In this document: positions 1-64,000 of the stretch, piece by piece | Layout: each line of letters opens with the position of its first letter | Numbering within the stretch: the stretch's first letter is position 1 | Source of the DNA: Bdellovibrionota bacterium | GTDB taxonomy: Bacteria; Bdellovibrionota_C; UBA2361; JBGSMV01 | Length of the DNA stretch: 64,000 nt | Direction of reading: 5' to 3' | Assembly: GCA_041739995.1 (NCBI GenBank) | Contig: JBGSMV010000061.1 | Location: 42,102 to 106,101 of the forward strand | Made by a program: the position numbers and the translations under genes | Notes under the pieces: generated by a model | What the model was told of the DNA's origin: nothing | The model's input: the letters and a program-made list of their open reading frames with translations, nothing else | Database searches by the model: none

Positions 1-296
1 TCACAAATCATGACTGCCGAGATCCGAATGGACAGGTGGATTCAGAATATATGGTTAACGGAGGATCCTATCGAACGTGTTGCACTTCTCGAACCTGGTT
101 AGGGTCAGCGCTGGCGGCTCGTATTATGGGAGCGGTTAATCAGTGGGATCACCCCGCATTCTTTGACTATGTGGATCGCTGGGTAGCTGAGCCAGAGACC
201 TGGTCGAATAGTACCACCAACTTTTACCGCGACATTTATGGTTACGGCGGTGATGGCGGAGGGTTCATGACCGCGATGTGGGCGACCTATCGCTAA
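1..296 (+). CDS. 3' end of a hypothetical protein (truncated by the window edge)
   Basis: Frame is open from position 3 (TNHDCRDPNGQVDSEY...YRTCCT...ALAARIMG...WDHPAFFDYVDRW) to TAA at 296; protein-like composition. Confidence 0.7.
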   Translation, partial: TNHDCRDPNGQVDSEYMVNGGSYRTCCTSRTWLGSALAARIMGAVNQWDHPAFFDYVDRWVAEPETWSNSTTNFYRDIYGYGGDGGGFMTAMWATYR

Positions 297-306
297 GGGG
301 GGGAAC

Positions 307-1392
307 TCAGCCCCCAATCAGGCTTGCTCTTAGCTGGCCGTGCTTCTTAAGAGTCTCTTCAGAGAGAAGATGTGGAGTATGCAACGGTGCAAAGGTGTTG
401 AGAAACGTACGTATGCGCGAACTGCTTTGAGCGAATAGATCCGCATCAATTTGCCCACTATCGAGCAGTTGTTCCACCAGTCGGGCGACGCGGAATGCGC
501 GCGCGGGATCGTGGTTAAACAGCAAAATATCACATCCAGCCATTGGCGCGCGCAGGGCAACTTCCTCGTCTGAATAATTCTGGGAAATGGCCTTCATGTC
601 TAAGTCATCGCTGATGATTACGCCATCGAATCCCAATGACTCTCTGGCGAGGTCATAAAGCACGAGAGGAGAGAGGGTGGCGGGGAAATCAGGATCGAGG
701 TGCGGGAAGAGAATGTGGGCGGACAGCAAAGCAGGAATTCCTGAGTTTATAATGGCATGGAAAGGAAGGAGCTCTCTTGCTTTAAGAGATTCCACTGAGC
801 TCAAAAGAGTGGGGAGTTCTTCATGGGAATCTTGAGAAGTATCTCCATGTCCCGGAAAATGTTTAGCGACTGGAGCAATCGCTTCAGCAAGTAGGCCGCT
901 TGAGAATTCGCAGGCGGCCTTGGCCACCTCTGCAGGGTCGCTAGAAAAAGCGCGTGCGCCAATAACGGGGTTTTTCGGATTCGAGTCAATGTCGACCACC
1001 GGGGAAAACGACATGTTAATTCCAATGCTGCGCAGCTCAACTCCCATCGCAGTGGCGACCTCATGTGCGCGGTGGCGATACTCTCGAGCAAAGGGGAAGT
1101 GGGTAATGGGCTTAGGAGTGCGATAAACTCGGCCACCTTCGTGATCTAGGGCGAAGACCATTGACGAGCGTGGAATGAGCGCGAGCACAGATTCCCGAAG
1201 TGCTGATAGCTCGTCTAGCCAACCCTGATAGGGCAGATGTGAGGCGAAGTTATGTGCTCTGAGGATTACACCCAGCGGCTTCATTGCGCTGAGCCACGAC
1301 GACTCCTCTTCAGTAAGCCGCGTGCCAGAGAGCCCAACGATGAAGTGGCGCCCAATCTCCTCGGACACAGAATCGGATGCGGACTTGCTCAC
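307..1392 (-). CDS. nagZ: Beta-N-acetylhexosaminidase (GH3)
   Basis: DHEGGRV, KHFPGHGDT..DSH and SDDLDM motifs of NagZ. Confidence 0.9.
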   Translation of the reverse strand: MSKSASDSVSEEIGRHFIVGLSGTRLTEEESSWLSAMKPLGVILRAHNFASHLPYQGWLDELSALRESVLALIPRSSMVFALDHEGGRVYRTPKPITHFPFAREYRHRAHEVATAMGVELRSIGINMSFSPVVDIDSNPKNPVIGARAFSSDPAEVAKAACEFSSGLLAEAIAPVAKHFPGHGDTSQDSHEELPTLLSSVESLKARELLPFHAIINSGIPALLSAHILFPHLDPDFPATLSPLVLYDLARESLGFDGVIISDDLDMKAISQNYSDEEVALRAPMAGCDILLFNHDPARAFRVARLVEQLLDSGQIDADLFAQSSSRIRTFLNTFAPLHTPHLLSEETLKKHGQLRASLIGG

Positions 1393-1721
1393 CGGTAAAA
1401 ATCCTCAAAATGGCGCGATCTGCGGTTAGGTTCGCCTGCGGCAAGGGGTTTGTCGAGGCTAATCGGTCGAAGTTTGTTCGAGCGTGTAAGGTCTAGATTC
1501 CTCAAGAAAACCAAGGGAGTTGGCCTGAAAACCGGCCTCTGTGCACTCTGTGGCAGGTTGTAGTACCCTTTTCTTAGCGCCTGAGGGGTTTACACCCCAG
1601 GGCAGCTGGTGCTGCGAGAGCAGCGAGCGTTAGTTCGAGTTTTTAGTGGGTGTGTAGAGTTAATCAGCAACTTTAGCCCCAAGACATTGAGCATTTACTG
1701 CAATTACAGGAATGACTCGTT

Positions 1722-2705
1722 ATGAAATCAAAGACCACAAGACCGGCTTGCCCGGCGCCTCAAGAATCAATCCGAAGAGGTCCCCAGTCTGCGGCTCCGG
1801 CCCCGACTCAGGTTTCCCGTGTAACTGTACCGTCTTTGGTGGCACGCAAGGTTGCGACGGGTGCTACTCCAATCTCAGCGCTGACCGCGTACGACGCGAC
1901 GTTCGCCCGGCTCTTCGACCGAGCAGGAGTCGACGTGTTGTTAGTGGGGGACTCCGTCGCCAGTGTTGTTCAGGGGCTTGAGACCACGATACCGGTGACA
2001 CTTGACGAGATGATTTATCACTGTCGATGTGTCGCGCGCGTGGTGAGGCATGCCCTGGTGGTGGGTGACATGCCATTTTTGTCCTACCAGGTATCAGTCG
2101 AAGAAGCGGTGCTCTCAGCGGGGCGGCTCCTGAAGGAAGGTGGTGTCGCCGCGGTAAAATTAGAAGGTGGTCTTGCAGTCGCGCGCACCATTGAAAGATT
2201 GGTGGGCTTTGACATTCCGGTGATGGGGCATGTGGGCCTTACGCCGCAGTCTTATCATCGCATGGGCGGGCACCGCGTTCAGGGACGCGTGCGCGGAAGT
2301 GCGCGGGATGCGGGTAGTGCCGAGCGAATTATTCTTGATGCCAAAGCCGTCGCGGCCGCTGGCGCTTTCGCGCTGGTAATCGAGGGTGTGCCGAGCGAAG
2401 TAGCAGCGGAGATAACTGCTTCTGTTTCTATTCCAACCATCGGCATTGGTGCAGGAGTGGAGTGCGATGGGCAGATACTTGTTGGGGCCGATGCGCTTGG
2501 GCTTAATCCTGAGTTTAGTCCACGCTTTGTGAGGAGGTTTGCAGAGTTGGGAAAAGCTACGATTGAGGCGACCGCAGATTTTTGTAGAACTGTTCAAGCA
2601 AGGGCGTTTCCAGGCAAGGAGCATTCAATAGCTACGAGTAAAGCGGCGGATGCATCGCCTGCAAAACGAACTATAAAAAAGCAAAAGTCGCCGCAGGAGG
2701 TTTAG
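1722..2705 (+). CDS. panB: 3-methyl-2-oxobutanoate hydroxymethyltransferase (true start may be ~1820)
   Basis: LTAYD, LLVGDS, VGDMPF, AVKLEGG, VMGHVGLTPQ, TIGIGAG..CDGQILV. Confidence 0.96.
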   Translation: MKSKTTRPACPAPQESIRRGPQSAAPAPTQVSRVTVPSLVARKVATGATPISALTAYDATFARLFDRAGVDVLLVGDSVASVVQGLETTIPVTLDEMIYHCRCVARVVRHALVVGDMPFLSYQVSVEEAVLSAGRLLKEGGVAAVKLEGGLAVARTIERLVGFDIPVMGHVGLTPQSYHRMGGHRVQGRVRGSARDAGSAERIILDAKAVAAAGAFALVIEGVPSEVAAEITASVSIPTIGIGAGVECDGQILVGADALGLNPEFSPRFVRRFAELGKATIEATADFCRTVQARAFPGKEHSIATSKAADASPAKRTIKKQKSPQEV

Positions 2706-2706
2706 G

Positions 2707-3117
2707 ATGATGGAAGGCTATCGACGGTTACTCAGAGGAAAAATTCATCGTGCTACAGTCACGCACGCCGATCTTCACTACGAGGGCAGCATTTCTTTGT
2801 CGCCGGAACTTTTAGAGGCGGCCGGGTTTGTTGAGTACGAAGCAGTAGCAATTTGGAATGTAACTAATGGTCAACGCTTCGAGACCTACACTATCTGCGG
2901 GGAGTCCGGTTCTCGAGATATTTCAATTAATGGCGCAGCCGCTCGTCTTGTCGCACCTGGTGATTTGATAATAATCGCGTGCTTCGAGCTCGTGCCCGAG
3001 GCAAAGGCCGCGACCCATCAACCGCGCCTGGTCTTTGTGGACGCGAAAAATCGAATGCTTCCGTCTCGCCCCGAGGTGCCGGGGCCCAAGCGGGCACCGC
3101 ATTTAGTCTCGGTGTAG
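2707..3117 (+). CDS. panD: Aspartate 1-decarboxylase proenzyme
   Basis: GKIHRATVT.ADLHYEGS self-cleavage site, RFETYTI, NGAAAR; directly follows panB. Confidence 0.96.
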   Translation: MMEGYRRLLRGKIHRATVTHADLHYEGSISLSPELLEAAGFVEYEAVAIWNVTNGQRFETYTICGESGSRDISINGAAARLVAPGDLIIIACFELVPEAKAATHQPRLVFVDAKNRMLPSRPEVPGPKRAPHLVSV

Positions 3118-3270
3118 TAGGGGCTCTGTAGAGTCGGTACTGAGCTTCTTGCCCGATGCCTTGAAAAGTGGGCACTCGACGGCTAACCTGACCCGCTGCT
3201 TTGTAAAAGTTGCAGATTAAAAGTTTCAGAAATTAATCGCCGCGATAAGGATCGGGCGAACTAGGCAGAT

Positions 3271-3735
3271 ATGGCTAAGGCGGAGGGTGCACATAAGGTC
3301 ATTTGCGATAATCGCAAAGCACGCTTCAATTACGAGATCATTGAAGTGTTCGAAGCGGGACTCGTGCTGACTGGTCCGGAGATCAAGTCTGCGCGTGCAG
3401 GTCACGTTAAGCTGGACGCAAGTTTTGTTCGAGCTGATGGTGATGAGTTGTTTCTTGTGCAAGCTCGAATTGAGCCCTACCAATTTGATTCCCAGCAAGT
3501 GCTAGATCCGAGCCGCAAGCGAAAGCTGCTTTTGAATCGGCGTGAGCTCGATAAGCTACGTAGCTCGATTGAGAAGAAGGGCCTGACGATTGTTCCGCTC
3601 CGAATGTACCTCAAGCGCGGCTTCGCCAAGATAGAGGTGGCTCTTGCACGTGGAAAGAACGTTGCCGACAAGCGTGACACCGTCAAGAAGCGTGAGGCCG
3701 ACCGAGAGGCACAGCGCGCCATGAAGCGCGGGTAA
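3271..3735 (+). CDS. smpB: SsrA-binding protein
   Basis: NRKARFNY, EAGLVLTG.EIKS, RKRKLLL, DKR tail; adjacent to tmRNA. Confidence 0.97.
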   Translation: MAKAEGAHKVICDNRKARFNYEIIEVFEAGLVLTGPEIKSARAGHVKLDASFVRADGDELFLVQARIEPYQFDSQQVLDPSRKRKLLLNRRELDKLRSSIEKKGLTIVPLRMYLKRGFAKIEVALARGKNVADKRDTVKKREADREAQRAMKRG

Positions 3736-3830
3736 GTATCCTAAGTCCCCAGGCCCTCAAATATCATCTTAGATCAGGTGGAAAAATGGCATTGGAAGCC
3801 TTATATAGGTGGAGAGATTGTAATTTTTAT

Positions 3831-4222
3831 GGGGGTGTCAAGGTATCGACGGGATTCAACGATGCGATAGTAAGCGTGCCCAGGGACCGCTGGCCTGGTA
3901 AAAAAGCGGAATCTAAGAAGTGCTAACACAGACTTCACTCGTAACGAACGTATGGCTCTAGCAGCCTAACGGACGCTACGAAAAAATAGATTCATAGCCA
4001 CAAGCTACGAATCGGTCGCGAGGCGCCATGCTCGTAACGTCACGCGACTCATTCTCGAGCTGGTTCCTCATCGCGTCGAATGGTGGGGAATGAGAAAACT
4101 TTCGACTGGCTGTTTCGTATCCTGTGGGTTGGAGACGGAGCAGTAAGATAAATCACTCACTACGCATGTAGAAAGCTATCGTTGACGCTTCTCGGACGCG
4201 GGTTCGACTCCCGCCACCTCCA
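3831..4222 (+). ncRNA. ssrA: tmRNA; tag ORF 3922-3969 encodes ANTDFTRNERMALAA
   Basis: 5' GGGGGTG..TCGAC pairs with 3' CACCTCCA; T-arm GCGGGTTCGACTCCCGC; tag ends in ALAA-TAA; lies downstream of smpB. Confidence 0.95.
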
Positions 4223-4388
4223 TTCGACTCGGCCATAAAGGCCTCGCTCATGGCAAGCCATCCCTTCCGAGTCGAATGGAGCCCTGAGCGACCGAGAGGG
4301 AGTCGAAGGGCTCTCTCCGACCAAAGTTCGAATTGGTTCGACTCGCGCCACAGGCGCGCGCTCATTTATGGTGAGCTTGTCGAAGGGC
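4223..4388. repeat. Cluster of REP-like palindromic units (TTCGACTCG..GCTCA / TGAGC..GTCGAAGGGC)
   Basis: Four alternating-orientation units at ~4223, 4285, 4337 and 4372, most with internal hairpins. Confidence 0.7.
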
Positions 4389-4404
4389 TTCTCTTGGCTA
4401 GGTT

Positions 4405-4662
4405 CTACAGGTTAGTCCAATCGCCTGCAATCAAGGCGTCCTTCTTTGATCTACTCCACCCTTTGATCTGTCGTTCCCGTTTAAAAGCGTTGGCTTTATT
4501 TTCAAACGTTTCTCTATAAACAATCTTCCAAGGCATGAATTTGCGAGTATGCCCACACCTACCTGAGTTGTGGTACTCCAGTCGCAGAATTAGGTCAGCG
4601 GTCGCGCCGATGTACAATTGCCCTGGATTGCTGAAACTTCTCAAAATATACACGTGATTCAC
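4405..4662 (-). CDS. Small GIY-YIG nuclease (YhbQ/UPF0213-like)
   Basis: VYIL...YIG.T..L..RL..HN...A.KRERQIKGWSR.KK.ALI. Confidence 0.88.
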   Translation of the reverse strand: MNHVYILRSFSNPGQLYIGATADLILRLEYHNSGRCGHTRKFMPWKIVYRETFENKANAFKRERQIKGWSRSKKDALIAGDWTNL

Positions 4663-4812
4663 GCGTATATATTCGGAGAATCGAACAAGAAGTTTCCTAT
4701 AACCAGTTTAGCTTTATATCCCGAGTTGAGTAGTACCAGAGGATGAGGTTTCTCCACGGTTTCTTTCGGTCCTTCCGTCCCTATTCGAAAGCCAGGAAGA
4801 ATGGTCTCCGCA

Positions 4813-5277
4813 CTATGCCTTTGAGCGAACCGGCGTCATCCTCACATACAACAACTTCTCCACCTCAGCGATAACTCCGCCATTTTCGTCCACGACCTGA
4901 GTCATGAGAGTGGTTTCGAACTTCCCGAGTTCCAACGCCTTGGAGCGAATGTCCTTCACTGTGCTCGAGGATATTGAGAACTTTGCAGAGACGGCACCTT
5001 TTCCAGGACGCTTAAAGCGAATAGTGGCAGCTTTGTCCCACACGATAAAATCAGGGCCAAGCTGCTTAATCAGGATGAGCATGAACCAGGGGTCACACAT
5101 CGAGTAGAGTGAGCCACCGTAATGCACGCCAACATAGTTGCGGTTCCACCAACGCATCTTCATCTGCACCTCTAGTGCTGACCAGTCCGTCTCGCGATGG
5201 ACCATGCGAATGCCGGCCCCTAGGAACGGAGGATACCAATTGATGAATCGATCGAATATTCGCTGTCTGGAGAACAT
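4813..5277 (-). CDS. Hotdog-fold thioesterase (DUF4442-like)
   Basis: NWYPPFLGAGI, NRNYVGVHYGGSLYSMCDP, VWDKAATIRF. Confidence 0.85.
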   Translation of the reverse strand: MFSRQRIFDRFINWYPPFLGAGIRMVHRETDWSALEVQMKMRWWNRNYVGVHYGGSLYSMCDPWFMLILIKQLGPDFIVWDKAATIRFKRPGKGAVSAKFSISSSTVKDIRSKALELGKFETTLMTQVVDENGGVIAEVEKLLYVRMTPVRSKA

Positions 5278-5334
5278 AGAAACTACCTTTTCGATGCAAT
5301 CACTGCATCAAGTGCGCTGATGGTGTAGGGTTAC

Positions 5335-6486
5335 ATGATGCAAATCACGACACCACGGGGAACAATCTTGTCGATGACCATGGTTTTCGGGTCATGGGCG
5401 AAATTTCAGCTAAGACTTGTAGCCCTTGCTGCTTGCCTGATTCTGCTTCAGCTCAACCGAGTGTGCGCTGAAAACCCGCGCGAATTGCCCACCGTTCGAA
5501 TCGGAGCGATTTCAAACCTAACGGGTGAAGGGTCGTCATGGGGTATTAATCATCAGCGCGGGACTATCCTGGCGATGGAACAGCGCAATTCGGCTGGAGG
5601 CATTAGAGGCCAAAAGGTCGAAATCTTGTTCGAGGATTCCCCGGGTGGAGTCGCGCGTAATGCGGTTTCTGCTTATCGCAAGCTGGTTGACCTAGAAAAG
5701 GTGCGGGTGATTCTTGGGCCCTTAATGGGGGATGAATTGCTGGCTGTTTCTCCGCTTTCCCTGAGAGATAAGGTTTTTATGGTGGGGGCGACCTATATGC
5801 CAAGGCTCCCTGATAACTTTTTCTCAACCTGGATTGATGTTGATCAGGAAAGCGATCTGCTGGCTGAGCGGCTGCGCGCTTCCTACGGAAGAATTGCGAT
5901 TTTAGGTTCACAGCAGAGTTGGGAAAGCGCGGTGGCGCACCGAGTGAGAGCGACATTTACGAAACTTGGAGGTGAAGTTGTTGGATTCGAGGAGCCGTCT
6001 TCCGATGCGAGCGATGTCGCAGCCGAGGTGCTCAGGATTAGTCGGGGGTCTCCGGAGGCGATAGTAATTTCTAGCTACTTCCTTCTCCCGCACTATGCGC
6101 GGGAAATTCACCGATTGGGACTTGCGGCTCAGTTGTTTGGGATTGAACTCGACCAGTCAGTCATCGATAGCTGTGAGGGTAGGGTTGAAGGACTACGATT
6201 TATCGGACCGACACCGCCAACGAAGGCATTCGTGGACGCGTTTCAAGTGAGATGGGGTTCGCCTCCTGATTTGCCGGCTGCGCATTCCTATGATGCCGCG
6301 CGCGTATTGTTTGCAGCGCTCGAACAAACCGATCAAAGCTTTGAGCAGCTAAAAGGCTATTTCTCCCGACTGCTTAAGTACGAAGGAGTGACGGGTACGA
6401 TCTCGAGTGCCACAAACAGCACTCCGCTTCGCACCTCATGGTACTCCGTCGTCGCCGGACGAGTTCAGCAAGAGCAAAGACCCTAG
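5335..6486 (+). CDS. Branched-chain amino acid-type ABC substrate-binding protein (orphan)
   Basis: Hydrophobic N-terminus; RIGAI..LTG, GGI.G.KVEI.FED, AA.SYDA, GVTG.I motifs of the LivJ family. Confidence 0.82.
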   Translation: MMQITTPRGTILSMTMVFGSWAKFQLRLVALAACLILLQLNRVCAENPRELPTVRIGAISNLTGEGSSWGINHQRGTILAMEQRNSAGGIRGQKVEILFEDSPGGVARNAVSAYRKLVDLEKVRVILGPLMGDELLAVSPLSLRDKVFMVGATYMPRLPDNFFSTWIDVDQESDLLAERLRASYGRIAILGSQQSWESAVAHRVRATFTKLGGEVVGFEEPSSDASDVAAEVLRISRGSPEAIVISSYFLLPHYAREIHRLGLAAQLFGIELDQSVIDSCEGRVEGLRFIGPTPPTKAFVDAFQVRWGSPPDLPAAHSYDAARVLFAALEQTDQSFEQLKGYFSRLLKYEGVTGTISSATNSTPLRTSWYSVVAGRVQQEQRP

Positions 6487-6508
6487 GGAACTTGCTCAGG
6501 GGCTCGTT

Positions 6509-6919
6509 TTAGCGGCTCACGCAGCCGAGTCCTCCAGGGAGCCGAATATCGCGACAGCCTCGTTTTTTTTCAGCCGAGGAGCAACGCTGCTCGCTCGGGC
6601 GAAAGCCAGAGGGGCAGTACTCTCTTGGGGGAGGTGGCGGAGTGGGGCGACTTTGAGCTTCTTCTAAACGTCTGCGCTCCTCTTCCAGGCGACGCCTTTC
6701 GTCTTCAGCTCGGTCGCGCTCGCGTTCAAGTTCTCTACGCTCATCGCGGAGTCGTCGCCGCTCTTGTTCGTTGTAATAGTCATCTTGTCCGTAGGGTTGC
6801 CCATACCCTTGTCCATACCCTGGAGAGTTTCCGTTTCCATCGTAGGGGAAGGTGGCGCAACTGGTAAGTGCCAAAAGAGAAAGCGTGAATATCACGGTGC
6901 TGAATACAGAAATCTTCAT
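6509..6919 (-). CDS. Hypothetical lipoprotein
   Basis: Lipobox LTSC; GY-rich segment, R/E coiled coil, poly-Pro and a 4-Cys tail. Confidence 0.75.
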   Translation of the reverse strand: MKISVFSTVIFTLSLLALTSCATFPYDGNGNSPGYGQGYGQPYGQDDYYNEQERRRLRDERRELERERDRAEDERRRLEEERRRLEEAQSRPTPPPPPREYCPSGFRPSEQRCSSAEKKRGCRDIRLPGGLGCVSR

Positions 6920-6944
6920 ACAGAGTCTCCTAGAACTGCAGTTC

Positions 6945-7379
6945 TTATGATTTGTGTTTAAGTAGGTCTCTAATCTCGGTAAGGAGGAGTTCTTCGCTGC
7001 TTGGTGCTGGCGGTGTCGAGGGTGTTGGAGCAGGCTTTGCCCGAAGCGAGTTAATAAATTTCACTAGCATAAACACGCAAAAGGCTAGGATGACGAAGTT
7101 AATCATTATAGTGACGAAGTTTCCAAAGGCGAGCACAGGACCGAGCTTTCTTGCTTCTGTAAGTACTGGAGGTACGGCGCTTTCGGTGCTGCCTAAGAAA
7201 AAGAAATAGTTAGAGAAGTCCACGCCACTACGCATAATGCCAGCGATAAGCGGCATGATGAGGTCATCAATCATCGAGCTTACAATTTTTCCGAAGGCGG
7301 CGCCGATAATGACACCGACAGCCATGTCGATGGCGTTGCCCTTGACAGCAAATTCACGAAATTCGTTTATGATCTTCAT
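6945..7379 (-). CDS. mscL: Large-conductance mechanosensitive channel
   Basis: EFREFAVKGNAIDMAVGVIIGAAFGKIVSS and LLTEIRDLL. Confidence 0.97.
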   Translation of the reverse strand: MKIINEFREFAVKGNAIDMAVGVIIGAAFGKIVSSMIDDLIMPLIAGIMRSGVDFSNYFFFLGSTESAVPPVLTEARKLGPVLAFGNFVTIMINFVILAFCVFMLVKFINSLRAKPAPTPSTPPAPSSEELLLTEIRDLLKHKS

Positions 7380-7487
7380 TTTCAATATCCTCGGACTCCG
7401 GTGCGAACAGGGCCAAGACTAATCTGGCGCGTGGCAGGATGTAAACGTGGACGTGGAAGGAACCAATTCGAACCAGGGGCGGACAAC

Positions 7488-7600
7488 TCGACTTCGCTCC
7501 TGATGGAGCTACGTCGGAGTCTAGCCTTCGCCGGAGGCTTGCCCGGACGAAGCCCTCTCGAATAATCGAATCACCATCGCCACTTGCAGGCGAAGTCTGG
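7488..7600. repeat. REP-like hairpin elements (CTTCGC..GCTACG / CGAAGC..GCGAAG family)
   Basis: GACTTCGCTCCTGATGGAGCTACGTC, GCTTGCCCGGACGAAGC and GGCGAAGTCTGG; related to units at 25744, 40033 and 59541. Confidence 0.5.
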
Positions 7601-7623
7601 ACCTAGCGGGAACGGGGGCCTAC

Positions 7624-8064
7624 CTAAGAGCGGGGCATAGACGCTTCGTCCCTAAGGTTTCTGGCACAATGGTGATTATAAATCGTTACGCAAAGTGGGT
7701 GTGCGGATGGGGATACGAGCTGAACCGCGGTTAAAAGCTCGGGGTCCTTAACTAGCGCATCAGCAATCAATGCCTGCGCAGCGATTGGGTTCCAACTCCC
7801 ATCCTGGGATTGAACTATTCGAGCCAACACGGCCGTAGCTTCGGCCCTTGCCAGTAAATCTGGTTGGCTAATGAAGCTGGTCTCCAGGTCAACTAGCAGG
7901 CGCCTGTCCCGCTCACCGAGTCTTGAAACGCTGTTCTCGTCGGTGATTGCGAGACGGTGTAGTTCTAGAAGTGAACCCCCTTCCGTCGTTTCAATACGGT
8001 CCGGAGGTCTTAAATCTTCGTGGTAGGGAGCTTCGTCGGGAGTGGGAAGAGGGGCGAATGTCAT
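7624..8064 (-). CDS. Hypothetical protein
   Basis: ORF of about 146 aa from the ATG (MTFAPLP); no recognised motif. Confidence 0.5.
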   Translation of the reverse strand: MTFAPLPTPDEAPYHEDLRPPDRIETTEGGSLLELHRLAITDENSVSRLGERDRRLLVDLETSFISQPDLLARAEATAVLARIVQSQDGSWNPIAAQALIADALVKDPELLTAVQLVSPSAHPLCVTIYNHHCARNLRDEASMPRS

Positions 8065-8341
8065 ATGCCGTACTGCTAACAAAACCCTCACACTTAATCA
8101 AATGGAATTAACATATCAGTAGGTTAGCAGGGTATTCGTTTAAATTGATTAGCGAGTCAATCGCGTTCACTCTTAAGTGATTCGTGCGCGTCGAGTAGAG
8201 GCGCTCCTATGCGGTATTTATCCAAGGGCTTCTACTCGACGCGTCGGGAGATGGGTTTTGTTTGGAGGAGCTTCGTGCTCTCTCCTACCCGTAAGCTTCG
8301 CGCGTCCCTATGTGCCACAGAGAGTGGCGAGGAAGGGGTTC

Positions 8342-8758
8342 ATGATGAACCGTACCTATGGATCGATGCGGCTCAGTTCGGGGGAGGTTTTGTCTCAGGC
8401 CATGGCTTTTAGCCGAAGAGTGGCTACTGGCTCGCTGGCGCGACCGCTGCGCACCGACGAAAGGCAGGTGTTGGCGGCGCTCGAGTACTTTGTTGCTACT
8501 CGGGGTGGAGAGGTGCGCGATCAGATTCCGATTGGGTTTGTTCGCTGTGTGTTCTCTTCGGGTCCTTCCGCTCGCTGGTGGAAAGACTCCTGCCCTGAGC
8601 CGCTTCCGTTCCGTCTTTCAGACAATCCAGGCCTCCGCAATTCGGCGGCCAGCGCATTGTCTGAGGGGCAGTTCGAAGAGGTCGGCGAAGAGTTCATACG
8701 GTACTCGGTTGGACTCGCGGTGCTGGACGTCGCCGATCGATTTCGTGTGGCGTGCTGA
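8342..8758 (+). CDS. Hypothetical protein
   Basis: ATG preceded by purine-rich GAGGAAGGGG; no recognised motif. Confidence 0.5.
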   Translation: MMNRTYGSMRLSSGEVLSQAMAFSRRVATGSLARPLRTDERQVLAALEYFVATRGGEVRDQIPIGFVRCVFSSGPSARWWKDSCPEPLPFRLSDNPGLRNSAASALSEGQFEEVGEEFIRYSVGLAVLDVADRFRVAC

Positions 8759-8977
8759 GTGACTGTGAAGAGTGGAGTAACCCAGGTGCGAGTGAGACAA
8801 AGCGGAGCTTTGTATCCTCGCACCTGGTGTTTTGGTTTGTATTCCCGACGCGTTGATCCCTCTATCTTACAATCTTCAATGAGCATCACGGGCCATTAAG
8901 AACCTTATGTGACTATCCGCGGGTGTGAATTGTCGCGCTCTTTGGTGCCAATTAAGCACTTGAATCTCCGTCGAGAG

Positions 8978-9283
8978 ATGATTATCCATTCCCCTATGAC
9001 TGAGTATTTCATGCCATATGCCGGTGAAGCGCCGGCGACCGTATTGATAAACGGCCATCGAGTGGTATTGGTCACCCGCGACTCCGATCAGCTCGAATCT
9101 GACCTCGAGTCTGTGGGCGGTGATCGTGTATGTGCCATAGACGAGACTGAATTTGACAGCGAGGAACAACTTTTGACCTACTTCGCACAGACTACCAACG
9201 CCCATGTAGTGATGACGCCATCGGAAGTCTCGCTTTCGGTAGTGCTTGAGGGGCTTGAGCGTGAGTTGCCCTGGATTCAATAG
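8978..9283 (+). CDS. Hypothetical protein (start uncertain)
   Basis: Acidic ORF of about 100 aa ending ELPWIQ. Confidence 0.55.
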   Translation: MIIHSPMTEYFMPYAGEAPATVLINGHRVVLVTRDSDQLESDLESVGGDRVCAIDETEFDSEEQLLTYFAQTTNAHVVMTPSEVSLSVVLEGLERELPWIQ

Positions 9284-9310
9284 TAAGACTTAGAGCTACT
9301 CTTCTTGTCC

Positions 9311-11488
9311 TTAGTTATTATTGTGCGTGCGGGTACCGACTAACACCAGCTTCTGCCCCTGAGGTCCTTTCGGGCCGAGCGCGAGTTCTAACGGACCGAT
9401 GCCGAGTACCTTATCCTCAAGAGTAAAATTTACGGCTTCAGCGCTGAGATTGGCGAGTACCAGCGCGCCACTAAATTTCTGATCTTGGGTTGCCAGCGCA
9501 TCGGGGGGACTCAGAGCGAATCCTACCCAGGGCACCTCGAAAGCAGCTGTCGTGGTGGTTGAGCGGAGAGGGGTCATTCTAAGGTCATCACCGTACAAGG
9601 TTCGGAGTTTTCGGGCTTGTAGCAGCGAGAAGTGCACGTGCTCCCCAAACTCTGAGAAGATACCGCGCCAATCAATCGTGCTGGAATGTGCGAATGAAAT
9701 CATCTTTCCGTCTTCAGCGCAGGGCGACTTAAATTGCGCCTCCGTACCGGCGTATAAACAAAGCGGACCGGGCTGCAGAATAGTCAGAAACAGTGCGCCC
9801 CACACCCAGTCACCAAGTTCTCGCCACGGAGCGGGTCGATCGTGTTGTCCGACAAACGTGACGGTTCCAGCGCCTCCTCTTTGCCATTGAAGAAACTCCG
9901 CGCGCTGCAGGGCGAGGCCAATTCGCTCAGGATCTTGCGATTTGAGCGCTTGAAACCACCCCACATGTTCATGACCACCCCGCACTCGAATGTCGTCAAG
10001 GTTGTAGATCAAATCGATCCCAGCGGCTGAAAGGTGCTCAAATTCGACTGAGGTACCTCCTAGCACCTCTCCAAGTACCGCAACTGCCCGATTCTCTCGC
10101 TTCAGGTTCTCAGTGAGTTCGGCGAGGAATTCCTTGCTCGGAAGCTCGCAGGCAAGCTCATCACCCCAGCACGCGGAGAGGTTGGTGTGGAGAATATGGT
10201 GCGACATATCAATACGTAGGCCGTGGATGCCGTATTCGCGAACCAGATTCCGTGCCCAACCAATTACTCGTGAGCGAGTCTCGGGATTTGAGAGATCTAA
10301 TTGCAGAGTGTCAGAGAAGTAGTGTCGCCCAGAATAATCTTGGTAGCCTCCATGTCGAATCCAGAATCTTCCTTCTGTTGGGTGGTCAAGCTCATAATAG
10401 CCGGTGAGGTCGCTTGGTTCGTGACGCACATGCACATAAAGGGAAGGGTCTTCCCGCACAAGATCTGCATCTACTGAGGTGTGATTGGGGACAAATTCGA
10501 AGATTGTCCGAATGCCGTGGCGCTGGCCCGCGGCAATCACGCCCTTTACTTCCTCAAGTGATCCGAGTTCAGGATCGACTTCATAGCGGCGGATAGAAAA
10601 AGGGGACCCGCCTCCATCACCTTTGCAGTTCTCTTGCCCGCGTGGATAGGTGCCCATGACACGAAGAGCATTAAAGCCATAGTCCTTGAGCAATAGGAGA
10701 TCGCTTTCGGAGAGATCTCGAAACCATTGGGGCGAGCGGGCTTCATCACACTCCGAGGTCTCGGTTGCAAGCATCTCATCACCGTAGGCTGCTCTTCTTG
10801 CCGCCAGTGGTGTGGCAGAAGTGTAGGCATGATAGGCCCGCAGAGAGCGAGTCCATTGGGCTCCATCGTTCGCACGAAGTAACCCTTGCAGCTCGATTGT
10901 GGTCAATTCGGTGAGGTGCAGAAGCTGCCTAAGGCGCACATCATCTGGAGCTTTGCTGTCTTCTAGATCGCCTAAGGCGTGCAGAAGTGGGCGCAGCCAT
11001 GCAACAGGTCGCGCGAGATCACGTAGGTAATCTATATAGTGCGGAAGCAAAGCCTGGCTCGCTTCGTCACCATAACACTGCCGAAAGAACCGCTCTCCGA
11101 ACACAAAGCCCTCAAGTCCTGGGTTGTTGGCTTGCATGACTGGGTTGCCTTGGAGACGAAATATATAGGGCAAGGTCTGGAGGCTGGAGCTTGCACGTGA
11201 ATCTGCGGGCCCGTGGCCGATTGATAGGACTGTTCGAAGTTCGGCAAGCAAGGCCAGGGGAGCGGCGGCCTCAATCCAAGTGCTTTGTTGTGTCAGTAAT
11301 TCGGAAACCCTCGTGCCAGCAGGGTCTTTCGGGAATTGTAGGTTGTTAAACGCGAAGATTTGCGAAGCAGCGAAGCGTTGGAGCGCATCATTGGTTGATG
11401 GTTGGGAGAGGCCCGAAACACCAGGGGGCACTGAGAGCGAAAGTCGCGGTCCTTGGTCAGATCCCTGATTATGGTAAATATCAGTCAT
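9311..11488 (-). CDS. Alpha-amylase family (GH13) glycosidase
   Basis: GSPFSI..Y, FVPNHTS, GLRIDMSH (nucleophile D), LGEV (acid/base E), FVGQHD. Confidence 0.85.
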   Translation of the reverse strand: MTDIYHNQGSDQGPRLSLSVPPGVSGLSQPSTNDALQRFAASQIFAFNNLQFPKDPAGTRVSELLTQQSTWIEAAAPLALLAELRTVLSIGHGPADSRASSSLQTLPYIFRLQGNPVMQANNPGLEGFVFGERFFRQCYGDEASQALLPHYIDYLRDLARPVAWLRPLLHALGDLEDSKAPDDVRLRQLLHLTELTTIELQGLLRANDGAQWTRSLRAYHAYTSATPLAARRAAYGDEMLATETSECDEARSPQWFRDLSESDLLLLKDYGFNALRVMGTYPRGQENCKGDGGGSPFSIRRYEVDPELGSLEEVKGVIAAGQRHGIRTIFEFVPNHTSVDADLVREDPSLYVHVRHEPSDLTGYYELDHPTEGRFWIRHGGYQDYSGRHYFSDTLQLDLSNPETRSRVIGWARNLVREYGIHGLRIDMSHHILHTNLSACWGDELACELPSKEFLAELTENLKRENRAVAVLGEVLGGTSVEFEHLSAAGIDLIYNLDDIRVRGGHEHVGWFQALKSQDPERIGLALQRAEFLQWQRGGAGTVTFVGQHDRPAPWRELGDWVWGALFLTILQPGPLCLYAGTEAQFKSPCAEDGKMISFAHSSTIDWRGIFSEFGEHVHFSLLQARKLRTLYGDDLRMTPLRSTTTTAAFEVPWVGFALSPPDALATQDQKFSGALVLANLSAEAVNFTLEDKVLGIGPLELALGPKGPQGQKLVLVGTRTHNNN

Positions 11489-11786
11489 CTAGGGGTGCAT
11501 CAAAATAGGATAGAGTCACAGCCTCTATGAACGTAGCGAGCTCTCGCAATCTAACCAAGACGTAATCTATCAGACGGGAGGCCCAGACCGGGCACGCAGC
11601 TGGAAAGGGTATGCGAGAGCTTCTTTTTCGTTAGTAGCTCGTATCGATTGCCTTTTAGGCCCAGCTCGATAGTATCCGCTGCGATACCCAGCGCAGCGAG
11701 TGGCTGCGAGGTAAAGTGCTCCCCGGAGAACTTGGTGTCGAGTCTCCAGAGCATCACAAGAATATTTCAAAAGATCGGAGTTGATT

Positions 11787-11921
11787 ATGGGAAAAGGGGA
11801 CGGAAGATCTCGTAAGGGAAAAATCTTCAAGAAGAGCTTTGGAAAAACTAGACGGCCGGCAAAGAACCGAGCGGTTACTGCAGCCAAGGCTGCAGCCAGC
11901 ACCGGAAAAAAATCTAAGTAA
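11787..11921 (+). CDS. 30S ribosomal protein Thx (bS31/bTHX family), 44 aa; absent from the ORF track
   Basis: MGKGDGRSRKGKIFKKSFGKTRRPAKNRAVTAAKAAASTGKKSK fits the MGKGD.(R/K)(T/S).(R/K)GKI...(S/T)(Y/F)GK.R signature; GGAG RBS at 11777. Confidence 0.88.
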   Translation: MGKGDGRSRKGKIFKKSFGKTRRPAKNRAVTAAKAAASTGKKSK

Positions 11922-11972
11922 TAACCGATCGAACGCGGTAGCGGAAAACCCACCGAATAGGTCGCTGGGAAG

Positions 11973-13439
11973 TTATCCGAGGCGCAGTAGATCCGTGAGG
12001 GTAATAGCGAGCGCACGTAAGTGCAGCTGGTGCTGTTGTTCCGAGCCTGAAAATACTAATTCTGGAATCTCCAGATAGAGCACCCCTACGCGCTGAGAGT
12101 ACCCAAACACCGCGCCAAGTAGGGCGATAGAACTTTCCTCCACGTGAATGCCTGTCTTGGAGATGGGCTCATCGCTCTTATAAGTCATTGCAACAAAGTC
12201 AGAGTTCTCAGAGAGCTCAAGCGAGACCGCTTCGAAGGCTCTAGCTTTGATCACTCCTATCTGCAACTGAGGAGTAAGTGAGAGCGTTGACGGGTCGACG
12301 GTGTATACGGCACCGCCTGAAAATCCTGAGTTGGGAACTGTAACCTGCGAAAATTTTCGAAGCAGCGCCTGAGTCGACTGACCTTCTGCGAGACCATGAT
12401 ACAGTTCCAATATGCGCTCTTGGACGTGCAATCGGCAGGCTTTAAGCAACGGATTGTGAGCACCCATCTGATCTTCGCGGTGTCGCGCAAGGAATGCTTC
12501 CGGGTCAAGAATCGTCCCACCTCGGAAGAATGAGGGCATGTCAACCATGAGGTGCTCAAAGCGATTCTCTATCGCTTCGCGAATAGTGGCGAGTCCCGCG
12601 GGCCCTAAGCGTTTGGTAATTTCTTGTCTCGCAAACTCCCAGTCTGCTTGAGCGGTAGGGTAGGTCGACGGTTCATTTGCCCGAGAAAGCGCTTCGCCGA
12701 CACGACACAATTCGCGAAGAGAATTTCCGAGTGCGTTGACCTCCATCTCCCGTTCAAGTTCTTCATGTTCATTGCCACCATCACTGAGCAAGGAGCAAAG
12801 CCCCGTCGGGAGTTCCCACTGTTTGGCAAGAGCTCCGGCCAGCGTGGCGGGAGAAAATCCTAAAATGTCCGATATGGCTTGATCGAGAGATGTTCCTTCC
12901 TTCGCCGCGCGAGTAGCGCGTTGGTAGACCCCTGGGTAGTTGAACGCAATCAGCGTAAGCCCAAGTTGGCGCAAGAGCCCTGCAAAAAATCCTAACTCTT
13001 TGTTTTCCAGCTGTGCCTCAGCGAGCGTGGCCGAAGCGCTGGCGCTTACCATGGCCTCTCTCATGCGGCTTAGTTGCTCGGTTTCGACGTTGTCGAGGCG
13101 ATGAGCTGATAGCTTCTCTTCAGCGTCATTGAGAATTGCTTTTAGTCCGTCCACGCCGGCTTTCTCTAGAATCTCGCGAGGACTTGCAAAGTCAGGGAGG
13201 GCGATGCCTTCGGCGCTTACCATTCGCAGCACTTCTTTCATGGCGAACATAAACAGAGAGAAGTCTCCCTCGAGAATATCCAGCGCAGCATCGAGCGGAG
13301 CTTCACGGCTGTCGTCTGAAAGAACATCGCGAAGCTCTGAGAGCATGCGTGGGTTTGCAGGAAACCACAGGTCGCTGACATGACGGCAGGCGCGATCAAT
13401 ACGCCGTGCAACGCCGGTTTGAGGAGTGATTTCCTTCAT
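11973..13439 (-). CDS. HDOD-domain signalling protein with GAF-like C-terminus
   Basis: F.AGLL.QLG.T.I....P..Y and LA..WELP HDOD-like motifs; VGVLYLE at the C-terminus. Confidence 0.65.
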   Translation of the reverse strand: MKEITPQTGVARRIDRACRHVSDLWFPANPRMLSELRDVLSDDSREAPLDAALDILEGDFSLFMFAMKEVLRMVSAEGIALPDFASPREILEKAGVDGLKAILNDAEEKLSAHRLDNVETEQLSRMREAMVSASASATLAEAQLENKELGFFAGLLRQLGLTLIAFNYPGVYQRATRAAKEGTSLDQAISDILGFSPATLAGALAKQWELPTGLCSLLSDGGNEHEELEREMEVNALGNSLRELCRVGEALSRANEPSTYPTAQADWEFARQEITKRLGPAGLATIREAIENRFEHLMVDMPSFFRGGTILDPEAFLARHREDQMGAHNPLLKACRLHVQERILELYHGLAEGQSTQALLRKFSQVTVPNSGFSGGAVYTVDPSTLSLTPQLQIGVIKARAFEAVSLELSENSDFVAMTYKSDEPISKTGIHVEESSIALLGAVFGYSQRVGVLYLEIPELVFSGSEQQHQLHLRALAITLTDLLRLG

Positions 13440-13652
13440 ACATGAGTTCTCGGCACAATCGCGCTGGAGGTAAACATCATTCGCAATATGTAACTGTTTG
13501 AGATAACTTACTTTTAGTGATATCTGTGAACCATTTTCCGAAATTTGCTTAGATGTTACCCGCGCCCGTCTGAGAGCGCTCGCGGAGAATTTGCGAGGAC
13601 TCGGCTTTTATCTCAGTGTCGTTTTTTAAGGCCGTTTTTTAAGGAGTGTCGA

Positions 13653-14216
13653 GTGAAGATTAAGCTACGTTCATTTGGATTGGTTCTTTTGGGACTTTGC
13701 GTATTTTCGGGAGTTGTCTGCTCAGAAGTTGCCTGGAGTGACTCTCGCGAGGTCAGAGATCAGATTTTCGAGGCCATTGAGCACGAGGCGGACTTCGGAG
13801 CTTACGAGCTTGAGGTGGAAGTTAGGCAGGGAAACGTTATCCTCCTCGGTACGGTGGCTTCGGATGAAGCGCGTAATCGGCTCGAGAAAATTTCAGTAAA
13901 TATTCCCGGAGTAAAGTCGGTCTCTAATCAAGTGCAAGTGAATTCAAACTTGAATCTTCACTCGGGACCTTCTTCGATGGAGTTGGCAGAGCGGGTGCGT
14001 GAGCGTGTTCTTGCGGAACAGAAGCTCTCGTCTTTTGAGCTGAGTGTTAACGCCAAGGGAGATCGTATTACCTTGAGTGGCTCAGTTGGAAGTAGCGAAG
14101 ATGCGGCGCTGATCGCGCGCATCGCGGCCTCCGTCCCTGGTGTGAGTGACGTCTCCAATAAGTTGGTGGTATCGGGTAATCTGCGCGGCTCCACTAAGAC
14201 GAGCGGTTCGGATTAG
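13653..14216 (+). CDS. Secreted dual-BON domain protein (OsmY-like)
   Basis: Two V..G.V.L.G.V...(I/V)PGV..V.N.L.V repeats; signal peptide; AAGGAG RBS before the GTG. Confidence 0.85.
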   Translation: MKIKLRSFGLVLLGLCVFSGVVCSEVAWSDSREVRDQIFEAIEHEADFGAYELEVEVRQGNVILLGTVASDEARNRLEKISVNIPGVKSVSNQVQVNSNLNLHSGPSSMELAERVRERVLAEQKLSSFELSVNAKGDRITLSGSVGSSEDAALIARIAASVPGVSDVSNKLVVSGNLRGSTKTSGSD

Positions 14217-14283
14217 GCCTTGAGCGAATTATGGAGGCGCTTGGGAGAGAAGTGTCTAATTTCATTTTGCGGACATATCACTG

Positions 14284-15273
14284 ATGCGAATTCTTGTTAC
14301 AGGTGGGGCCGGGTACATCGGTAGTCATACGGTGCGTGTTCTGTGCAACCGAGGACATCAAGTAACCGTGCTTGATAATCTAAGTGCTGGACATAAGGCT
14401 GCGGTTGACCCGCGCGCTACTTTCGTGAAAGCAGACATTGCGGAGCGCGAAAAGGTATCTGCACTGCTGACGAAGTCTCAAATTGAAGGGGTAATTCATT
14501 TTGCGGCCTCGCTTAGTGTGGCCGAATCGGTGCGCGATCCACTTAAGTACTGGAGAAATAACGTGGCAGGTACTGTGGAGCTGCTTGCTGCCATGGGTGA
14601 CGCATCAGTTAAGCGCCTGGTTTTCTCTTCGACAGCGGCCACCTATGGCACGCCTGACGTACCCAGTATTTCCGAGGAGACCCCACAGTCTCCGATCAAT
14701 CCTTATGGACACTCAAAGCTTGCGATGGAGCGATCGATTCAAGATACGGTTATCGCGCATCAGCTCGGAGCTATATCTTTGCGCTATTTCAATGCGGCGG
14801 GTGCCGCGGCTGACGGTTCTCTCGGAGAAGATCATCGGCCTGAAGAGCACCTTATTCCAGTGATATTGGAAGTAGCTCTTAAGAAGCGAGAGCATATCAA
14901 AATCTTCGGCACCGATTTTCCTACCGCTGACGGTACCTGTGTGCGCGATTTTATTCACGTTGATGATCTTGCTGAGGCGCACGTGCTTGCGCTTGAGGCC
15001 ACCTCGCCTGGGAAATATAGAGCTTACAATGTGGCCACGGGGATTGGACACTCGGTTCGTGAGGTCATCGAAGAGGCTCGTCGCGTGACGGGGCTTCCTA
15101 TTGCCAGCATCGATGCGCCGCGCAGGGAAGGAGATCCTCCGGTGCTGGTTGCGAATTCGCAGAGGTTGATGAGCGAGCTGGGGTGGAAGCCGCAATTGGC
15201 TGAGCTTTCGCACATTATAGAAACTGCGTGGCGTTGGATGCAGCAGCATCCTCAGGGATACGAGCCCACTTAG
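14284..15273 (+). CDS. galE: UDP-glucose 4-epimerase
   Basis: VTGGAGYIGSH, FSSTAA.YG, PYG.SK, LRYFNAAGA, DGTCVRDFIHV. Confidence 0.95.
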   Translation: MRILVTGGAGYIGSHTVRVLCNRGHQVTVLDNLSAGHKAAVDPRATFVKADIAEREKVSALLTKSQIEGVIHFAASLSVAESVRDPLKYWRNNVAGTVELLAAMGDASVKRLVFSSTAATYGTPDVPSISEETPQSPINPYGHSKLAMERSIQDTVIAHQLGAISLRYFNAAGAAADGSLGEDHRPEEHLIPVILEVALKKREHIKIFGTDFPTADGTCVRDFIHVDDLAEAHVLALEATSPGKYRAYNVATGIGHSVREVIEEARRVTGLPIASIDAPRREGDPPVLVANSQRLMSELGWKPQLAELSHIIETAWRWMQQHPQGYEPT

Positions 15274-15425
15274 TGTCCTGAATGATGAGTTCGATGACTA
15301 AATCTCGCTGCGCTCGCTGATCTCTTTGTGAATATTTAATTTGACAATGAGTTCAGCGAGAATGGCGAGATGGATGCTCAAATGAGCTTCCCAGGATATT
15401 AGATTAGCTTTTAAGAAGTGGTGGT

Positions 15426-16325
15426 ATGGCGGACTTGCTGTGGGGGATTGACCTCGGCGGAACCAAGATAGAAGGAGTAGTGACCTCCCGTGAATCACCC
15501 ACCAGTCCTCTTGTGCGGCTGCGGGTTCCGACCGAATCAGATCGCGGTTATCAGCATGTACTCTCGCAAGTTCGTGGCTTGCTGGAGTCCATGGCCCAAG
15601 CTGTTGGTAGTCGACCAAAAGTAGTGGGTTTTGGTACTCCAGGAACAGTCGACCCTCAGAGTAAAACCTTAAAGAACTCAAATACACTTTGCTTGAATAA
15701 GATGCCGCTCGGCGCCGATCTCTCCACCGCACTTGGTGTGGACGTGCGAATTTCAAACGACGCGAACTGTTTTGCTCTGGCCGAGGCGCAGTGGGGAGCC
15801 GGGAAGGGCGCGCAGGTGGTGTTTGGAGTCATTCTTGGCACCGGGGTCGGAGGGGGAATCGTCGTCGACGGCCGTGTGTGGGGAGGGGCTCAAGGTAACG
15901 GCGGAGAGTGGGGGCACAATGTGCTTATCGAAGGGGGAACTCCCTGTTACTGCGGGAAGGCAGGATGCGTGGAAGGCGTTATTTCTGGTCCGGCCTTGGA
16001 GACCTGGTATGCGGAGCGTTCGGGAGAACGACGATCGCTTAACGAGATCTTTCAGAGAGCGGAGGAGGGAAGCGACGCGGCGGCTCAGCAGACGCGGCAG
16101 CGTCTATGTAGTGAGTTTGGGCGCGCTATATCTGTGGTAATCAATATTCTTGATCCCGAAGTAATTGTGCTTGGCGGCGGAGTAAGTCGAGTGAGTGATT
16201 TATACGTGGCTGGAATTGAGTCCGCAAAGAAGTACGTGTTCAATGATCGCTTTGATACAAAAATCGTACAGCACGAACTGGGCGACAGTGCTGGGGTGTA
16301 TGGTGCGGCGGCGCTTTCGCAGTAG
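15426..16325 (+). CDS. ROK family sugar kinase (fructokinase/Mak-like)
   Basis: GIDLGGTKIE, NDANCFALAE, GTGVGGG, GEWGH, CYCG..GC.E. Confidence 0.9.
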   Translation: MADLLWGIDLGGTKIEGVVTSRESPTSPLVRLRVPTESDRGYQHVLSQVRGLLESMAQAVGSRPKVVGFGTPGTVDPQSKTLKNSNTLCLNKMPLGADLSTALGVDVRISNDANCFALAEAQWGAGKGAQVVFGVILGTGVGGGIVVDGRVWGGAQGNGGEWGHNVLIEGGTPCYCGKAGCVEGVISGPALETWYAERSGERRSLNEIFQRAEEGSDAAAQQTRQRLCSEFGRAISVVINILDPEVIVLGGGVSRVSDLYVAGIESAKKYVFNDRFDTKIVQHELGDSAGVYGAAALSQ

Positions 16326-16501
16326 GGCACTCAATCGGCGCAGGCAATCGCTAACTTACTGTAATTCATTGCAATTATGGCACGCGCGCGACGAAACCAC
16401 AGAACCATAGTGGCGAGAAATGCTGTTTTGAATTACGGAGTCAGGACAGGTAGGCTGCACCGCACCTTCAGCCTGAGGGCGTTTTGTAGTTGTTGTATCT
16501 T

Positions 16502-18301
16502 ATGCCGACCCCACAGGAAGAGTCTCTCCCGTTAGATCCTGGCAGGACCCCACCTCCATCTGAGGTGATTCCTCCTGATCCAGGGCTTGGCGCCGACGCC
16601 GAGCCGCCGGAGCCTGGTGAAGTTGGATTCCATGCCGGGCCACTTTCGCAGTACTCATTTAGTCTGCCGCCTGGGGTGCAAACTCCTTTACGACAAGATG
16701 AGCTCGGGCAGGCACTTTTCTTTGAGCGCTGTCGAGCTCTTGGCGAAATTGAGCTGAACGGTGACGCAGTACATACGCTCGCGAAGCGCTACGAGCCAGT
16801 AGTGCGAGCGCATTATCTCGCAGCTTACTTAGAGGCGGGCGAGGCAGATCGCTTCGATGTTAGGGTTCGCGCAGCTTCTACCAGTGAGGAAGGATTAACC
16901 ACGTTGCTAGTTACTTTTGAGGATACTGACACAGGCAATTTCGTGCTGCCGCGACGGACTTCAGTCAGCAGCCCCGAGGGAAAGAGTTGGACTTGTGAGG
17001 TGGAAGGGGGTTCTTCTTTTTTTCAAGGTATTCTCCTGACTCATGTGGGGAGGCGCCAACTCGATGACGACAAAGTTACTATTCGATTTCGAGAGAGCTA
17101 TCTCTGCCCAAGTTTCTTGGTGAGCGCTGAACTTGCGAGGTTGTCTTGGGGCGATTGGCGCAGCCCATTCTCAAGCGAGTTTGAGGATGTTCTATCCGGA
17201 TATGGGCATTCGCTTAAGGAGGTAGTGCGAGTCAAGACTGCTGCAGATCCAATGTTCTCCCCGACCTTCATGCGATATCTGCTGGCAACAGATGATAGCG
17301 TCTTTTTCATTGGTCTTGGTGACATGAACGGTGTGGGTGTGGTGCGCACCGAGTTCGGTTTTCAGTTTAAAAGACCGCTTGTCGGTGTTCTCCAGATCGC
17401 GCCGCGACCTAATGGCAAATCAGAAAGTATTGTTTCGGTAATTAGCGATATTTCTGAGGCAGACGGCGATGTGGCTCTAGAGTCGACAGAGAGCCAGGAT
17501 CAATATCATCTGAGTAATTTGGTTCAATTGTTGAAAGAAGAGCTTCAACACAGAGTCGGCAAAGGGCTTTGGAAGGATGATTGGAAGTTGGATGTCCATG
17601 AGCCAAGAGTTACTCCTTCTGGAGCGATTCGGTTGGCAGTGTCTATCGAAGATTCAAATGGACGCTATCAGTTGCCATGGCTGGGTGAACAGGCGGTCGG
17701 CCGCGTGCTGGAAAGCGAGAGCTTTATTGGCATCGGAGTTGAAATGAAGCTGCCTGAAAGTCTTCTGCCGTCAATAGCTGAGACTGTCTCTGATTCCGAC
17801 CAAGAGCCGTCGGGGGCGGTAGACATCAACATTAGTCATGCGTACCTCACACAGCAGCTGATGGATAATGAAGTGTCTCGTCTTTCGCACCGGCAAGTAA
17901 CTCCGCTTCCTAAGGGAGCAGATGCGGAAATCATTGTCGCAGAATCTCCTTCAGACTTAGCAAGGAGCAGCGTGTTGTTCCCTGAGCTCCAGCGAGCGAT
18001 TGGTAAGGACCTGATAGGGATGGGCTCCGTTGCCCCAGCGCAGCTTGCGGCACTTAGGTTGAAAAACATTCTAGTGGGGCATGATAGAAAAGTTCCAGTG
18101 GCTGGAATAGTCGACGTTGACTACTACCTGGTGCATGTAGAGCATCAGTGGGGCACGCATATCGTGCGATTTTCGCGCATCGATGAGTTGGGCTGCGTGC
18201 CGTTTAAGGATGCGACCACTATAGTCGGTTTCTTCCCTCGCGAATTGAACTGCTGTCGGGATCTCTCTGGCGGGGGCGAAGACGAGGAAGCCACAGTATA
18301 G
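16502..18301 (+). CDS. Hypothetical protein with apparent internal duplication
   Basis: ORF of about 600 aa with a Pro-rich N-terminus and two weakly similar halves. Confidence 0.7.
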   Translation: MPTPQEESLPLDPGRTPPPSEVIPPDPGLGADAEPPEPGEVGFHAGPLSQYSFSLPPGVQTPLRQDELGQALFFERCRALGEIELNGDAVHTLAKRYEPVVRAHYLAAYLEAGEADRFDVRVRAASTSEEGLTTLLVTFEDTDTGNFVLPRRTSVSSPEGKSWTCEVEGGSSFFQGILLTHVGRRQLDDDKVTIRFRESYLCPSFLVSAELARLSWGDWRSPFSSEFEDVLSGYGHSLKEVVRVKTAADPMFSPTFMRYLLATDDSVFFIGLGDMNGVGVVRTEFGFQFKRPLVGVLQIAPRPNGKSESIVSVISDISEADGDVALESTESQDQYHLSNLVQLLKEELQHRVGKGLWKDDWKLDVHEPRVTPSGAIRLAVSIEDSNGRYQLPWLGEQAVGRVLESESFIGIGVEMKLPESLLPSIAETVSDSDQEPSGAVDINISHAYLTQQLMDNEVSRLSHRQVTPLPKGADAEIIVAESPSDLARSSVLFPELQRAIGKDLIGMGSVAPAQLAALRLKNILVGHDRKVPVAGIVDVDYYLVHVEHQWGTHIVRFSRIDELGCVPFKDATTIVGFFPRELNCCRDLSGGGEDEEATV

Positions 18302-18379
18302 CGCCACTATACCAACCCTACATATCAAGAACTCCGCCGTATCAAGAAGTGGTCACACAAGAGACAGTGGCGAGGCGCC

Positions 18380-19348
18380 TTACTCCTTCGGGTCGCGACT
18401 TCCGGCGATCAACTGGGTGATTTTTGAAAACCCTTCTGGGAGCGATCGCATAATATCGAGTAGCTCTATCGGGAAGAATACCACCGTATTCGACGAAGCG
18501 CTGCCGAGACCGTCAATGGTTTGTAGAGTGCGAAGCTTCATGGCGCCGGGACTATTCGTCATTGTCGCTGCAGCGTCAGAAAGATTAAGCGCCGCGAGCT
18601 TGTCACCTTCTGCTTTGGTGATGGTGGCGCGCTTTTCTCGTTCCGCGCTGGCCTGCCGACTCATCATGCGCTTAAGATCTTCAGGCACATCGACATCAAG
18701 CAATCGAACTGAGTCGACGTGAATACCTATCTCCTGAACGCGTTCTTCAAGGATATTTCCGACTGCGATCTGAATCTGTTCTCGCTCAGCGAGAAGCTCG
18801 TCAAGCTGCAATCCACCGACGACGTCTCTGAGCGCGGCTTGGGCATACTGAGAGGTCGCAAAGCGATAATCTTGAACTTCAACCAGAGCGCGCCCGGGGT
18901 CAGTGACCTGGAAAAACAGGGCACCATCAATCTGCACTGGGACGTTGTCTTTGGTGATGGCACGCTGCGCGGGGATCTCTAAGGCAAGCAGGCGAGTATC
19001 GACGAATAGCGCGCTTTCGAGGCCGGGAATGACGTAGAACATTCCAGGACCGCGCGTCCCTACGTATTTACCGAGACGAAGTACCACGCCCTTCTCCCAC
19101 TGTGCGGCGACGCGGATACCAGGGACAAATACCGATACGAAGACGATTGAGAGCACCAACATGATCAGCCCACGCGGGTTGCTCCAGCTGATGCCATAAA
19201 AATGTTCGACGGCAAAAAATACAAATACTGAGAAGAGCACCCAAGCGATGGTGCGGATGGGGGCGCCGAGCGAAACGTGCTGGTTCTCCTGAGTTTCTAT
19301 TCCCGCCGGCAGATTTGGAGTTGGATGGACGGAGGAGATTTGGTTCAT
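18380..19348 (-). CDS. SPFH/band-7 (stomatin/slipin) membrane protein
   Basis: QWEKGVVLRLG, ITKDNVPV, QASAERE.RA.I..AEG, LRTLQT. Confidence 0.92.
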   Translation of the reverse strand: MNQISSVHPTPNLPAGIETQENQHVSLGAPIRTIAWVLFSVFVFFAVEHFYGISWSNPRGLIMLVLSIVFVSVFVPGIRVAAQWEKGVVLRLGKYVGTRGPGMFYVIPGLESALFVDTRLLALEIPAQRAITKDNVPVQIDGALFFQVTDPGRALVEVQDYRFATSQYAQAALRDVVGGLQLDELLAEREQIQIAVGNILEERVQEIGIHVDSVRLLDVDVPEDLKRMMSRQASAEREKRATITKAEGDKLAALNLSDAAATMTNSPGAMKLRTLQTIDGLGSASSNTVVFFPIELLDIMRSLPEGFSKITQLIAGSRDPKE

Positions 19349-19561
19349 TTTGGTGGCTCCTAGGTAGTCTTGGCGCGGGGTCGTTTCGCTTACGGACCGC
19401 ATCCTAAGCGGCCGTAACGACGTCGTTTTCGGCTGCTATCTTGAGGATAGCGGATTCATGGCCTTACTCAAGGACACAAATTTATAAGGGCTGGTAGTCG
19501 CCAATGAGCCTAGAGGAGCGCTTCGGAGGCGATGCTATCGATCGGCTGCGAACACCTAGGG

Positions 19562-20752
19562 CTATATCACCCCAAGCTCCTTTCCGACTTTGCCAAATGC
19601 TTCGAGGGCTCGCTCGATGTCCTGGTCGGTATGCGCCGCAGACATTTGGGTTCGAATGCGAGCTGCACCCTTAGGAACGACAGGGAACGAGAAGCCGATT
19701 ACGTAGATTCCTTCTGCCAGTAACTTGTCAGCAAAATTCGACGCCAGCCGAGCGTCGCCGAGCATCACTGGGGTAATAGGGTGTGTCTCGCCTTTGATGC
19801 TGAAGCCTAGCTGCCGAATTCCCTCTCGAAAACGCGCGGTGTTTTTGGCGAGGCGAGCACGAAGCTCTGGTTGTTCGCTAATAAGTTCGAGGCACTTGAT
19901 GCTAGCCGTCACAAGGGGTGGAGGAAGGGAGTTGCTAAAGAGGTAGGGACGACTCCTCTGGCGAAGCAGCTCAATAATCTCTCCTCGTCCGCTGGTGAAT
20001 CCTCCCGAAGCACCTCCAAGCGCTTTGCCGAGTGTAGAGGTGATGACGTCAATCTCATTAAGTACGCCGCAGTGCTCTGCAGCGCCGCGTCCGTTCTTGC
20101 CAAGGAATCCAGTGGCGTGGCACTCGTCGACGTGAACCATTGCGCTAAACTCGGACGCTAGAGCGCAAATTTTATCGAGGGGCGCGATATCTCCATCCAT
20201 CGAAAACGCTCCGTCTGTGGAGATCAGGACTTTCTTGGCTCCGCCGGCACGTGCGGCTTGCAGCTGGGTCTTAAGGTCCGCCATATCCGCGTGGGTGTAG
20301 CGGAAACGCGCAGCCTTGCAGAGTCGAATGCCGTCTATGATGGAAGCATGGTTAAGCGCATCGCTGACCACCGCATCTTCTTCCCCGAGGATAGTTTCAA
20401 AGAGCCCACCGTTAGCGTCGAAACAGGAACTGTACAAAATGGTCGCGTCAGTCTCATGAAAATCAGACAGGCGTTGTTCGAGCTGCTTATGGATTGTTTG
20501 AGTACCGCAAATAAAGCGTACCGAAGCTAAGCCAAAGCCAAAAGAATCGAGACCGAGTTTTGCAGCGTCGATAATCTGCTTGTTATCGGCGAGTCCAAGG
20601 TAATTGTTGGCGCAGAAGTTCAGCACTTCGCGTCCCTGTACGCGAATAGTTGCTGCTTGTGGTGACTCGATGATGCGCTCTTGTTTGAACAAGCCAGCGT
20701 CCCGAATCTCTTGAAGCTGCGCAGAATATGCGGGTTGGGATTCGTTGAACAT
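19562..20752 (-). CDS. kbl: Glycine C-acetyltransferase (2-amino-3-ketobutyrate CoA ligase)
   Basis: [53 protein letters not shown]. Confidence 0.96.
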
Positions 20753-20795
20753 AGAGAGCTCCTTACGATATTGCGATGTACTTGTGACCGACCGG

Positions 20796-21959
20796 TTACG
20801 CTCCGCAGGCAACTCCTGGATTGGGAGCCATTCGTGGGCTGCTGGTGTAGCGCGCCTTGATTGAAGGGATCAGGTAAGAGCTAAAGGTTTCCTCCACCGA
20901 GAGGGAAGGTGCCCAACCCCAGTCCGCTCGTGCGGCGCGGTCATCCATGTCGGCGGGCCAGCTATCGACGATTGATTGCCGCACTGAATCCGTAGCGAAC
21001 TCGATTTTAGTTCCTGGAAATGCTGCTTCTGCGCGCGAGTGAATTTGAGCGGCGGTGATTGAAAAGGAGCTGACATTATAAGCGCGACGCGTGAGTGCTT
21101 CCTCTGGTGCTGAGAGTAAGCGGAGAATGCAATAGACGGCGTCTGGCATAGCCATGAAAGGGAGCGACGTTTCGGGGCGAACGAAGCAGGCATAGCGTTT
21201 CCCTTGAGCGGCTGCGTGCAGCATCTCTGGCCCGTAGTCGCTTGTTCCGCCGGTGGGGACCGTATCGGCGCTCAGCAGGCCGGGGAAGCGAATGCTTCGA
21301 AAGTCCAATAAATTAGAGGATCCGCCCAGCGCTTCCCTTGCGAGAGAGCCAAAGTGGGTTGAGTAGTACCGTCCCAAGTGCTCCACATAGAGCTTGTTCA
21401 TGCCGTACATGGTGATTGGAAACAGAAAGTCCTCCTCGCGTGCGGGGGCGGAGGAGAGCTTAGCCTCGAGAGAAGGCACGCCATAAACCGCGATGGAGCT
21501 GGGGAAGATAAATTTCGTTTTACTTCCGCCGTTTGCTGATCGACGAGCACTCTGCTGTCGTGCGAGCTCAAGAAGCGAAAGACTCCCATCTACGTTTACG
21601 CGATGAGCCATGAGGGGGTCTCGTTCGCCGCCAGTGGAGAGCACCGCTGCCAGGTGGATAATGTCGGTGAAGTCGTGCTGACCGAAGAGTACCTCAAGTG
21701 CTGCGCGATCGGTAATGTCACCCGTGATACGTAACACCCGTGCACCGGATTTTGGAAGGTGTGAGTCGGTCGAGAGCGGAGTGGATCGATCCAAGAGCAC
21801 GAGGGTGTCGCCCTCGCTAAGGTCACCGCCGCTGAGACTGGATGCGGAAGAAAAGGAAGGCTTGTTTGCGCTGGTCAGAAGCTTAGTGATGCCGTGACCC
21901 ATTTCACCCAGAGCTCCGGTGATTAGAATAGTTCGTCCTGTGGATGTTGCTCGTGTCAT
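20796..21959 (-). CDS. SDR-type L-threonine 3-dehydrogenase (NAD-dependent epimerase family)
   Basis: [39 protein letters not shown]; upstream of kbl. Confidence 0.85.
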
Positions 21960-22203
21960 GGTGCCTGACCTCATTAGGTGGGGAGTGGTTAGAAAGCAGC
22001 TCTTCTACGAAGCTTCATCCTATAAAGCTCGGCATGGTGGATGCCGAGAGGCGACCCGGCTACTCCCCTTAACGCCAAGTTCCTGGGCCTGCGCTTCCAG
22101 GGGCAAGGTGTAAATCGGCAGTGCCCTGAAAAGCAAGAGAGGTGCCACGGGAGGCCTTTTCATCGCGTTGCGTTTCTTCCCTGCCAGGTGATATCCTCAC
22201 GTT

Positions 22204-22434
22204 ATGGGAATCGGCCCTCCAGAACTCATCATCATCGCTCTTATTGTCGTCATTCTTTTTGGCGGCAGAAAGCTTCCTGAGCTTGGCTCTGGCATTGGCA
22301 AAGCACTCGCCAATTTCAAAAAAGGCTACAAGGAAGCAGAGGCGATCGATATCACCCCTCAAACCCCGCCTGAAAAATCTCAGACAGCAGCAAGCTCGCG
22401 TCCTAAGGACGGAGAATCGAAAGACGAAAGCTAA
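22204..22434 (+). CDS. tatA: Twin-arginine translocase subunit TatA/E
   Basis: GIGPPELIII...LFGGRKLPELGSGIGKALANFKKG. Confidence 0.95.
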   Translation: MGIGPPELIIIALIVVILFGGRKLPELGSGIGKALANFKKGYKEAEAIDITPQTPPEKSQTAASSRPKDGESKDES

Positions 22435-22790
22435 ATACTTAAGTCCTGAGCGAGCAGTATTAGATTAATTAATAACCAGCGTTAAGTAGGCGCGCTCGGG
22501 TTTCTGGTGGCAGAAGAAAGAACTATTTCCCTGTCTAGATTCGGACTGGGCTACCCCAACGCGCTCACCATATATCACGTGTGCATGCCCACTACACGTC
22601 CCATGCTCCGCTCTCTCCCCGTCTTCGTGATAAGAAATCCTAACCAAAATGCACGCTCCTCCACTAACGCCCCGTAACTCCATCGAGTAGGTTCCTAGAC
22701 CCGTCAGGCCTTCTGGCTAATTAATTATTCTGGGGTCGCTTTCTCGCCATGCCGATTTTGATCTCCCGGTGAGAACCCCGTTCCCTGTAA

Positions 22791-22829
22791 AAACCGCAGA
22801 GAGAAACCGCAGAGAGAAACTGCAGAGAT
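22791..22829. repeat. 13-bp tandem repeat x3 (AAACCGCAGAGAG)
   Basis: Directly visible in the sequence. Confidence 0.85.
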
Positions 22830-22835
22830 GCGTTC

Positions 22836-24257
22836 TTAGAAATTTACAGAGAACACTCGCGCTGAGAAATGTTTAGCCTGGTCAAGGACTCGAGACCCTA
22901 CCAGTCCACCAGTTTCGCTCATCATGACGAGCGCAAAGTCTTGATTGCTTCCGCTGCGAAGCATGAAGTCAGATGGCGTGCGTGCGTTCTGAGAACTTCG
23001 GATTAGCTCGGGGGTGAGAGAACGAATGCGCCCTCGTGCGAGCGGGGACGAGGCACTTACTCGCGTCAGAATAAGCGGGCGCCCGCTCGCATCGAACAAG
23101 GCCCCCTCGATCTTCGCTTCGCGAATATTTGTGGTGGACTCATTTAAAATTGAGCCGGTAATGAGAGCCGCCCGCTCGCCAGTTTCGAGAGTGACGATGC
23201 GAAACTTCATGTTCTTTAAGAAAAGCCCGGGTGGAGCGACCTGAGGAGCCGCAGGGAAGAGTTGTCGAGTAATCTCTATACTGGCCGAAGGGGCGATCCA
23301 TGGGAGTGCAGTAAATATTCCAAGAAGTATGAAGAAGGCACATATCGGCAGAGCTAGCGTGAGAAGCCCAGCCCAGCGACTTCCCGAGAGGCGTCCTAGT
23401 GCTGGATCTCTTCGTGTTGAGTCTGTGCCAGATTGCGCGCTGATATGAAGGTTCTCCCGCGCTGATTTTTCCCGTGGTGCGGCGATGCTCTTCTGTAATT
23501 GTCGTTGTCGTCTGCGCTCCGAGAGCGATTTGACGAATGCCAAGCCCGGGAAGGTGAAAGCTTGTGGTTTATTAATAGGGCTAGGAAATGCCTCTCCAGC
23601 TGCTCTCAGAGTCGTTGCGGGGGCGTGGCTGATAGATTCCCGCGGGCTCATAGGGGCGAAGCTCACGGGAAGTACAGCAGTGTCAGAAACATTAGTGCCA
23701 GAAATATTGCCGCTCGAATTCCCATGAGTGGTTTCGTCTGCGAACCATCCTGCAGAAGATTCCTCTTGGGAAAGGTTTCCATAGGAAGGGCCGCGGTCAT
23801 CGGAAACCTCTTCCGAGAAATAAGCCTCGCTGAGAGAAGCCCAAGGTTGTGATGAATGCTGTTGTCTCTCCTCATCGTGCGATGACCGCGTGAGTGATGA
23901 GCTGTTGTGCTCCGAGTGCTCAAAGCCAGCACTTTCATGGGGATGGAAATCTTCGTGAGGTGGGCGTATTGCATGCCCTATCCCAAGTGGCGCTGGAATT
24001 TGAAGGGCACGTGTCGGTAGTGGAAGCTGTCGACCACCGCCACGTGAATCAAGACTTGGCTCGCGCGTGCTTTCCCCGGCTTCTCCGCGAGATTGTGGAG
24101 CCCTCGGTTCCTCGATTGGCCGAATGCTTGGTGGCGCGTCGTCAAAATTGAAAACATTGTCACAGCGCGAACAGTGAAAACGAGGAGCTTCAAGCTCGTC
24201 GACGGTCGCCGCTTCGATGGCAAATTTTGTCGTACAAGAAGGGCACTGGATGATCAT
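22836..24257 (-). CDS. Zinc-ribbon (MJ0042-type) / DUF3426-like membrane protein (start may be 24338)
   Basis: CPSC.TKF...CSRC..VF, long disordered linker, one TM helix and a beta-rich C-terminal domain. Confidence 0.8.
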   Translation of the reverse strand: MIIQCPSCTTKFAIEAATVDELEAPRFHCSRCDNVFNFDDAPPSIRPIEEPRAPQSRGEAGESTREPSLDSRGGGRQLPLPTRALQIPAPLGIGHAIRPPHEDFHPHESAGFEHSEHNSSSLTRSSHDEERQQHSSQPWASLSEAYFSEEVSDDRGPSYGNLSQEESSAGWFADETTHGNSSGNISGTNVSDTAVLPVSFAPMSPRESISHAPATTLRAAGEAFPSPINKPQAFTFPGLAFVKSLSERRRQRQLQKSIAAPREKSARENLHISAQSGTDSTRRDPALGRLSGSRWAGLLTLALPICAFFILLGIFTALPWIAPSASIEITRQLFPAAPQVAPPGLFLKNMKFRIVTLETGERAALITGSILNESTTNIREAKIEGALFDASGRPLILTRVSASSPLARGRIRSLTPELIRSSQNARTPSDFMLRSGSNQDFALVMMSETGGLVGSRVLDQAKHFSARVFSVNF

Positions 24258-24612
24258 CTGTCTTCCTGCGACACGCTCAGTCTGCGCGAGGCTTGACGTC
24301 CGCGCTCTAAATTTTCTCCTTGCTGCTGAGACTGACATACCACCAGATTGATTATGCTGTTGCGATTATCCGCAAAACAGGGATTTTATACCCGCTAACC
24401 TACTAGAAAGATTAAAGCAGGCGGCCGATTCGCACTAGTCACAATTTTGTAGGGAGGCCAAGATTTCAACTTAGGACGTTGAAGTGATCAGCATAGGTAA
24501 GTGAACCGTGCCGCTGCCTTGAGTTTGTCGGAAAATTACCCAAAAATTTGAGGACTGTGCTTGTTTGCTTCGCTTCAAACGGCCTGCAAGAGTAGGTCTA
24601 TTGGAGGGCACA

Positions 24613-25623
24613 ATGTCCAGAAATATGAAGGCAGGTCAGAGGCGGGGTGGACGAGATGTGGGGGCTGCTCGCAGCCATAAGCCGAAGCCTAGACCGCACC
24701 ACCGGGGTGTTGGTGACAAGAATCTGGGCGGCAAAATTGCGGGCGGCAAAGGCGCGGGCGACAGGAGCGCGGCTGATAGGGGTGCGGCTGGCAAGAGTGC
24801 CGCAAAGGCGCCCCGACGCGAGTCATTGCGAAACTGGCCAACCGGATCAAACGTTCTCGTCATTGGTCGTAATCCGGTTCGCGAACTACTGCGCCACTGT
24901 CCCGAGCGAGCGAAGCGCGCTTTTACGACTCATCAAGCTTCGTCTGAACGGCACCTTGCTAACCATGCCGATCTTGAGATCCATCGCGTGCTCAGCGATC
25001 GAGGTATTGAAGTGCGCGAGGCCTCCTTTAGCGAGCTTACCGCGCAATGCGGCACCGATGCGCACCAAGGATGGTCGCTCGAGGCGGAGCCTCGACCAAC
25101 GAGCAATCTGATGGAGGTGTTGGAGGCGCATGCCGAGGTAGAGGACGGAGTCATCTTGTTGCTGGATGCCATCGAGGATCCTCAAAATTTGGGCAGTATT
25201 ATTCGAGCAGCCGAGTGTTTTGGCGTTGAGGCGGTTATCTGGTCGAAAAACAGAGGAGCGCCACTTACCGCAAGTGCCGTGAAGGCAAGCGCAGGTGCCA
25301 GTGAGCTGGTAACTTTGATCGAAGTATCAAACCTTCACGATGCCATCAAGAAGTGTCGCGATGCGGGGTGGTGGGTACTCGGCGCCATGGTGGCTGATGA
25401 TGCCGTGCCTTCGCATGAATATGACGGACCTTTAAAGATTGCGCTGATTGTGGGCTCAGAGGGGAACGGCCTGGGGGAGTTGACCCAGAAGCGGTTAGAC
25501 CAGAAGATTATGATCCCGCTCCAAGGGCGCCTGGATTCTCTGAATGTGGGACAGGCCAGCGCGGTGCTTCTCTCCGGGTTGTCAGCCAAAATACGGTCTG
25601 TGCGAGCCGCCCGAGAGAGTTGA
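24613..25623 (+). CDS. rlmB: 23S rRNA Gm2251 methyltransferase (TrmH/SPOUT)
   Basis: GRNPVRE, HQG, LD.IEDPQNLGSIIRAA, GSEG.G, IPLQG.LDSLNV. Confidence 0.9.
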   Translation: MSRNMKAGQRRGGRDVGAARSHKPKPRPHHRGVGDKNLGGKIAGGKGAGDRSAADRGAAGKSAAKAPRRESLRNWPTGSNVLVIGRNPVRELLRHCPERAKRAFTTHQASSERHLANHADLEIHRVLSDRGIEVREASFSELTAQCGTDAHQGWSLEAEPRPTSNLMEVLEAHAEVEDGVILLLDAIEDPQNLGSIIRAAECFGVEAVIWSKNRGAPLTASAVKASAGASELVTLIEVSNLHDAIKKCRDAGWWVLGAMVADDAVPSHEYDGPLKIALIVGSEGNGLGELTQKRLDQKIMIPLQGRLDSLNVGQASAVLLSGLSAKIRSVRAARES

Positions 25624-25681
25624 GGACGAAATTCGCCGCCAAATGGCCCTTGTAGCTCGGCATCAAAGGCTTGCGAGGAGT

Positions 25682-25720
25682 CTGTGACACAGTCGCTGTG
25701 ACACAGGCGCTGTGACACGG
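25682..25720. repeat. 14-bp tandem repeat x~3 (CTGTGACACAG.CG)
   Basis: Directly visible in the sequence. Confidence 0.8.
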
Positions 25721-25928
25721 CACAGGAGGCGATGTCCCGCCGACTTGTCCTCGGTAGCCTTGGCGGAAGAGGAAGCCTCGTCGAGTTAAATGGCAGGAAA
25801 GGCTGATGGGAGCGAAGGCGTACCTCTATAAGCAGGGCGGTCTCACAGACTCCTAGACAGTTTAGCTAACTTAAACTACCTTAAAGCTTCGGCTTTAAGG
25901 CGTAACAAATACCTCCTCGAGAAATTGG

Positions 25929-26906
25929 ATGGATACAGACTCTAGCGAGCAGCAAGGTACTGGATCGAGTTCGATCGCGGTGGCGGCACATGGGCCGGTT
26001 GCTGGAGATGCGGGCCAGATCAGCAGTGGATTCTTCGAAGTGCAGCTCGAGCAGTTCGACGGACCGATCGATTTGTTGCTTCATCTCGTGAAGCAAAACG
26101 AACTTCCCATTGAAAAAATCGCACTTGCTCAAGTGGCGACTCAGTATCTTAAGTGCATCGAAGAGATGCGCTATTTTGATTTGGATCTTGCGGGTGAGTA
26201 CCTCGTAATCGCCGCTACCTTGGTGTCGATAAAGTCTAGCGTTTTGCTGAATGAACCAGTCGAGCTGGTTGAAGACGGGCTCGGCAATCTTGTGAACCCA
26301 CACGATGAGCTGCTTCGCAGGCTTAAAGAGGCGGCAATTTATAGAGACGGCGCGCTTGCTCTGAGAAACCTCAATCTTTTAGGCGTCGACGTGTTCCCGT
26401 CTCAGGTAGGACTCGAAGGGGTAACTGCACCGCCGGTGCGTTATCGTGCTCAAGAGGTGGCGGTGCTTGCGCGCGCTTTCCAGCGCATAGTTCGAAAAAT
26501 TGAAGCTCAGCAGCCGGGTTTTACGGTGATGATTGAGCACGTCTCCATCGTAGAACGAATGCGATCATTGCTGGAGCGTCTGAATGAGGCGAAAGGCCGA
26601 CTTTCATTTTACGATCTGCTGGTGGGGAGCCAAACTTCTGTTGAGCCTCCTACGCGAGGCTCATTGGTTGGGACCTTCGTCGCGGTGCTCGAACTCTGCA
26701 AGCGGCAGATCTTGACCGTTATTCAGGGCGAGGATTTTGAAGATATTTTTGTTTGTTTGGCTTCACTTTCGACCGAAGGTGGGGAGACTGAAAAATTCAA
26801 CGTGGCTGGTGCTTCCCTATCTTCAGAGTTTGATAGGAATGAGATCGATGGCTCAGAGGAAAATTCTTCAGAAGTAGATGAGGCATCAGAGGTTGCGAAT
26901 CATTAA
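25929..26906 (+). CDS. scpA: Segregation and condensation protein A
   Basis: FDGPIDLLLHLV, AGEYLVIAATL..IKS..LL, TF.AVLEL.K. Confidence 0.94.
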   Translation: MDTDSSEQQGTGSSSIAVAAHGPVAGDAGQISSGFFEVQLEQFDGPIDLLLHLVKQNELPIEKIALAQVATQYLKCIEEMRYFDLDLAGEYLVIAATLVSIKSSVLLNEPVELVEDGLGNLVNPHDELLRRLKEAAIYRDGALALRNLNLLGVDVFPSQVGLEGVTAPPVRYRAQEVAVLARAFQRIVRKIEAQQPGFTVMIEHVSIVERMRSLLERLNEAKGRLSFYDLLVGSQTSVEPPTRGSLVGTFVAVLELCKRQILTVIQGEDFEDIFVCLASLSTEGGETEKFNVAGASLSSEFDRNEIDGSEENSSEVDEASEVANH

Positions 26907-26924
26907 GATTTCGCGTGAGGCGCT

Positions 26925-27725
26925 ATGAGTGATCAAGAGACTAATGAAATGAATAATGAGTCTGTTGCTGACGAGGCGAGTGCGACTGAAGCGCCTGCGA
27001 CTACAGCTGAGAGTTCTTCTGGCGATGAGGTGGTCACTGTGACCTCTGATTCCAAATCTTGCAGTGCTGAATCTTGCAGTGCTGAATCTGCCGAGTCTTT
27101 CAGTGCTGAAGAGCGGGTGGCGTTAGTTGAAGCCGTCATTTTTGCGGCTGCCGGTCCAATTGCCCAAGAGCGAATCGTTGAAGTCTCCGCCCTTTCACAG
27201 GAATTAGTAGAAGAGGCGCTCGGTTCTCTTAAGGAACGCGGCATGTCGGAGGGTTCTGGCGTGGAGCTTGCGCAAGTGTCAGGTGGATTCCAGTTCCGAA
27301 CCAAGGGGCGTTTCGCGGCGTTTCTTAGGCAGTTAAAGGAAGAGCCACCAAAGCGGCTTACCGGCGCGGCGCTTGAGACGCTTGCGATCGTTGCCTATCG
27401 CCAGCCTATTGTTCGTAGCGATATTGAGAAAATCCGCGGCGTAGACTGCACACCGACCCTCAAGACTTTAGTCGATCGCGGTCTTGCAAAAATTGTGGGG
27501 CACCAAGCTTCAGTGGGACAGCCCGCCCTTTACGGAACCACAGAAGAATTCCTTGAGCTATTTGGGCTTAACTCTCTCTCCGAGTTGCCGTCTTTGCGCG
27601 ATTTGCAAGAGCTCGATGGCGATCCGGGCGAGGTTAGCGATGTAGATGAAGAGTCTTCTGCGCTTGGAGAAGTGGCGGGCCCAGAGACCGATGCTGATCT
27701 CGTTTCCGGTGTCTTCCCGCAGTGA
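26925..27725 (+). CDS. scpB: Segregation and condensation protein B
   Basis: ALETLAIVAYRQPI.R.DIE.IRGVD and LYGTTEEFLELFGL.SL.ELP. Confidence 0.95.
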   Translation: MSDQETNEMNNESVADEASATEAPATTAESSSGDEVVTVTSDSKSCSAESCSAESAESFSAEERVALVEAVIFAAAGPIAQERIVEVSALSQELVEEALGSLKERGMSEGSGVELAQVSGGFQFRTKGRFAAFLRQLKEEPPKRLTGAALETLAIVAYRQPIVRSDIEKIRGVDCTPTLKTLVDRGLAKIVGHQASVGQPALYGTTEEFLELFGLNSLSELPSLRDLQELDGDPGEVSDVDEESSALGEVAGPETDADLVSGVFPQ

Positions 27726-27797
27726 GTGTCGCAGTGAATCCGGCAGTGAATCGGCAGTGAATCGGCAGTGAATCGGATAGTGAATCGGGCAGTGCGG
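27720..27797. repeat. 11-12 bp tandem repeat x~7 (CAGTGAATCGG)
   Basis: Directly visible between scpB and rluB, starting within the scpB stop region. Confidence 0.85.
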
Positions 27798-27832
27798 CAC
27801 TTCATAGTTAAATTCAATCTTGGTAGCTGATC

Positions 27833-28672
27833 ATGAAGAGCGAAACTGACTCTGCCAAGCCGACGTCCTCGGGACTCAGGCTTCACAAATTTCTTGCCCA
27901 ATGCGGGGTTGCGTCACGACGAAAGGCAGAGTCTCTGATTGTTGCTGGGCGCGTGCGAGTCAACAGCAAGATCGTTAAAGAGCTTGGAGTAAGCATTAAT
28001 CCCGGGCGCGATCGCGTCTTTGTCGATGGGAAAGAAGTTCGTCAGGCACACCGCGGCATCATGTTGTTGCATAAGCCGCCCAGAGTGGTCTCGACCATGA
28101 AGGATCCGCACGGCAGGCCTAGCATCGAGCAATATTTGACCGCGCGCGATCGCGCATATTTTCCGGTAGGACGACTCGATTTTGAGTCTTCGGGTCTCGT
28201 GATTTTGACCAATGACGGAGAACTTGCTGATCGACTTTTGCACCCACGCTATGGCTTGGAGCGTCGCTACGAGGTCGAGGTCGAAGGCTCTGTAACCAAT
28301 GTAACCATTCGCAAACTCCAAGCGGGAATTACGCTGGAGGATGGTCCGGTAAAGGCCAAGGTAGATCTGATTGAGAGCGCAGGTGCGACCACACTTTTGG
28401 GCATAACAGTCACTGAAGGACGAAATAGAATCGTCAGGCGCATGATGGCTCACGTCGAGCATCCCGTTATTCGACTGGTGCGCGTGATGCACGGACCGTT
28501 TCTCTTGGGGCGAATTAAGTCCGGGCAGGTAAAGCGCTTGAACGAAAGAGAGTACGAGTTCTATCGCAGGAGGGTACTTGGCCCTGCGTCTGGCGCTCCT
28601 GCCCCAAAGTCCAAACGAATACGAGGGGATCGCCCACCGGCTCGGCGTACAGCTAAACGACGACTACGCTAG
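27833..28672 (+). CDS. rluB: 23S rRNA pseudouridine synthase (RluB/RsuA family)
   Basis: S4 domain RLHKFLA.CGVASRRKAE; VGRLD..SSGL..LTNDG; EGRNR.VRRM; scpAB-rluB synteny. Confidence 0.9.
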   Translation: MKSETDSAKPTSSGLRLHKFLAQCGVASRRKAESLIVAGRVRVNSKIVKELGVSINPGRDRVFVDGKEVRQAHRGIMLLHKPPRVVSTMKDPHGRPSIEQYLTARDRAYFPVGRLDFESSGLVILTNDGELADRLLHPRYGLERRYEVEVEGSVTNVTIRKLQAGITLEDGPVKAKVDLIESAGATTLLGITVTEGRNRIVRRMMAHVEHPVIRLVRVMHGPFLLGRIKSGQVKRLNEREYEFYRRRVLGPASGAPAPKSKRIRGDRPPARRTAKRRLR

Positions 28673-28734
28673 CGAGGACACCCTCGCAGATCAGGTGAAA
28701 TCAGTGAATTTAGTGGCTGATTTTAGTGGTTTGC

Positions 28735-28763
28735 TTGACTTGTCAGGTGCTCCCCGTTAGCCT
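28735..28763 (+). promoter_or_regulatory. Putative sigma70 promoter of tRNA-fMet
   Basis: TTGACT-N17-TAGCCT, 22 nt upstream of the tRNA. Confidence 0.45.
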
Positions 28764-28785
28764 CACTGACCAATCGGAATCATGG

Positions 28786-28862
<77 letters not shown>

Positions 28863-29178
28863 TTTCTTCTTCGTTAAAAATTTCATATTTCTAGCGCGGC
28901 TTCTTTTATTGGGTCGCTGCATCTTTGGGCTGCTGTCTCATTGGGCCCCTGCGTGCAATTCGCGCAGTTGTGTTTGTGCTGGAAAGCTCCGGCAAGCCAT
29001 GCTCTGTGCTTCTCTATCCTATGCTTTCCGATGCTTAGAATTGGCGAATCGCGTGGTGTGCGATTGTGGTATTGGAATGAAGCGTTGTGAGAATCGCTTA
29101 AGCCGAGAATTTGAAAAGTTAACTTAGAAGAACAGCCTGATCACGAATAGCAGGCTCTGTCCATAGGAAACGATTGAT

Positions 29179-30711
29179 ATGGGAATCCTCGACAAAGTGA
29201 GCCGCAAACTTCATTTGGAGGGCAGTCTGCAATCTGCTTGGTCTGGAGTTGAAGCGCGCGCTGGCTCAGGAGTTTCGTTTGAGGTGCGTTCGCCAATAGA
29301 CCGTTCGAGTTTGGCGCAAATTAAAGCAGCGACTGATACTGAGTATGAAGCCGTGCTTACGAAAGCGATGGCTGCGTTTGAAATCTGGCGCTTAGTTCCC
29401 GCGCCAGTGCGAGGGCAGGTGGTCAGAGAGATTGCAGACGCTATCCGCGAAAATAAAGCACTTCTTGGAGAACTAGTTTCCATAGAGACCGGGAAAATTT
29501 TATCAGAAGGTGAGGGGGAAGTTCAGGAAGCGATCGATATCGCTGACTTTTCTGTAGGACTTTCGCGACAGCTCTACGGGAAGAGCATGCACTCAGAACG
29601 TCCCGGACACCGCATGTATGAACAGTGGCATCCGCTCGGAGTGGTGGGGGTAATAACTGCCTTCAATTTCCCGGCAGCAGTGTGGGCATGGAACGCTATG
29701 CTCGCCGCAGTGTGCGGAGATGTGGTGGTGTGGAAACCGTCCGAGCTTGCACCGCTGACCGCTATTGCGCTTCATCGCATATGCTCAGAAGTGGTCGAAA
29801 AGCACGGGTATCCCCCAATATTTCATCTGCTGATTGGCGAAGGGCCAGCGTTGGGTCAGCGCATCGCTGAGGACTCGCGAGTGTCTCTCGTATCAGCGAC
29901 AGGATCTTGTCGTATGGGCCGTTCTGTGGGCGAAGCGGTGGCGAGGCGCCTGGGTAAAGTACTGCTTGAGCTTGGTGGAAACAACGCAGTCATCGTGCTC
30001 GATGATGCGAATCTTGAGATGGCGGTTCGGTCCACTGTGTTCGGTTCTGTGGGCACGGCAGGACAGAGATGTACCACCTCGCGGCGCCTTTTCGTCGGGC
30101 GGGGAATCGAACAAGCGTTTCTCGCGAAGCTTTCTAAAGCCTACGAGGGAGTGCGTATTGGGAATCCACTTGACCCTGCTACGTTGATGGGTCCGCTCAT
30201 AAATGAGCGAGCGGTGGAAGCGTATCGCTCAGCGATTGAGCGCGCAGTGAAAGAGGGCGGGAAGGTTCTGTGTGGGGGCAAGGTATTGAGCGGGCTACCT
30301 TCGGGATTATATGTACAACCCACCATCATTTATTCAAAGGAACCCTTGCCCGTTTCGAGGGACGAAACCTTCGCGCCAATTTTGTATGTGACCCCCGTCG
30401 CCGATATCGATGAAGCGATTCAGAAGAACAACTCAGTAGCACAGGGGCTTAGCTCAGCAGTTTTCACCGAGAGCCTAAAGTCAGCAGAGCGTTTCCTAAG
30501 CCATGCAGGTAGTGACTGTGGCATTGCCAACGTAAATCTTGGCACCTCTGGTGCTGAGATTGGAGGTGCCTTTGGGGGTGAGAAAGATACTGGCGGGGGG
30601 CGAGAGTCAGGTTCTGACGCTTGGAAGCAATACATGCGTCGCCAAACCAATACTATTAACTTTTCAGAAGCTCTTCCCCTGGCACAGGGCGTTACCTTTG
30701 ATGTCTCTTAA
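29179..30711 (+). CDS. Aldehyde dehydrogenase, ALDH7/piperideine-6-carboxylate dehydrogenase type
   Basis: GEVQE.IDI.DF.VGLSRQLYG, ITAFNFP, LELGGNNA, GTAGQRCT, GAEIGGAFGGEK. Confidence 0.93.
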   Translation: MGILDKVSRKLHLEGSLQSAWSGVEARAGSGVSFEVRSPIDRSSLAQIKAATDTEYEAVLTKAMAAFEIWRLVPAPVRGQVVREIADAIRENKALLGELVSIETGKILSEGEGEVQEAIDIADFSVGLSRQLYGKSMHSERPGHRMYEQWHPLGVVGVITAFNFPAAVWAWNAMLAAVCGDVVVWKPSELAPLTAIALHRICSEVVEKHGYPPIFHLLIGEGPALGQRIAEDSRVSLVSATGSCRMGRSVGEAVARRLGKVLLELGGNNAVIVLDDANLEMAVRSTVFGSVGTAGQRCTTSRRLFVGRGIEQAFLAKLSKAYEGVRIGNPLDPATLMGPLINERAVEAYRSAIERAVKEGGKVLCGGKVLSGLPSGLYVQPTIIYSKEPLPVSRDETFAPILYVTPVADIDEAIQKNNSVAQGLSSAVFTESLKSAERFLSHAGSDCGIANVNLGTSGAEIGGAFGGEKDTGGGRESGSDAWKQYMRRQTNTINFSEALPLAQGVTFDVS

Positions 30712-30809
30712 ATCCACCTTTTGAAGGGTTCATGGCTTGTTTATGGTGGCATATGAGCTCTGCGGTGGCGTGACTTTTGAGGCGGGACGATTATACTTGC
30801 CGCGATTCC

Positions 30810-30893
30810 GCCCTGGTGCTGGAATTGGTAGACAGGCATGATTCAGGGTCATGTATTCGCAAGAGTGTGGGAGTTCAAGTCTCCCCCAGGGCA
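30810..30893 (+). tRNA. tRNA-Leu (CAG), CCA not encoded
   Basis: GCCCTGG/CCAGGGC acceptor stem, CATGA-TTCAGGG-TCATG anticodon arm, long variable arm, GTTCAAGTC T-loop. Confidence 0.95.
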
Positions 30894-30963
30894 TACTGCA
30901 GAACTCAGGGTTTTCGATTACCGAGAGAAATCGTTTTAGAGCGTTTTTGAAGGAGCTGATTTT

Positions 30964-31119
30964 ATGGCACGAGTGTTGATAGTGGTTCTCCTTGCATTGT
31001 CCATAACTGCTTGCCAGCGCATTCAAAGACCCTTCGCTGGAGAAAACAAAGCTCCGAGCGACACTCCCCAATACTCGGTAAAGGCGAATCCGAACGGTGG
31101 CGTGAAGGAAGTTAAGTAA
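30964..31119 (+). CDS. Small lipoprotein, 51 aa; absent from the ORF track
   Basis: AAGGAG RBS; MARVLIVVLLALSITAC lipobox followed by a polar tail. Confidence 0.7.
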   Translation: MARVLIVVLLALSITACQRIQRPFAGENKAPSDTPQYSVKANPNGGVKEVK

Positions 31120-31362
31120 CCGTGCTCCCACATGCTTTTCCCTGCGACCCAGAGTGGTTTCGCATGCGGTCCTGGCGACTCCGGGCGAGACACGGTCTCG
31201 ATTAAATTTATTGCAATTTTCCCCAGTTACTTCAGAACCTTGAATAGGTAGCTATCTTTGCACTCGAGCTTTGCCGCGGAGATTTCATTCTGATATAGAA
31301 GCTTTCCGGCATGCGCTGCATTTAGGTGTGGTGTTGATGTCACGGATTTTTCGGAGAAACGC

Positions 31363-32439
31363 ATGAATGTATTTTCCTGGATTGTGAAGCGCGAACACGA
31401 ACAAGTGGTTTTTTTCCACTACCCAGAGGCTGGGCTTAAAGCAGTAGTAGCGATTCACAACACGGTACTGGGACCAGCTTTGGGTGGATGTCGCATGCGC
31501 CCCTACGAGGACGAGAATCGCGCGATTGATGATGCGCTCCGATTGTCTGAAGGCATGACGTACAAGAGCTCCATCGCAGGACTCGACCTTGGTGGCGGAA
31601 AATCTGTAATTATTGCGGATCCGAACATCGCTGGTGAAGAGCGAACCAAGCTCTTTCGCCAATTCGCGCATTGCTTGAACGCTCTTGGCGGTCGCTACAT
31701 TACCGCAGAAGACATGGGCACCAGCGTTGCTGATGTCATGACCATGCGTGAAGAGACAAAGTTCGCTGCGGGCTTCGAACAAGAGAAGGGCGGTAGCGGA
31801 GATCCCTCACCGTGGACTGCTCGCGGTGTTTTCGGTGGCATTCTTGCGGCTTGCGAAAAGACTTACGGGTCCCGCGATCTAAAAGGCAAGAAAGTGGCGC
31901 TTCAAGGAGTTGGTCATGTAGGTATGTATCTACTGGAGCAGCTTCGGGAAGCTGGTGCTGAGGTTACCGTGAGCGATACGGTGAATGCTCTCGTTGAAAG
32001 AGCAACCAGTCGCTTCGGAGCGAAGGCAGTTGATATCGAAGAGATCTATGACGTGGACGCTGACATCTATGCTCCTTGCGCAGCGGGGCAGACGGTAGAT
32101 GCGGATACTTTAAAGCGTCTCAAGTGCAAAATTATCGCAGGCGCAGCCAACAACCAGTTGGTCGACTCCTCTGTGTACGAGCAGATCGTTACCCGCGGCA
32201 TGGTGTATTGCCCAGACTTTGTCATTAACGCCGGCGGAGTCATTTCGGTTGGCGCTGAGTACATTCACGGCGGGTGGAACCTCCCTTGGGTCGAAAAGAA
32301 GGTCGACAATATTGGCTCGACAGTGATGCGAGTCTTGGTTGAGTCCGAGAAGCGCTCGAAGTTCCCCGAAGTGGTGGCACTTGAGCTTGCTCGTGAGAGG
32401 GTGCAGGCAGCGAGAGAGAAGGCCGCCAGTAAAAAGTAA
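31363..32439 (+). CDS. Leucine dehydrogenase (Glu/Leu/Phe/Val dehydrogenase family)
   Basis: AIHNT.LGPALGG.RM, LS.GMTYK, GGGKSV, YITAED, GDPSP.TA.G, GAANNQL. Confidence 0.93.
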   Translation: MNVFSWIVKREHEQVVFFHYPEAGLKAVVAIHNTVLGPALGGCRMRPYEDENRAIDDALRLSEGMTYKSSIAGLDLGGGKSVIIADPNIAGEERTKLFRQFAHCLNALGGRYITAEDMGTSVADVMTMREETKFAAGFEQEKGGSGDPSPWTARGVFGGILAACEKTYGSRDLKGKKVALQGVGHVGMYLLEQLREAGAEVTVSDTVNALVERATSRFGAKAVDIEEIYDVDADIYAPCAAGQTVDADTLKRLKCKIIAGAANNQLVDSSVYEQIVTRGMVYCPDFVINAGGVISVGAEYIHGGWNLPWVEKKVDNIGSTVMRVLVESEKRSKFPEVVALELARERVQAAREKAASKK

Positions 32440-32658
32440 GCGTATCTGGCGCCTTTGCAAGCGTCTACTAGGGGAAATCTGAAAGACTCAATCTTAGTGG
32501 TCTTAGTGGTGCAAGCAAACTCTAGAAATCTGCCTAGATTTGGTTAACCCACGAAGACCACAAAGCTCAGGAAGATAGAGACACGGTGTTTTTGAGTTCA
32601 CTAGATGGTCCTTTGGCCCGCCGTGCCAGTCCGACCAGAACGCGCTACAATCTGTGCG

Positions 32659-34893
32659 GTGACGACGAAAACACCTTCAGAACAAACGGCAGATCGTGCT
32701 GCAGATAGTTCCACGACCACTCAACCCCCGGCATCGCTCGGTGGCGGTGCGCTGAGCCTACCCAATGAAACTGGAGGCAGTGAGGCTGGAGGCAATGTGA
32801 CTGCAGGCAATGAGACTGCCGTTAATAAGTCTGTCGCCAACGATCAAGTGAATCACGGAGCGGCGCCTCGCCCTTCAAAGCGTCCGAAAGTTACCCTCGA
32901 AAATGCTCCCCTTAGACTTGAGTCGTCATTTGAGCCACGCGGCGACCAGCCCGGGGCTATCGTTGCTCTGGAAAGGAATCTCAAAGCAGGAGTTCGTTAT
33001 CAGACCTTGCTTGGTGTTACGGGTTCAGGAAAGACATTCACCATTGCAAATGTCCTGCAAGGGTTGCAACGGCCAGCACTTGTCATAGCGCCCAACAAGA
33101 CGCTCGCGGCTCAGCTCTACTCCGAGTTTCGCGAATTCTTTCCGCATAATCGGGTGCGGTATTTTGTAAGTTACTACGACTACTACCAACCGGAAGCCTA
33201 TGTGCCTTCGACCGATACGTTTATCGAAAAAGATGCCGCGATAAACGACGAGATTGATAAGATGCGGCACTCGGCAACCAAGGCCCTCTTAGAAGGTCGT
33301 GACGCGATTGTAGTGGCTAGTGTGAGTTGCATTTATGGCCTCGGTGCGCCTGAAGAATATTTTAACATGATGCTATTCGCCGAGCTTGGCGAAGTGTTTC
33401 CCCGTGAAGATATCGTCCGCAAGCTCGTGACCATGCAGTACCGTCGTGCCGATATTGAATTTGCGCGAGGGACGTTTAGGGTGCGTGGTGATGTTGTCGA
33501 CATCTTCCCTTCTGATAACGATGAGCGAGCGATACGCATATCAATCTTCGGTGATGAGATTGAAGAGATGCGAGAAATTGACGGGCTTACTGGCCAAACC
33601 ATACGAAAGATTTTGTCATGTGCAATTTACCCCGTGAGTCACTACGTGACCGCCAGGGAGAACGTGCAGCGCGCAATAAAGACCATCGGCGCAGAGTTGG
33701 AAGATCGGCTGAAAAGTCTCGAGGTCGATGGCAAATTACCCGAGGCGCAGCGACTTGAGCAGCGTACTCGCTATGATCTTGAGCTGCTTTCTGAAATTGG
33801 TTTTTGTCCAGGAATTGAGAACTATTCTCGTCATATTGCCGGACGCAATACGGGAGAACCACCTGCCACATTATTGGACTATTTTCCTGACGACTTCTTG
33901 CTGATCGTTGATGAGAGTCATGTGACCGTTTCTCAAATTGGAGGAATGTACCGAGGCGATCAGGCCAGAAAAACCAATCTGGTAGAATACGGATTTCGAT
34001 TGCCTTCCGCGCTGGACAATCGCCCGCTCAATCACGACGAGTTTTGGTCAAAAGTTGGACAGACTATCTTTGTATCGGCGACGCCCGCGGCTTATGAGAT
34101 TGAGCTAAGCGCAGGCTTTGTGGTGCAGCAGGTGAATCGGCCGACAGGGCTGCTTGACCCTCCAGTCACGGTTCGACCCGCGGTCAATCAAGTAGATGAC
34201 TTATTGGCCGAGATAAAAATCACCTTGGAGCAAGGTGATCGCGTGTTGGTGACTGCCCTTACCAAAAAAATGGCTGAGAACTTATCGACCTATTTGCAGG
34301 AGGTCGGCATCAAGAGCCGCTACCTGCACTCGGACATTAATGCGTTAGAACGCGTCGAGATTCTTAGAGGCTTGAGACGTGGGGACTTCGACGTTTTGGT
34401 GGGCATTAACCTGCTTCGCGAAGGATTGGATTTGGTGGAAGTGGCTTTGGTGGCGATACTTGACGCTGACAAAGAGGGGTTCCTACGTTCCACGCGCTCA
34501 CTGATTCAGACTATGGGGCGCGCGGCGCGTAACATTCGGGGTCGGGTTATTCTGTATGCTGACCGAATGACCGATTCTATGAAGGGTGCTATTGAGGAGA
34601 CGGAGCGCAGACGTAAGATACAAGCAGCCTTTAATGAGCAGCATCGCATTGTGCCTCAGAGTGCGCGTTCGAGTCCCTTGTTTCTCTTGCCGGATTCAGC
34701 CGAAGAGGCTTCGAGTTCTATTCTGATTGACGGAGCTCAGATTGTAATTCCAACTGATGAGGCTCAACAAAAGGTGCTCATCGATGGGCTGACGAGGCAG
34801 ATGTTTGATGCCGCCGGGAAACGAGAGTTTGAACGGGCTGCGGAATTGCGCGATGCCTTGAAGCGCATTCAAGAAAGCTTATTGGTAGCGTGA
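32659..34893 (+). CDS. uvrB: Excinuclease ABC subunit B (start uncertain)
   Basis: [38 protein letters not shown] and a C-terminal UVR domain. Confidence 0.98.
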
Positions 34894-34919
34894 CCAGCTG
34901 AAGAAGAGAGAAATCTACG

Positions 34920-36815
34920 ATGACCGAAGAATCCACACCGGTTGGAATAGTACTTCAAGAAGGCGGTGAGCCTCCGCAGGACTTGGAGAAGCGACTTCGA
35001 ACTATTCCGGGGATGCCGGGAGTGTACCTAATGAAGGATGCAGGCGGTTCGGTCATTTATGTCGGTAAAGCAAAGAACCTTCGCAATAGAGTAACCACAT
35101 ACTTTCGCGGAGGTGACGGGCGCTTGCAGATAGGGCAGTTGCTCGCTCGAATTCGATCGATCGATACGGTAGTGACTGGCACCGAGTACCAAGCGCTTGC
35201 GTTAGAGCGCGAGCTTATTGGTAAGCATAAGCCGCGCTATAATATTCGCCTTAAAGACGACAAAGCTTACTTGAGTATACGAATTGATCCGCAGGCGCCC
35301 TGGCCACGCATCGAGCTCGTTCGGCGTATCGAGCATGACGGAGCAAAGTACTTTGGTCCCTACAGTTTCGGACATGAGCTTAGGACCATGCTTGAGATAA
35401 TTAAGCGCGTGGTCCCGCTTCGAACTTGCACTGACACTGTTTTTTATAATCGGCAGCGCCCTTGCTTGGAGTATCAGATTCACCGCTGTGCGGGCCCGTG
35501 CTGTATTCAGATTGACCGCGATCAGTATGGGAAGTGGGTCAAGGATGCAATTGCGATTCTTGAGGGGAAGACCGAGTGGCTTCAGAAAGATCTTGCCCGT
35601 CAAATGAATGAGGCTTCAGACGAGATGAGGTTTGAGGCAGCAGCGGCGCTTCGCGATCGTTTGCAAACTCTAGAGAATCTCCGCGAAGGTCAGGCCTTTA
35701 CGTCATTTGGAGGAGAGGATCGTGATGTGTTTGGTCTTTATAGAGAGGAGCAGCTTGCGGCGTTGAGTGTGGTGAGGGTGCGTGCCGGGCGCCTTGTAGA
35801 GACGCTTCACTATTCGTTTTCTGATGTGGCCATTAATGACGAAGATATAGTGGAAGGCGCGGTTGAGCAGTTTTACCGCAATGGGAGAGAGGTTCCTGAG
35901 GAAATTGTAGTGGCTCAGCTTCCGGCGGAGCCAGAGACTCTTGAGGCAGTACTTGCGGAGAGAAGGGGTAGGAAAGTGTCATTGGTGGTGCCTTCGAGAG
36001 GGGTGAAGCACCGGGTGTTAGAACTCGCTCAGCTTAATGCGCGCCAACATTATGTGACATCATTTGAGGCTGATCGACGAGGGGTAGAACTCAGCAAGGA
36101 ATTGGCGCGGACTTTGGGGTTAAAGCAGGTTCCAAGAAGAATAGAATGTGTAGATATTTCAAATCTGCAGGGTTCTGACATTGTTGGGGCAGTGGTGGTT
36201 TTCTTTGATGGGCTACCTGACAAGAGTTCTTACAAGCGTTATCGAATTCCGCTGCAGAAGAAGCCAGACGATTTTGCCGCAATCTATGAAGTCGTGTCTC
36301 GCCGACTTGCGCGAGGAATCAACGAGGAGAATCTTCCCGATCTTTTGATAATAGACGGCGGAGCGCAACAGCTTGCGCGGGCGATTCAAGCGCGCGATGA
36401 GCTTAAGTTAGAGCTGGAAATTATCTCGCTCGCAAAGATTAAGGCCGAGCGCACGGGACGTGGACAGCCTCGGGCGCTTTCGGGTCTGGTTCGCAAGAAA
36501 CCTGAAAGGGTATTTCGAGAGGGAGCGGCTGAGCCGATTGCTTTAGATGGAAGTTCTCCCACTACGCATTTTATTCAGCGCATTCGAGATGAAGTGCATC
36601 GCTTTGTCTTGTCGTTTCATAGGCAGAGCAGGGCGAAGCGCGTGATGGCTTCGGCACTCGATGAGGTTCCTGGGCTTGGTATGGAGAGAAAACGGCGATT
36701 GTTAAAAGTGTTTGGCTCGGTGCGTGACCTGAAGGGTGTTGCTCCTGAGGACATCGCTGCTCGCGCGAAGATTCCTCTTCCCGTAGCCAAGGCGCTAGTG
36801 AGTGCGCTGAAGTAG
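34920..36815 (+). CDS. uvrC: Excinuclease ABC subunit C
   Basis: PGVYLM...IYVGKAKNLR.RV, RIECVDISN, PDLLIIDGG, RDEVHRF and HhH tail. Confidence 0.97.
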   Translation: MTEESTPVGIVLQEGGEPPQDLEKRLRTIPGMPGVYLMKDAGGSVIYVGKAKNLRNRVTTYFRGGDGRLQIGQLLARIRSIDTVVTGTEYQALALERELIGKHKPRYNIRLKDDKAYLSIRIDPQAPWPRIELVRRIEHDGAKYFGPYSFGHELRTMLEIIKRVVPLRTCTDTVFYNRQRPCLEYQIHRCAGPCCIQIDRDQYGKWVKDAIAILEGKTEWLQKDLARQMNEASDEMRFEAAAALRDRLQTLENLREGQAFTSFGGEDRDVFGLYREEQLAALSVVRVRAGRLVETLHYSFSDVAINDEDIVEGAVEQFYRNGREVPEEIVVAQLPAEPETLEAVLAERRGRKVSLVVPSRGVKHRVLELAQLNARQHYVTSFEADRRGVELSKELARTLGLKQVPRRIECVDISNLQGSDIVGAVVVFFDGLPDKSSYKRYRIPLQKKPDDFAAIYEVVSRRLARGINEENLPDLLIIDGGAQQLARAIQARDELKLELEIISLAKIKAERTGRGQPRALSGLVRKKPERVFREGAAEPIALDGSSPTTHFIQRIRDEVHRFVLSFHRQSRAKRVMASALDEVPGLGMERKRRLLKVFGSVRDLKGVAPEDIAARAKIPLPVAKALVSALK

Positions 36816-36824
36816 TGTTTGCGA

Positions 36825-37595
36825 TTATGGTCGGGTGCTCAGGTGCTGTTTGACCATGGCGAAGTCTCTCCTGTTCACAGTTCCTGGGGGGCCCCATCTC
36901 GATTCAGCGATAATGTTCATTGCGTTGAAGTAACGTTCTCGAGCATCGGGATGCGACGACGGGGCGGTGGAATCTGATTTTGGCGCGAGAAAATGATGTC
37001 TAAGATCGGTAATCTGGAGTGCTCCCAGAGAGGCGCGTGGATCATAGCCTGCGGCGGCGACAACACCTACCGCGAAGTCATCGGCTTCTTGTTCTAAGGC
37101 CATTTGACGTGAAGGGCGAGTGCCGGCGTCTTGGAGCTCCGCATGGTGATGAAGTTCTAAGTGGGCCAGTTCGTGGGCAACGACAAAGGCCAGCTCCGCT
37201 TCGTTATGAAGGGAGAGGAGTAATCCGTCAGAGATAATGAGCGTTTGGTTTGGGAGTGCCAGCGCAATAGGTCTACGGTCTTTCACCAAGAGAATCTTTT
37301 TCACGATGGTCGGATTCTTCTGGGGGTGGGGCAAGGAGCTCACGACTGGACGATCGGAGAGTCGAGATACAATCCCTAGGAGATATCTTTGAACCAGAGC
37401 GTCGTTTATGGGGGTGAATTGCTGCTCCAGGGCTGCGCTTGCGAGTGGGGATGGCGGTGTAGGACTGCTGCAGCTTGAAGTGCCTAGAATGAGGCAGGCT
37501 GAAAGCAGACACCTCAGGAGAGTGTTGTTACTAAGGGCTTGGGCTGCCTTTGCCTTGCCGCGCTGTGTTCTGCCGCGCTGTGCCGTGTCGCTCAT
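36825..37595 (-). CDS. M48-family metallopeptidase, probable lipoprotein
   Basis: EAELAFVVAHELAH, EQEAD, AGYDP, SHP...R; lipobox-like TSSC. Confidence 0.85.
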   Translation of the reverse strand: MSDTAQRGRTQRGKAKAAQALSNNTLLRCLLSACLILGTSSCSSPTPPSPLASAALEQQFTPINDALVQRYLLGIVSRLSDRPVVSSLPHPQKNPTIVKKILLVKDRRPIALALPNQTLIISDGLLLSLHNEAELAFVVAHELAHLELHHHAELQDAGTRPSRQMALEQEADDFAVGVVAAAGYDPRASLGALQITDLRHHFLAPKSDSTAPSSHPDARERYFNAMNIIAESRWGPPGTVNRRDFAMVKQHLSTRP

Positions 37596-37601
37596 TGGCG
37601 C

Positions 37602-38753
37602 TTACACCCGTTCGATTATGGTGGTGATGCCCATGCCAAGACCGATGCACATGGTGATGGCAGCGTATTTTCCGTTCATGCGTTCTAGTTCGTCGAGGGC
37701 TGTGCCGATTAGCATCGCTCCGGTGGCGCCCAGGGGGTGGCCTAGTGAAATGCCTCCGCCGTTTACATTTACACGGGCAGGGTCGAGGCCAAGTTCTCGC
37801 ATAGTCACTAAGGGGACTGGGGCGAAGGCTTCGTTGATTTCCCAAAGGTCTATGTCTTGTACTTTGAGCCCTGCTTTTTTGAGAGCAATGGAGCTAGCGG
37901 CGATTGGTCCGGTCAGCATTATTCGAGGGGGCGACCCGATGCTTGCGGTTGCAAGAACTCGTGCGCGTGGGGTGAGTTTAAAGGATTTAACTGCCTCTTC
38001 GCTGGCGAGAAGCAGGGCGGCTGCGCCGTCGACGATGGCAGAAGCGTTGCCCGCGGTGACGCTACCGTTTTCTTTGAAGACGGTTTTTAGTTTGGAGAGT
38101 CCTTCCTTTGTAGTTTCTGGCCTGGGAGTATCGTCGAGGGAGAGTTCGCCCTGAGAGCCGTCTTCGAGGCGATAGGGGACAGAGACGAGGCTCTTGGCGA
38201 AGCGGCCTTCTTTCAGTGCTGCGACGGCTTTTTGTTGAGACATGAGTGCGTATTCGTCCGCTTCTTCCCGAGAGACGGAGAAGGTTTCGCACAATATTTC
38301 TGCAGCGAGTCCTTGTTGAACAAGGTCGGGGTAGCGTTCGGTGAGCATGGGACTTGTTTCGCCGCCGATGTCGCTGAACATGGGGCAGCGTGTCATGTGT
38401 TCGAGGCCGCCGCTGACTACTAGGTTAGTCTGTCCGGACATGATGGATTGAGCGGCGAAGTTGGTGGCTTGTTGGCCGCTACCGCACAGGCGGTTAATGG
38501 TGGTGGCGGGTACGGTGATTGGCCATCCTGCGGCAAGGACTGCGGAGCGAGCGATGCACCAGCCTTGTTCTCCAGTCTGTGTGACGCAGCCGATTTCGAC
38601 GTCTTCAACGTGTTCTGGGGAGACTTTATTTCGTTGGGTCAATGCGTTGAGCGGGTAGGTGAGCAAATCTGCCGGATGGATGGTAGAGAACTTCCCCTTT
38701 CTGCGGGCGCGTGGCGTGCGGACAGCGTCGATGATGTAGGCGTGGCGGGACAT
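37602..38753 (-). CDS. Acetyl-CoA C-acyltransferase (thiolase)
   Basis: NRLCGSG, TAGNAS.I.DGA, EINEAFA, GHPLGATG, MCIGLGMG. Confidence 0.95.
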   Translation of the reverse strand: MSRHAYIIDAVRTPRARRKGKFSTIHPADLLTYPLNALTQRNKVSPEHVEDVEIGCVTQTGEQGWCIARSAVLAAGWPITVPATTINRLCGSGQQATNFAAQSIMSGQTNLVVSGGLEHMTRCPMFSDIGGETSPMLTERYPDLVQQGLAAEILCETFSVSREEADEYALMSQQKAVAALKEGRFAKSLVSVPYRLEDGSQGELSLDDTPRPETTKEGLSKLKTVFKENGSVTAGNASAIVDGAAALLLASEEAVKSFKLTPRARVLATASIGSPPRIMLTGPIAASSIALKKAGLKVQDIDLWEINEAFAPVPLVTMRELGLDPARVNVNGGGISLGHPLGATGAMLIGTALDELERMNGKYAAITMCIGLGMGITTIIERV

Positions 38754-38789
38754 AACTTGCTCCAAATGCTGAGTGTGTTAGCGACCAAT

Positions 38790-39494
38790 CTAGCGGGCGA
38801 TTAGAACATCAACGCGACGGTTGAGTTGTCTGCCTTCTGGCGTTGAGTTTGTGGCCAGGGGGCGAGTGCTTCCGAATCCTGCAACGCTAATTTGATCCAT
38901 ACTGATACCACGAGCGGCCAGGTACGAAGCGACATTCCTGGCGCGGGCCTCAGAGAGTCTCATATTGTAGTCGGGAGTGCCTGCGTCATCTGAATGTCCT
39001 GCCACTTGGAGTTTCGCAGCTGCGGGGCTGGTGCGCAGACTGTCGGCGATTGCCTCGAGGTTAGCGATGGCTCCTGAGCGCATGCTTGTGGCGTCGTCAT
39101 CGAAGAAGACTTGGTAGATGCCGCCGATTGCAGCGCTTGAGTTCGCATTATCGAGGGAAGTTTGCATTTCCCGTAATCGACGATCGCTGTTGTTGGTTTG
39201 AATTCTTAGGGAGGCGAGTTGTTTCTCGAGTCCTGCTTGAGTGCTTTCCGCTTCATCGGCGGCGTAGCCTGCCATCATACCTGAAACTGCTCCGAACCCA
39301 GCACCGATCGCGGCTCCGGGACCGACGTTGTTTACCTGATTTCCCACGACTGCACCTGCACCCGCGCCCCAGCCTGCTCCCAGCACCGTCCCTGCGATGG
39401 TCTTATCGGGAGTAGTGTTTGGGCTTGTGCATGCACACACAGCCATTGCCAATCCGCCTACCGCCACTCTCAACACCAAATCTCTTATTTGCAT
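38790..39494 (-). CDS. OmpA-family lipoprotein with glycine zipper
   Basis: Lipobox VCAC; GAGAGA zipper; GHSD..G...YN..LS..RA and RQLNRRV. Confidence 0.9.
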   Translation of the reverse strand: MQIRDLVLRVAVGGLAMAVCACTSPNTTPDKTIAGTVLGAGWGAGAGAVVGNQVNNVGPGAAIGAGFGAVSGMMAGYAADEAESTQAGLEKQLASLRIQTNNSDRRLREMQTSLDNANSSAAIGGIYQVFFDDDATSMRSGAIANLEAIADSLRTSPAAAKLQVAGHSDDAGTPDYNMRLSEARARNVASYLAARGISMDQISVAGFGSTRPLATNSTPEGRQLNRRVDVLIAR

Positions 39495-39738
39495 CTGTCC
39501 CTCCAAAGGTACCTGCTACCCATATACCCCATCCCATCCCCCCTCGCACAGGTAGCAGCTTCCTCAGCGGACTTATCGTCCGGAGGGCTGATTCGGGGAC
39601 GTTTTGTGGGTACAAAACGGCGTAGACCTAGTGTTTAGGCGACCTCAGCGGGCGTGGAAAGGGGTTCAAAGGGGGGAATCGGGGTCGTTTAGGGACCACT
39701 TGGTTCCTTGATCGAGGTTTCGCCTAAGCGGCTTCCGA

Positions 39739-39879
39739 AAGGAATTTACCTGTATCCAAGGGCGAGCAAAGCCATGGAACGTATCTCGTTCCGCAGCAAT
39801 GGTTCCATTGATTTCTCACAGGCAAGTACCAATCTATCGACACGTAGTGGCTAAGCAAACGTGAATTGGGACCATCCAT
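39739..39879 (-). repeat. Structured repeat A, copy 1 (probable IS91/ISCR-like ori end)
   Basis: 7 mismatches in 141 bp (hand count) versus 63860-64000; identity stops right after AAATTCCTT on the - strand. Confidence 0.8.
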
Positions 39880-40147
39880 TATGATATCTTTGACACATGC
39901 GGACCGTGAAATAAGAGCAGTGGGAACTCGCCCACCGGAGAGACGACAGGGCGCGGGGTCATCGGTACATTTCATGGCTTGAGACGTATAGTAACGTGCA
40001 CTCGAGAAACGAAGGCCAGAAGTCTCGAGCGGCTTGTCCGCCGTAGCTCGTAAGAGCGGAGGTGGGAACGGCGCGAACTTCAGTGTGAGGGCTGAAGACG
40101 ATAAACCTCATACAAAAGTGATAAGTCGCCGCGTGCGCAGAAGTAGT

Positions 40148-40537
40148 ATGGGGCCCAGAATATGGGTATTGATTTTGTCACAGGCGGTTCCAATTTCGAT
40201 ACAGGTAGATTCTTTATGTTTCGGGCTACTATTACTCTCGGCAAGCACCGCAAGAGCGGACTACGCCTGCGCACTAGGCTGCTATCAGACCTTCACACGC
40301 TTCTCCGATATGTGTCGGCTCACGAATCAAAGTGACCTTTCGCAATGCAAGTCACAGTACAACTACTGCATGAGCACCTGCACGTTCGGACACATCGGAC
40401 TCTGTGGTCATCAGTGTCGCTCAGACTATGCGGCCTGCTTGAATATTGCTGCGGATGGATATGCGGCCTGTGGAAAGCTGGTGATGAATGATGCGCGGCA
40501 GTGCCTCGACGGATGTCAGTGGGTGCTTAAAGAGTAG
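40148..40537 (+). CDS. Secreted 12-Cys protein (start uncertain)
   Basis: Hydrophobic stretch ending ARA, followed by 12 regularly spaced Cys. Confidence 0.65.
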   Translation: MGPRIWVLILSQAVPISIQVDSLCFGLLLLSASTARADYACALGCYQTFTRFSDMCRLTNQSDLSQCKSQYNYCMSTCTFGHIGLCGHQCRSDYAACLNIAADGYAACGKLVMNDARQCLDGCQWVLKE

Positions 40538-40823
40538 TGGGACTGCGCTGTTACCCTTCAGTGCCTAACACGCCTTCTCAGATCAATTTGCATTGGGCGA
40601 ATTCTCCTCCGTAGCGCGTCGGCCAGGGTGCTGAAGCTTGGCTCGCGCATGCCTTCCGGGTCGAGCTCGCTACACGCCCTACTTTTTGCTGGGGCGACAG
40701 ATTGCTATTTGGTTTTACTATTCACACGTGATTTCCATAGGTTAAGTCATCACATTTTTGAGATGTCTAATTTGGGTTGTTCTCTATCGACCATACTCGA
40801 TAATCGGCGTACAATTATCGAGT

Positions 40824-41981
40824 ATGTACAAACGATTGTGTAACCTACTGAATAATAATAGTTTTTTTCTATTCGGCGCGCGAGGCGTAGGAAAATCTAC
40901 CCTGATCTCAACGGAATTGGGCCACGAGATCAAAGCGTCTGTGAACCTTCTAAAGGATGATGAATTTTCACCATTATCTGATCGTCCGGACGCGCTAATA
41001 GAGCGGCTGGGGACCCTGGCCCGCGGGGACTTGGTATTTATCGACGAAATTCAGCGTGTGCCGGCTTTGCTAAACACCGTGCATCTATTGATCGAGGAAC
41101 GCGGTCTACGATTTGCGATGACCGGCTCCAGCTCTCGAAAGCTAAAACGTGGAGGATCGAACCTCTTGGCTGGGCGGGCTAGTTTGCGCGAACTGTTTCC
41201 GCTAACTCACGTAGAATACGGCGACGACTTTGAACTGAGTTCGGTTTTGCGCTGGGGTAGTTTGCCGACACTATCGCAACGCTCAACGGATACCGAGCGC
41301 GCCGATTATCTGACAAGTTACGTGAATACGTATTTGCGCGAAGAGATTATCGCAGAACAACTAGTGAGAAAGCTGCCCCCATTCAGGAGGTTTCTTGATA
41401 TTGCTGCGCAAATGAATGGAAAGATCCTTAACTACACTGCCATCGGTCGCGAGGTCGGCGTGGCCAGCGACACTATCAAACAGTACGTCTCGGTGTTGGT
41501 GGAGACCCATATAGGCTTGTTATTGGAGTCGTATCATCGCTCCATCCGGAAACGCCAAACCCAGTCACCGAAGTTTTATCTTTTCGATACTGGACTACCA
41601 CGAGCTATTCAACGGTTACCCGGGGCGCCACTTGCCGAACGAACATCTGCGTATGGCGACACTTTCGAACAATTTATAATCCTAGAAATCTATCGATTAT
41701 GCTCGTATATGAACAAGCGCGCTGATTTTTTTTACTTGCGAACTAAGGACGATGCAGAGATCGACCTCATCGTTGAGTTTCCTGGACAAGCCCCGGTATT
41801 AATTGAAGTGAAGTCATCTAGATCCATTACGGCTCAGCATGTCACGGGTCTTAATAAATTCGCAGCGGATATAGCGAATAGTGGAGTATTCTGTCTCTCT
41901 CAGGACGCAATTCCAAAGAAGATTGGCGCAGTCGACGTCCTTCATTGGAAAGACGGAATAAAGCACCTTGTAGGTTATTAA
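40824..41981 (+). CDS. AAA+ ATPase (AAA_14 + DUF4143-type, PD-(D/E)xK tail)
   Basis: GARGVGKST, FIDEIQ, TGSS, LLAGR, PKFYLFDTG, EIDLI...IEVK. Confidence 0.9.
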   Translation: MYKRLCNLLNNNSFFLFGARGVGKSTLISTELGHEIKASVNLLKDDEFSPLSDRPDALIERLGTLARGDLVFIDEIQRVPALLNTVHLLIEERGLRFAMTGSSSRKLKRGGSNLLAGRASLRELFPLTHVEYGDDFELSSVLRWGSLPTLSQRSTDTERADYLTSYVNTYLREEIIAEQLVRKLPPFRRFLDIAAQMNGKILNYTAIGREVGVASDTIKQYVSVLVETHIGLLLESYHRSIRKRQTQSPKFYLFDTGLPRAIQRLPGAPLAERTSAYGDTFEQFIILEIYRLCSYMNKRADFFYLRTKDDAEIDLIVEFPGQAPVLIEVKSSRSITAQHVTGLNKFAADIANSGVFCLSQDAIPKKIGAVDVLHWKDGIKHLVGY

Positions 41982-42016
41982 GCGCAAATATCTGCCAAAA
42001 AACAGAATACACGTGA

Positions 42017-42997
42017 TTGTCACGGACATTCGTGAAATTTCAAAATTGGGGCGTGCCCATTCTCGTCAGCTCCGCCGAAGGAGAAGGGTGCCTACCAACT
42101 TTGTCGGCTTGGCACAGAGGGTTCAAAGGCGGCGGTCTTGGTCTAGTCGATATTCAAGCAGGCATTAGCGGCTCTTCCTCCGCTCGCATCACTGCCACCT
42201 CTGCAGACTCAGCAACTTTAAGCGGCGTGATAAATCGGGATACGCTTGCCACTCCGGATTGGGATGGCGTTGGTGGAGTGGCGGTGGCGGACATATTCGC
42301 TTTCATCTCCTTCGGTACTTCTGGTAACCCGACTGACGATGCCCTTCGTGCAGCATTTCGAGATCAAGTCTATTTCACTCAGGCAACCACAGATACAGGA
42401 GAAAGTGTCGAAGTAGCCGTAGGCTTCATCAACGGATATTGGTTCGGCCCCACTTCTGACTCAATTGGCGTGATCTCATTCTATCGAGCTGAGGGCTCCG
42501 AAGTGTGGACGCCTATTTCAGGCGCTGCAAACCAGTGTCAGTTTCAAAGTGGCGCCAATAGTCTTGCGGTGAATCCCGCCAACGGCTCTGTCACAAGTGG
42601 AGCAAACTACTCGGTTTCAAACGGCACCTGGGGATTCTCGCTCGACCTCTCTGGCCTCACATTTCTAGAGCAAGGGTCCCAAGCAGGAAACGGCAGCGCT
42701 ATCGACTTTAGTGGTGTGAGCACAGCCGCACGCGCGCTTTCGTCTATCGGAGTAATTCGATCGCGGCTCGATGAGTTAGCGCAACTCCGTGGGCGCTATG
42801 GTGCATTTGAGAGCAGGCTGCAAAGTGCATTACTTCTAGCAATCGGAAACCGAGAAACAGCGACCCAGGCGCGTTCTCGAATCGTCGATGCCGATATCGC
42901 TGCAGAATCTGCCAACCTTACTTTGAAAGATATTTTATAAAAAACAGGCGCCGCTGTTCTCGCACAGGCGAACGTTCAACCTCAGCTCGCCTTATAA
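42017..42997 (+). pseudogene. Flagellin-like remnant (C-terminal domain only, in-frame stops)
   Basis: RGRYGAFESRL...ARSRIVDADIAAESANLT..IL*KTGAAVLAQANVQPQLAL*; no flagellin N-terminal domain. Confidence 0.8.
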
Positions 42998-43000
42998 TTT

Positions 43001-43321
43001 TTAGCTTTCAAGTTCCCGATCACCACTCCCGCTCATATCTGGACAGGCCGCCTGGCCGGGCCCACCGCACGGGCCCGCAGTCGAAGCATCGCCGTTGTTG
43101 TTCGATTGAGATCCGCCCCCATCCTGCATGGCAGTAATGGTGGAGAGATGGGGGTTGAAGCCGCGCATGAGCGCAAATGAAAGTTCGTTAGTAAATGCGG
43201 GAAGTAATACAACTGCGAAGCCGAACGCGAAGAGAATGAGTATCAGATACGCCACAAGACACGCGCCCGCATGACGGCAAGAGCGCCTCCTATTCGGAGC
43301 TAAGCGACCGAGAAAACTCAT
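43001..43321 (-). CDS. Small Flp/pilin-like membrane protein
   Basis: Basic leader RRRSCRHAG, then hydrophobic ACLVAYLILILF and a Gly/Cys-rich tail. Confidence 0.4.
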   Translation of the reverse strand: MSFLGRLAPNRRRSCRHAGACLVAYLILILFAFGFAVVLLPAFTNELSFALMRGFNPHLSTITAMQDGGGSQSNNNGDASTAGPCGGPGQAACPDMSGSGDRELES

Positions 43322-43792
43322 AGAAATCCACCAACCAACTGAGCACGCCTTGAATAGTTCAAGTTTTATTCCACTGAGGTGCCCTCTAAATTGGGGGCAT
43401 GGGAACCGGATATAGCCTCGCCACCGGCCCCATTCAGCCCTGTTATGAGGCGCCCAGCTTCTATGGGGAACTTCTGGATCTCTGGTAGGTGTTAATGGGA
43501 GCCGAAAAGCTCGGTTCTCATCCGGCGCAAGAAGCGCGTTCATATTCTTGATTTCCACACGAATGTTAGTCGCATCGCGGAATCCGTCGCCATCAAAATG
43601 GATAGGTTCATCAAGTTCGAGAACGAGGCCATGTTCTTCTTCCACGACCGCAACAAGCCCACAGAGGTTTCTATAGACTACCAGCCTTCGTGGGCGGCGC
43701 CCATGATAGGCACCTTCAATCCAACGGATTTGACACTTGTTGAGAGGTCCTGTGATTTGTCACGATGAGGAGAGTCAATAGCAGCGAGGACT

Positions 43793-44302
43793 ATGAGCAT
43801 TAGTAAGAAGATAATTGATGAAGTTAAGGTGGTGGGCCTGATTAGTCTGTTTTTTGCAGTGTGGTTTGGCATGCTCATACTTCTCAAGCGCCTCATTCTT
43901 GAGCAGTACCAAATAGCTTTCTATGGAATGTCCCTCGCATTACTCGGTGCGTTAGTCACCGCAAAGGTTGTCGCGGTGTTGGAACACGTACCACTCGGCA
44001 ATTCGATTCGGCGCCTTCCGGCAATCATCGAGGTACTGCTGCGTACGTGCATCTACACCTGCGGGGTTCTCTTTGTGCTCCTACTTGAGAAAGCATTCGA
44101 AGTGCGCCACGAGGCAGGTGGTTTTTGGGCAGCGACGCAGTCGGTATTTTCAGATCGCGACGTCCCTCAGGTCTGGGCCACTACGATTGGTGTATCCGCT
44201 GCATTATTGCTTTTCAATGTGTTCTCGGTGCTTCATCGTCACTTTGGTGGAAAGGAACTTAAGAAAGCTTTCTTTGCCGGGTCTCAGAACAGCAAACCAT
44301 AA
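43793..44302 (+). CDS. Hypothetical membrane protein (about 4 TM)
   Basis: GAGGA RBS and four hydrophobic segments. Confidence 0.75.
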   Translation: MSISKKIIDEVKVVGLISLFFAVWFGMLILLKRLILEQYQIAFYGMSLALLGALVTAKVVAVLEHVPLGNSIRRLPAIIEVLLRTCIYTCGVLFVLLLEKAFEVRHEAGGFWAATQSVFSDRDVPQVWATTIGVSAALLLFNVFSVLHRHFGGKELKKAFFAGSQNSKP

Positions 44303-44435
44303 ACCCTCTCGGAAGCTCCCGTGGGGACTCTCGCGCCCCTCCGGATTGCAATGCAGCTCATTAACTACCGAAAGTGCTCTCTGCGGGGGAAAGCGTGTAT
44401 GCTCTATCTTCTGTTTTATGCCTCAGGAGTGGTTT

Positions 44436-44666
44436 ATGAAAATCATTAGTCTTTCGAGTTCCACGAACCTTCTTTGGCGTGCGTACGTATTCCCGGGCGC
44501 CTTTCTCGTTGTTCTTGGCGTATTGATTGTAATGATGCCAGAGCTGCTTGCACTTATAGTGGCCGCAATCTTTATTTTTGCAGGCAGTGGTTTGTTGCTT
44601 TTCGGCCTGCAAGTGCGCCGTCAAGTACGAAGCTATAGCAAGAGTGACGACATCTGCGTGAACTAG
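44436..44666 (+). CDS. Small 2-TM membrane protein
   Basis: AGGAG RBS; GVLIVMMPELLALIVA hairpin-type hydrophobic pattern. Confidence 0.65.
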   Translation: MKIISLSSSTNLLWRAYVFPGAFLVVLGVLIVMMPELLALIVAAIFIFAGSGLLLFGLQVRRQVRSYSKSDDICVN

Positions 44667-44928
44667 GTTCCGGCTCAAGAATCGCGCATCTCTTCCAAGA
44701 GCGCGCCTCTTCAGTGGCCGAACACCCATGCGGTGCAAAAAGTCGCTACCCCCAAATCACGACCTTCGGGCATGCCGTGTCGCACTGCTAACTTTCTTGG
44801 CGTTCATTGCTGCATAGGCAGAGCACGGAAATCAATCTCACCAGCTCTCGGCACACTTGTGAACCAAAGCAACCAACGGCCTCCATCGAAGTGAGGAAAT
44901 TGGTAACAGCCTTGTTACCGAGCGCGTA

Positions 44929-45471
44929 TCAATAAGGCATGTCTCCAGTCAGAGCGTTGTCTTGAAACGTCGGGTTGGTCTGCATGCCAGGATTTTTAGG
45001 TGGCCTTGGTGTCGGCTGCGGCCTCACCGTCGGACCTCTTCGCGGGGCATGGGGCCCATTGCGAAAGGAGCCAGTGACTGCGCAGTCGTCATCACAAAAT
45101 AGCCAGTTTTTACTAGAGGAATTATCGATATAAACAGGATTACTGTGGGCATCATCGCCCAAGGTGCTTGACGCACGTAGTTGGGTAGGTTGCTCGACCG
45201 TTTCTGAACTCGACGCGCAAGTAACCTTGGTCGTATCGCACACGAGCTCATCGGGACACGCCGCGCAGACGTACTGTGCAGGACGACTGCTCTCAAACGC
45301 TAAACAGTAGCAGGTGGTCTTCTGTGTTTCACAGACCGGGAGATCTACAAAGGGATCACACGGAAGCCCTTCGATGCTATCGACCGTTAGGGCCGACGCG
45401 CTACTCGCCCCAAATACTGTACAGCTCACTATAAAGATACATACCAAAAAGCGACTACCTAACTCTTTCAT
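44929..45471 (-). CDS. Secreted Cys-rich hypothetical protein
   Basis: GGAG RBS, signal peptide ending ASA, about 10 Cys and a Pro-rich tail. Confidence 0.65.
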   Translation of the reverse strand: MKELGSRFLVCIFIVSCTVFGASSASALTVDSIEGLPCDPFVDLPVCETQKTTCYCLAFESSRPAQYVCAACPDELVCDTTKVTCASSSETVEQPTQLRASSTLGDDAHSNPVYIDNSSSKNWLFCDDDCAVTGSFRNGPHAPRRGPTVRPQPTPRPPKNPGMQTNPTFQDNALTGDMPY

Positions 45472-45587
45472 ACTTTACTCCCCTAACAACAACTCTTCTC
45501 GGGGTAGTGAAAGCGAAGGCTATGCCATCCTCATAAAAAGTTGCGCATGACAGGGAACCGAATACTACGAGGAAGCTTTTTAAAAAT

Positions 45588-46070
45588 GGTAGGAAAACTC
45601 AAAACCGTAGTAAGCTCTGTGTGTTACGCAAGTTTGACAGGTTGGCATTGGCACTTTGGTTGAGTTGAGCGCGAGGAAAGAGGACATGCATGAATGGTTA
45701 AGTACCGGTTGCTGGTAGCTGTCGGTAATAGGGAGGGTAGCGCGCGGTCGGCCAGCGCTCAGCCGCTCTTGGGGGAGAAGCTATCCGTGTGATCAGACAT
45801 ATTTAGGCGAGGCTCCGCTAGACCCGAGAGTATAGGGAGAAAGATTCAAGCGGCGAGTGGGATTGAAAAGTGTAAGCGAGGTGGTGCGCGCTGCTGAGGG
45901 AGACCTAGGTTGGTGGTGAGGCGCTGAATTTCTTTTTGGTCAGTAACGAAAGCCTTAATATTCATAGAGCGCCCGCAGCGTGGACAGGCGAGGGGGTTGA
46001 CCTCGAAGACCTTCTTTATGAGGCGCGCCCAGGTAGGGGAGGGTTTGGCGGTAGTTTCTGGCAGTGGGCG
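45588..46070 (-). mobile_element. IS91/ISCR-family remnant: transposase C-terminus (45846-~46070) plus ori-like end
   Basis: Unlisted frame reads WARLIKKVFEVNPLACPRCGRSMNIKAFVTD...LGL...RAPP; downstream non-coding DNA ends GAGTTTTCCTACC. Confidence 0.75.
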
Positions 46071-46079
46071 AATCTCGGA

Positions 46080-46470
46080 CTGCAGGACAGCGGCTCTTTT
46101 TATCTATCGGGAAATATTCTTGGCGCTCGCCATCGACGGGATATATTTACCTTTAGAGATTCCCAGAATCGAGATGAACCCTGATGTCGACCTATTTACG
46201 GAATACATCAACAAAATTCGAGGCAATTCTAATGTACGCTCTCTCGTAATTTCCAACCCGTACAAGCAGAGAGCCTTCAAGGTATGCGACGAACTGGACG
46301 AGCGTGCGACGATCTGCGGTGCGGTGAACCTTATTGTTCATCGCGACAATTCTCTGATTGGCAGCAATATTGACGGCGAGGCATTTTTAATGGGGGCTCG
46401 CGCCGCACTGCCAGCCTTCAAACCACAACACGCGGTAATCTTTGGCTGCGGAGGCGTCTCCACCGTAGTC
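46080..46470 (+). pseudogene. Shikimate dehydrogenase (AroE-like) internal fragment
   Basis: SNPYK, GAVN, GSNIDG and IFGCGGV motifs; both ends missing. Confidence 0.75.
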
Positions 46471-46559
46471 GGAGAGGAGAAGAATCGATTGTCGGGCCCT
46501 CAACACCCTCTCATTCATAGAACCAGAACTCGAATTCATGAGAAATCGATCCCGATTTT

Positions 46560-47681
46560 TTAGCCTGGGAAATTCCTCCAAACCTCAAGTGCTGGGCGAG
46601 CATTTAGATTTTCATCTATTAGCCCCGAATCCTTCCAGAGGTGCGCCAAGGGATCTTTCCCCAGGTTGTTTGTCCAAAGTGCATCGTAGTCGACCATGAC
46701 GAACCAGTTTACAAATGCGAGATCGAGATTCGCGGCCTGGGCGAGCAGGAGCTCAACGTAGCGCTTTTGGAAAGCGGCACTTGAGGGAAGAGTCAAATGG
46801 TACGCGGGTTCAATTAGGTCTTCTGCAATCCAGGAGGTCTCAGTAACTGCCATACGCTTGCTCCCTGAAATTTCAGAGAATTGAGATAGCCAATTGGGGG
46901 GCAAATTATCAGGGTCTGTAGGATTCGCATGACCAAAGAATAAGTATGGGTAGGCACTGATTCCTAACATGTCGACAAACGGCATCAATCTAGGGAGATG
47001 CGTTCTGATATGTTCCGCTTCAGATGAATCTGGATGTTTGGCAGCAATGGAAATTAAAAAGGTTACCTGAGGGTATCGAGCTTTGAGCGTTGCATACACC
47101 CGCTCCGCAAAAACCAAGAAATCTTCGTACTTTGCCAAATCGTTGATCGCGAGCTCGCTTACTTCTGCTCCATAATTGAAATAGCTAGGTGAAAATTCAT
47201 CAATCATGTCGCTCGCAAATTGTATGTAGGCGTCGGCGACCTCTGGATCATTAAAGCGCTTGGTTCTAAATGCTGCGGGTAAAGCCAGATTCTTGGAAGA
47301 CCCCCAGTAATTAGCGAGTCCTCTTCGCGAGGAGTCCAGTGAATCAATTGACAGATATATCTTTCGACTTGAGCCGCCTCTCTCTTTACGCTGCTGAATG
47401 TCGTTCACGAGGTCTGACGAATAGGCAGTTCCGGCTAGGGCTTCTGTCCACGGCACACCACTCTGCAAGTGTTCGTCAATCATCCCGGCATGCTGTTTAA
47501 TTAAAGCGTACAACCGATCCAAGGCATCGTTTGTGGCCTCATATGGCCAGGTGCTAATTCCCAGGAGACGGTTAGTTTGGATAGGGGTGTCGGTGTTAGC
47601 GTCGTCATCACTACCTGAGTCACTTTGAGCGCACGCAGATACCGCTAAGAGTATTAATAAAATGTATTTCAGCCTATGCAC
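46560..47681 (-). CDS. Lipoprotein with glycoside-hydrolase-like TIM barrel
   Basis: Lipobox VSAC; P.Y.NYGAEV, GISAYPY, AVTETSW, W.DSGL. Confidence 0.7.
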   Translation of the reverse strand: MHRLKYILLILLAVSACAQSDSGSDDDANTDTPIQTNRLLGISTWPYEATNDALDRLYALIKQHAGMIDEHLQSGVPWTEALAGTAYSSDLVNDIQQRKERGGSSRKIYLSIDSLDSSRRGLANYWGSSKNLALPAAFRTKRFNDPEVADAYIQFASDMIDEFSPSYFNYGAEVSELAINDLAKYEDFLVFAERVYATLKARYPQVTFLISIAAKHPDSSEAEHIRTHLPRLMPFVDMLGISAYPYLFFGHANPTDPDNLPPNWLSQFSEISGSKRMAVTETSWIAEDLIEPAYHLTLPSSAAFQKRYVELLLAQAANLDLAFVNWFVMVDYDALWTNNLGKDPLAHLWKDSGLIDENLNARPALEVWRNFPG

Positions 47682-47866
47682 GTGAAACCTCTTTTTTATT
47701 TATACGGAGCCTCTTCAGTTTTGGGCGTCACACTGAAGAGAGACGTGTAGCATCAGTTCGTTGATCGATAGATCCTGTTTTATCGCTTTGAAGCCTCAGG
47801 ACCAGGACCCTCTGAATCCTGAACCGCCCAGCCCAAGCCCCACTCTACTCTGAGAACGCGGCCTCC

Positions 47867-48370
47867 TCATATCTCGCCGAATTCGCTGCGCAGTCTATCA
47901 AAGTGGGCAAAAGAGCGTCCATTCTGAGCCAGGGTTTCGTTTGCCAGGGCATTTCCTTCAATCGCCTCTACCTCAGCGCGAGTTAGGTCGTTTATCCAAC
48001 GCGTGTCGTACCTCGCTGGTCGCTTATGACCTGCATAGAATGGATCGTCATCAGTGGTGATGGGAACATCCTCAGTTCTGAGCACCATATTGAAAAAGGC
48101 ACCGTTACCGGCGGGCCCATGGTGTGGAAACTCCTAGTACTGGAGTGCTCCCGGTTCGTACGTATGACTAAGCTCGGCGCTGAGCTTCTTTAGCTCAAGT
48201 TTCGGCCTACACACCAGGTCGTCATAAAACACTGGGTGTATCTTCCTCCCCGCCTCGGCATTCTTCGCTTTGCACTGCGCGGCAATTGACTCGTTGCCTT
48301 GAATCCAGCGCGCAAGCCCCGTCGCAACGTCAAATCCATACCGCCTTTTTTTGCGAGGAGTACCAACCAC
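47867..48370 (-). pseudogene. Sulfotransferase-like C-terminal remnant with an in-frame TAG
   Basis: Track ORFs 48134-48463 and 47867-48088 share a frame: YDDLV..P..EL..L...YEPGALQY*EFPHHGPAGNG...D.RW..DLT..E. Confidence 0.55.
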
Positions 48371-48717
48371 GAGGATCTCGAACCAGATGTAACGCAGCCA
48401 CTTCAACGGTCGCGGTTGTATGAAAGCGCGAAAGCCACTCCGACTTTTTGCTATTCTCAACAATCACTGATTTTTGAAGTCTAGAAACAGCGAACTCGAT
48501 CGCACTACCAGCACTAATCTGCCCAGCGCCCCCTAGAACCGAGCAAGTCTCAAGCCCTCGCGAGGTGCACAGATTGCAGAGAGGCAGATTCTCGTCGGAC
48601 TAGGGACAAAAAGGCATTTAATAATATCTTCTGCATTATTCTTGTTTAATAGCAAATAGTTATCTTCATGTAATTAAGCATTATATCACAGAATGCCGTT
48701 CCCCTCTCATATCCCCT

Positions 48718-49914
48718 TTGAACTTCTATCACCAAGGCTCACCGTCGGACGCTCAGGGATCCAGAGAGAGGAGATGTCGAATGCTTCATCAAGAACGCAA
48801 CCCAGACCCGATGCGGTCGCTTCAAGTACAGGGACCTGGCGCCAGCTGTTACTCTCAGAAGTCTTTCGACCTCATTATGTTCGAGAGTCCTGTGACGCAA
48901 TTCACTGCGCAGAGGCGGGATGTGCCGGTGCCTCGCGAACTTACAGGAAGCGAAGCAGCAAGGTACGCGCAAGGACTCGAAAGTGAGTACGCATTTCTTA
49001 CGGGGCGCTTGAAGCGAGATCTCCCTCCACTGCCAAGCGGTGGTGACGTGCAGGCCTATCACAAATTCTTTCAAGAGCAGCGAGAAGGGAAGCTGACGCT
49101 AAGAGATATTTCGTACAATTCGGGGAACCTCTCCGCAACTTGGGGGGTGGGACCTTACCCTGCATACAATCTGTTTGCTGAAAGCCCGACACCGGCGCTT
49201 GCTGCGTTTGGAGCCAATGTGGGGAGTTCCCTCATGCTGCTCACTTCCGACGGAAGGCTGATTCTCCAATGTCGCAGCGACAAAAACGATAAATACAAAG
49301 GCACGATTGCTGTAGCCGCAGCGGGGCTTGTGAACGCTCCCAAGAAAGATGATGCAGGCACAATTGACGTGCTTCGTGTAAGTGTCGCGAATTTACTGCG
49401 CGAAGGGTCAGAAGAGATTGGGTTGCGAGAACGCTACGAGGCCTCGCTCGGAATATCGGCGATAGTGATCGGGAAACAAACCCTACACCACGAGATACCA
49501 TTTCGACTCACCTCCACTCGAACGGCCTCAGAGTTGCTGCAGTCGGTGCGGACCAATGAGTTCAAGGATTCTCCCGTCGCATTCAGGGAAGCCGCAGTGG
49601 CAATCCCAGCAACATCTGACGCCATAAGAAAACTTCTAGTAGAAAGCAGATGTCCAATACCAGATACTCACGCCGGAATGTTGGTGCAAGAAGCGTTGCG
49701 TGCGCGGCTTGAGACTGAAAACTCTGCCGCAGCATATCGTTGGTTCGGGCGTCTCTTCTTTGATATGGAAGAACAAGCTGAGCACATCGGAAAACTTTGC
49801 GGTGGCTCCTACAATCCCAATCGTACTCTTGAAGAACAGGGGCTGCCGCCGTTAAGGGAAGAGCTAAAGCGACTGTTTGGCCAGGACGTTGAATTTGCTG
49901 AGCCGCCAAAGTAG
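48718..49914 (+). CDS. Hypothetical protein with a degenerate Nudix box (start uncertain)
   Basis: LLTSDGRLILQCRS...AAGLV...LLREGSEEIGL. Confidence 0.6.
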   Translation: MNFYHQGSPSDAQGSRERRCRMLHQERNPDPMRSLQVQGPGASCYSQKSFDLIMFESPVTQFTAQRRDVPVPRELTGSEAARYAQGLESEYAFLTGRLKRDLPPLPSGGDVQAYHKFFQEQREGKLTLRDISYNSGNLSATWGVGPYPAYNLFAESPTPALAAFGANVGSSLMLLTSDGRLILQCRSDKNDKYKGTIAVAAAGLVNAPKKDDAGTIDVLRVSVANLLREGSEEIGLRERYEASLGISAIVIGKQTLHHEIPFRLTSTRTASELLQSVRTNEFKDSPVAFREAAVAIPATSDAIRKLLVESRCPIPDTHAGMLVQEALRARLETENSAAAYRWFGRLFFDMEEQAEHIGKLCGGSYNPNRTLEEQGLPPLREELKRLFGQDVEFAEPPK

Positions 49915-50305
49915 GAGAGGCCCCACATTTTAGGCGCTTAAATCCTGACAGCTCGCAAAAGCACGCTTGTTCCGTCACGACAGAGGGTTTACTACTCACA
50001 TGGCAAGGCTGCGCGTTGCTGCGATCGAAATTCCTCAATGCCTGAGTAGTTTTACTCAATGATTGAGTACGAGCTGACATCCTGCTAGGGGCCACGTATC
50101 CTATCACGGAGCTCACAGCCGACACGCCTTCAATTCTGGCGCATCAGACTGAGATCTAACCCTCGAACCATATCAGACAAAACTTGCGTATCTTACCTGC
50201 CACCACCATACTTTCGCTCGTATGAACTCCAGTAGAAGCACTCCACCCTTCGTGAATTTTGCCATCGGGCCATTTTCACACTCCCCCCTTCGGACCCGCA
50301 CTTCG

Positions 50306-51142
50306 ATGCTGAGGTCCTTTCTGTTTGCCTTGCTTGGGCTGTGCCTTGTGACTGCCCCGGCTTATTCTTGCCCGCGCATAGGAGCATTGGTGGACTTCAA
50401 CTGCGACCAGGACTTAAGGGTGGTGGTAATTGGTGACAGTCTTGTGTCTGGCATCGGCGACACGGAGAACGGGGATATCGGTGGCTACGTCGTTCGTGCC
50501 GCGCGCGCACAGCGCACGATAACATTTACGAATTTGGGTGTTCCCGGGTATCACGTCACACAACTAGTCGCAGATCTCACCGGAAAAGCACGGAGTGCGC
50601 GTTCTAGAAAAATTTGGTTGGCGGTGGCTGATGCCGATGTCGTAGTCCTCGATGTTGGCAGAAACGACCGCTGGGATATGGGAATGCCGATTGATACATA
50701 TCGAGGATTGCGCCGAGCAGCGGTGCGTATTGAGCGAGTGGTTCAAGCGGAAAGAGGTGTCGCTCCTTTAGTGGTCACCGCAGTGCTTATGATTCCTAAT
50801 CGAGGAGCCCAGGCACCGTGGATAGCAGAGCTGAATCAAATTATTGCGAAAAATAATCGTATCGCTCGACCAACGGATTTGCATTTCGACACGATCAGCA
50901 AGCGCCTGCTTTCCGACGATCAGATTCACCCTACTTCGGAGGGCTACGATGAGATGAGTAGGGTGTTCGTACGCTACCTTACTAAGATGCTCCCTCGTCG
51001 CATGAACCGTTTAAGGCCAGATGCCGATCGCGATGGAATTTATGATCTCTTTGAAACGCTGAAGTTTGGAACCGATCCAACGTTATTGGATACAGACGGA
51101 GATGGCATTGCCGACGGCCAGCAGATCTTTGGTAGTTTCTAG
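50306..51142 (+). CDS. Secreted SGNH/GDSL hydrolase with C-terminal Ca-binding DxDxDG repeats
   Basis: IGDS, NLGVPG, GRND, DQIHP; DADRDG and DTDGDG. Confidence 0.88.
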   Translation: MLRSFLFALLGLCLVTAPAYSCPRIGALVDFNCDQDLRVVVIGDSLVSGIGDTENGDIGGYVVRAARAQRTITFTNLGVPGYHVTQLVADLTGKARSARSRKIWLAVADADVVVLDVGRNDRWDMGMPIDTYRGLRRAAVRIERVVQAERGVAPLVVTAVLMIPNRGAQAPWIAELNQIIAKNNRIARPTDLHFDTISKRLLSDDQIHPTSEGYDEMSRVFVRYLTKMLPRRMNRLRPDADRDGIYDLFETLKFGTDPTLLDTDGDGIADGQQIFGSF

Positions 51143-51457
51143 ACGCCGCTCGTCATGCAGCCCGGACAGGAGAATCGATCGACCTCATTGCGTAGTTAAG
51201 AATGCGAGAGGCTGGAGAACCGTCAGGGTAAAGAGGCATGAAGGTGGGAGCGAGAGAAGGCGAAGCTCCAGCACTCTTTTCCAATCTCGACCGAGAGTTA
51301 GTAGATCCTACTAATTTCCAGAGACAAATTAGAGCCTTAGCTCAATGCGGCATATGCACAGCGCTTCACCATAACTCCTATGTGGTGCTTGGTTCGTGGC
51401 TGGAGGTGCCCCCGAGGCCCCAATCCTCTTCAATATCGAACATTCTCGCGTTTCACT

Positions 51458-53545
51458 ATGGAAGTCTTCGCATCCACGAATCACACAGGGGTACGCCTGG
51501 ATCGCCTACTACCGGCGCAACGCTTCGAGGCGCAGGTGCAATCGGTAGTGGAGCGCCTCGTGCACCCGAGCTCGGCGATTTCGCTATACAAGATTGGGGA
51601 GGCCCGCGGCACTGAGCGGCAGCTCCCAATCTATCGCATAACGTCTGGGCCTCTCGATGGTTCCAAGCCGATAGTACTGCTCACTGCAGGAATCCATGGC
51701 GATGAACCAGCCGGTGTGCACGCACTGCTCACATTCGTACAAAGGGATCTCCCGCGATATGCTGATCGAGCCTCGTTTGTCATCTATCCCTGTTTGAATC
51801 CCGGAGGGTTTGATCGGTGTACTCGACGAAATCCCGAATGGATAGATTTGAATCGCACCTTTGCCAGCGAAGAGAATTCGGTTCCACACGAAACCACAGT
51901 TCTTCTCTCCGACATCAAGGGACTTAAGTTCACTGCGTCTCTGCACATCGATCTGCATGAGGACCGCAGATCCATATCGGCAGACGTCTCGAGGGGCGCC
52001 ACGCCCACCGAAGGACTCTACGGGTATGAGACTGCCACGCCTGGGAGTGAGTTTGCAGCGCAGGTGCTAAAGCGCTCAGGGTTCCCGATTACTCAGTCTC
52101 CCGATGCCTATGGCGATTCGTTGAGGGGCGGTGTGGCGTATAGTGCAACTTCGAGCCAAGACTCGATCTTCTGCAAATACCAAGATCTTGAGGGGGCGCT
52201 GTTTCATCGTTTGGCAGTCACTCGGCATGCCATAACCTTTGAGACCGATGGAGATGGCCCACTCGCACAGAGAACGGAACAGCATCTGGCACTCTTGTGC
52301 GGCGCACTCGACGAACACCTCAATCGCCTCACTCAGGTTGCTCCACAGCGGGGTGACACCCCTGTCCACGGTGCTGCGCCAATTCTCGGCTGCCGCCGAG
52401 TGATAGGCGCCGAAGGGGTCGAGTACTTAGCTTCAGCTGCTTCGATTACTCGCCCGACAGTTGGAAGCTTTTACGAACTGCTTCAGGCTGCGGTCGGGCG
52501 CTGCGGCGAGGCGGAATATGTGAAGCTCTGCACAGTCGATTACGAGTCGCGTGCCGGAACTATGCACTTTGACCATGTCATCATTCGCTCCAAAGATATC
52601 AGATCCGAAGACCCCGTGGTGGTGGTGCGAGCGGGAATCCATGGCAGAGAAGTGGATACGTCTCTCGCACTGTTGCATCGCCTTGAAGAGATGTTTGAGT
52701 ACGCACATGCTCGAGGGGTCAAACTCATAGTATTCCCGTTGGACAATCCTTCAGGCTACGAGACGATGAATTATCGTAACGTGGAAGACACAGAGAGAAA
52801 GAGCCATGAGCGATCTGATTGGACTGGGAATAATCTTGGAGTTGTGTACCTCACCCGCGATGGAAGAGAGATCGAGTCCTTTCAAGAGGGCGTGATTGAT
52901 CCGCAAACCGGGAAGCCCTTTGATGTGGTTGGCGTCAGGGATATTCGAGCGGCGCAAGCGAGGTATTTCATTCCCAAGGAGTCTCTCGTTACTCTTGAAG
53001 CCATAGATCAGTTCGTGCCGATGTCACAGGTCAGGGGATTTCTGGATCTGCATCAAGACTGTTTTGGAGTGGAGCCCTTTACCTATCAGTTTGGATTCGG
53101 CAATGAGAATCAGCAGTATGCCCAGATTCTAAAGCACCTTCCTCTTGGTATGAGACGGCTCACGAACCACGACAATGAAAATCACCCGTTTGCACTCGAA
53201 GGCTATCAAGAGTCTGCATTTGCGGTCGGCTCAGGAGGGGCGGCGCGTAATCCCGATAGCGCCATAATCGAGGGCCTTCCATCTACGGCAACAGTTGAGC
53301 CGCAACCGAAGGATGCTGCTGCCGAAATCCGGCAGGTCTCAGATCACCAGGGCTTTATCGTGTGTGAGGACGGGTCGCTCCCGTGCTTGTTCCGTTGGAG
53401 CGGTGTGCCGCATGTTGCTACGATAGAAGTAAGCTCCGTTTGCACCTTGGACCAATCAGAGCAACTATTCCTACGGTGGATCAGAGGATTTGTTGACCTC
53501 GCTGCTGAGTCCCCTCACCCCAATCGAGACCACGAGCTCGGGTAA
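51458..53545 (+). CDS. Tandem M14 (AstE/AspA-like) zinc hydrolase
   Basis: Domain 1: AGIHGDEP, NPGG, DLNR, DLHED, TFET. Domain 2: AGIHGRE, NPSG, DLHQD, TIEV. Confidence 0.8.
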   Translation: MEVFASTNHTGVRLDRLLPAQRFEAQVQSVVERLVHPSSAISLYKIGEARGTERQLPIYRITSGPLDGSKPIVLLTAGIHGDEPAGVHALLTFVQRDLPRYADRASFVIYPCLNPGGFDRCTRRNPEWIDLNRTFASEENSVPHETTVLLSDIKGLKFTASLHIDLHEDRRSISADVSRGATPTEGLYGYETATPGSEFAAQVLKRSGFPITQSPDAYGDSLRGGVAYSATSSQDSIFCKYQDLEGALFHRLAVTRHAITFETDGDGPLAQRTEQHLALLCGALDEHLNRLTQVAPQRGDTPVHGAAPILGCRRVIGAEGVEYLASAASITRPTVGSFYELLQAAVGRCGEAEYVKLCTVDYESRAGTMHFDHVIIRSKDIRSEDPVVVVRAGIHGREVDTSLALLHRLEEMFEYAHARGVKLIVFPLDNPSGYETMNYRNVEDTERKSHERSDWTGNNLGVVYLTRDGREIESFQEGVIDPQTGKPFDVVGVRDIRAAQARYFIPKESLVTLEAIDQFVPMSQVRGFLDLHQDCFGVEPFTYQFGFGNENQQYAQILKHLPLGMRRLTNHDNENHPFALEGYQESAFAVGSGGAARNPDSAIIEGLPSTATVEPQPKDAAAEIRQVSDHQGFIVCEDGSLPCLFRWSGVPHVATIEVSSVCTLDQSEQLFLRWIRGFVDLAAESPHPNRDHELG

Positions 53546-53639
53546 CCCCTCGCCTGTCGCTCGTCAGGCCATGCCGATTGCTTCGCGAAATCTCACTACG
53601 CGAGGTCAAATGCTTTTAGTCTCACCATACCCAGGCGAC

Positions 53640-55571
53640 TTAGCGCGTCAGAACGACTTGATTCGGAAGAGAGATGAGACGCGGAAATCGACCACCTCCA
53701 ACGTTCCAAATCAATGGTGAAAATGCGTCAACGGTTGACGGAGTGCTCAACTGCTGCGCCGAGACGCCGACACCGGCTGAAGTGCCACTTCCACCCTGTG
53801 TCGCATTTGGGTTTGACGATTTCAAGAAGAACGAGTGTTGAATGTCGAGTTCTCCGACCGCGGCCGGCAGACTGCTAAGTGTGCCAACCAGACCTCCGTG
53901 TGGTTCGGGGGAGGAAGACAAAGTGACCGCGCCAGCGGCGTAGCTTGTCTCAATACGAGTTCTGGAATTGACAACCATGTTCTCCAAAAATGGACGAACG
54001 AGACCGATGAGTCCCGAGGTGTCTTGAGATCCGGCAACCGCTCCGATGGAGTAGGAGTCCTTAATCTCAGAAGCCTCAGCGACCCCTATCAATCCTCCTG
54101 TTCCCTTGAATTGGGGGATTGCTGTGGTAGCGACCTCACCTTCTGCATAGGAGCGCTTGACTAAGGAAAGCTGTGACAAGCCAATGAGTCCACCAGTTGC
54201 TTCATTCGGAATGCTAGGAAATGGGCTCGGCAGGTCTGAGCTCACCACTGCCTCCGAATATGACAGACTTAGATTCGAAGAACGAAATAGACCGAACAGG
54301 CCGCCCACCCGACTGGTGCCGTATACGGCACCAGTCGCATTAACCTTTGTCGCTTCACAAAAGATGCATGCTCCGGCGACACCTCCAATCTGTCGTCCGA
54401 TCAGGGATGTGGGGGGTTCTACTAGAACCTCTGCACGTATATCCTCAAGGGTGGCTAGCCCGGATCCAAAAACTCCACCGGCATTGTTGGCGCCGCGTAC
54501 TTGCCCAGATACAAAAATGTTTATGAGATCGCCGGAAACTCCACCCGCGAGGATCCCCACGTTCTGTCCGCCGTTTACCACCGCGTTCTCGATGGAGAGA
54601 TTTCGAACTACTCCATTTACCTGCTTGAAGAGGCCCGCGTTATTCTGCGCCGGTGCTATGGCCGGCACATGTAGATTCGAGATGGTGAATCCGTTGCCGT
54701 CGAAGACTCGCGTAAAGGTCGGGAGGGGCTCCCATTCTCGGCCGGAAAGATCGATGTTCGCACACAGATCGACGATGAATGTCTCTCCTGTACTCAGAGA
54801 GGACGTGGTCCGCAGCGCCTCGAGCTCACTTGCCGAACGGACTGAAATGATGCCGGAGGTGGTGGTCGAGCAGGGGGCCGAGGGGCGTACTAATATCCGG
54901 CGACCCTGAGAGGATTGGTGTTGCGTGACAGTAATGTCGTGAAATCCAACGGAAGCACTCGAAAGATTCACGAACGCTGACCAGAGTCCGCTGGTCGAAC
55001 ATTCCGCAGTCACCGCTCCGGGGGTTATCTGGATCGTGCCGGAATTTGAATTGCAGGTACCGGTGAAATGCACCGCATTGAGTGCCTGTCCATAAAATGT
55101 GGCAAGTCGCGGGGGGGAGGTAATGGAAAGAACTCCTGCGAGACTTGGGGCTCCAGGCACTGGGGTGGGAAGTGGGGTCGGCGTGGCAGTAGGGGTTGGT
55201 TCCCCTGGTACGAGCGATTCGAAGGCAGCTACGCATAGCGGTCGCACTTTGCGACCGGCGCGTTTTGTGGTGGTGCGAACCAGAACGATTTTCCCGCGCT
55301 TCGTGAGGCGCACAATTCTCCGAATCTGTATCCGACCTTTTGGGCGGGCCCGACAAAGGAAGCGGATCCTTCCCCTTTTTACCATCTGAAACACGTCAGG
55401 GGAGGCTAGGATCAACTTGGACTTAATCCGCCAAGTCCTAACCCCCTGGGTTGATCGATTACCGGTCTGCGCAGTTGCGTTGAATGAGAGCAGTAGTACT
55501 CCAAGGAGTAATCCACTCGCCACAGCGATTAGGCGTAAGAGTTGGGAAAAACGAGGATGAAAGCTGCGCAT
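53640..55571 (-). CDS. Secreted GLUG-repeat surface protein
   Basis: Signal peptide, PT linker, FDGNGFTISNL, repeated GGL(I/V/F)G...SY..G.V. Confidence 0.8.
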   Translation of the reverse strand: MRSFHPRFSQLLRLIAVASGLLLGVLLLSFNATAQTGNRSTQGVRTWRIKSKLILASPDVFQMVKRGRIRFLCRARPKGRIQIRRIVRLTKRGKIVLVRTTTKRAGRKVRPLCVAAFESLVPGEPTPTATPTPLPTPVPGAPSLAGVLSITSPPRLATFYGQALNAVHFTGTCNSNSGTIQITPGAVTAECSTSGLWSAFVNLSSASVGFHDITVTQHQSSQGRRILVRPSAPCSTTTSGIISVRSASELEALRTTSSLSTGETFIVDLCANIDLSGREWEPLPTFTRVFDGNGFTISNLHVPAIAPAQNNAGLFKQVNGVVRNLSIENAVVNGGQNVGILAGGVSGDLINIFVSGQVRGANNAGGVFGSGLATLEDIRAEVLVEPPTSLIGRQIGGVAGACIFCEATKVNATGAVYGTSRVGGLFGLFRSSNLSLSYSEAVVSSDLPSPFPSIPNEATGGLIGLSQLSLVKRSYAEGEVATTAIPQFKGTGGLIGVAEASEIKDSYSIGAVAGSQDTSGLIGLVRPFLENMVVNSRTRIETSYAAGAVTLSSSPEPHGGLVGTLSSLPAAVGELDIQHSFFLKSSNPNATQGGSGTSAGVGVSAQQLSTPSTVDAFSPLIWNVGGGRFPRLISLPNQVVLTR

Positions 55572-55844
55572 AGGAACTCCACGTACAATCAATAATATTC
55601 CTCCCCATATCTGCGGATATCAAAAAATGCTTCAAAAATGCATTCGCAAATTATCGAATAAATTCGGGTCGTAGGCGGATTGGGGAGTTTTTTTTGCGCT
55701 GACCAAAGGCTGTCCCGGTGAGGGCGGTGCTCTGTGCCGCTTATGCTCGGAAGCCACTGGCAGCCACGGAGCGGCCCTGGTGAAGTGGCCTTAAGGTCTT
55801 CCCTTGGGGCAATGGAACCGTGCGCCTTTGAATTTTCTTCCACA

Positions 55845-56166
55845 GGCCCCGCCTAAAATGCCGCTGCTTTCAACGAATGAGTTCCTCGACGAAATGCCCC
55901 CCGAGGACTTCAGCGCCTCGCGCCCACCCAATTACCTGTTCCACACCTCGAGCACCGTTCGGCTGAGCTCACGGCCGTGAGCTCAGCCGCTACCAGCTCT
56001 GAGTACCCACTCACACTAAAAAACCCGTCTCTTCGCACCAAGGGGAGCATTCCAACGCTTCTCCGCGCGTCAGTTCATCAGCTCTTTAACCACATGAAAC
56101 AATCCGGCAGAGTTAGAACTGTCTTGGTTCGTTAACTCGATGGGTTAGTTCGATTTTCCTATGCCC
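55845..56166 (+). mobile_element. IS91/ISCR-like right-end remnant (repeat B copy 1 at 55984-56166)
   Basis: 183-bp repeat of 59772-59954 ending GATTTTCCTATGCCC; preceded by a 30-bp perfect palindrome (55960-55989) and an APPKMP... transposase-tail-like frame. Confidence 0.65.
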
Positions 56167-56200
56167 GATTGAAGTTTCAAAATGCGGCATTTTTGTGCAT

Positions 56201-57340
56201 TCAGGAATCACCCTTTGATTTCTTAAATCTCCAGGGAGAAAACCTCTCGGGGGCTTGTTCCGAGAGCCCCGCAGAGAAATTTGCCATCCACCTGCCGATA
56301 AGTGGTGCGAACTTATAGCCAGTGCCACAGAACCCAGTCGCCACTGCTACTCGTTCCGAAATTGCTCCGACGATAAAATCTCCATCAATCGTATTGTCGT
56401 AACAGCAAAGGTCGGCGTCTGAGACGGGTACTCGTTTCAGCTTTGAGTAGAGCGGCATAAATGTTTCAAGAAACAACTCCAGACTCCAAGGAGCTATTTT
56501 CTCCGTGCCAAGATTCGGTGGATTGAATACACCAATCTTTAATCCCGGAGTTGCACCGACCAGCATCGGGTGGCCGTATATTCCAATATCCAGACAAGCG
56601 AAGACTGGCAGTTCCGAGAGCAATGGTGAGGGGCTTTCAGGCAGGCAGTACATCGAGGCTAACGGGCGGTCGAGGTTGAGCTGCAACTCAGGAACCTCGA
56701 TACCGGTCACTTTCTTGAGAACTTCAGGAGCCCAGCGGCCAGCGGCTATGATGAGCTTGGCGGCACTAAGTTTCTCAAGGCCAACGGAGATCTCTATGCC
56801 GGCATTGGAAACTTCGATTTTATCAACAGCAGCATTCTCTAAGTACGGAATTTCGAGCGTCCTAAGTTCAGAGACTAGGCCCGAGCCGATCGCGCCAAGC
56901 TGGAGGACACCGCCGTTCACATCCAAGGTTCCTCGCGCGCAATTAAAACCAGACGGCAGCTCTTCACGCTCTCGAACTGAGAATTCGGCTTTGAGTTCTG
57001 CGAGGGCGTTGGCTGCTCTTCCTGCGTAGGAATCCACCCATGCAAGATTGAGTTTCGGATCCCACAAATTGAGGCACCCGCAGCGCTTTAGTGCAGTCAG
57101 TCCCAATTCTGATTCAAAGGTATCCCACTCGTTGCCAGCTTGCTGAGCAAGCGTAGAGTAGAGAGGGTCAAGATAGTCCTGTCGAAATGAACGGGACTTG
57201 CCACCCGATGCACTGAATGGGTTGAGCAGACTATACTGCTCGATGATGATTACTTTTGCGCCACGCTTTGCGAGGGCACGAGCAGTAAACATTCCCATCA
57301 CACCGCCGCCAAGGATTGCTACGTCATAGGTGCGACTCAT
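56201..57340 (-). CDS. FAD-dependent oxidoreductase, sarcosine/N-methyl-amino-acid oxidase (MSOX/SolA) family
   Basis: ILGGGVMG, ASGGKSRSFR..Y, IAAGRW, CCYDNTIDGDFIVG, GFCGTGYKFAP.IG. Confidence 0.85.
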   Translation of the reverse strand: MSRTYDVAILGGGVMGMFTARALAKRGAKVIIIEQYSLLNPFSASGGKSRSFRQDYLDPLYSTLAQQAGNEWDTFESELGLTALKRCGCLNLWDPKLNLAWVDSYAGRAANALAELKAEFSVREREELPSGFNCARGTLDVNGGVLQLGAIGSGLVSELRTLEIPYLENAAVDKIEVSNAGIEISVGLEKLSAAKLIIAAGRWAPEVLKKVTGIEVPELQLNLDRPLASMYCLPESPSPLLSELPVFACLDIGIYGHPMLVGATPGLKIGVFNPPNLGTEKIAPWSLELFLETFMPLYSKLKRVPVSDADLCCYDNTIDGDFIVGAISERVAVATGFCGTGYKFAPLIGRWMANFSAGLSEQAPERFSPWRFKKSKGDS

Positions 57341-58344
57341 ATTATCTCCTTATAGGCGGCATATCCGACGTATGCGAAGTTGTTTATCGTTTCGGGGGTA
57401 AAGGCTCGTGTCTGGTCATCAGCGAGAATACTCGCCATAGCCGAAGCGTACGTTTTTCCCGATACCTGACGTGCGAGATCGGGATCTATGTCTTGAAGTA
57501 CCTCTACAAAGCGTGGGAGATCGCACGGGTCCTTTGGCAGCAGCGAAAGAAGATCCAAGAAACCTCGACGTTTGACCAAAGATAATCCTGATGACCGCAA
57601 TTCGTTCGACAGCTCACGTGGTTCCGGGAACTGAGCGTTCAGAACTTGGCCGCCCTCGCCCAATGCCAAACCCTCTGGGGTTCTCCTAATGAGAATGGAA
57701 GGCGCGTAACCTAAGCTGCCTTTGTCCAGGGCTTGATAGACTCGAGCTGAGGCCGAACCGTACGCAGAAAGGACGAGAAGGCCCCCTGGCTTCAAGACGC
57801 GTGAGAATTCACGCAGGGCTCCCCGCCAGTCTTCTAGTAGGTTAATGACCGAAAATAGACAGGAGACGCAGTCATAGGAATTGCTTGGAGCGTCCTTTAG
57901 AAAACCCTCGATCGGAGAATTTATCAGCCTTATCTTTGAAGGATCGTCCATCGCAAGGCGAGCAAGCTTCTGTGACGTGATCTCAAGGTATGGCAACGCT
58001 AGATCGACGCCATCAATACACATCCCATATTGAGCCAACAGAGTTAGTTCACGACCAGTACCTGTCCCCGCAACGAGTGTTTTAAGCGAACTTAGGTTGC
58101 GTCCTACCGATTTAATGGAATCGAGCAAGAACGCTTCGTCCTCCTCTCGCATCACGTTTAAGGCAGAGTTCTCTTCCCATTCAACCCTGTCGTAGTCAGG
58201 AGCAAAATCAGATTCGATTTCCTGAGTTGCGCGCTGCCAGTCGCTCAGTATTTCGGGTCGAACCTCAATTTTTATTCCTGAAGAACGGGGTAGGGGGGTG
58301 CTTTGAGAAAGCGAAGTATTTACTGCTCTATTATCTGCGAACAT
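57337..58344 (-). CDS. Class I SAM-dependent methyltransferase
   Basis: LVAGTGTGRE, GVDLA, YDCV, RVLKPGG; ATGA overlap with the oxidase gene. Confidence 0.85.
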   Translation of the reverse strand: MFADNRAVNTSLSQSTPLPRSSGIKIEVRPEILSDWQRATQEIESDFAPDYDRVEWEENSALNVMREEDEAFLLDSIKSVGRNLSSLKTLVAGTGTGRELTLLAQYGMCIDGVDLALPYLEITSQKLARLAMDDPSKIRLINSPIEGFLKDAPSNSYDCVSCLFSVINLLEDWRGALREFSRVLKPGGLLVLSAYGSASARVYQALDKGSLGYAPSILIRRTPEGLALGEGGQVLNAQFPEPRELSNELRSSGLSLVKRRGFLDLLSLLPKDPCDLPRFVEVLQDIDPDLARQVSGKTYASAMASILADDQTRAFTPETINNFAYVGYAAYKEII

Positions 58345-58428
58345 AGCGATCCTGTTAGTTTGATCGCCGTACTTCCCTCTAGTAGTTTTGTTGATTTTAT
58401 TGGTGGATTAGCACCAAACATCAGATAC

Positions 58429-58456
58429 AAAAACGCCAGCTGGAAGCCGGCGTTTT
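58429..58456 (-). terminator. Attenuator terminator
   Basis: On the - strand AAAA-CGCCGGC-TTCCA-GCTGGCG-TTTTT; the G-U pair works only in this orientation. Confidence 0.8.
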
Positions 58457-58481
58457 AAATAAATATCTAATTGCACCAGCT

Positions 58482-58529
58482 TTAGCTTTGATGGGAGAGA
58501 TGATGGTGCTGATGTGGTGTGCGTGACAT
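58482..58529 (-). CDS. His-rich leader peptide MSRTPHQHHHLSHQS
   Basis: 5 His codons in 15; stop codon lies 25 nt before the terminator hairpin. Confidence 0.8.
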   Translation of the reverse strand: MSRTPHQHHHLSHQS

Positions 58530-58536
58530 GCCAGAG

Positions 58537-58565
58537 AATATGCCCACATCTTAACTCAGAGTCAA
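58537..58565 (-). promoter_or_regulatory. Putative sigma70 promoter for the leader transcript
   Basis: TTGACT-N17-CATATT, 7 nt upstream of the leader ATG; no Shine-Dalgarno sequence. Confidence 0.6.
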
Positions 58566-58777
58566 CGTAAATTTTCGGAACCAACAAAAAGTAAGAGTGC
58601 AGACTAGTTAATGTCGGGGTTCAAGTTCCTCCTGAGTGAATTCGACTCGCGCGTCCTTCCAGATTCTGAGCCCTTGTGTTTGAAGCCTGGTCCATCGCGC
58701 CCGCCCGTGGAGCTAGACTCGAATGTCGAATCTGAAAATGTAAATTTCAAGTGACGGAAGCGTGGTGCGGCTTTTCT

Positions 58778-59368
58778 CTACGCTCGTGGGCAGCACACCG
58801 CGTCGACGCTAAGTACGAATACGCTTGCGGTAGCAAACCTCTTAACGGACACCTCGACGCCGACGGGGATTTCTCCCCCCACCAATGACATGGTGGATCG
58901 GACAGTGGCACGAAGATTCGGATCTGGGTTTGGATTTAATGGGTGTGACGCATTCGAACGGAAGCTATGCGTCAGGATGTACTCGTTAGAAGTGTTGCAA
59001 AGTGGTTGTACCGTCAACTCGGATACGACAGGAAAAAAGAAGTTGGTATCGGTAGCGTTAACGATACGGCAGTTTTCAAGTCTAATGCTTCCTGCCGGTC
59101 CTGCGTTACCTGTGGAGCCTTGCGGTCCCTGTGCGCCGGCTTGTCCGACAGGCCCAGCTGGGCCCACACTTTCTTGAGAACCCGGGATCGAAGAGGGTTC
59201 GAGGAGTGTTTCGACTTTCACAAGACTTTCGTTGGCTCTGCATCGCCTGCGAACGAGAAATTTACCAGTCTGAGACTTGCAGATCCCGCTCACTACCGCC
59301 TCAGCTGGAGGAGCGGAGATCGACAAGATAGAGAGAAGAGCGAAAAATGTAACGACATTCCTTATCAC
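58778..59368 (-). CDS. Secreted protein with a short collagen-like repeat
   Basis: Signal peptide ending AEA; about 8 G-X-Y triplets; C-terminal AVCC. Confidence 0.75.
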   Translation of the reverse strand: MIRNVVTFFALLSILSISAPPAEAVVSGICKSQTGKFLVRRRCRANESLVKVETLLEPSSIPGSQESVGPAGPVGQAGAQGPQGSTGNAGPAGSIRLENCRIVNATDTNFFFPVVSELTVQPLCNTSNEYILTHSFRSNASHPLNPNPDPNLRATVRSTMSLVGGEIPVGVEVSVKRFATASVFVLSVDAVCCPRA

Positions 59369-59479
59369 GCTATGTACCTAAGGACGTCTCTAGCGTGCGC
59401 AACATACGATGAATGCGTGAACTTGCACCGGATCTGTAGTTACAGCCCACGGGGTTCTTGCTGCACTGGTCACCCGGGG

Positions 59480-59954
59480 GCTTATCACCGACGAGGTGCC
59501 GGCTCAAATTCTTTCACAGGAGCACGCAGGTTTCGGTGCGCTTGTCCCGCCGAAGCGTACTCGCGAAGGGGGATGGGTAGGGGACCCGTTTACGGAGGAA
59601 GACCGCATTAGGTTTGTTGCGCGCTATATTGAGAGGGGACCTCTCTCGCTCGAGAAGCTTGAGATCGCCAACAACATCGTCGTGTACACCACCAATGACG
59701 GACGCACACACGAGTTGGATGCACTGGAATTCCTGGCGCTCATGTCGTGCCATAACTTGTCCCGCCGAAGCCAGCCGCTACCAGCTCTGAGTACCCTCTC
59801 ACTCTAAAAATCCCGTCTCTTCGCACCATGGGGGGCATTCCAACGCTTCTCCGCGCGTCAGTTCATCAGCTCTTTAACCACATGAAACAACCCGGCAGAG
59901 TTAGAACTATCTTGGTTCGTTAACTCGATGGGTTAGATCGATTTTCCTAAGCCC
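59480..59954 (+). mobile_element. Internally deleted IS91/ISCR-family element: transposase fragment plus repeat B copy 2 (59772-59954)
   Basis: HAGF...WVG...ARYIERGPLSLEKL...ELDALEFLAL..H, typical of Y2 transposases, fused to the ori-like repeat. Confidence 0.75.
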
Positions 59955-60128
59955 AATGCGCGACATGATCGTGTCAACGCTCAGGAGTGCCCAGTGGTAA
60001 GGCGCTCTCGTCCGTTGACGTAGTGACCTAGGGTCGAACGCTATTCGTGCATCTATATACGCACCGAGGCGAGAGCGGAATTTCGCTTCAGAGTTTGGCT
60101 CGATAGCCGTTGCACCATGGTGTGCCGC

Positions 60129-62273
60129 TCAACCTCCAACTACAACCTTAAATTTGAGATTTTCAATTGCTGGGTCATTGGTTGGGATCACCACAATAAA
60201 CTTTCGCGCCGTTAGACTTGACACGTGAAACACTAAGTCTGCCTCTTGGCCAGACGCCAGTATCTGCGGGTAAGGTTTGACGGTGATGCCTTCTGATAGG
60301 TTCAAGGTTCCAAATTCGAGCACACCCGGACCTGAGTTAGAGACCCGAATAGTGAACTGGGTGGGTTCCGCCGGTGTTGAAGCGTTGGGGACCCACACTG
60401 TGTTCGCTCTTGGTTCGTTGTGGAGTTTGAAGGGCAGCGGGGGATTCTCTCGCGGTATCGGTCTACTAATGTGGGTCACTAGAAACCGTGAGGAGGGTTT
60501 CAGTGCGCAAATAGGGGTAACGCGCGCCACCCCAGAACAGAGCCCGGGTTGATTAAGCTCAACAGCCTGGAGGGCTTTTGCGAATCGATAACAAGTCTGA
60601 GAGTTCGCACCGTACAAATCATTGCATGCGTTTACCTGACAGTTGTACGCATTGAGAAAGGTTGGGGTGGTCGGATAGCACGCGGTAACGGCTCGGTAGA
60701 GAATGCGCTCAACAGCGGCCTCACCGATACCTGCAATAGTGCATCCGTTAAAGCTACCGCCCCGTGATGCAAGATAAGCTCCGTAGCTAGGGACCGCAGC
60801 GTTATTGTAGCGAGCGGTGGGATCTGTTCCGCAAACGAAGTTCGGAGAATAGTAACGGTTAGGATAATGCGGCCCGCTTGGGCCATAGCGCGAGGTCGTG
60901 GGATTGCCCAGATTAATAATATAATCGCTGCCTGGAACTCCGCCGATCCAATCCGCGCTGGCGTTGCGATACCTCTCAAACATCTCCCCAAATACGTAGG
61001 CTTGACTCTCATCGAGAGAGGCGGAGATTCCGGAATACGTTTGACCATTCGGGGGATGAGCAAAGTAAGTAAACGAGTGGGCGTATTCGTGGCCAGTCAC
61101 ATGGGGCACAAGGGCGCCCCGACAAAAATTGAGTCGACCCCGAGAGAAAGAGGCGGAGAGGCAGTTTGGTCCCCACGAAGGGTTGGCGTCCGAATAGACG
61201 TATGCTGTCGACCATTGTGGATTGCCTAGGATAGGGTCGAGTGTCCCGTTCTGATTGTTCCCACCATTTCGTCCGTACTGATCGAAGACCCAATTGTGAA
61301 GAGGTACGAACTCGTCGTACATCACGTCGACATCGAACGCCTGATAATACGGATTTATTCCCCAGGAGCCCGGGTCTGGTTCATACCGACCGTAGTGGTA
61401 TCCGTTTCGAGTCAGATTCCAGTAACAAGCCCCGAGTCCATAAACATACGGGGTGCAATCGTAGATCAATCGATTGAGTGGGCCCGCTCCGTGGGTGGTG
61501 CTGATGCGGTGGCGTAGCTCTCCTTTGTGCGCATCGATGTAATAAATGAAACCGCCGGTTGGATGAGCGTCCATCTCGATCTCATACGCTAAAAATGTGT
61601 GGTGATCCGAGGAGGGTGCTCCGTCGAGGAATGAGGGTGACACAAGGACGAGTTCGTTCCCCTGTACTTCGCCGGGCATAACCTCTGATTCAGCCCAGAG
61701 CTTGGAGGCCACTTGCTGGGCATCATTGGCGGATATCGAGGGATTGAGCTCTGGTACATTCCTAAGTTTGATTGCGCTGCCGTGCGCACGCTTTACCAAA
61801 CCGTTTTGCGCTAAATCTACAACGATTTGAGATCCCACGACTCGGATGCTGTTGTACACCTGGCCCATTCTAACTCGCTGTCCGTGCCGATCACTCTCTA
61901 CTCGCTGAGTAAGAAGCTCTGATGCGGGGTCATTGACCCAGGCACGCCCGAAAGAGCGCAGAAAGTTTTGAGCGACGCCGACTGGATCGGTCGCCGCATC
62001 CGCAAGTCGAACTGAACCGGGGCGCGATGAGCTGCGGGCTGCTCGGGGTGGATTCTTAGCGTTAACATCTATCTGCGAGACTTTGCCAAAAGCATCTAAG
62101 TGAAACTTGACACGCCCACTATCAATTATCTTGGCAACTTGAATTTCCTCGTCTTGGATATCGGCTGGCTGAACCTGCTGAGCAAACGCATCTGATGTGG
62201 AGAGCACAGCAAAGAGCACTGCAATGAGAAATGAGTGCCTGAGAATCCTTCGGACAACTTTGGTGGCGAACAT
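60129..62273 (-). CDS. Secreted M4 (thermolysin-like) metallopeptidase with FTP/PepSY propeptide
   Basis: Q.YN.I.V.G, YYIDAH.G, VTGHEYAH, SASLDES, GIG....ERI.YRA. Confidence 0.85.
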   Translation of the reverse strand: MFATKVVRRILRHSFLIAVLFAVLSTSDAFAQQVQPADIQDEEIQVAKIIDSGRVKFHLDAFGKVSQIDVNAKNPPRAARSSSRPGSVRLADAATDPVGVAQNFLRSFGRAWVNDPASELLTQRVESDRHGQRVRMGQVYNSIRVVGSQIVVDLAQNGLVKRAHGSAIKLRNVPELNPSISANDAQQVASKLWAESEVMPGEVQGNELVLVSPSFLDGAPSSDHHTFLAYEIEMDAHPTGGFIYYIDAHKGELRHRISTTHGAGPLNRLIYDCTPYVYGLGACYWNLTRNGYHYGRYEPDPGSWGINPYYQAFDVDVMYDEFVPLHNWVFDQYGRNGGNNQNGTLDPILGNPQWSTAYVYSDANPSWGPNCLSASFSRGRLNFCRGALVPHVTGHEYAHSFTYFAHPPNGQTYSGISASLDESQAYVFGEMFERYRNASADWIGGVPGSDYIINLGNPTTSRYGPSGPHYPNRYYSPNFVCGTDPTARYNNAAVPSYGAYLASRGGSFNGCTIAGIGEAAVERILYRAVTACYPTTPTFLNAYNCQVNACNDLYGANSQTCYRFAKALQAVELNQPGLCSGVARVTPICALKPSSRFLVTHISRPIPRENPPLPFKLHNEPRANTVWVPNASTPAEPTQFTIRVSNSGPGVLEFGTLNLSEGITVKPYPQILASGQEADLVFHVSSLTARKFIVVIPTNDPAIENLKFKVVVGG

Positions 62274-62733
62274 ACGCTTGTATCCCCTACATCTAACGAG
62301 CCCGCGCACTCTAGCAGAGCGGGCGAACCCATTCACCAAGTCCTATAGAGGATTTTGAATCGAACACGTAACGTCTATAGAGAGTAGGAAAGGGAATGTA
62401 ACCTATTGGCATTACGGGAGTAGTTCCGCTGAGAGGGGTCGTGTGGCCTGCGGTGCCGTGCAGCAGGGCCTCGTAGTGACTGTTTTCAGTTGTTGAGGCG
62501 CAGGTCTCCGAGCGCTGGGCGCTCCAAGTTTCCTTTGAGACCGTGGGGCTTGCAGAACATGAAGTAGCCCCCTGATAACCTCATCCGCTCTGCCTCTACA
62601 GCACCGCTGCTCCTCTCAAGTTGCATGGCGCTTTTAATGCAAGAAGCGGCTTGCCGGAGGTGCCTCCTGCAAGCCGCTCCCTTGATGTCTCTCCACCGAT
62701 CCCCACGACCAGAACCTATGGTTCAGGTGTTGG

Positions 62734-62785
62734 GAATTGATCTTCCCCCATAAAAGTGGACACTTTTATGGGGGAAGATCAATTC
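62734..62785. repeat. Perfect inverted repeat with 25-bp arms and a 2-nt spacer
   Basis: GAATTGATCTTCCCCCATAAAAGTG-GA-CACTTTTATGGGGGAAGATCAATTC. Confidence 0.9.
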
Positions 62786-62979
62786 ACTCAGAGAAACCGA
62801 CCTCAGTTGGGCCGGGTGACCTCTGGGCATAAAACCACTCATCTTACATCACCTCGAAACTTCTCTTGCGCATATCTCCCTGCAGTGCCCGGCATGAGCT
62901 AAGTTTTGATTCGAGCGTCGGAGTTCAAGGTAGTGTAAAGAGAGACCACAAAATCAAAAAAAGGGGGGGTGCATCGTAT

Positions 62980-63705
62980 ATGTTCGAAGAATTTCTGAGA
63001 AGAGCACGGAACCTGTTTAACCCCGCCACTGCGAAAGACCCGTCCGCTGGAACAGATCCATTGAACGCACTAGCCGTACCCGCCACGCCGACGGAAACGC
63101 CTCACGGGGCCACAGAAAGTGCCCGAGATCGAACGCACAGGCTCTACAAGAGTTACGATAGCCTACCGCGCTTTTCTAGCGGCAGCGTTGAAGTGCTCCC
63201 TGATGGACGAGCCGTAGCACTGGTGCAAACACCTTGGTCGGAGTACTGCGCAATTGAGCTGAGCGAGTCGCCGCGACTTCTCTTTTGTTTGAGCTGCAAA
63301 GCTCCCAGTGACAATCATGAGCACTTAACGAACGCAGAGCTCCTTCTCGAGGACTTTCTCAAAGACATGGCATGTCGCGATCAAGCTCCGTCGGAAACTC
63401 GTCTTCAACATCATTCGGCCCGATCCACGACACCCCACTCACACCAAGCGCCATTGGAGAGGCATCAGCCGGCTCAAAAAGTTTACGACGCCTATGACCA
63501 CTTCCTTTCGCCACAAACCGCCAAGGCACGCTCACTCATCGAGGGGGGAGGTCTCATTGTAGCAAAAGCTCCCAGTGGAGAGATTTATGGATTTAATCCG
63601 AACTCCATGTCACACGACTTCACGCTCTTTCCAGACCCAGCCAAAACCTCGCAAAAGTCATTGAATACGGCGAATTATCTATTTGGTGGGCTGCCCGTCT
63701 ACTAA
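62980..63705 (+). CDS. Hypothetical protein
   Basis: 241-aa ORF with a G-rich RBS; weak two-fold internal similarity. Confidence 0.55.
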   Translation: MFEEFLRRARNLFNPATAKDPSAGTDPLNALAVPATPTETPHGATESARDRTHRLYKSYDSLPRFSSGSVEVLPDGRAVALVQTPWSEYCAIELSESPRLLFCLSCKAPSDNHEHLTNAELLLEDFLKDMACRDQAPSETRLQHHSARSTTPHSHQAPLERHQPAQKVYDAYDHFLSPQTAKARSLIEGGGLIVAKAPSGEIYGFNPNSMSHDFTLFPDPAKTSQKSLNTANYLFGGLPVY

Positions 63706-63859
63706 CCGATAGCTTCTCGGTACCCCTACACCCGTTGTATGTAGAGCGATTCAGCGCGTCGTTAAAAAGCCTCAATTCGAGGGAAATGTCTAACCGGTCC
63801 AAAGATTTCGCACGAACTTATACCGGACCATCGAATGCCTCTTCAAAAAGGCGCTCAAC

Positions 63860-64000
63860 AAGGAATTTACCTGTATCCAAGGTCGAGTAAAGCGATGGAA
63901 CGTATCTAGTTCCGCAGCAATGGTTCCATTGATTTCTCACAGGCAAGTACCATTCTATCGACACGTAGTGGCTAAGAGAACGTGAATTGGGACCATCCAT
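63860..64000 (-). repeat. Structured repeat A, copy 2 (cut by the window edge)
   Basis: Direct repeat of 39739-39879. Confidence 0.8.

Follow-up and report, generated by a model that had tools for sequence, protein, structure and literature searches.

Is a two-gene operon encoding a methyltransferase and an oxidase controlled by the supply of histidine? The question arises from the minus strand of a 64,000-nucleotide stretch of DNA from a Bdellovibrionota bacterium (the whole analysed stretch, hereafter the window), where an initial annotation had described a histidine-sensing attenuator in front of this gene pair. All sequence features named there were found on the minus strand, in the order promoter-like site, MSRTPHQHHHLSHQS frame, 12-bp hairpin with U run, methyltransferase gene and overlapping oxidase gene. 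From the sequence, its predicted folds and a comparison with distant homologous loci, we consider it likely that this is a ribosome-mediated leader-peptide attenuator that would sense charged tRNA-His and control the methyltransferase and sarcosine-oxidase-like operon. The type of attenuator would be a familiar one, its lineage and its target genes new. The leader comprises the following elements.

58537..58565, minus strand: promoter-like site, TTGACT (58565-58560), 17-base spacer and CATATT (58542-58537), 9/12 consensus matches
58482..58529, minus strand: leader frame MSRTPHQHHHLSHQS, 15 codons and stop, ATG at 58529-58527 and TAA at 58484-58482
58504..58514, minus strand: region 1, CAUCAGC/GCACCA within the His codons, forming with region 2 a weak hairpin for pausing or anti-antitermination (-7.4 to -7.7 kcal/mol)
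58474..58487, minus strand: region 2, AGCU (58487-58484) and AAGCUGGUG (58482-58474), from blocked-base folds
58455..58470, minus strand: inner hairpin UUAGAU/AUUUAA, closing the antiterminator loop in nascent-RNA folds of 86-95 nt
58444..58452, minus strand: region 3, CGCCGGCUU, the terminator 5' arm, with either region 2 (9 bp, antiterminator) or region 4 as partner
58429..58456, minus strand: intrinsic terminator, 58456-58445 with 58441-58430, 12 bp, loop UCC, U run 58433-58429, -17.1 kcal/mol

The annotated 15-codon leader is present with all five His residues, at codons 6, 8, 9, 10 and 13, i.e., within eight codons (58514-58512, three consecutive codons at 58508-58500, and 58493-58491). 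The promoter placed in front of it exists as a site, but its standing is that of a consensus match, with three such sites in the 1.6 kb scanned compared with 1.4 in shuffled sequence. Transcription would start 7-8 bases past this site, on or beside the A of the leader ATG, and the leader mRNA would hence be leaderless. A Shine-Dalgarno-like motif is absent upstream of the frame; in the source genome such motifs stand before about 37% of long ORFs, compared with 15% in a control window. The terminator ends 84 nt ahead of the methyltransferase ATG. The intervening DNA has no promoter-like site of its own, the nearest one (58358-58330) overlapping the start codon. Upstream of the leader is a collagen-like gene with its stop at 58778. 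A simple terminator scan gave no terminator-like site between this stop and the leader hairpin.

The predicted RNA structures agreed with the initial annotation on two pairings and modified the third. GCACCA (58509-58504) can pair with TGGTGC (58478-58473) as proposed, although this 1:2 helix is weak at -7.4 kcal/mol (-7.7 in the minimum free energy variant). The terminator hairpin was recovered both by RNAfold and by a genome-wide hairpin scan; the simple terminator scan had missed it on the minus strand and gave only a 5-bp form on the plus strand. For the antiterminator, the annotated AGCTGG (58481-58476) can indeed pair with CCAGCT (58443-58438; -7.4 kcal/mol), but the main helix is formed by regions 2 and 3, i.e., 58482-58474 with 58452-58444, 9 bp that are mutually exclusive with the terminator, and AGCU/AGCU is only its outer extension. 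This antiterminator has an energy of -10.2 kcal/mol for 8 bp alone and of -18.2 kcal/mol with the inner and outer helices, compared with -17.1 kcal/mol for the terminator. Region 2 starts inside the last sense codon and the stop codon, with its 9-base core AAGCUGGUG beginning at the last base of UAA. A ribosome that terminates there would therefore mask region 2, whereas stalling at His codons 8-10 would leave it free.

Folding with ribosome-covered bases blocked suited the geometry of ribosome-mediated attenuation. When the ribosome was modelled at the stop codon, the terminator was the only strong structure remaining. With the ribosome at His codons 8-10, region 2 paired with region 3 in nascent RNA of 86-95 nt at -12.6 to -18.2 kcal/mol. 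The equilibrium fold of the full-length leader retained the terminator even with a ribosome on the His codons, so that folding with these codons blocked, a check proposed with the initial annotation, gave the expected antiterminator in nascent RNA but not at full length. The switch would hence have to be kinetic, and the case for the antiterminator rests on nascent-RNA folds, which assume kinetic control. Kinetic control is assumed for classical attenuators too. On unblocked nascent RNA the antiterminator was likewise favoured and the 1:2 hairpin weak (-7.7 kcal/mol); termination without translation is therefore not predicted for the window leader.

We propose the following mechanism, whose dynamics we infer from the sequence and folds presented above. 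Initiation from the promoter-like site would probably place the first nucleotide on the leader AUG or beside it, and a ribosome would translate the 15-codon leader. With ample His-tRNA, the ribosome would reach UAA and cover region 2, and region 3 would pair with region 4. The 12-bp hairpin with its U run would then form and transcription would stop near 58429. When His-tRNA is short, stalling at His codons 6 and 8-10 would keep the front of the ribosome some 5 bases away from region 2. The free region 2 would pair with the terminator 5' arm once this is made, region 4 would be left partnerless, and the polymerase would read through into both genes. It would follow from such an attenuator that the two enzymes are induced by histidine shortage.

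How far could these features arise by chance? The fold of the whole leader had z = -2.56, with 5 of 200 shuffles folding equally well. When the upstream part was dinucleotide-shuffled 2000 times, the antiterminator on nascent RNA had -9.2 ± 2.3 kcal/mol, and 4 shuffles reached the -18.2 kcal/mol of the actual sequence. The 3.8-Mb genome has 2066 terminator-like hairpins, of which this was the only one with a His-cluster frame upstream, defined as an ATG frame within 70 nt before the hairpin with at least four His in eight codons. Yet 76 of 31128 ATG frames of 8-40 codons in the genome contain at least five His; His-rich short frames are thus not rare, and statistics from the single genome are weak when taken alone. 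A genome scan for other amino-acid-cluster frames before terminators found no convincing Trp, Phe, Thr, Leu or Ile leaders. Within 55000-62000 there was no match to RF00514 (His_leader) at E <= 1, and the only leader-type Rfam match there was Thr_leader, whose 23 bits fall well short of its gathering score of 55. No Rfam family reached its threshold on the window leader or on eight of the Patescibacteria loci described below.

Two enzymes are encoded downstream of the terminator.

57337..58344, minus strand: class I SAM-dependent methyltransferase, 335 aa, with AGGA 6 bases ahead of its ATG
56201..57340, minus strand: FAD-dependent oxidase of the monomeric sarcosine oxidase / N-methyltryptophan oxidase type, 379 aa

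The oxidase start overlaps the methyltransferase stop by 4 bases, and the two genes are therefore probably translationally coupled. The methyltransferase is one of a small family whose members share conserved extensions at both termini; a search of 1.84 billion representatives gave 21 proteins at E <= 1e-10. Its structure was predicted with confidence (pLDDT 91.9). Foldseek with this model returned generic class I small-molecule and tRNA methyltransferases only, and in the protein atlas the enzyme falls in generic methyltransferase clusters only. An NCBIfam match to a daptide-type RiPP methyltransferase was weak (E 1.2e-5) and far below the cut-off. The oxidase matches NF008425 (1e-37) and TIGR01377 (6e-34), both under the curated cut-offs, so that its subfamily stays unassigned, and aligns over its full length to 1zov/1el5, with its Cys-Cys-Tyr opposite Val-Cys-Met-Tyr. 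We take the aligned Cys of MSOX to be the flavin-linked one. An MnmC-type tRNA modification pair was considered and rejected, because the oxidase matches the MnmC FAD domain in its N-terminal dinucleotide-binding part only (TIGR03197 over residues 6-37; NF002480 over residues 5-204, E 8e-6).

The relatives of the source organism offered no counterpart of the locus. We found no DNA matches to 58345-58780 in 20 relatives, no methyltransferase orthologues in 40 relatives and no homologue in 123 other genomes examined from the same phylum; a word-index protein search with the methyltransferase returned the protein itself and one weak match only. The flanking genes, for an M4 peptidase and a 650-aa secreted protein, had no syntenic counterparts in four relatives of the family. 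Contigs from four DNA runs were near-identical to the stretch and fragmentary, with the leader unchanged in the parts covered and positions 58424-58474 uncovered. Among the RNA runs available, none was listed for 57300-58800.

The evidence that we regard as deciding for a His attenuator is comparative and comes from the genomes of Patescibacteria. There the methyltransferase-oxidase pair recurs at 30-38% identity to the window proteins, with the oxidase homologue directly downstream of the methyltransferase homologue in 12 of 16 related loci. These loci were found via a narrower alignment, whose peptide pattern misses the closest homologues P0123, P0124, P0129 and P0130. The initial annotation had suggested searching upstream of homologues for His-rich frames, and this search was positive. 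Of 11 distinct loci for which 150 nt or more of upstream DNA was available, 9 have a short His-codon frame ahead of the methyltransferase gene, together with alternative hairpins and a terminator. The His codons encode HH or HHH in eight of these leaders and HQ in one; the leaders have hairpins 1:2 and 3:4, a U run, and a region 2 complementary to region 3. Both exceptions are operon-internal methyltransferase genes, one directly after hisS; in L029, the methyltransferase gene begins 14 bases past hisS.

Moreover, a divergent TrpR-family gene lies upstream of the methyltransferase gene in all seven loci tested. The best solved relative of its product is 3G1C, which is E. eligens HisR according to the available part of PMC9413887. 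At the Patescibacteria leaders this HisR-like repressor gene is accompanied by a 20-bp operator-like palindrome. The source genome (G000) contains no TrpR-family genes. The gene pair had been annotated as "non-his genes", a description we would withdraw: its Patescibacteria homologues carry a leader of the type found before hisG-hisD next to a gene for a HisR-like repressor, and the pair is hence probably not unrelated to histidine.

A search pattern for the Patescibacteria leader gave 37 matches in 35 of 201 genomes and none with the reversed pattern as control; the pattern required CAUCAU and region 2, and their conservation is therefore by construction. The His frame had an in-frame ATG in 26 of 28 leaders, versus 2/28 and 3/28 for the other two frames. 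The encoded peptides have in common only the His codons and the residues forced by the hairpins, their N-terminal parts varying freely, and the leader forms the C-terminal end of a TrpR-family protein at two loci. The element precedes hisG in four loci, including hisG-hisD in G147, and is also found before an aminotransferase gene and other unrelated genes. In two further loci it precedes a gene for an aromatic-amino-acid lyase (HutH-like), which is an odd target for a starvation-induced element and counts against this reading. When a ribosome was placed on the His codons, 23 of 32 leaders kept the terminator at equilibrium. In a MAFFT alignment, the 1:2 helix fell into two registers, and there was hardly any variation in regions 2 and 3.

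Are the window leader and the Patescibacteria leaders the same element? They share the downstream gene pair, a short frame with His codons, a stop codon by region 2, a region 2 complementary to the terminator 5' arm, and a U run. They differ in the number of His codons (two to three in Patescibacteria, five in the window) and in their arms, which are GC-rich CCCYGCC/GGCGGGG in Patescibacteria versus GCACCA/UGGUGC and CGCCGGC/GCUGGCG in the window. In the Patescibacteria leader, region 4 can pair with region 1 as well, and the leader is associated with the HisR-like repressor gene and the palindrome, whereas the source genome is without a TrpR-family gene. A covariance model (R1) built from 32 Patescibacteria leaders had its best match in the 64-kb window at 58505-58429 on the minus strand, with the parts in register. 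With 14.4 bits and an E-value of 0.34, this match is not significant, and common descent of the two leader types is therefore unproven. The recurrence thus appears as a match in function and architecture, with sequence homology of the leaders likewise unproven.

Three other explanations of the locus have to be weighed against a His attenuator. The hairpin might be an ordinary terminator of the collagen-like gene or of a small RNA, with an untranslated chance His frame and an operon expressed from its own unrecognised promoter or by leaky read-through. We regard this as improbable, although several observations agree with it: the frame lacks a Shine-Dalgarno-like motif, the promoter is a consensus match, no other terminator-like site lies from 58778 to the hairpin, and 76 His-rich short frames occur in the genome by chance. 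Furthermore, a small RNA gene would also have a promoter and, about 100 nt on, a terminator, and the window leader was examined in one genome. Yet a chance frame would have to be combined with a 9-bp complement to the terminator 5' arm placed exactly at the stop codon, which only 4 of 2000 shuffles equalled in energy, in the sole such frame-terminator pair of the genome. A separate promoter finds no candidate between the terminator and the methyltransferase start, where the only site nearby overlaps the start codon. Above all, chance is no explanation for leaders with His codons and terminators at 9 of 11 distant homologous loci.

These loci also bear on the two explanations that accept a regulatory or coding role for the leader. 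The RNA might be a switch sensing a protein, a metabolite or uncharged tRNA, its His codons being a by-product of a conserved RNA sequence. CAUCAU is indeed conserved in the Patescibacteria element, even if the search pattern demanded it, and ribosome blocking alone does not flip most leaders at equilibrium. We nevertheless hold such a switch to be very unlikely, as no Rfam family reached threshold on any of the leaders tested and as the His frame, with its variable N-termini, is open from an ATG far more often than the other two frames. Moreover, the window leader differs in sequence and still has in-frame His codons, with its stop codon directly adjoining region 2. It seems to us scarcely credible that the frame encodes a functional His-rich peptide, whether one that binds metal or a precursor modified by the enzyme pair, with a terminator that only sets the ratio of peptide to enzymes. 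A small gene, a leaky terminator and tailoring enzymes form a layout known from peptide natural-product clusters, and the weak daptide-type match of the methyltransferase points the same way. However, 15 residues are very short for a precursor peptide, and the Patescibacteria leader stands before hisG-hisD, an aminotransferase gene and other unrelated genes as well. It also speaks against such a product that its peptides are alike only in His codons and hairpin-forced residues and in two loci end a TrpR-family protein.

For the His attenuator that we prefer, it is of interest whether the cells make histidine at all. We did not find hisG or hisD in the source genome (91% complete), nor in the four methyltransferase-carrying Patescibacteria genomes G124-G127; the control genome G147 has both. 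From these gene contents and the recurring His leader, the enzymes probably help cells unable to make histidine to cope with its shortage. Their role might be to obtain or to spare histidine, e.g., with the oxidase releasing L-histidine from an N-substituted histidine, an assignment that we make with low confidence. More broadly, and tentatively, the pair could constitute an unrecognised pathway of histidine acquisition or sparing in bacteria without the classical his pathway, which would have gained His control at least twice, with the Patescibacteria leader marking a His-starvation regulon. Two controls would then exist: Patescibacteria would combine a HisR-like repressor with an HH leader, and the hot-spring source bacterium would use a five-His leader that is possibly leaderless. 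Candidate members of the regulon are hisG-hisD, the aminotransferase, a phosphoribosyltransferase-HAD fusion, the HutH-like lyase (perhaps working in reverse), a nucleoside hydrolase and several proteins without a known family.

The codons of an attenuator leader are a built-in label of the amino acid served. Here this label would read His, on two enzymes that no database ties to histidine, and it yields a testable hypothesis on the function of an enzyme pair conserved in Patescibacteria. How these bacteria depend on hosts for nutrients is a standing question, and they cannot be grown alone. The comparison uncovers in them a candidate His-starvation regulon under dual control by repressor and attenuator. 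As the initial annotation had presumed, full-text literature searches and the available parts of two papers on His attenuators (PMC9413887, PMC2965389) gave no His attenuator on this gene pair; within the same literature, none was described in Patescibacteria. His leader-peptide attenuation would thus be extended to lineages for which the literature searched holds no description.

The closest known system is hisL (RF00514) of Escherichia coli, Salmonella and other Gammaproteobacteria, which likewise combines a leader frame with a His cluster, mutually exclusive hairpins and a terminator before the first structural gene. In hisL, read-through occurs when the ribosome stalls for lack of His-tRNA, as we propose for the window leader. 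The hisL peptide has seven His in a row; the window leader has five in eight codons, is without an RF00514 match at E <= 1, forms a weak 1:2 hairpin and is possibly leaderless. Unlike in hisL, the genes downstream are not those of histidine biosynthesis, and hisG and hisD were not found in the genome.

In Firmicutes, His leader peptides precede hisS*/hisZ in bacilli (PMC2965389) and his operons in the Bacillus cereus group, Peptostreptococcaceae and Erysipelotrichales (PMC9413887), as far as the available text of both papers goes. Like the window leader, these leaders arose outside Proteobacteria, contain three to five His codons, include a non-biosynthetic target (the hisS paralogue) and were described by comparative genomics only. 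They belong to another phylum, and a methyltransferase-oxidase target appears in the available part of neither paper ("methyltransferase" occurs 0 times in that of PMC9413887); we liken them to the window leader by description, not by sequence.

Mycobacterial polycysteine leaderless short ORFs are, by the accessible part of their description, cysteine-responsive attenuators (bioRxiv 10.1101/834739). As described there, they resemble the window leader in a frame at the mRNA 5' end, a missing Shine-Dalgarno motif, and the enrichment of one amino acid whose supply controls the operon. They are rich in Cys, where the window leader is rich in His and its leaderless start is deduced from promoter spacing only.

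Finally, the E. coli trp operon is controlled in two ways, through the repressor TrpR and through the attenuator trpL. The Patescibacteria loci resemble it in having a gene for a TrpR-family (HisR-like) repressor, an operator-like palindrome and a leader-peptide attenuator on one operon. They differ from it in the amino acid, which is His, and the window carries the attenuator half of this arrangement only.

The candidate histidine attenuator lies on the minus strand of the window, ahead of a methyltransferase gene and an overlapping oxidase gene. Coordinates, peptide and the three pairings in the initial annotation were all correct as sequence facts. In the following, region 1 lies inside the His codons, region 2 at the stop codon, and regions 3 and 4 are the 5' and 3' arms of the terminator.

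58565-58537, minus strand: promoter-like site, TTGACT, 17 bases, CATATT (9 of 12 consensus matches)
58529-58482, minus strand: leader frame MSRTPHQHHHLSHQS, ATG at 58529, 7 bases past the promoter-like site; stop codon TAA at 58484-58482
Between leader frame and terminator hairpin, minus strand: AU-rich stretch, seen in the sequence
58456-58445 paired with 58441-58430, minus strand: terminator hairpin, from folds, with U5 at 58433-58429
58344-57337, minus strand: methyltransferase gene, 335 aa, ATG 84 bases past the hairpin and U run, AGGA ahead of the ATG
57340-56201, minus strand: oxidase gene, 379 aa, start overlapping the methyltransferase gene stop

We infer the transcription start position in the window; the leader mRNA is possibly leaderless, because the -10 hexamer ends 7-8 bases ahead of the AUG. 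Within 7 kb, Thr_leader was the sole leader-type match to Rfam (58426-58515, minus strand; 23 bits versus a threshold of 55, E 0.65), which hints faintly at an attenuator-like shape and at nothing beyond. In contigs from four public DNA runs, no listed piece covers 58424-58474, where the terminator hairpin lies; one ends at 58423 and others begin at 58475 and 58477, a gap that low depth and the inverted repeat probably caused during assembly. The operon is flanked by secreted-protein genes, all on the minus strand, that encode a 650-aa protein without Pfam family (53640-55592), a 196-aa protein with a collagen-like repeat (58778-59368) and an M4 (thermolysin-type) peptidase with propeptide (60129-62339). 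All three lack syntenic counterparts in four relatives of the family, so this neighbourhood is variable.

The initial annotation had proposed hisL-type attenuation with AGCUGG/CCAGCU as antiterminator. This pairing amounts to -7.4 kcal/mol, and the 1:2 pairing likewise to -7.4 kcal/mol (MFE variant -7.7). We found a stronger antiterminator, in which region 2, AAGCUGGUG (58482-58474), pairs over 9 bp with CGCCGGCUU (58452-58444) in the terminator 5' arm. The first base of region 2 is the final base of the stop codon; the loop is closed by a small hairpin (58470-58455), and AGCU/AGCU, part of the pairing proposed before, forms an outward extension. The combined antiterminator reaches -18.2 kcal/mol on nascent RNA, compared with -17.1 for the 12-bp terminator. 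When the sequence upstream of the terminator was shuffled with its dinucleotide content kept, the mean was -9.2 ± 2.3, and -18.2 was attained in 4 of 2000 shuffles.

In blocked-base folds with the stop codon in the ribosomal A site, region 2 was covered and the terminator alone remained. With the ribosome on His codons 8-10, region 2 was free and the antiterminator formed on RNA of 86-95 nt; on the complete leader at equilibrium, however, the terminator persisted, contrary to the textbook picture, and control in the window leader must therefore be kinetic. Also contrary to this picture, nascent RNA without a ribosome favoured the antiterminator over the weak 1:2 hairpin. In the proposed mechanism, the leader frame would be translated, the alternative helices would compete kinetically and histidine shortage would induce the two-gene operon.

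Could such a leader arise by chance? The host genome G000 (3.8 Mb, 81 contigs, 52% G+C, 91% complete) contains 31128 ATG frames of 8-40 codons, 76 of them with at least five His, i.e., a His-rich frame alone means little. Our scan of this genome gave 2066 terminator-like hairpins (401 outside long ORFs), and a His frame (ATG, at least 4 His in 8 codons) ended no more than 70 nt upstream of just one of the 2066, the hairpin of the window leader. The same scan returned 0-8 cases for each of the other two-codon amino acids, so that a single genome leaves a real chance of coincidence; it yielded no convincing leader for any other amino acid. Recurrence of the arrangement in another phylum bears on this point.

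Orthologues of the methyltransferase are absent from 40 relatives and from the other 123 genomes examined in its phylum. Its family is small: HMMER, run exhaustively against 1.84 billion representatives, gave 21 proteins at E ≤ 1e-10; about 20 are full-length, with 32-38% identity, and members have conserved segments in common outside the methyltransferase core. The named members come from Patescibacteria MAGs. We fetched 16 loci encoding a clear relative with the narrower methyltransferase alignment A2, some being the same sequence twice. A homologue of the window oxidase (29-37% identity) followed directly downstream on the same strand in 12, which makes the gene pair a conserved module. Among the other four, L023 and L028 are one sequence with other neighbours, L029 has no oxidase homologue in 1 kb downstream, and in L037 the contig ends.

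Eleven distinct loci had at least 150 nt upstream of the methyltransferase gene. The short His-codon frames looked for ahead of homologues were found in nine of these (L025, L026, L030, L031, L034, L035, L036, L037, L038), with an ATG start and, near the end, HH or HHH (HQ in L026). Each frame runs on through a CCCYGCC/GGCGGGG hairpin, with its stop codon at the hairpin or 12-18 bases beyond, and CCCCGCC/GGCGGGG plus a U run then follows 20-40 bases ahead of the methyltransferase ATG. Regions 2 (GCGGGGU) and 3 (ACCCCGC) are complementary, and the 1:2, 2:3 and 3:4 logic therefore matches the window; in contrast to the window leader, region 4 can pair with region 1 too. The other two loci are informative: in L029 (87-1780), a histidyl-tRNA synthetase gene precedes the methyltransferase-family gene by 14 bases, and in L023 the methyltransferase gene is operon-internal, between amino-acid dehydrogenase and 2-hydroxyacid dehydrogenase genes. 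The order in L023 (1350-5967) is HisC-like aminotransferase, Glu/Leu/Phe/Val-type dehydrogenase, methyltransferase and D-2-hydroxyacid dehydrogenase, without oxidase. About 40 nt ahead of its first gene (~1654), CATCAT precedes a small hairpin and T run, a candidate His leader of another type.

A pattern for the leader 5' half gave 37 matches in 35 of 201 Patescibacteria genomes, and none when reversed. Elements in Patescibacteria were located as follows.

L042-L070 in genomes G124-G292, e.g., L057:1489-1590 and L046:1489-1580: conserved leader (CAUCAU, CCCYGCC/GGCGGGG hairpin, CCCCGCC/GGCGGGG terminator)
L047:9-96 and L068:1451-1537, minus strand: attenuators fed by the 3' end of a TrpR/HisR-family gene, from the frames upstream of them
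L038 ~3825-3850, with matching places in L025, L026, L030 and L034-L037: ~20-bp palindrome on GTTAAC, overlapping the promoter between HisR-like gene and His leader

A U run followed 40-75 nt downstream in 28 of 35 distinct matches examined; this filter dropped L034 and L038 solely owing to an earlier T run. Five matches were ordinary terminators or coding sequence (L045, L052, L053, L069, L071). An ATG within 60 codons opened the His frame in 26 of the 28 leaders, compared with 2 and 3 of 28 for the other two frames. In the remaining two, the His frame is a TrpR/HisR-family gene of ~95-100 codons ending in NHH(H)LA.AG, and the repressor gene itself would double as leader peptide gene. In blocked-base folds of 32 leaders, the terminator formed in all 32, whether a ribosome sat at the stop codon or was absent. 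Placing the ribosome on the His codons made the 2:3 helix optimal at equilibrium in just 9 of 32, which points to kinetic control here too. Rfam has no family for this leader, which is a histidine element.

The genes behind it form a candidate His-starvation regulon. They encode HisG (four loci), class I/II aminotransferases (four), phosphoribosyltransferase-HAD fusions (three), HutH-like aromatic amino acid lyases (two), methyltransferases (two), a nucleoside hydrolase and a GNAT fusion (single cases) and several proteins of no Pfam family. The HutH-like gene does not fit a simple logic of making more histidine, unless the enzyme runs in reverse.

A TrpR-family gene (PF01371) is divergent from the leader promoter in all seven Patescibacteria loci tested, and this promoter holds the palindrome centred on GTTAAC, perfect in L038. 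The best solved relative of one such protein was 3G1C (E 1.4e-11), and E. coli TrpR was absent from the solved-structure matches at E ≤ 0.01. PMC9413887 treats 3G1C as the Eubacterium eligens HisR; HisR is described there as a TrpR-family repressor that responds to histidine and whose sites are 20-bp palindromes. The palindrome in the leader promoter resembles an operator for the HisR-like protein, which would mean dual control by repressor and attenuator.

A TrpR-family gene was not found in G000. Neither were hisD (PF00815) and hisG (PF01634), in searches that were positive in 14 of 14 control genomes. Its only PF00977 (HisA/HisF family) match (contig C60:43125-43805) is by itself no evidence for a his pathway, and the protein may have another role than histidine synthesis. 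Also in G124-G127, Patescibacteria genomes of unstated completeness that carry the methyltransferase, hisD and hisG were not found; the same search detected both in G147, where the order is leader, hisG, hisD.

A covariance model of the 32 Patescibacteria leaders had its best match in the whole window, both strands searched, at 58505-58429 (minus strand), in register for His/Gln codons, region 2, region 3, region 4 and U run; the score was just 14.4 bits (E 0.34). We take the two leaders to share one architecture; their common descent is unproven, and each may equally well have arisen independently ahead of this gene pair. Shared descent or independent invention would either way support a functional tie of the pair to His-tRNA supply.

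For the 335-aa protein, Pfam and NCBIfam give just a class I SAM-dependent methyltransferase, and its confident structure model resembles just generic small-molecule and tRNA methyltransferases. The 379-aa protein is a DAO-family flavoenzyme, nearest to N-methyltryptophan oxidase and monomeric sarcosine oxidase, though with scores below the curated cut-offs (Pfam, NCBIfam). Its alignment with solved monomeric sarcosine oxidases spans the full length, and the residues matching their flavin-linked Cys and basic residues are kept. The oxidase is of the type oxidising N-substituted amino acids, and our preferred guess for the pair is histidine release from N-substituted histidine.

The initial observation was confirmed and its interpretation is supported with the corrected antiterminator; the window leader is likely a working His-responsive attenuator. 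His leader-peptide attenuators are established in Gammaproteobacteria. For Firmicutes, PMC2965389 and PMC9413887 predict them ahead of his operons, hisZ and a hisS paralogue. Full-text literature searches brought up no His attenuator for this gene pair and none from Patescibacteria. Leader-peptide attenuation as such is a known mechanism; what is new is the lineage, the family of leader sequences, the genes targeted and the physiology that these imply.
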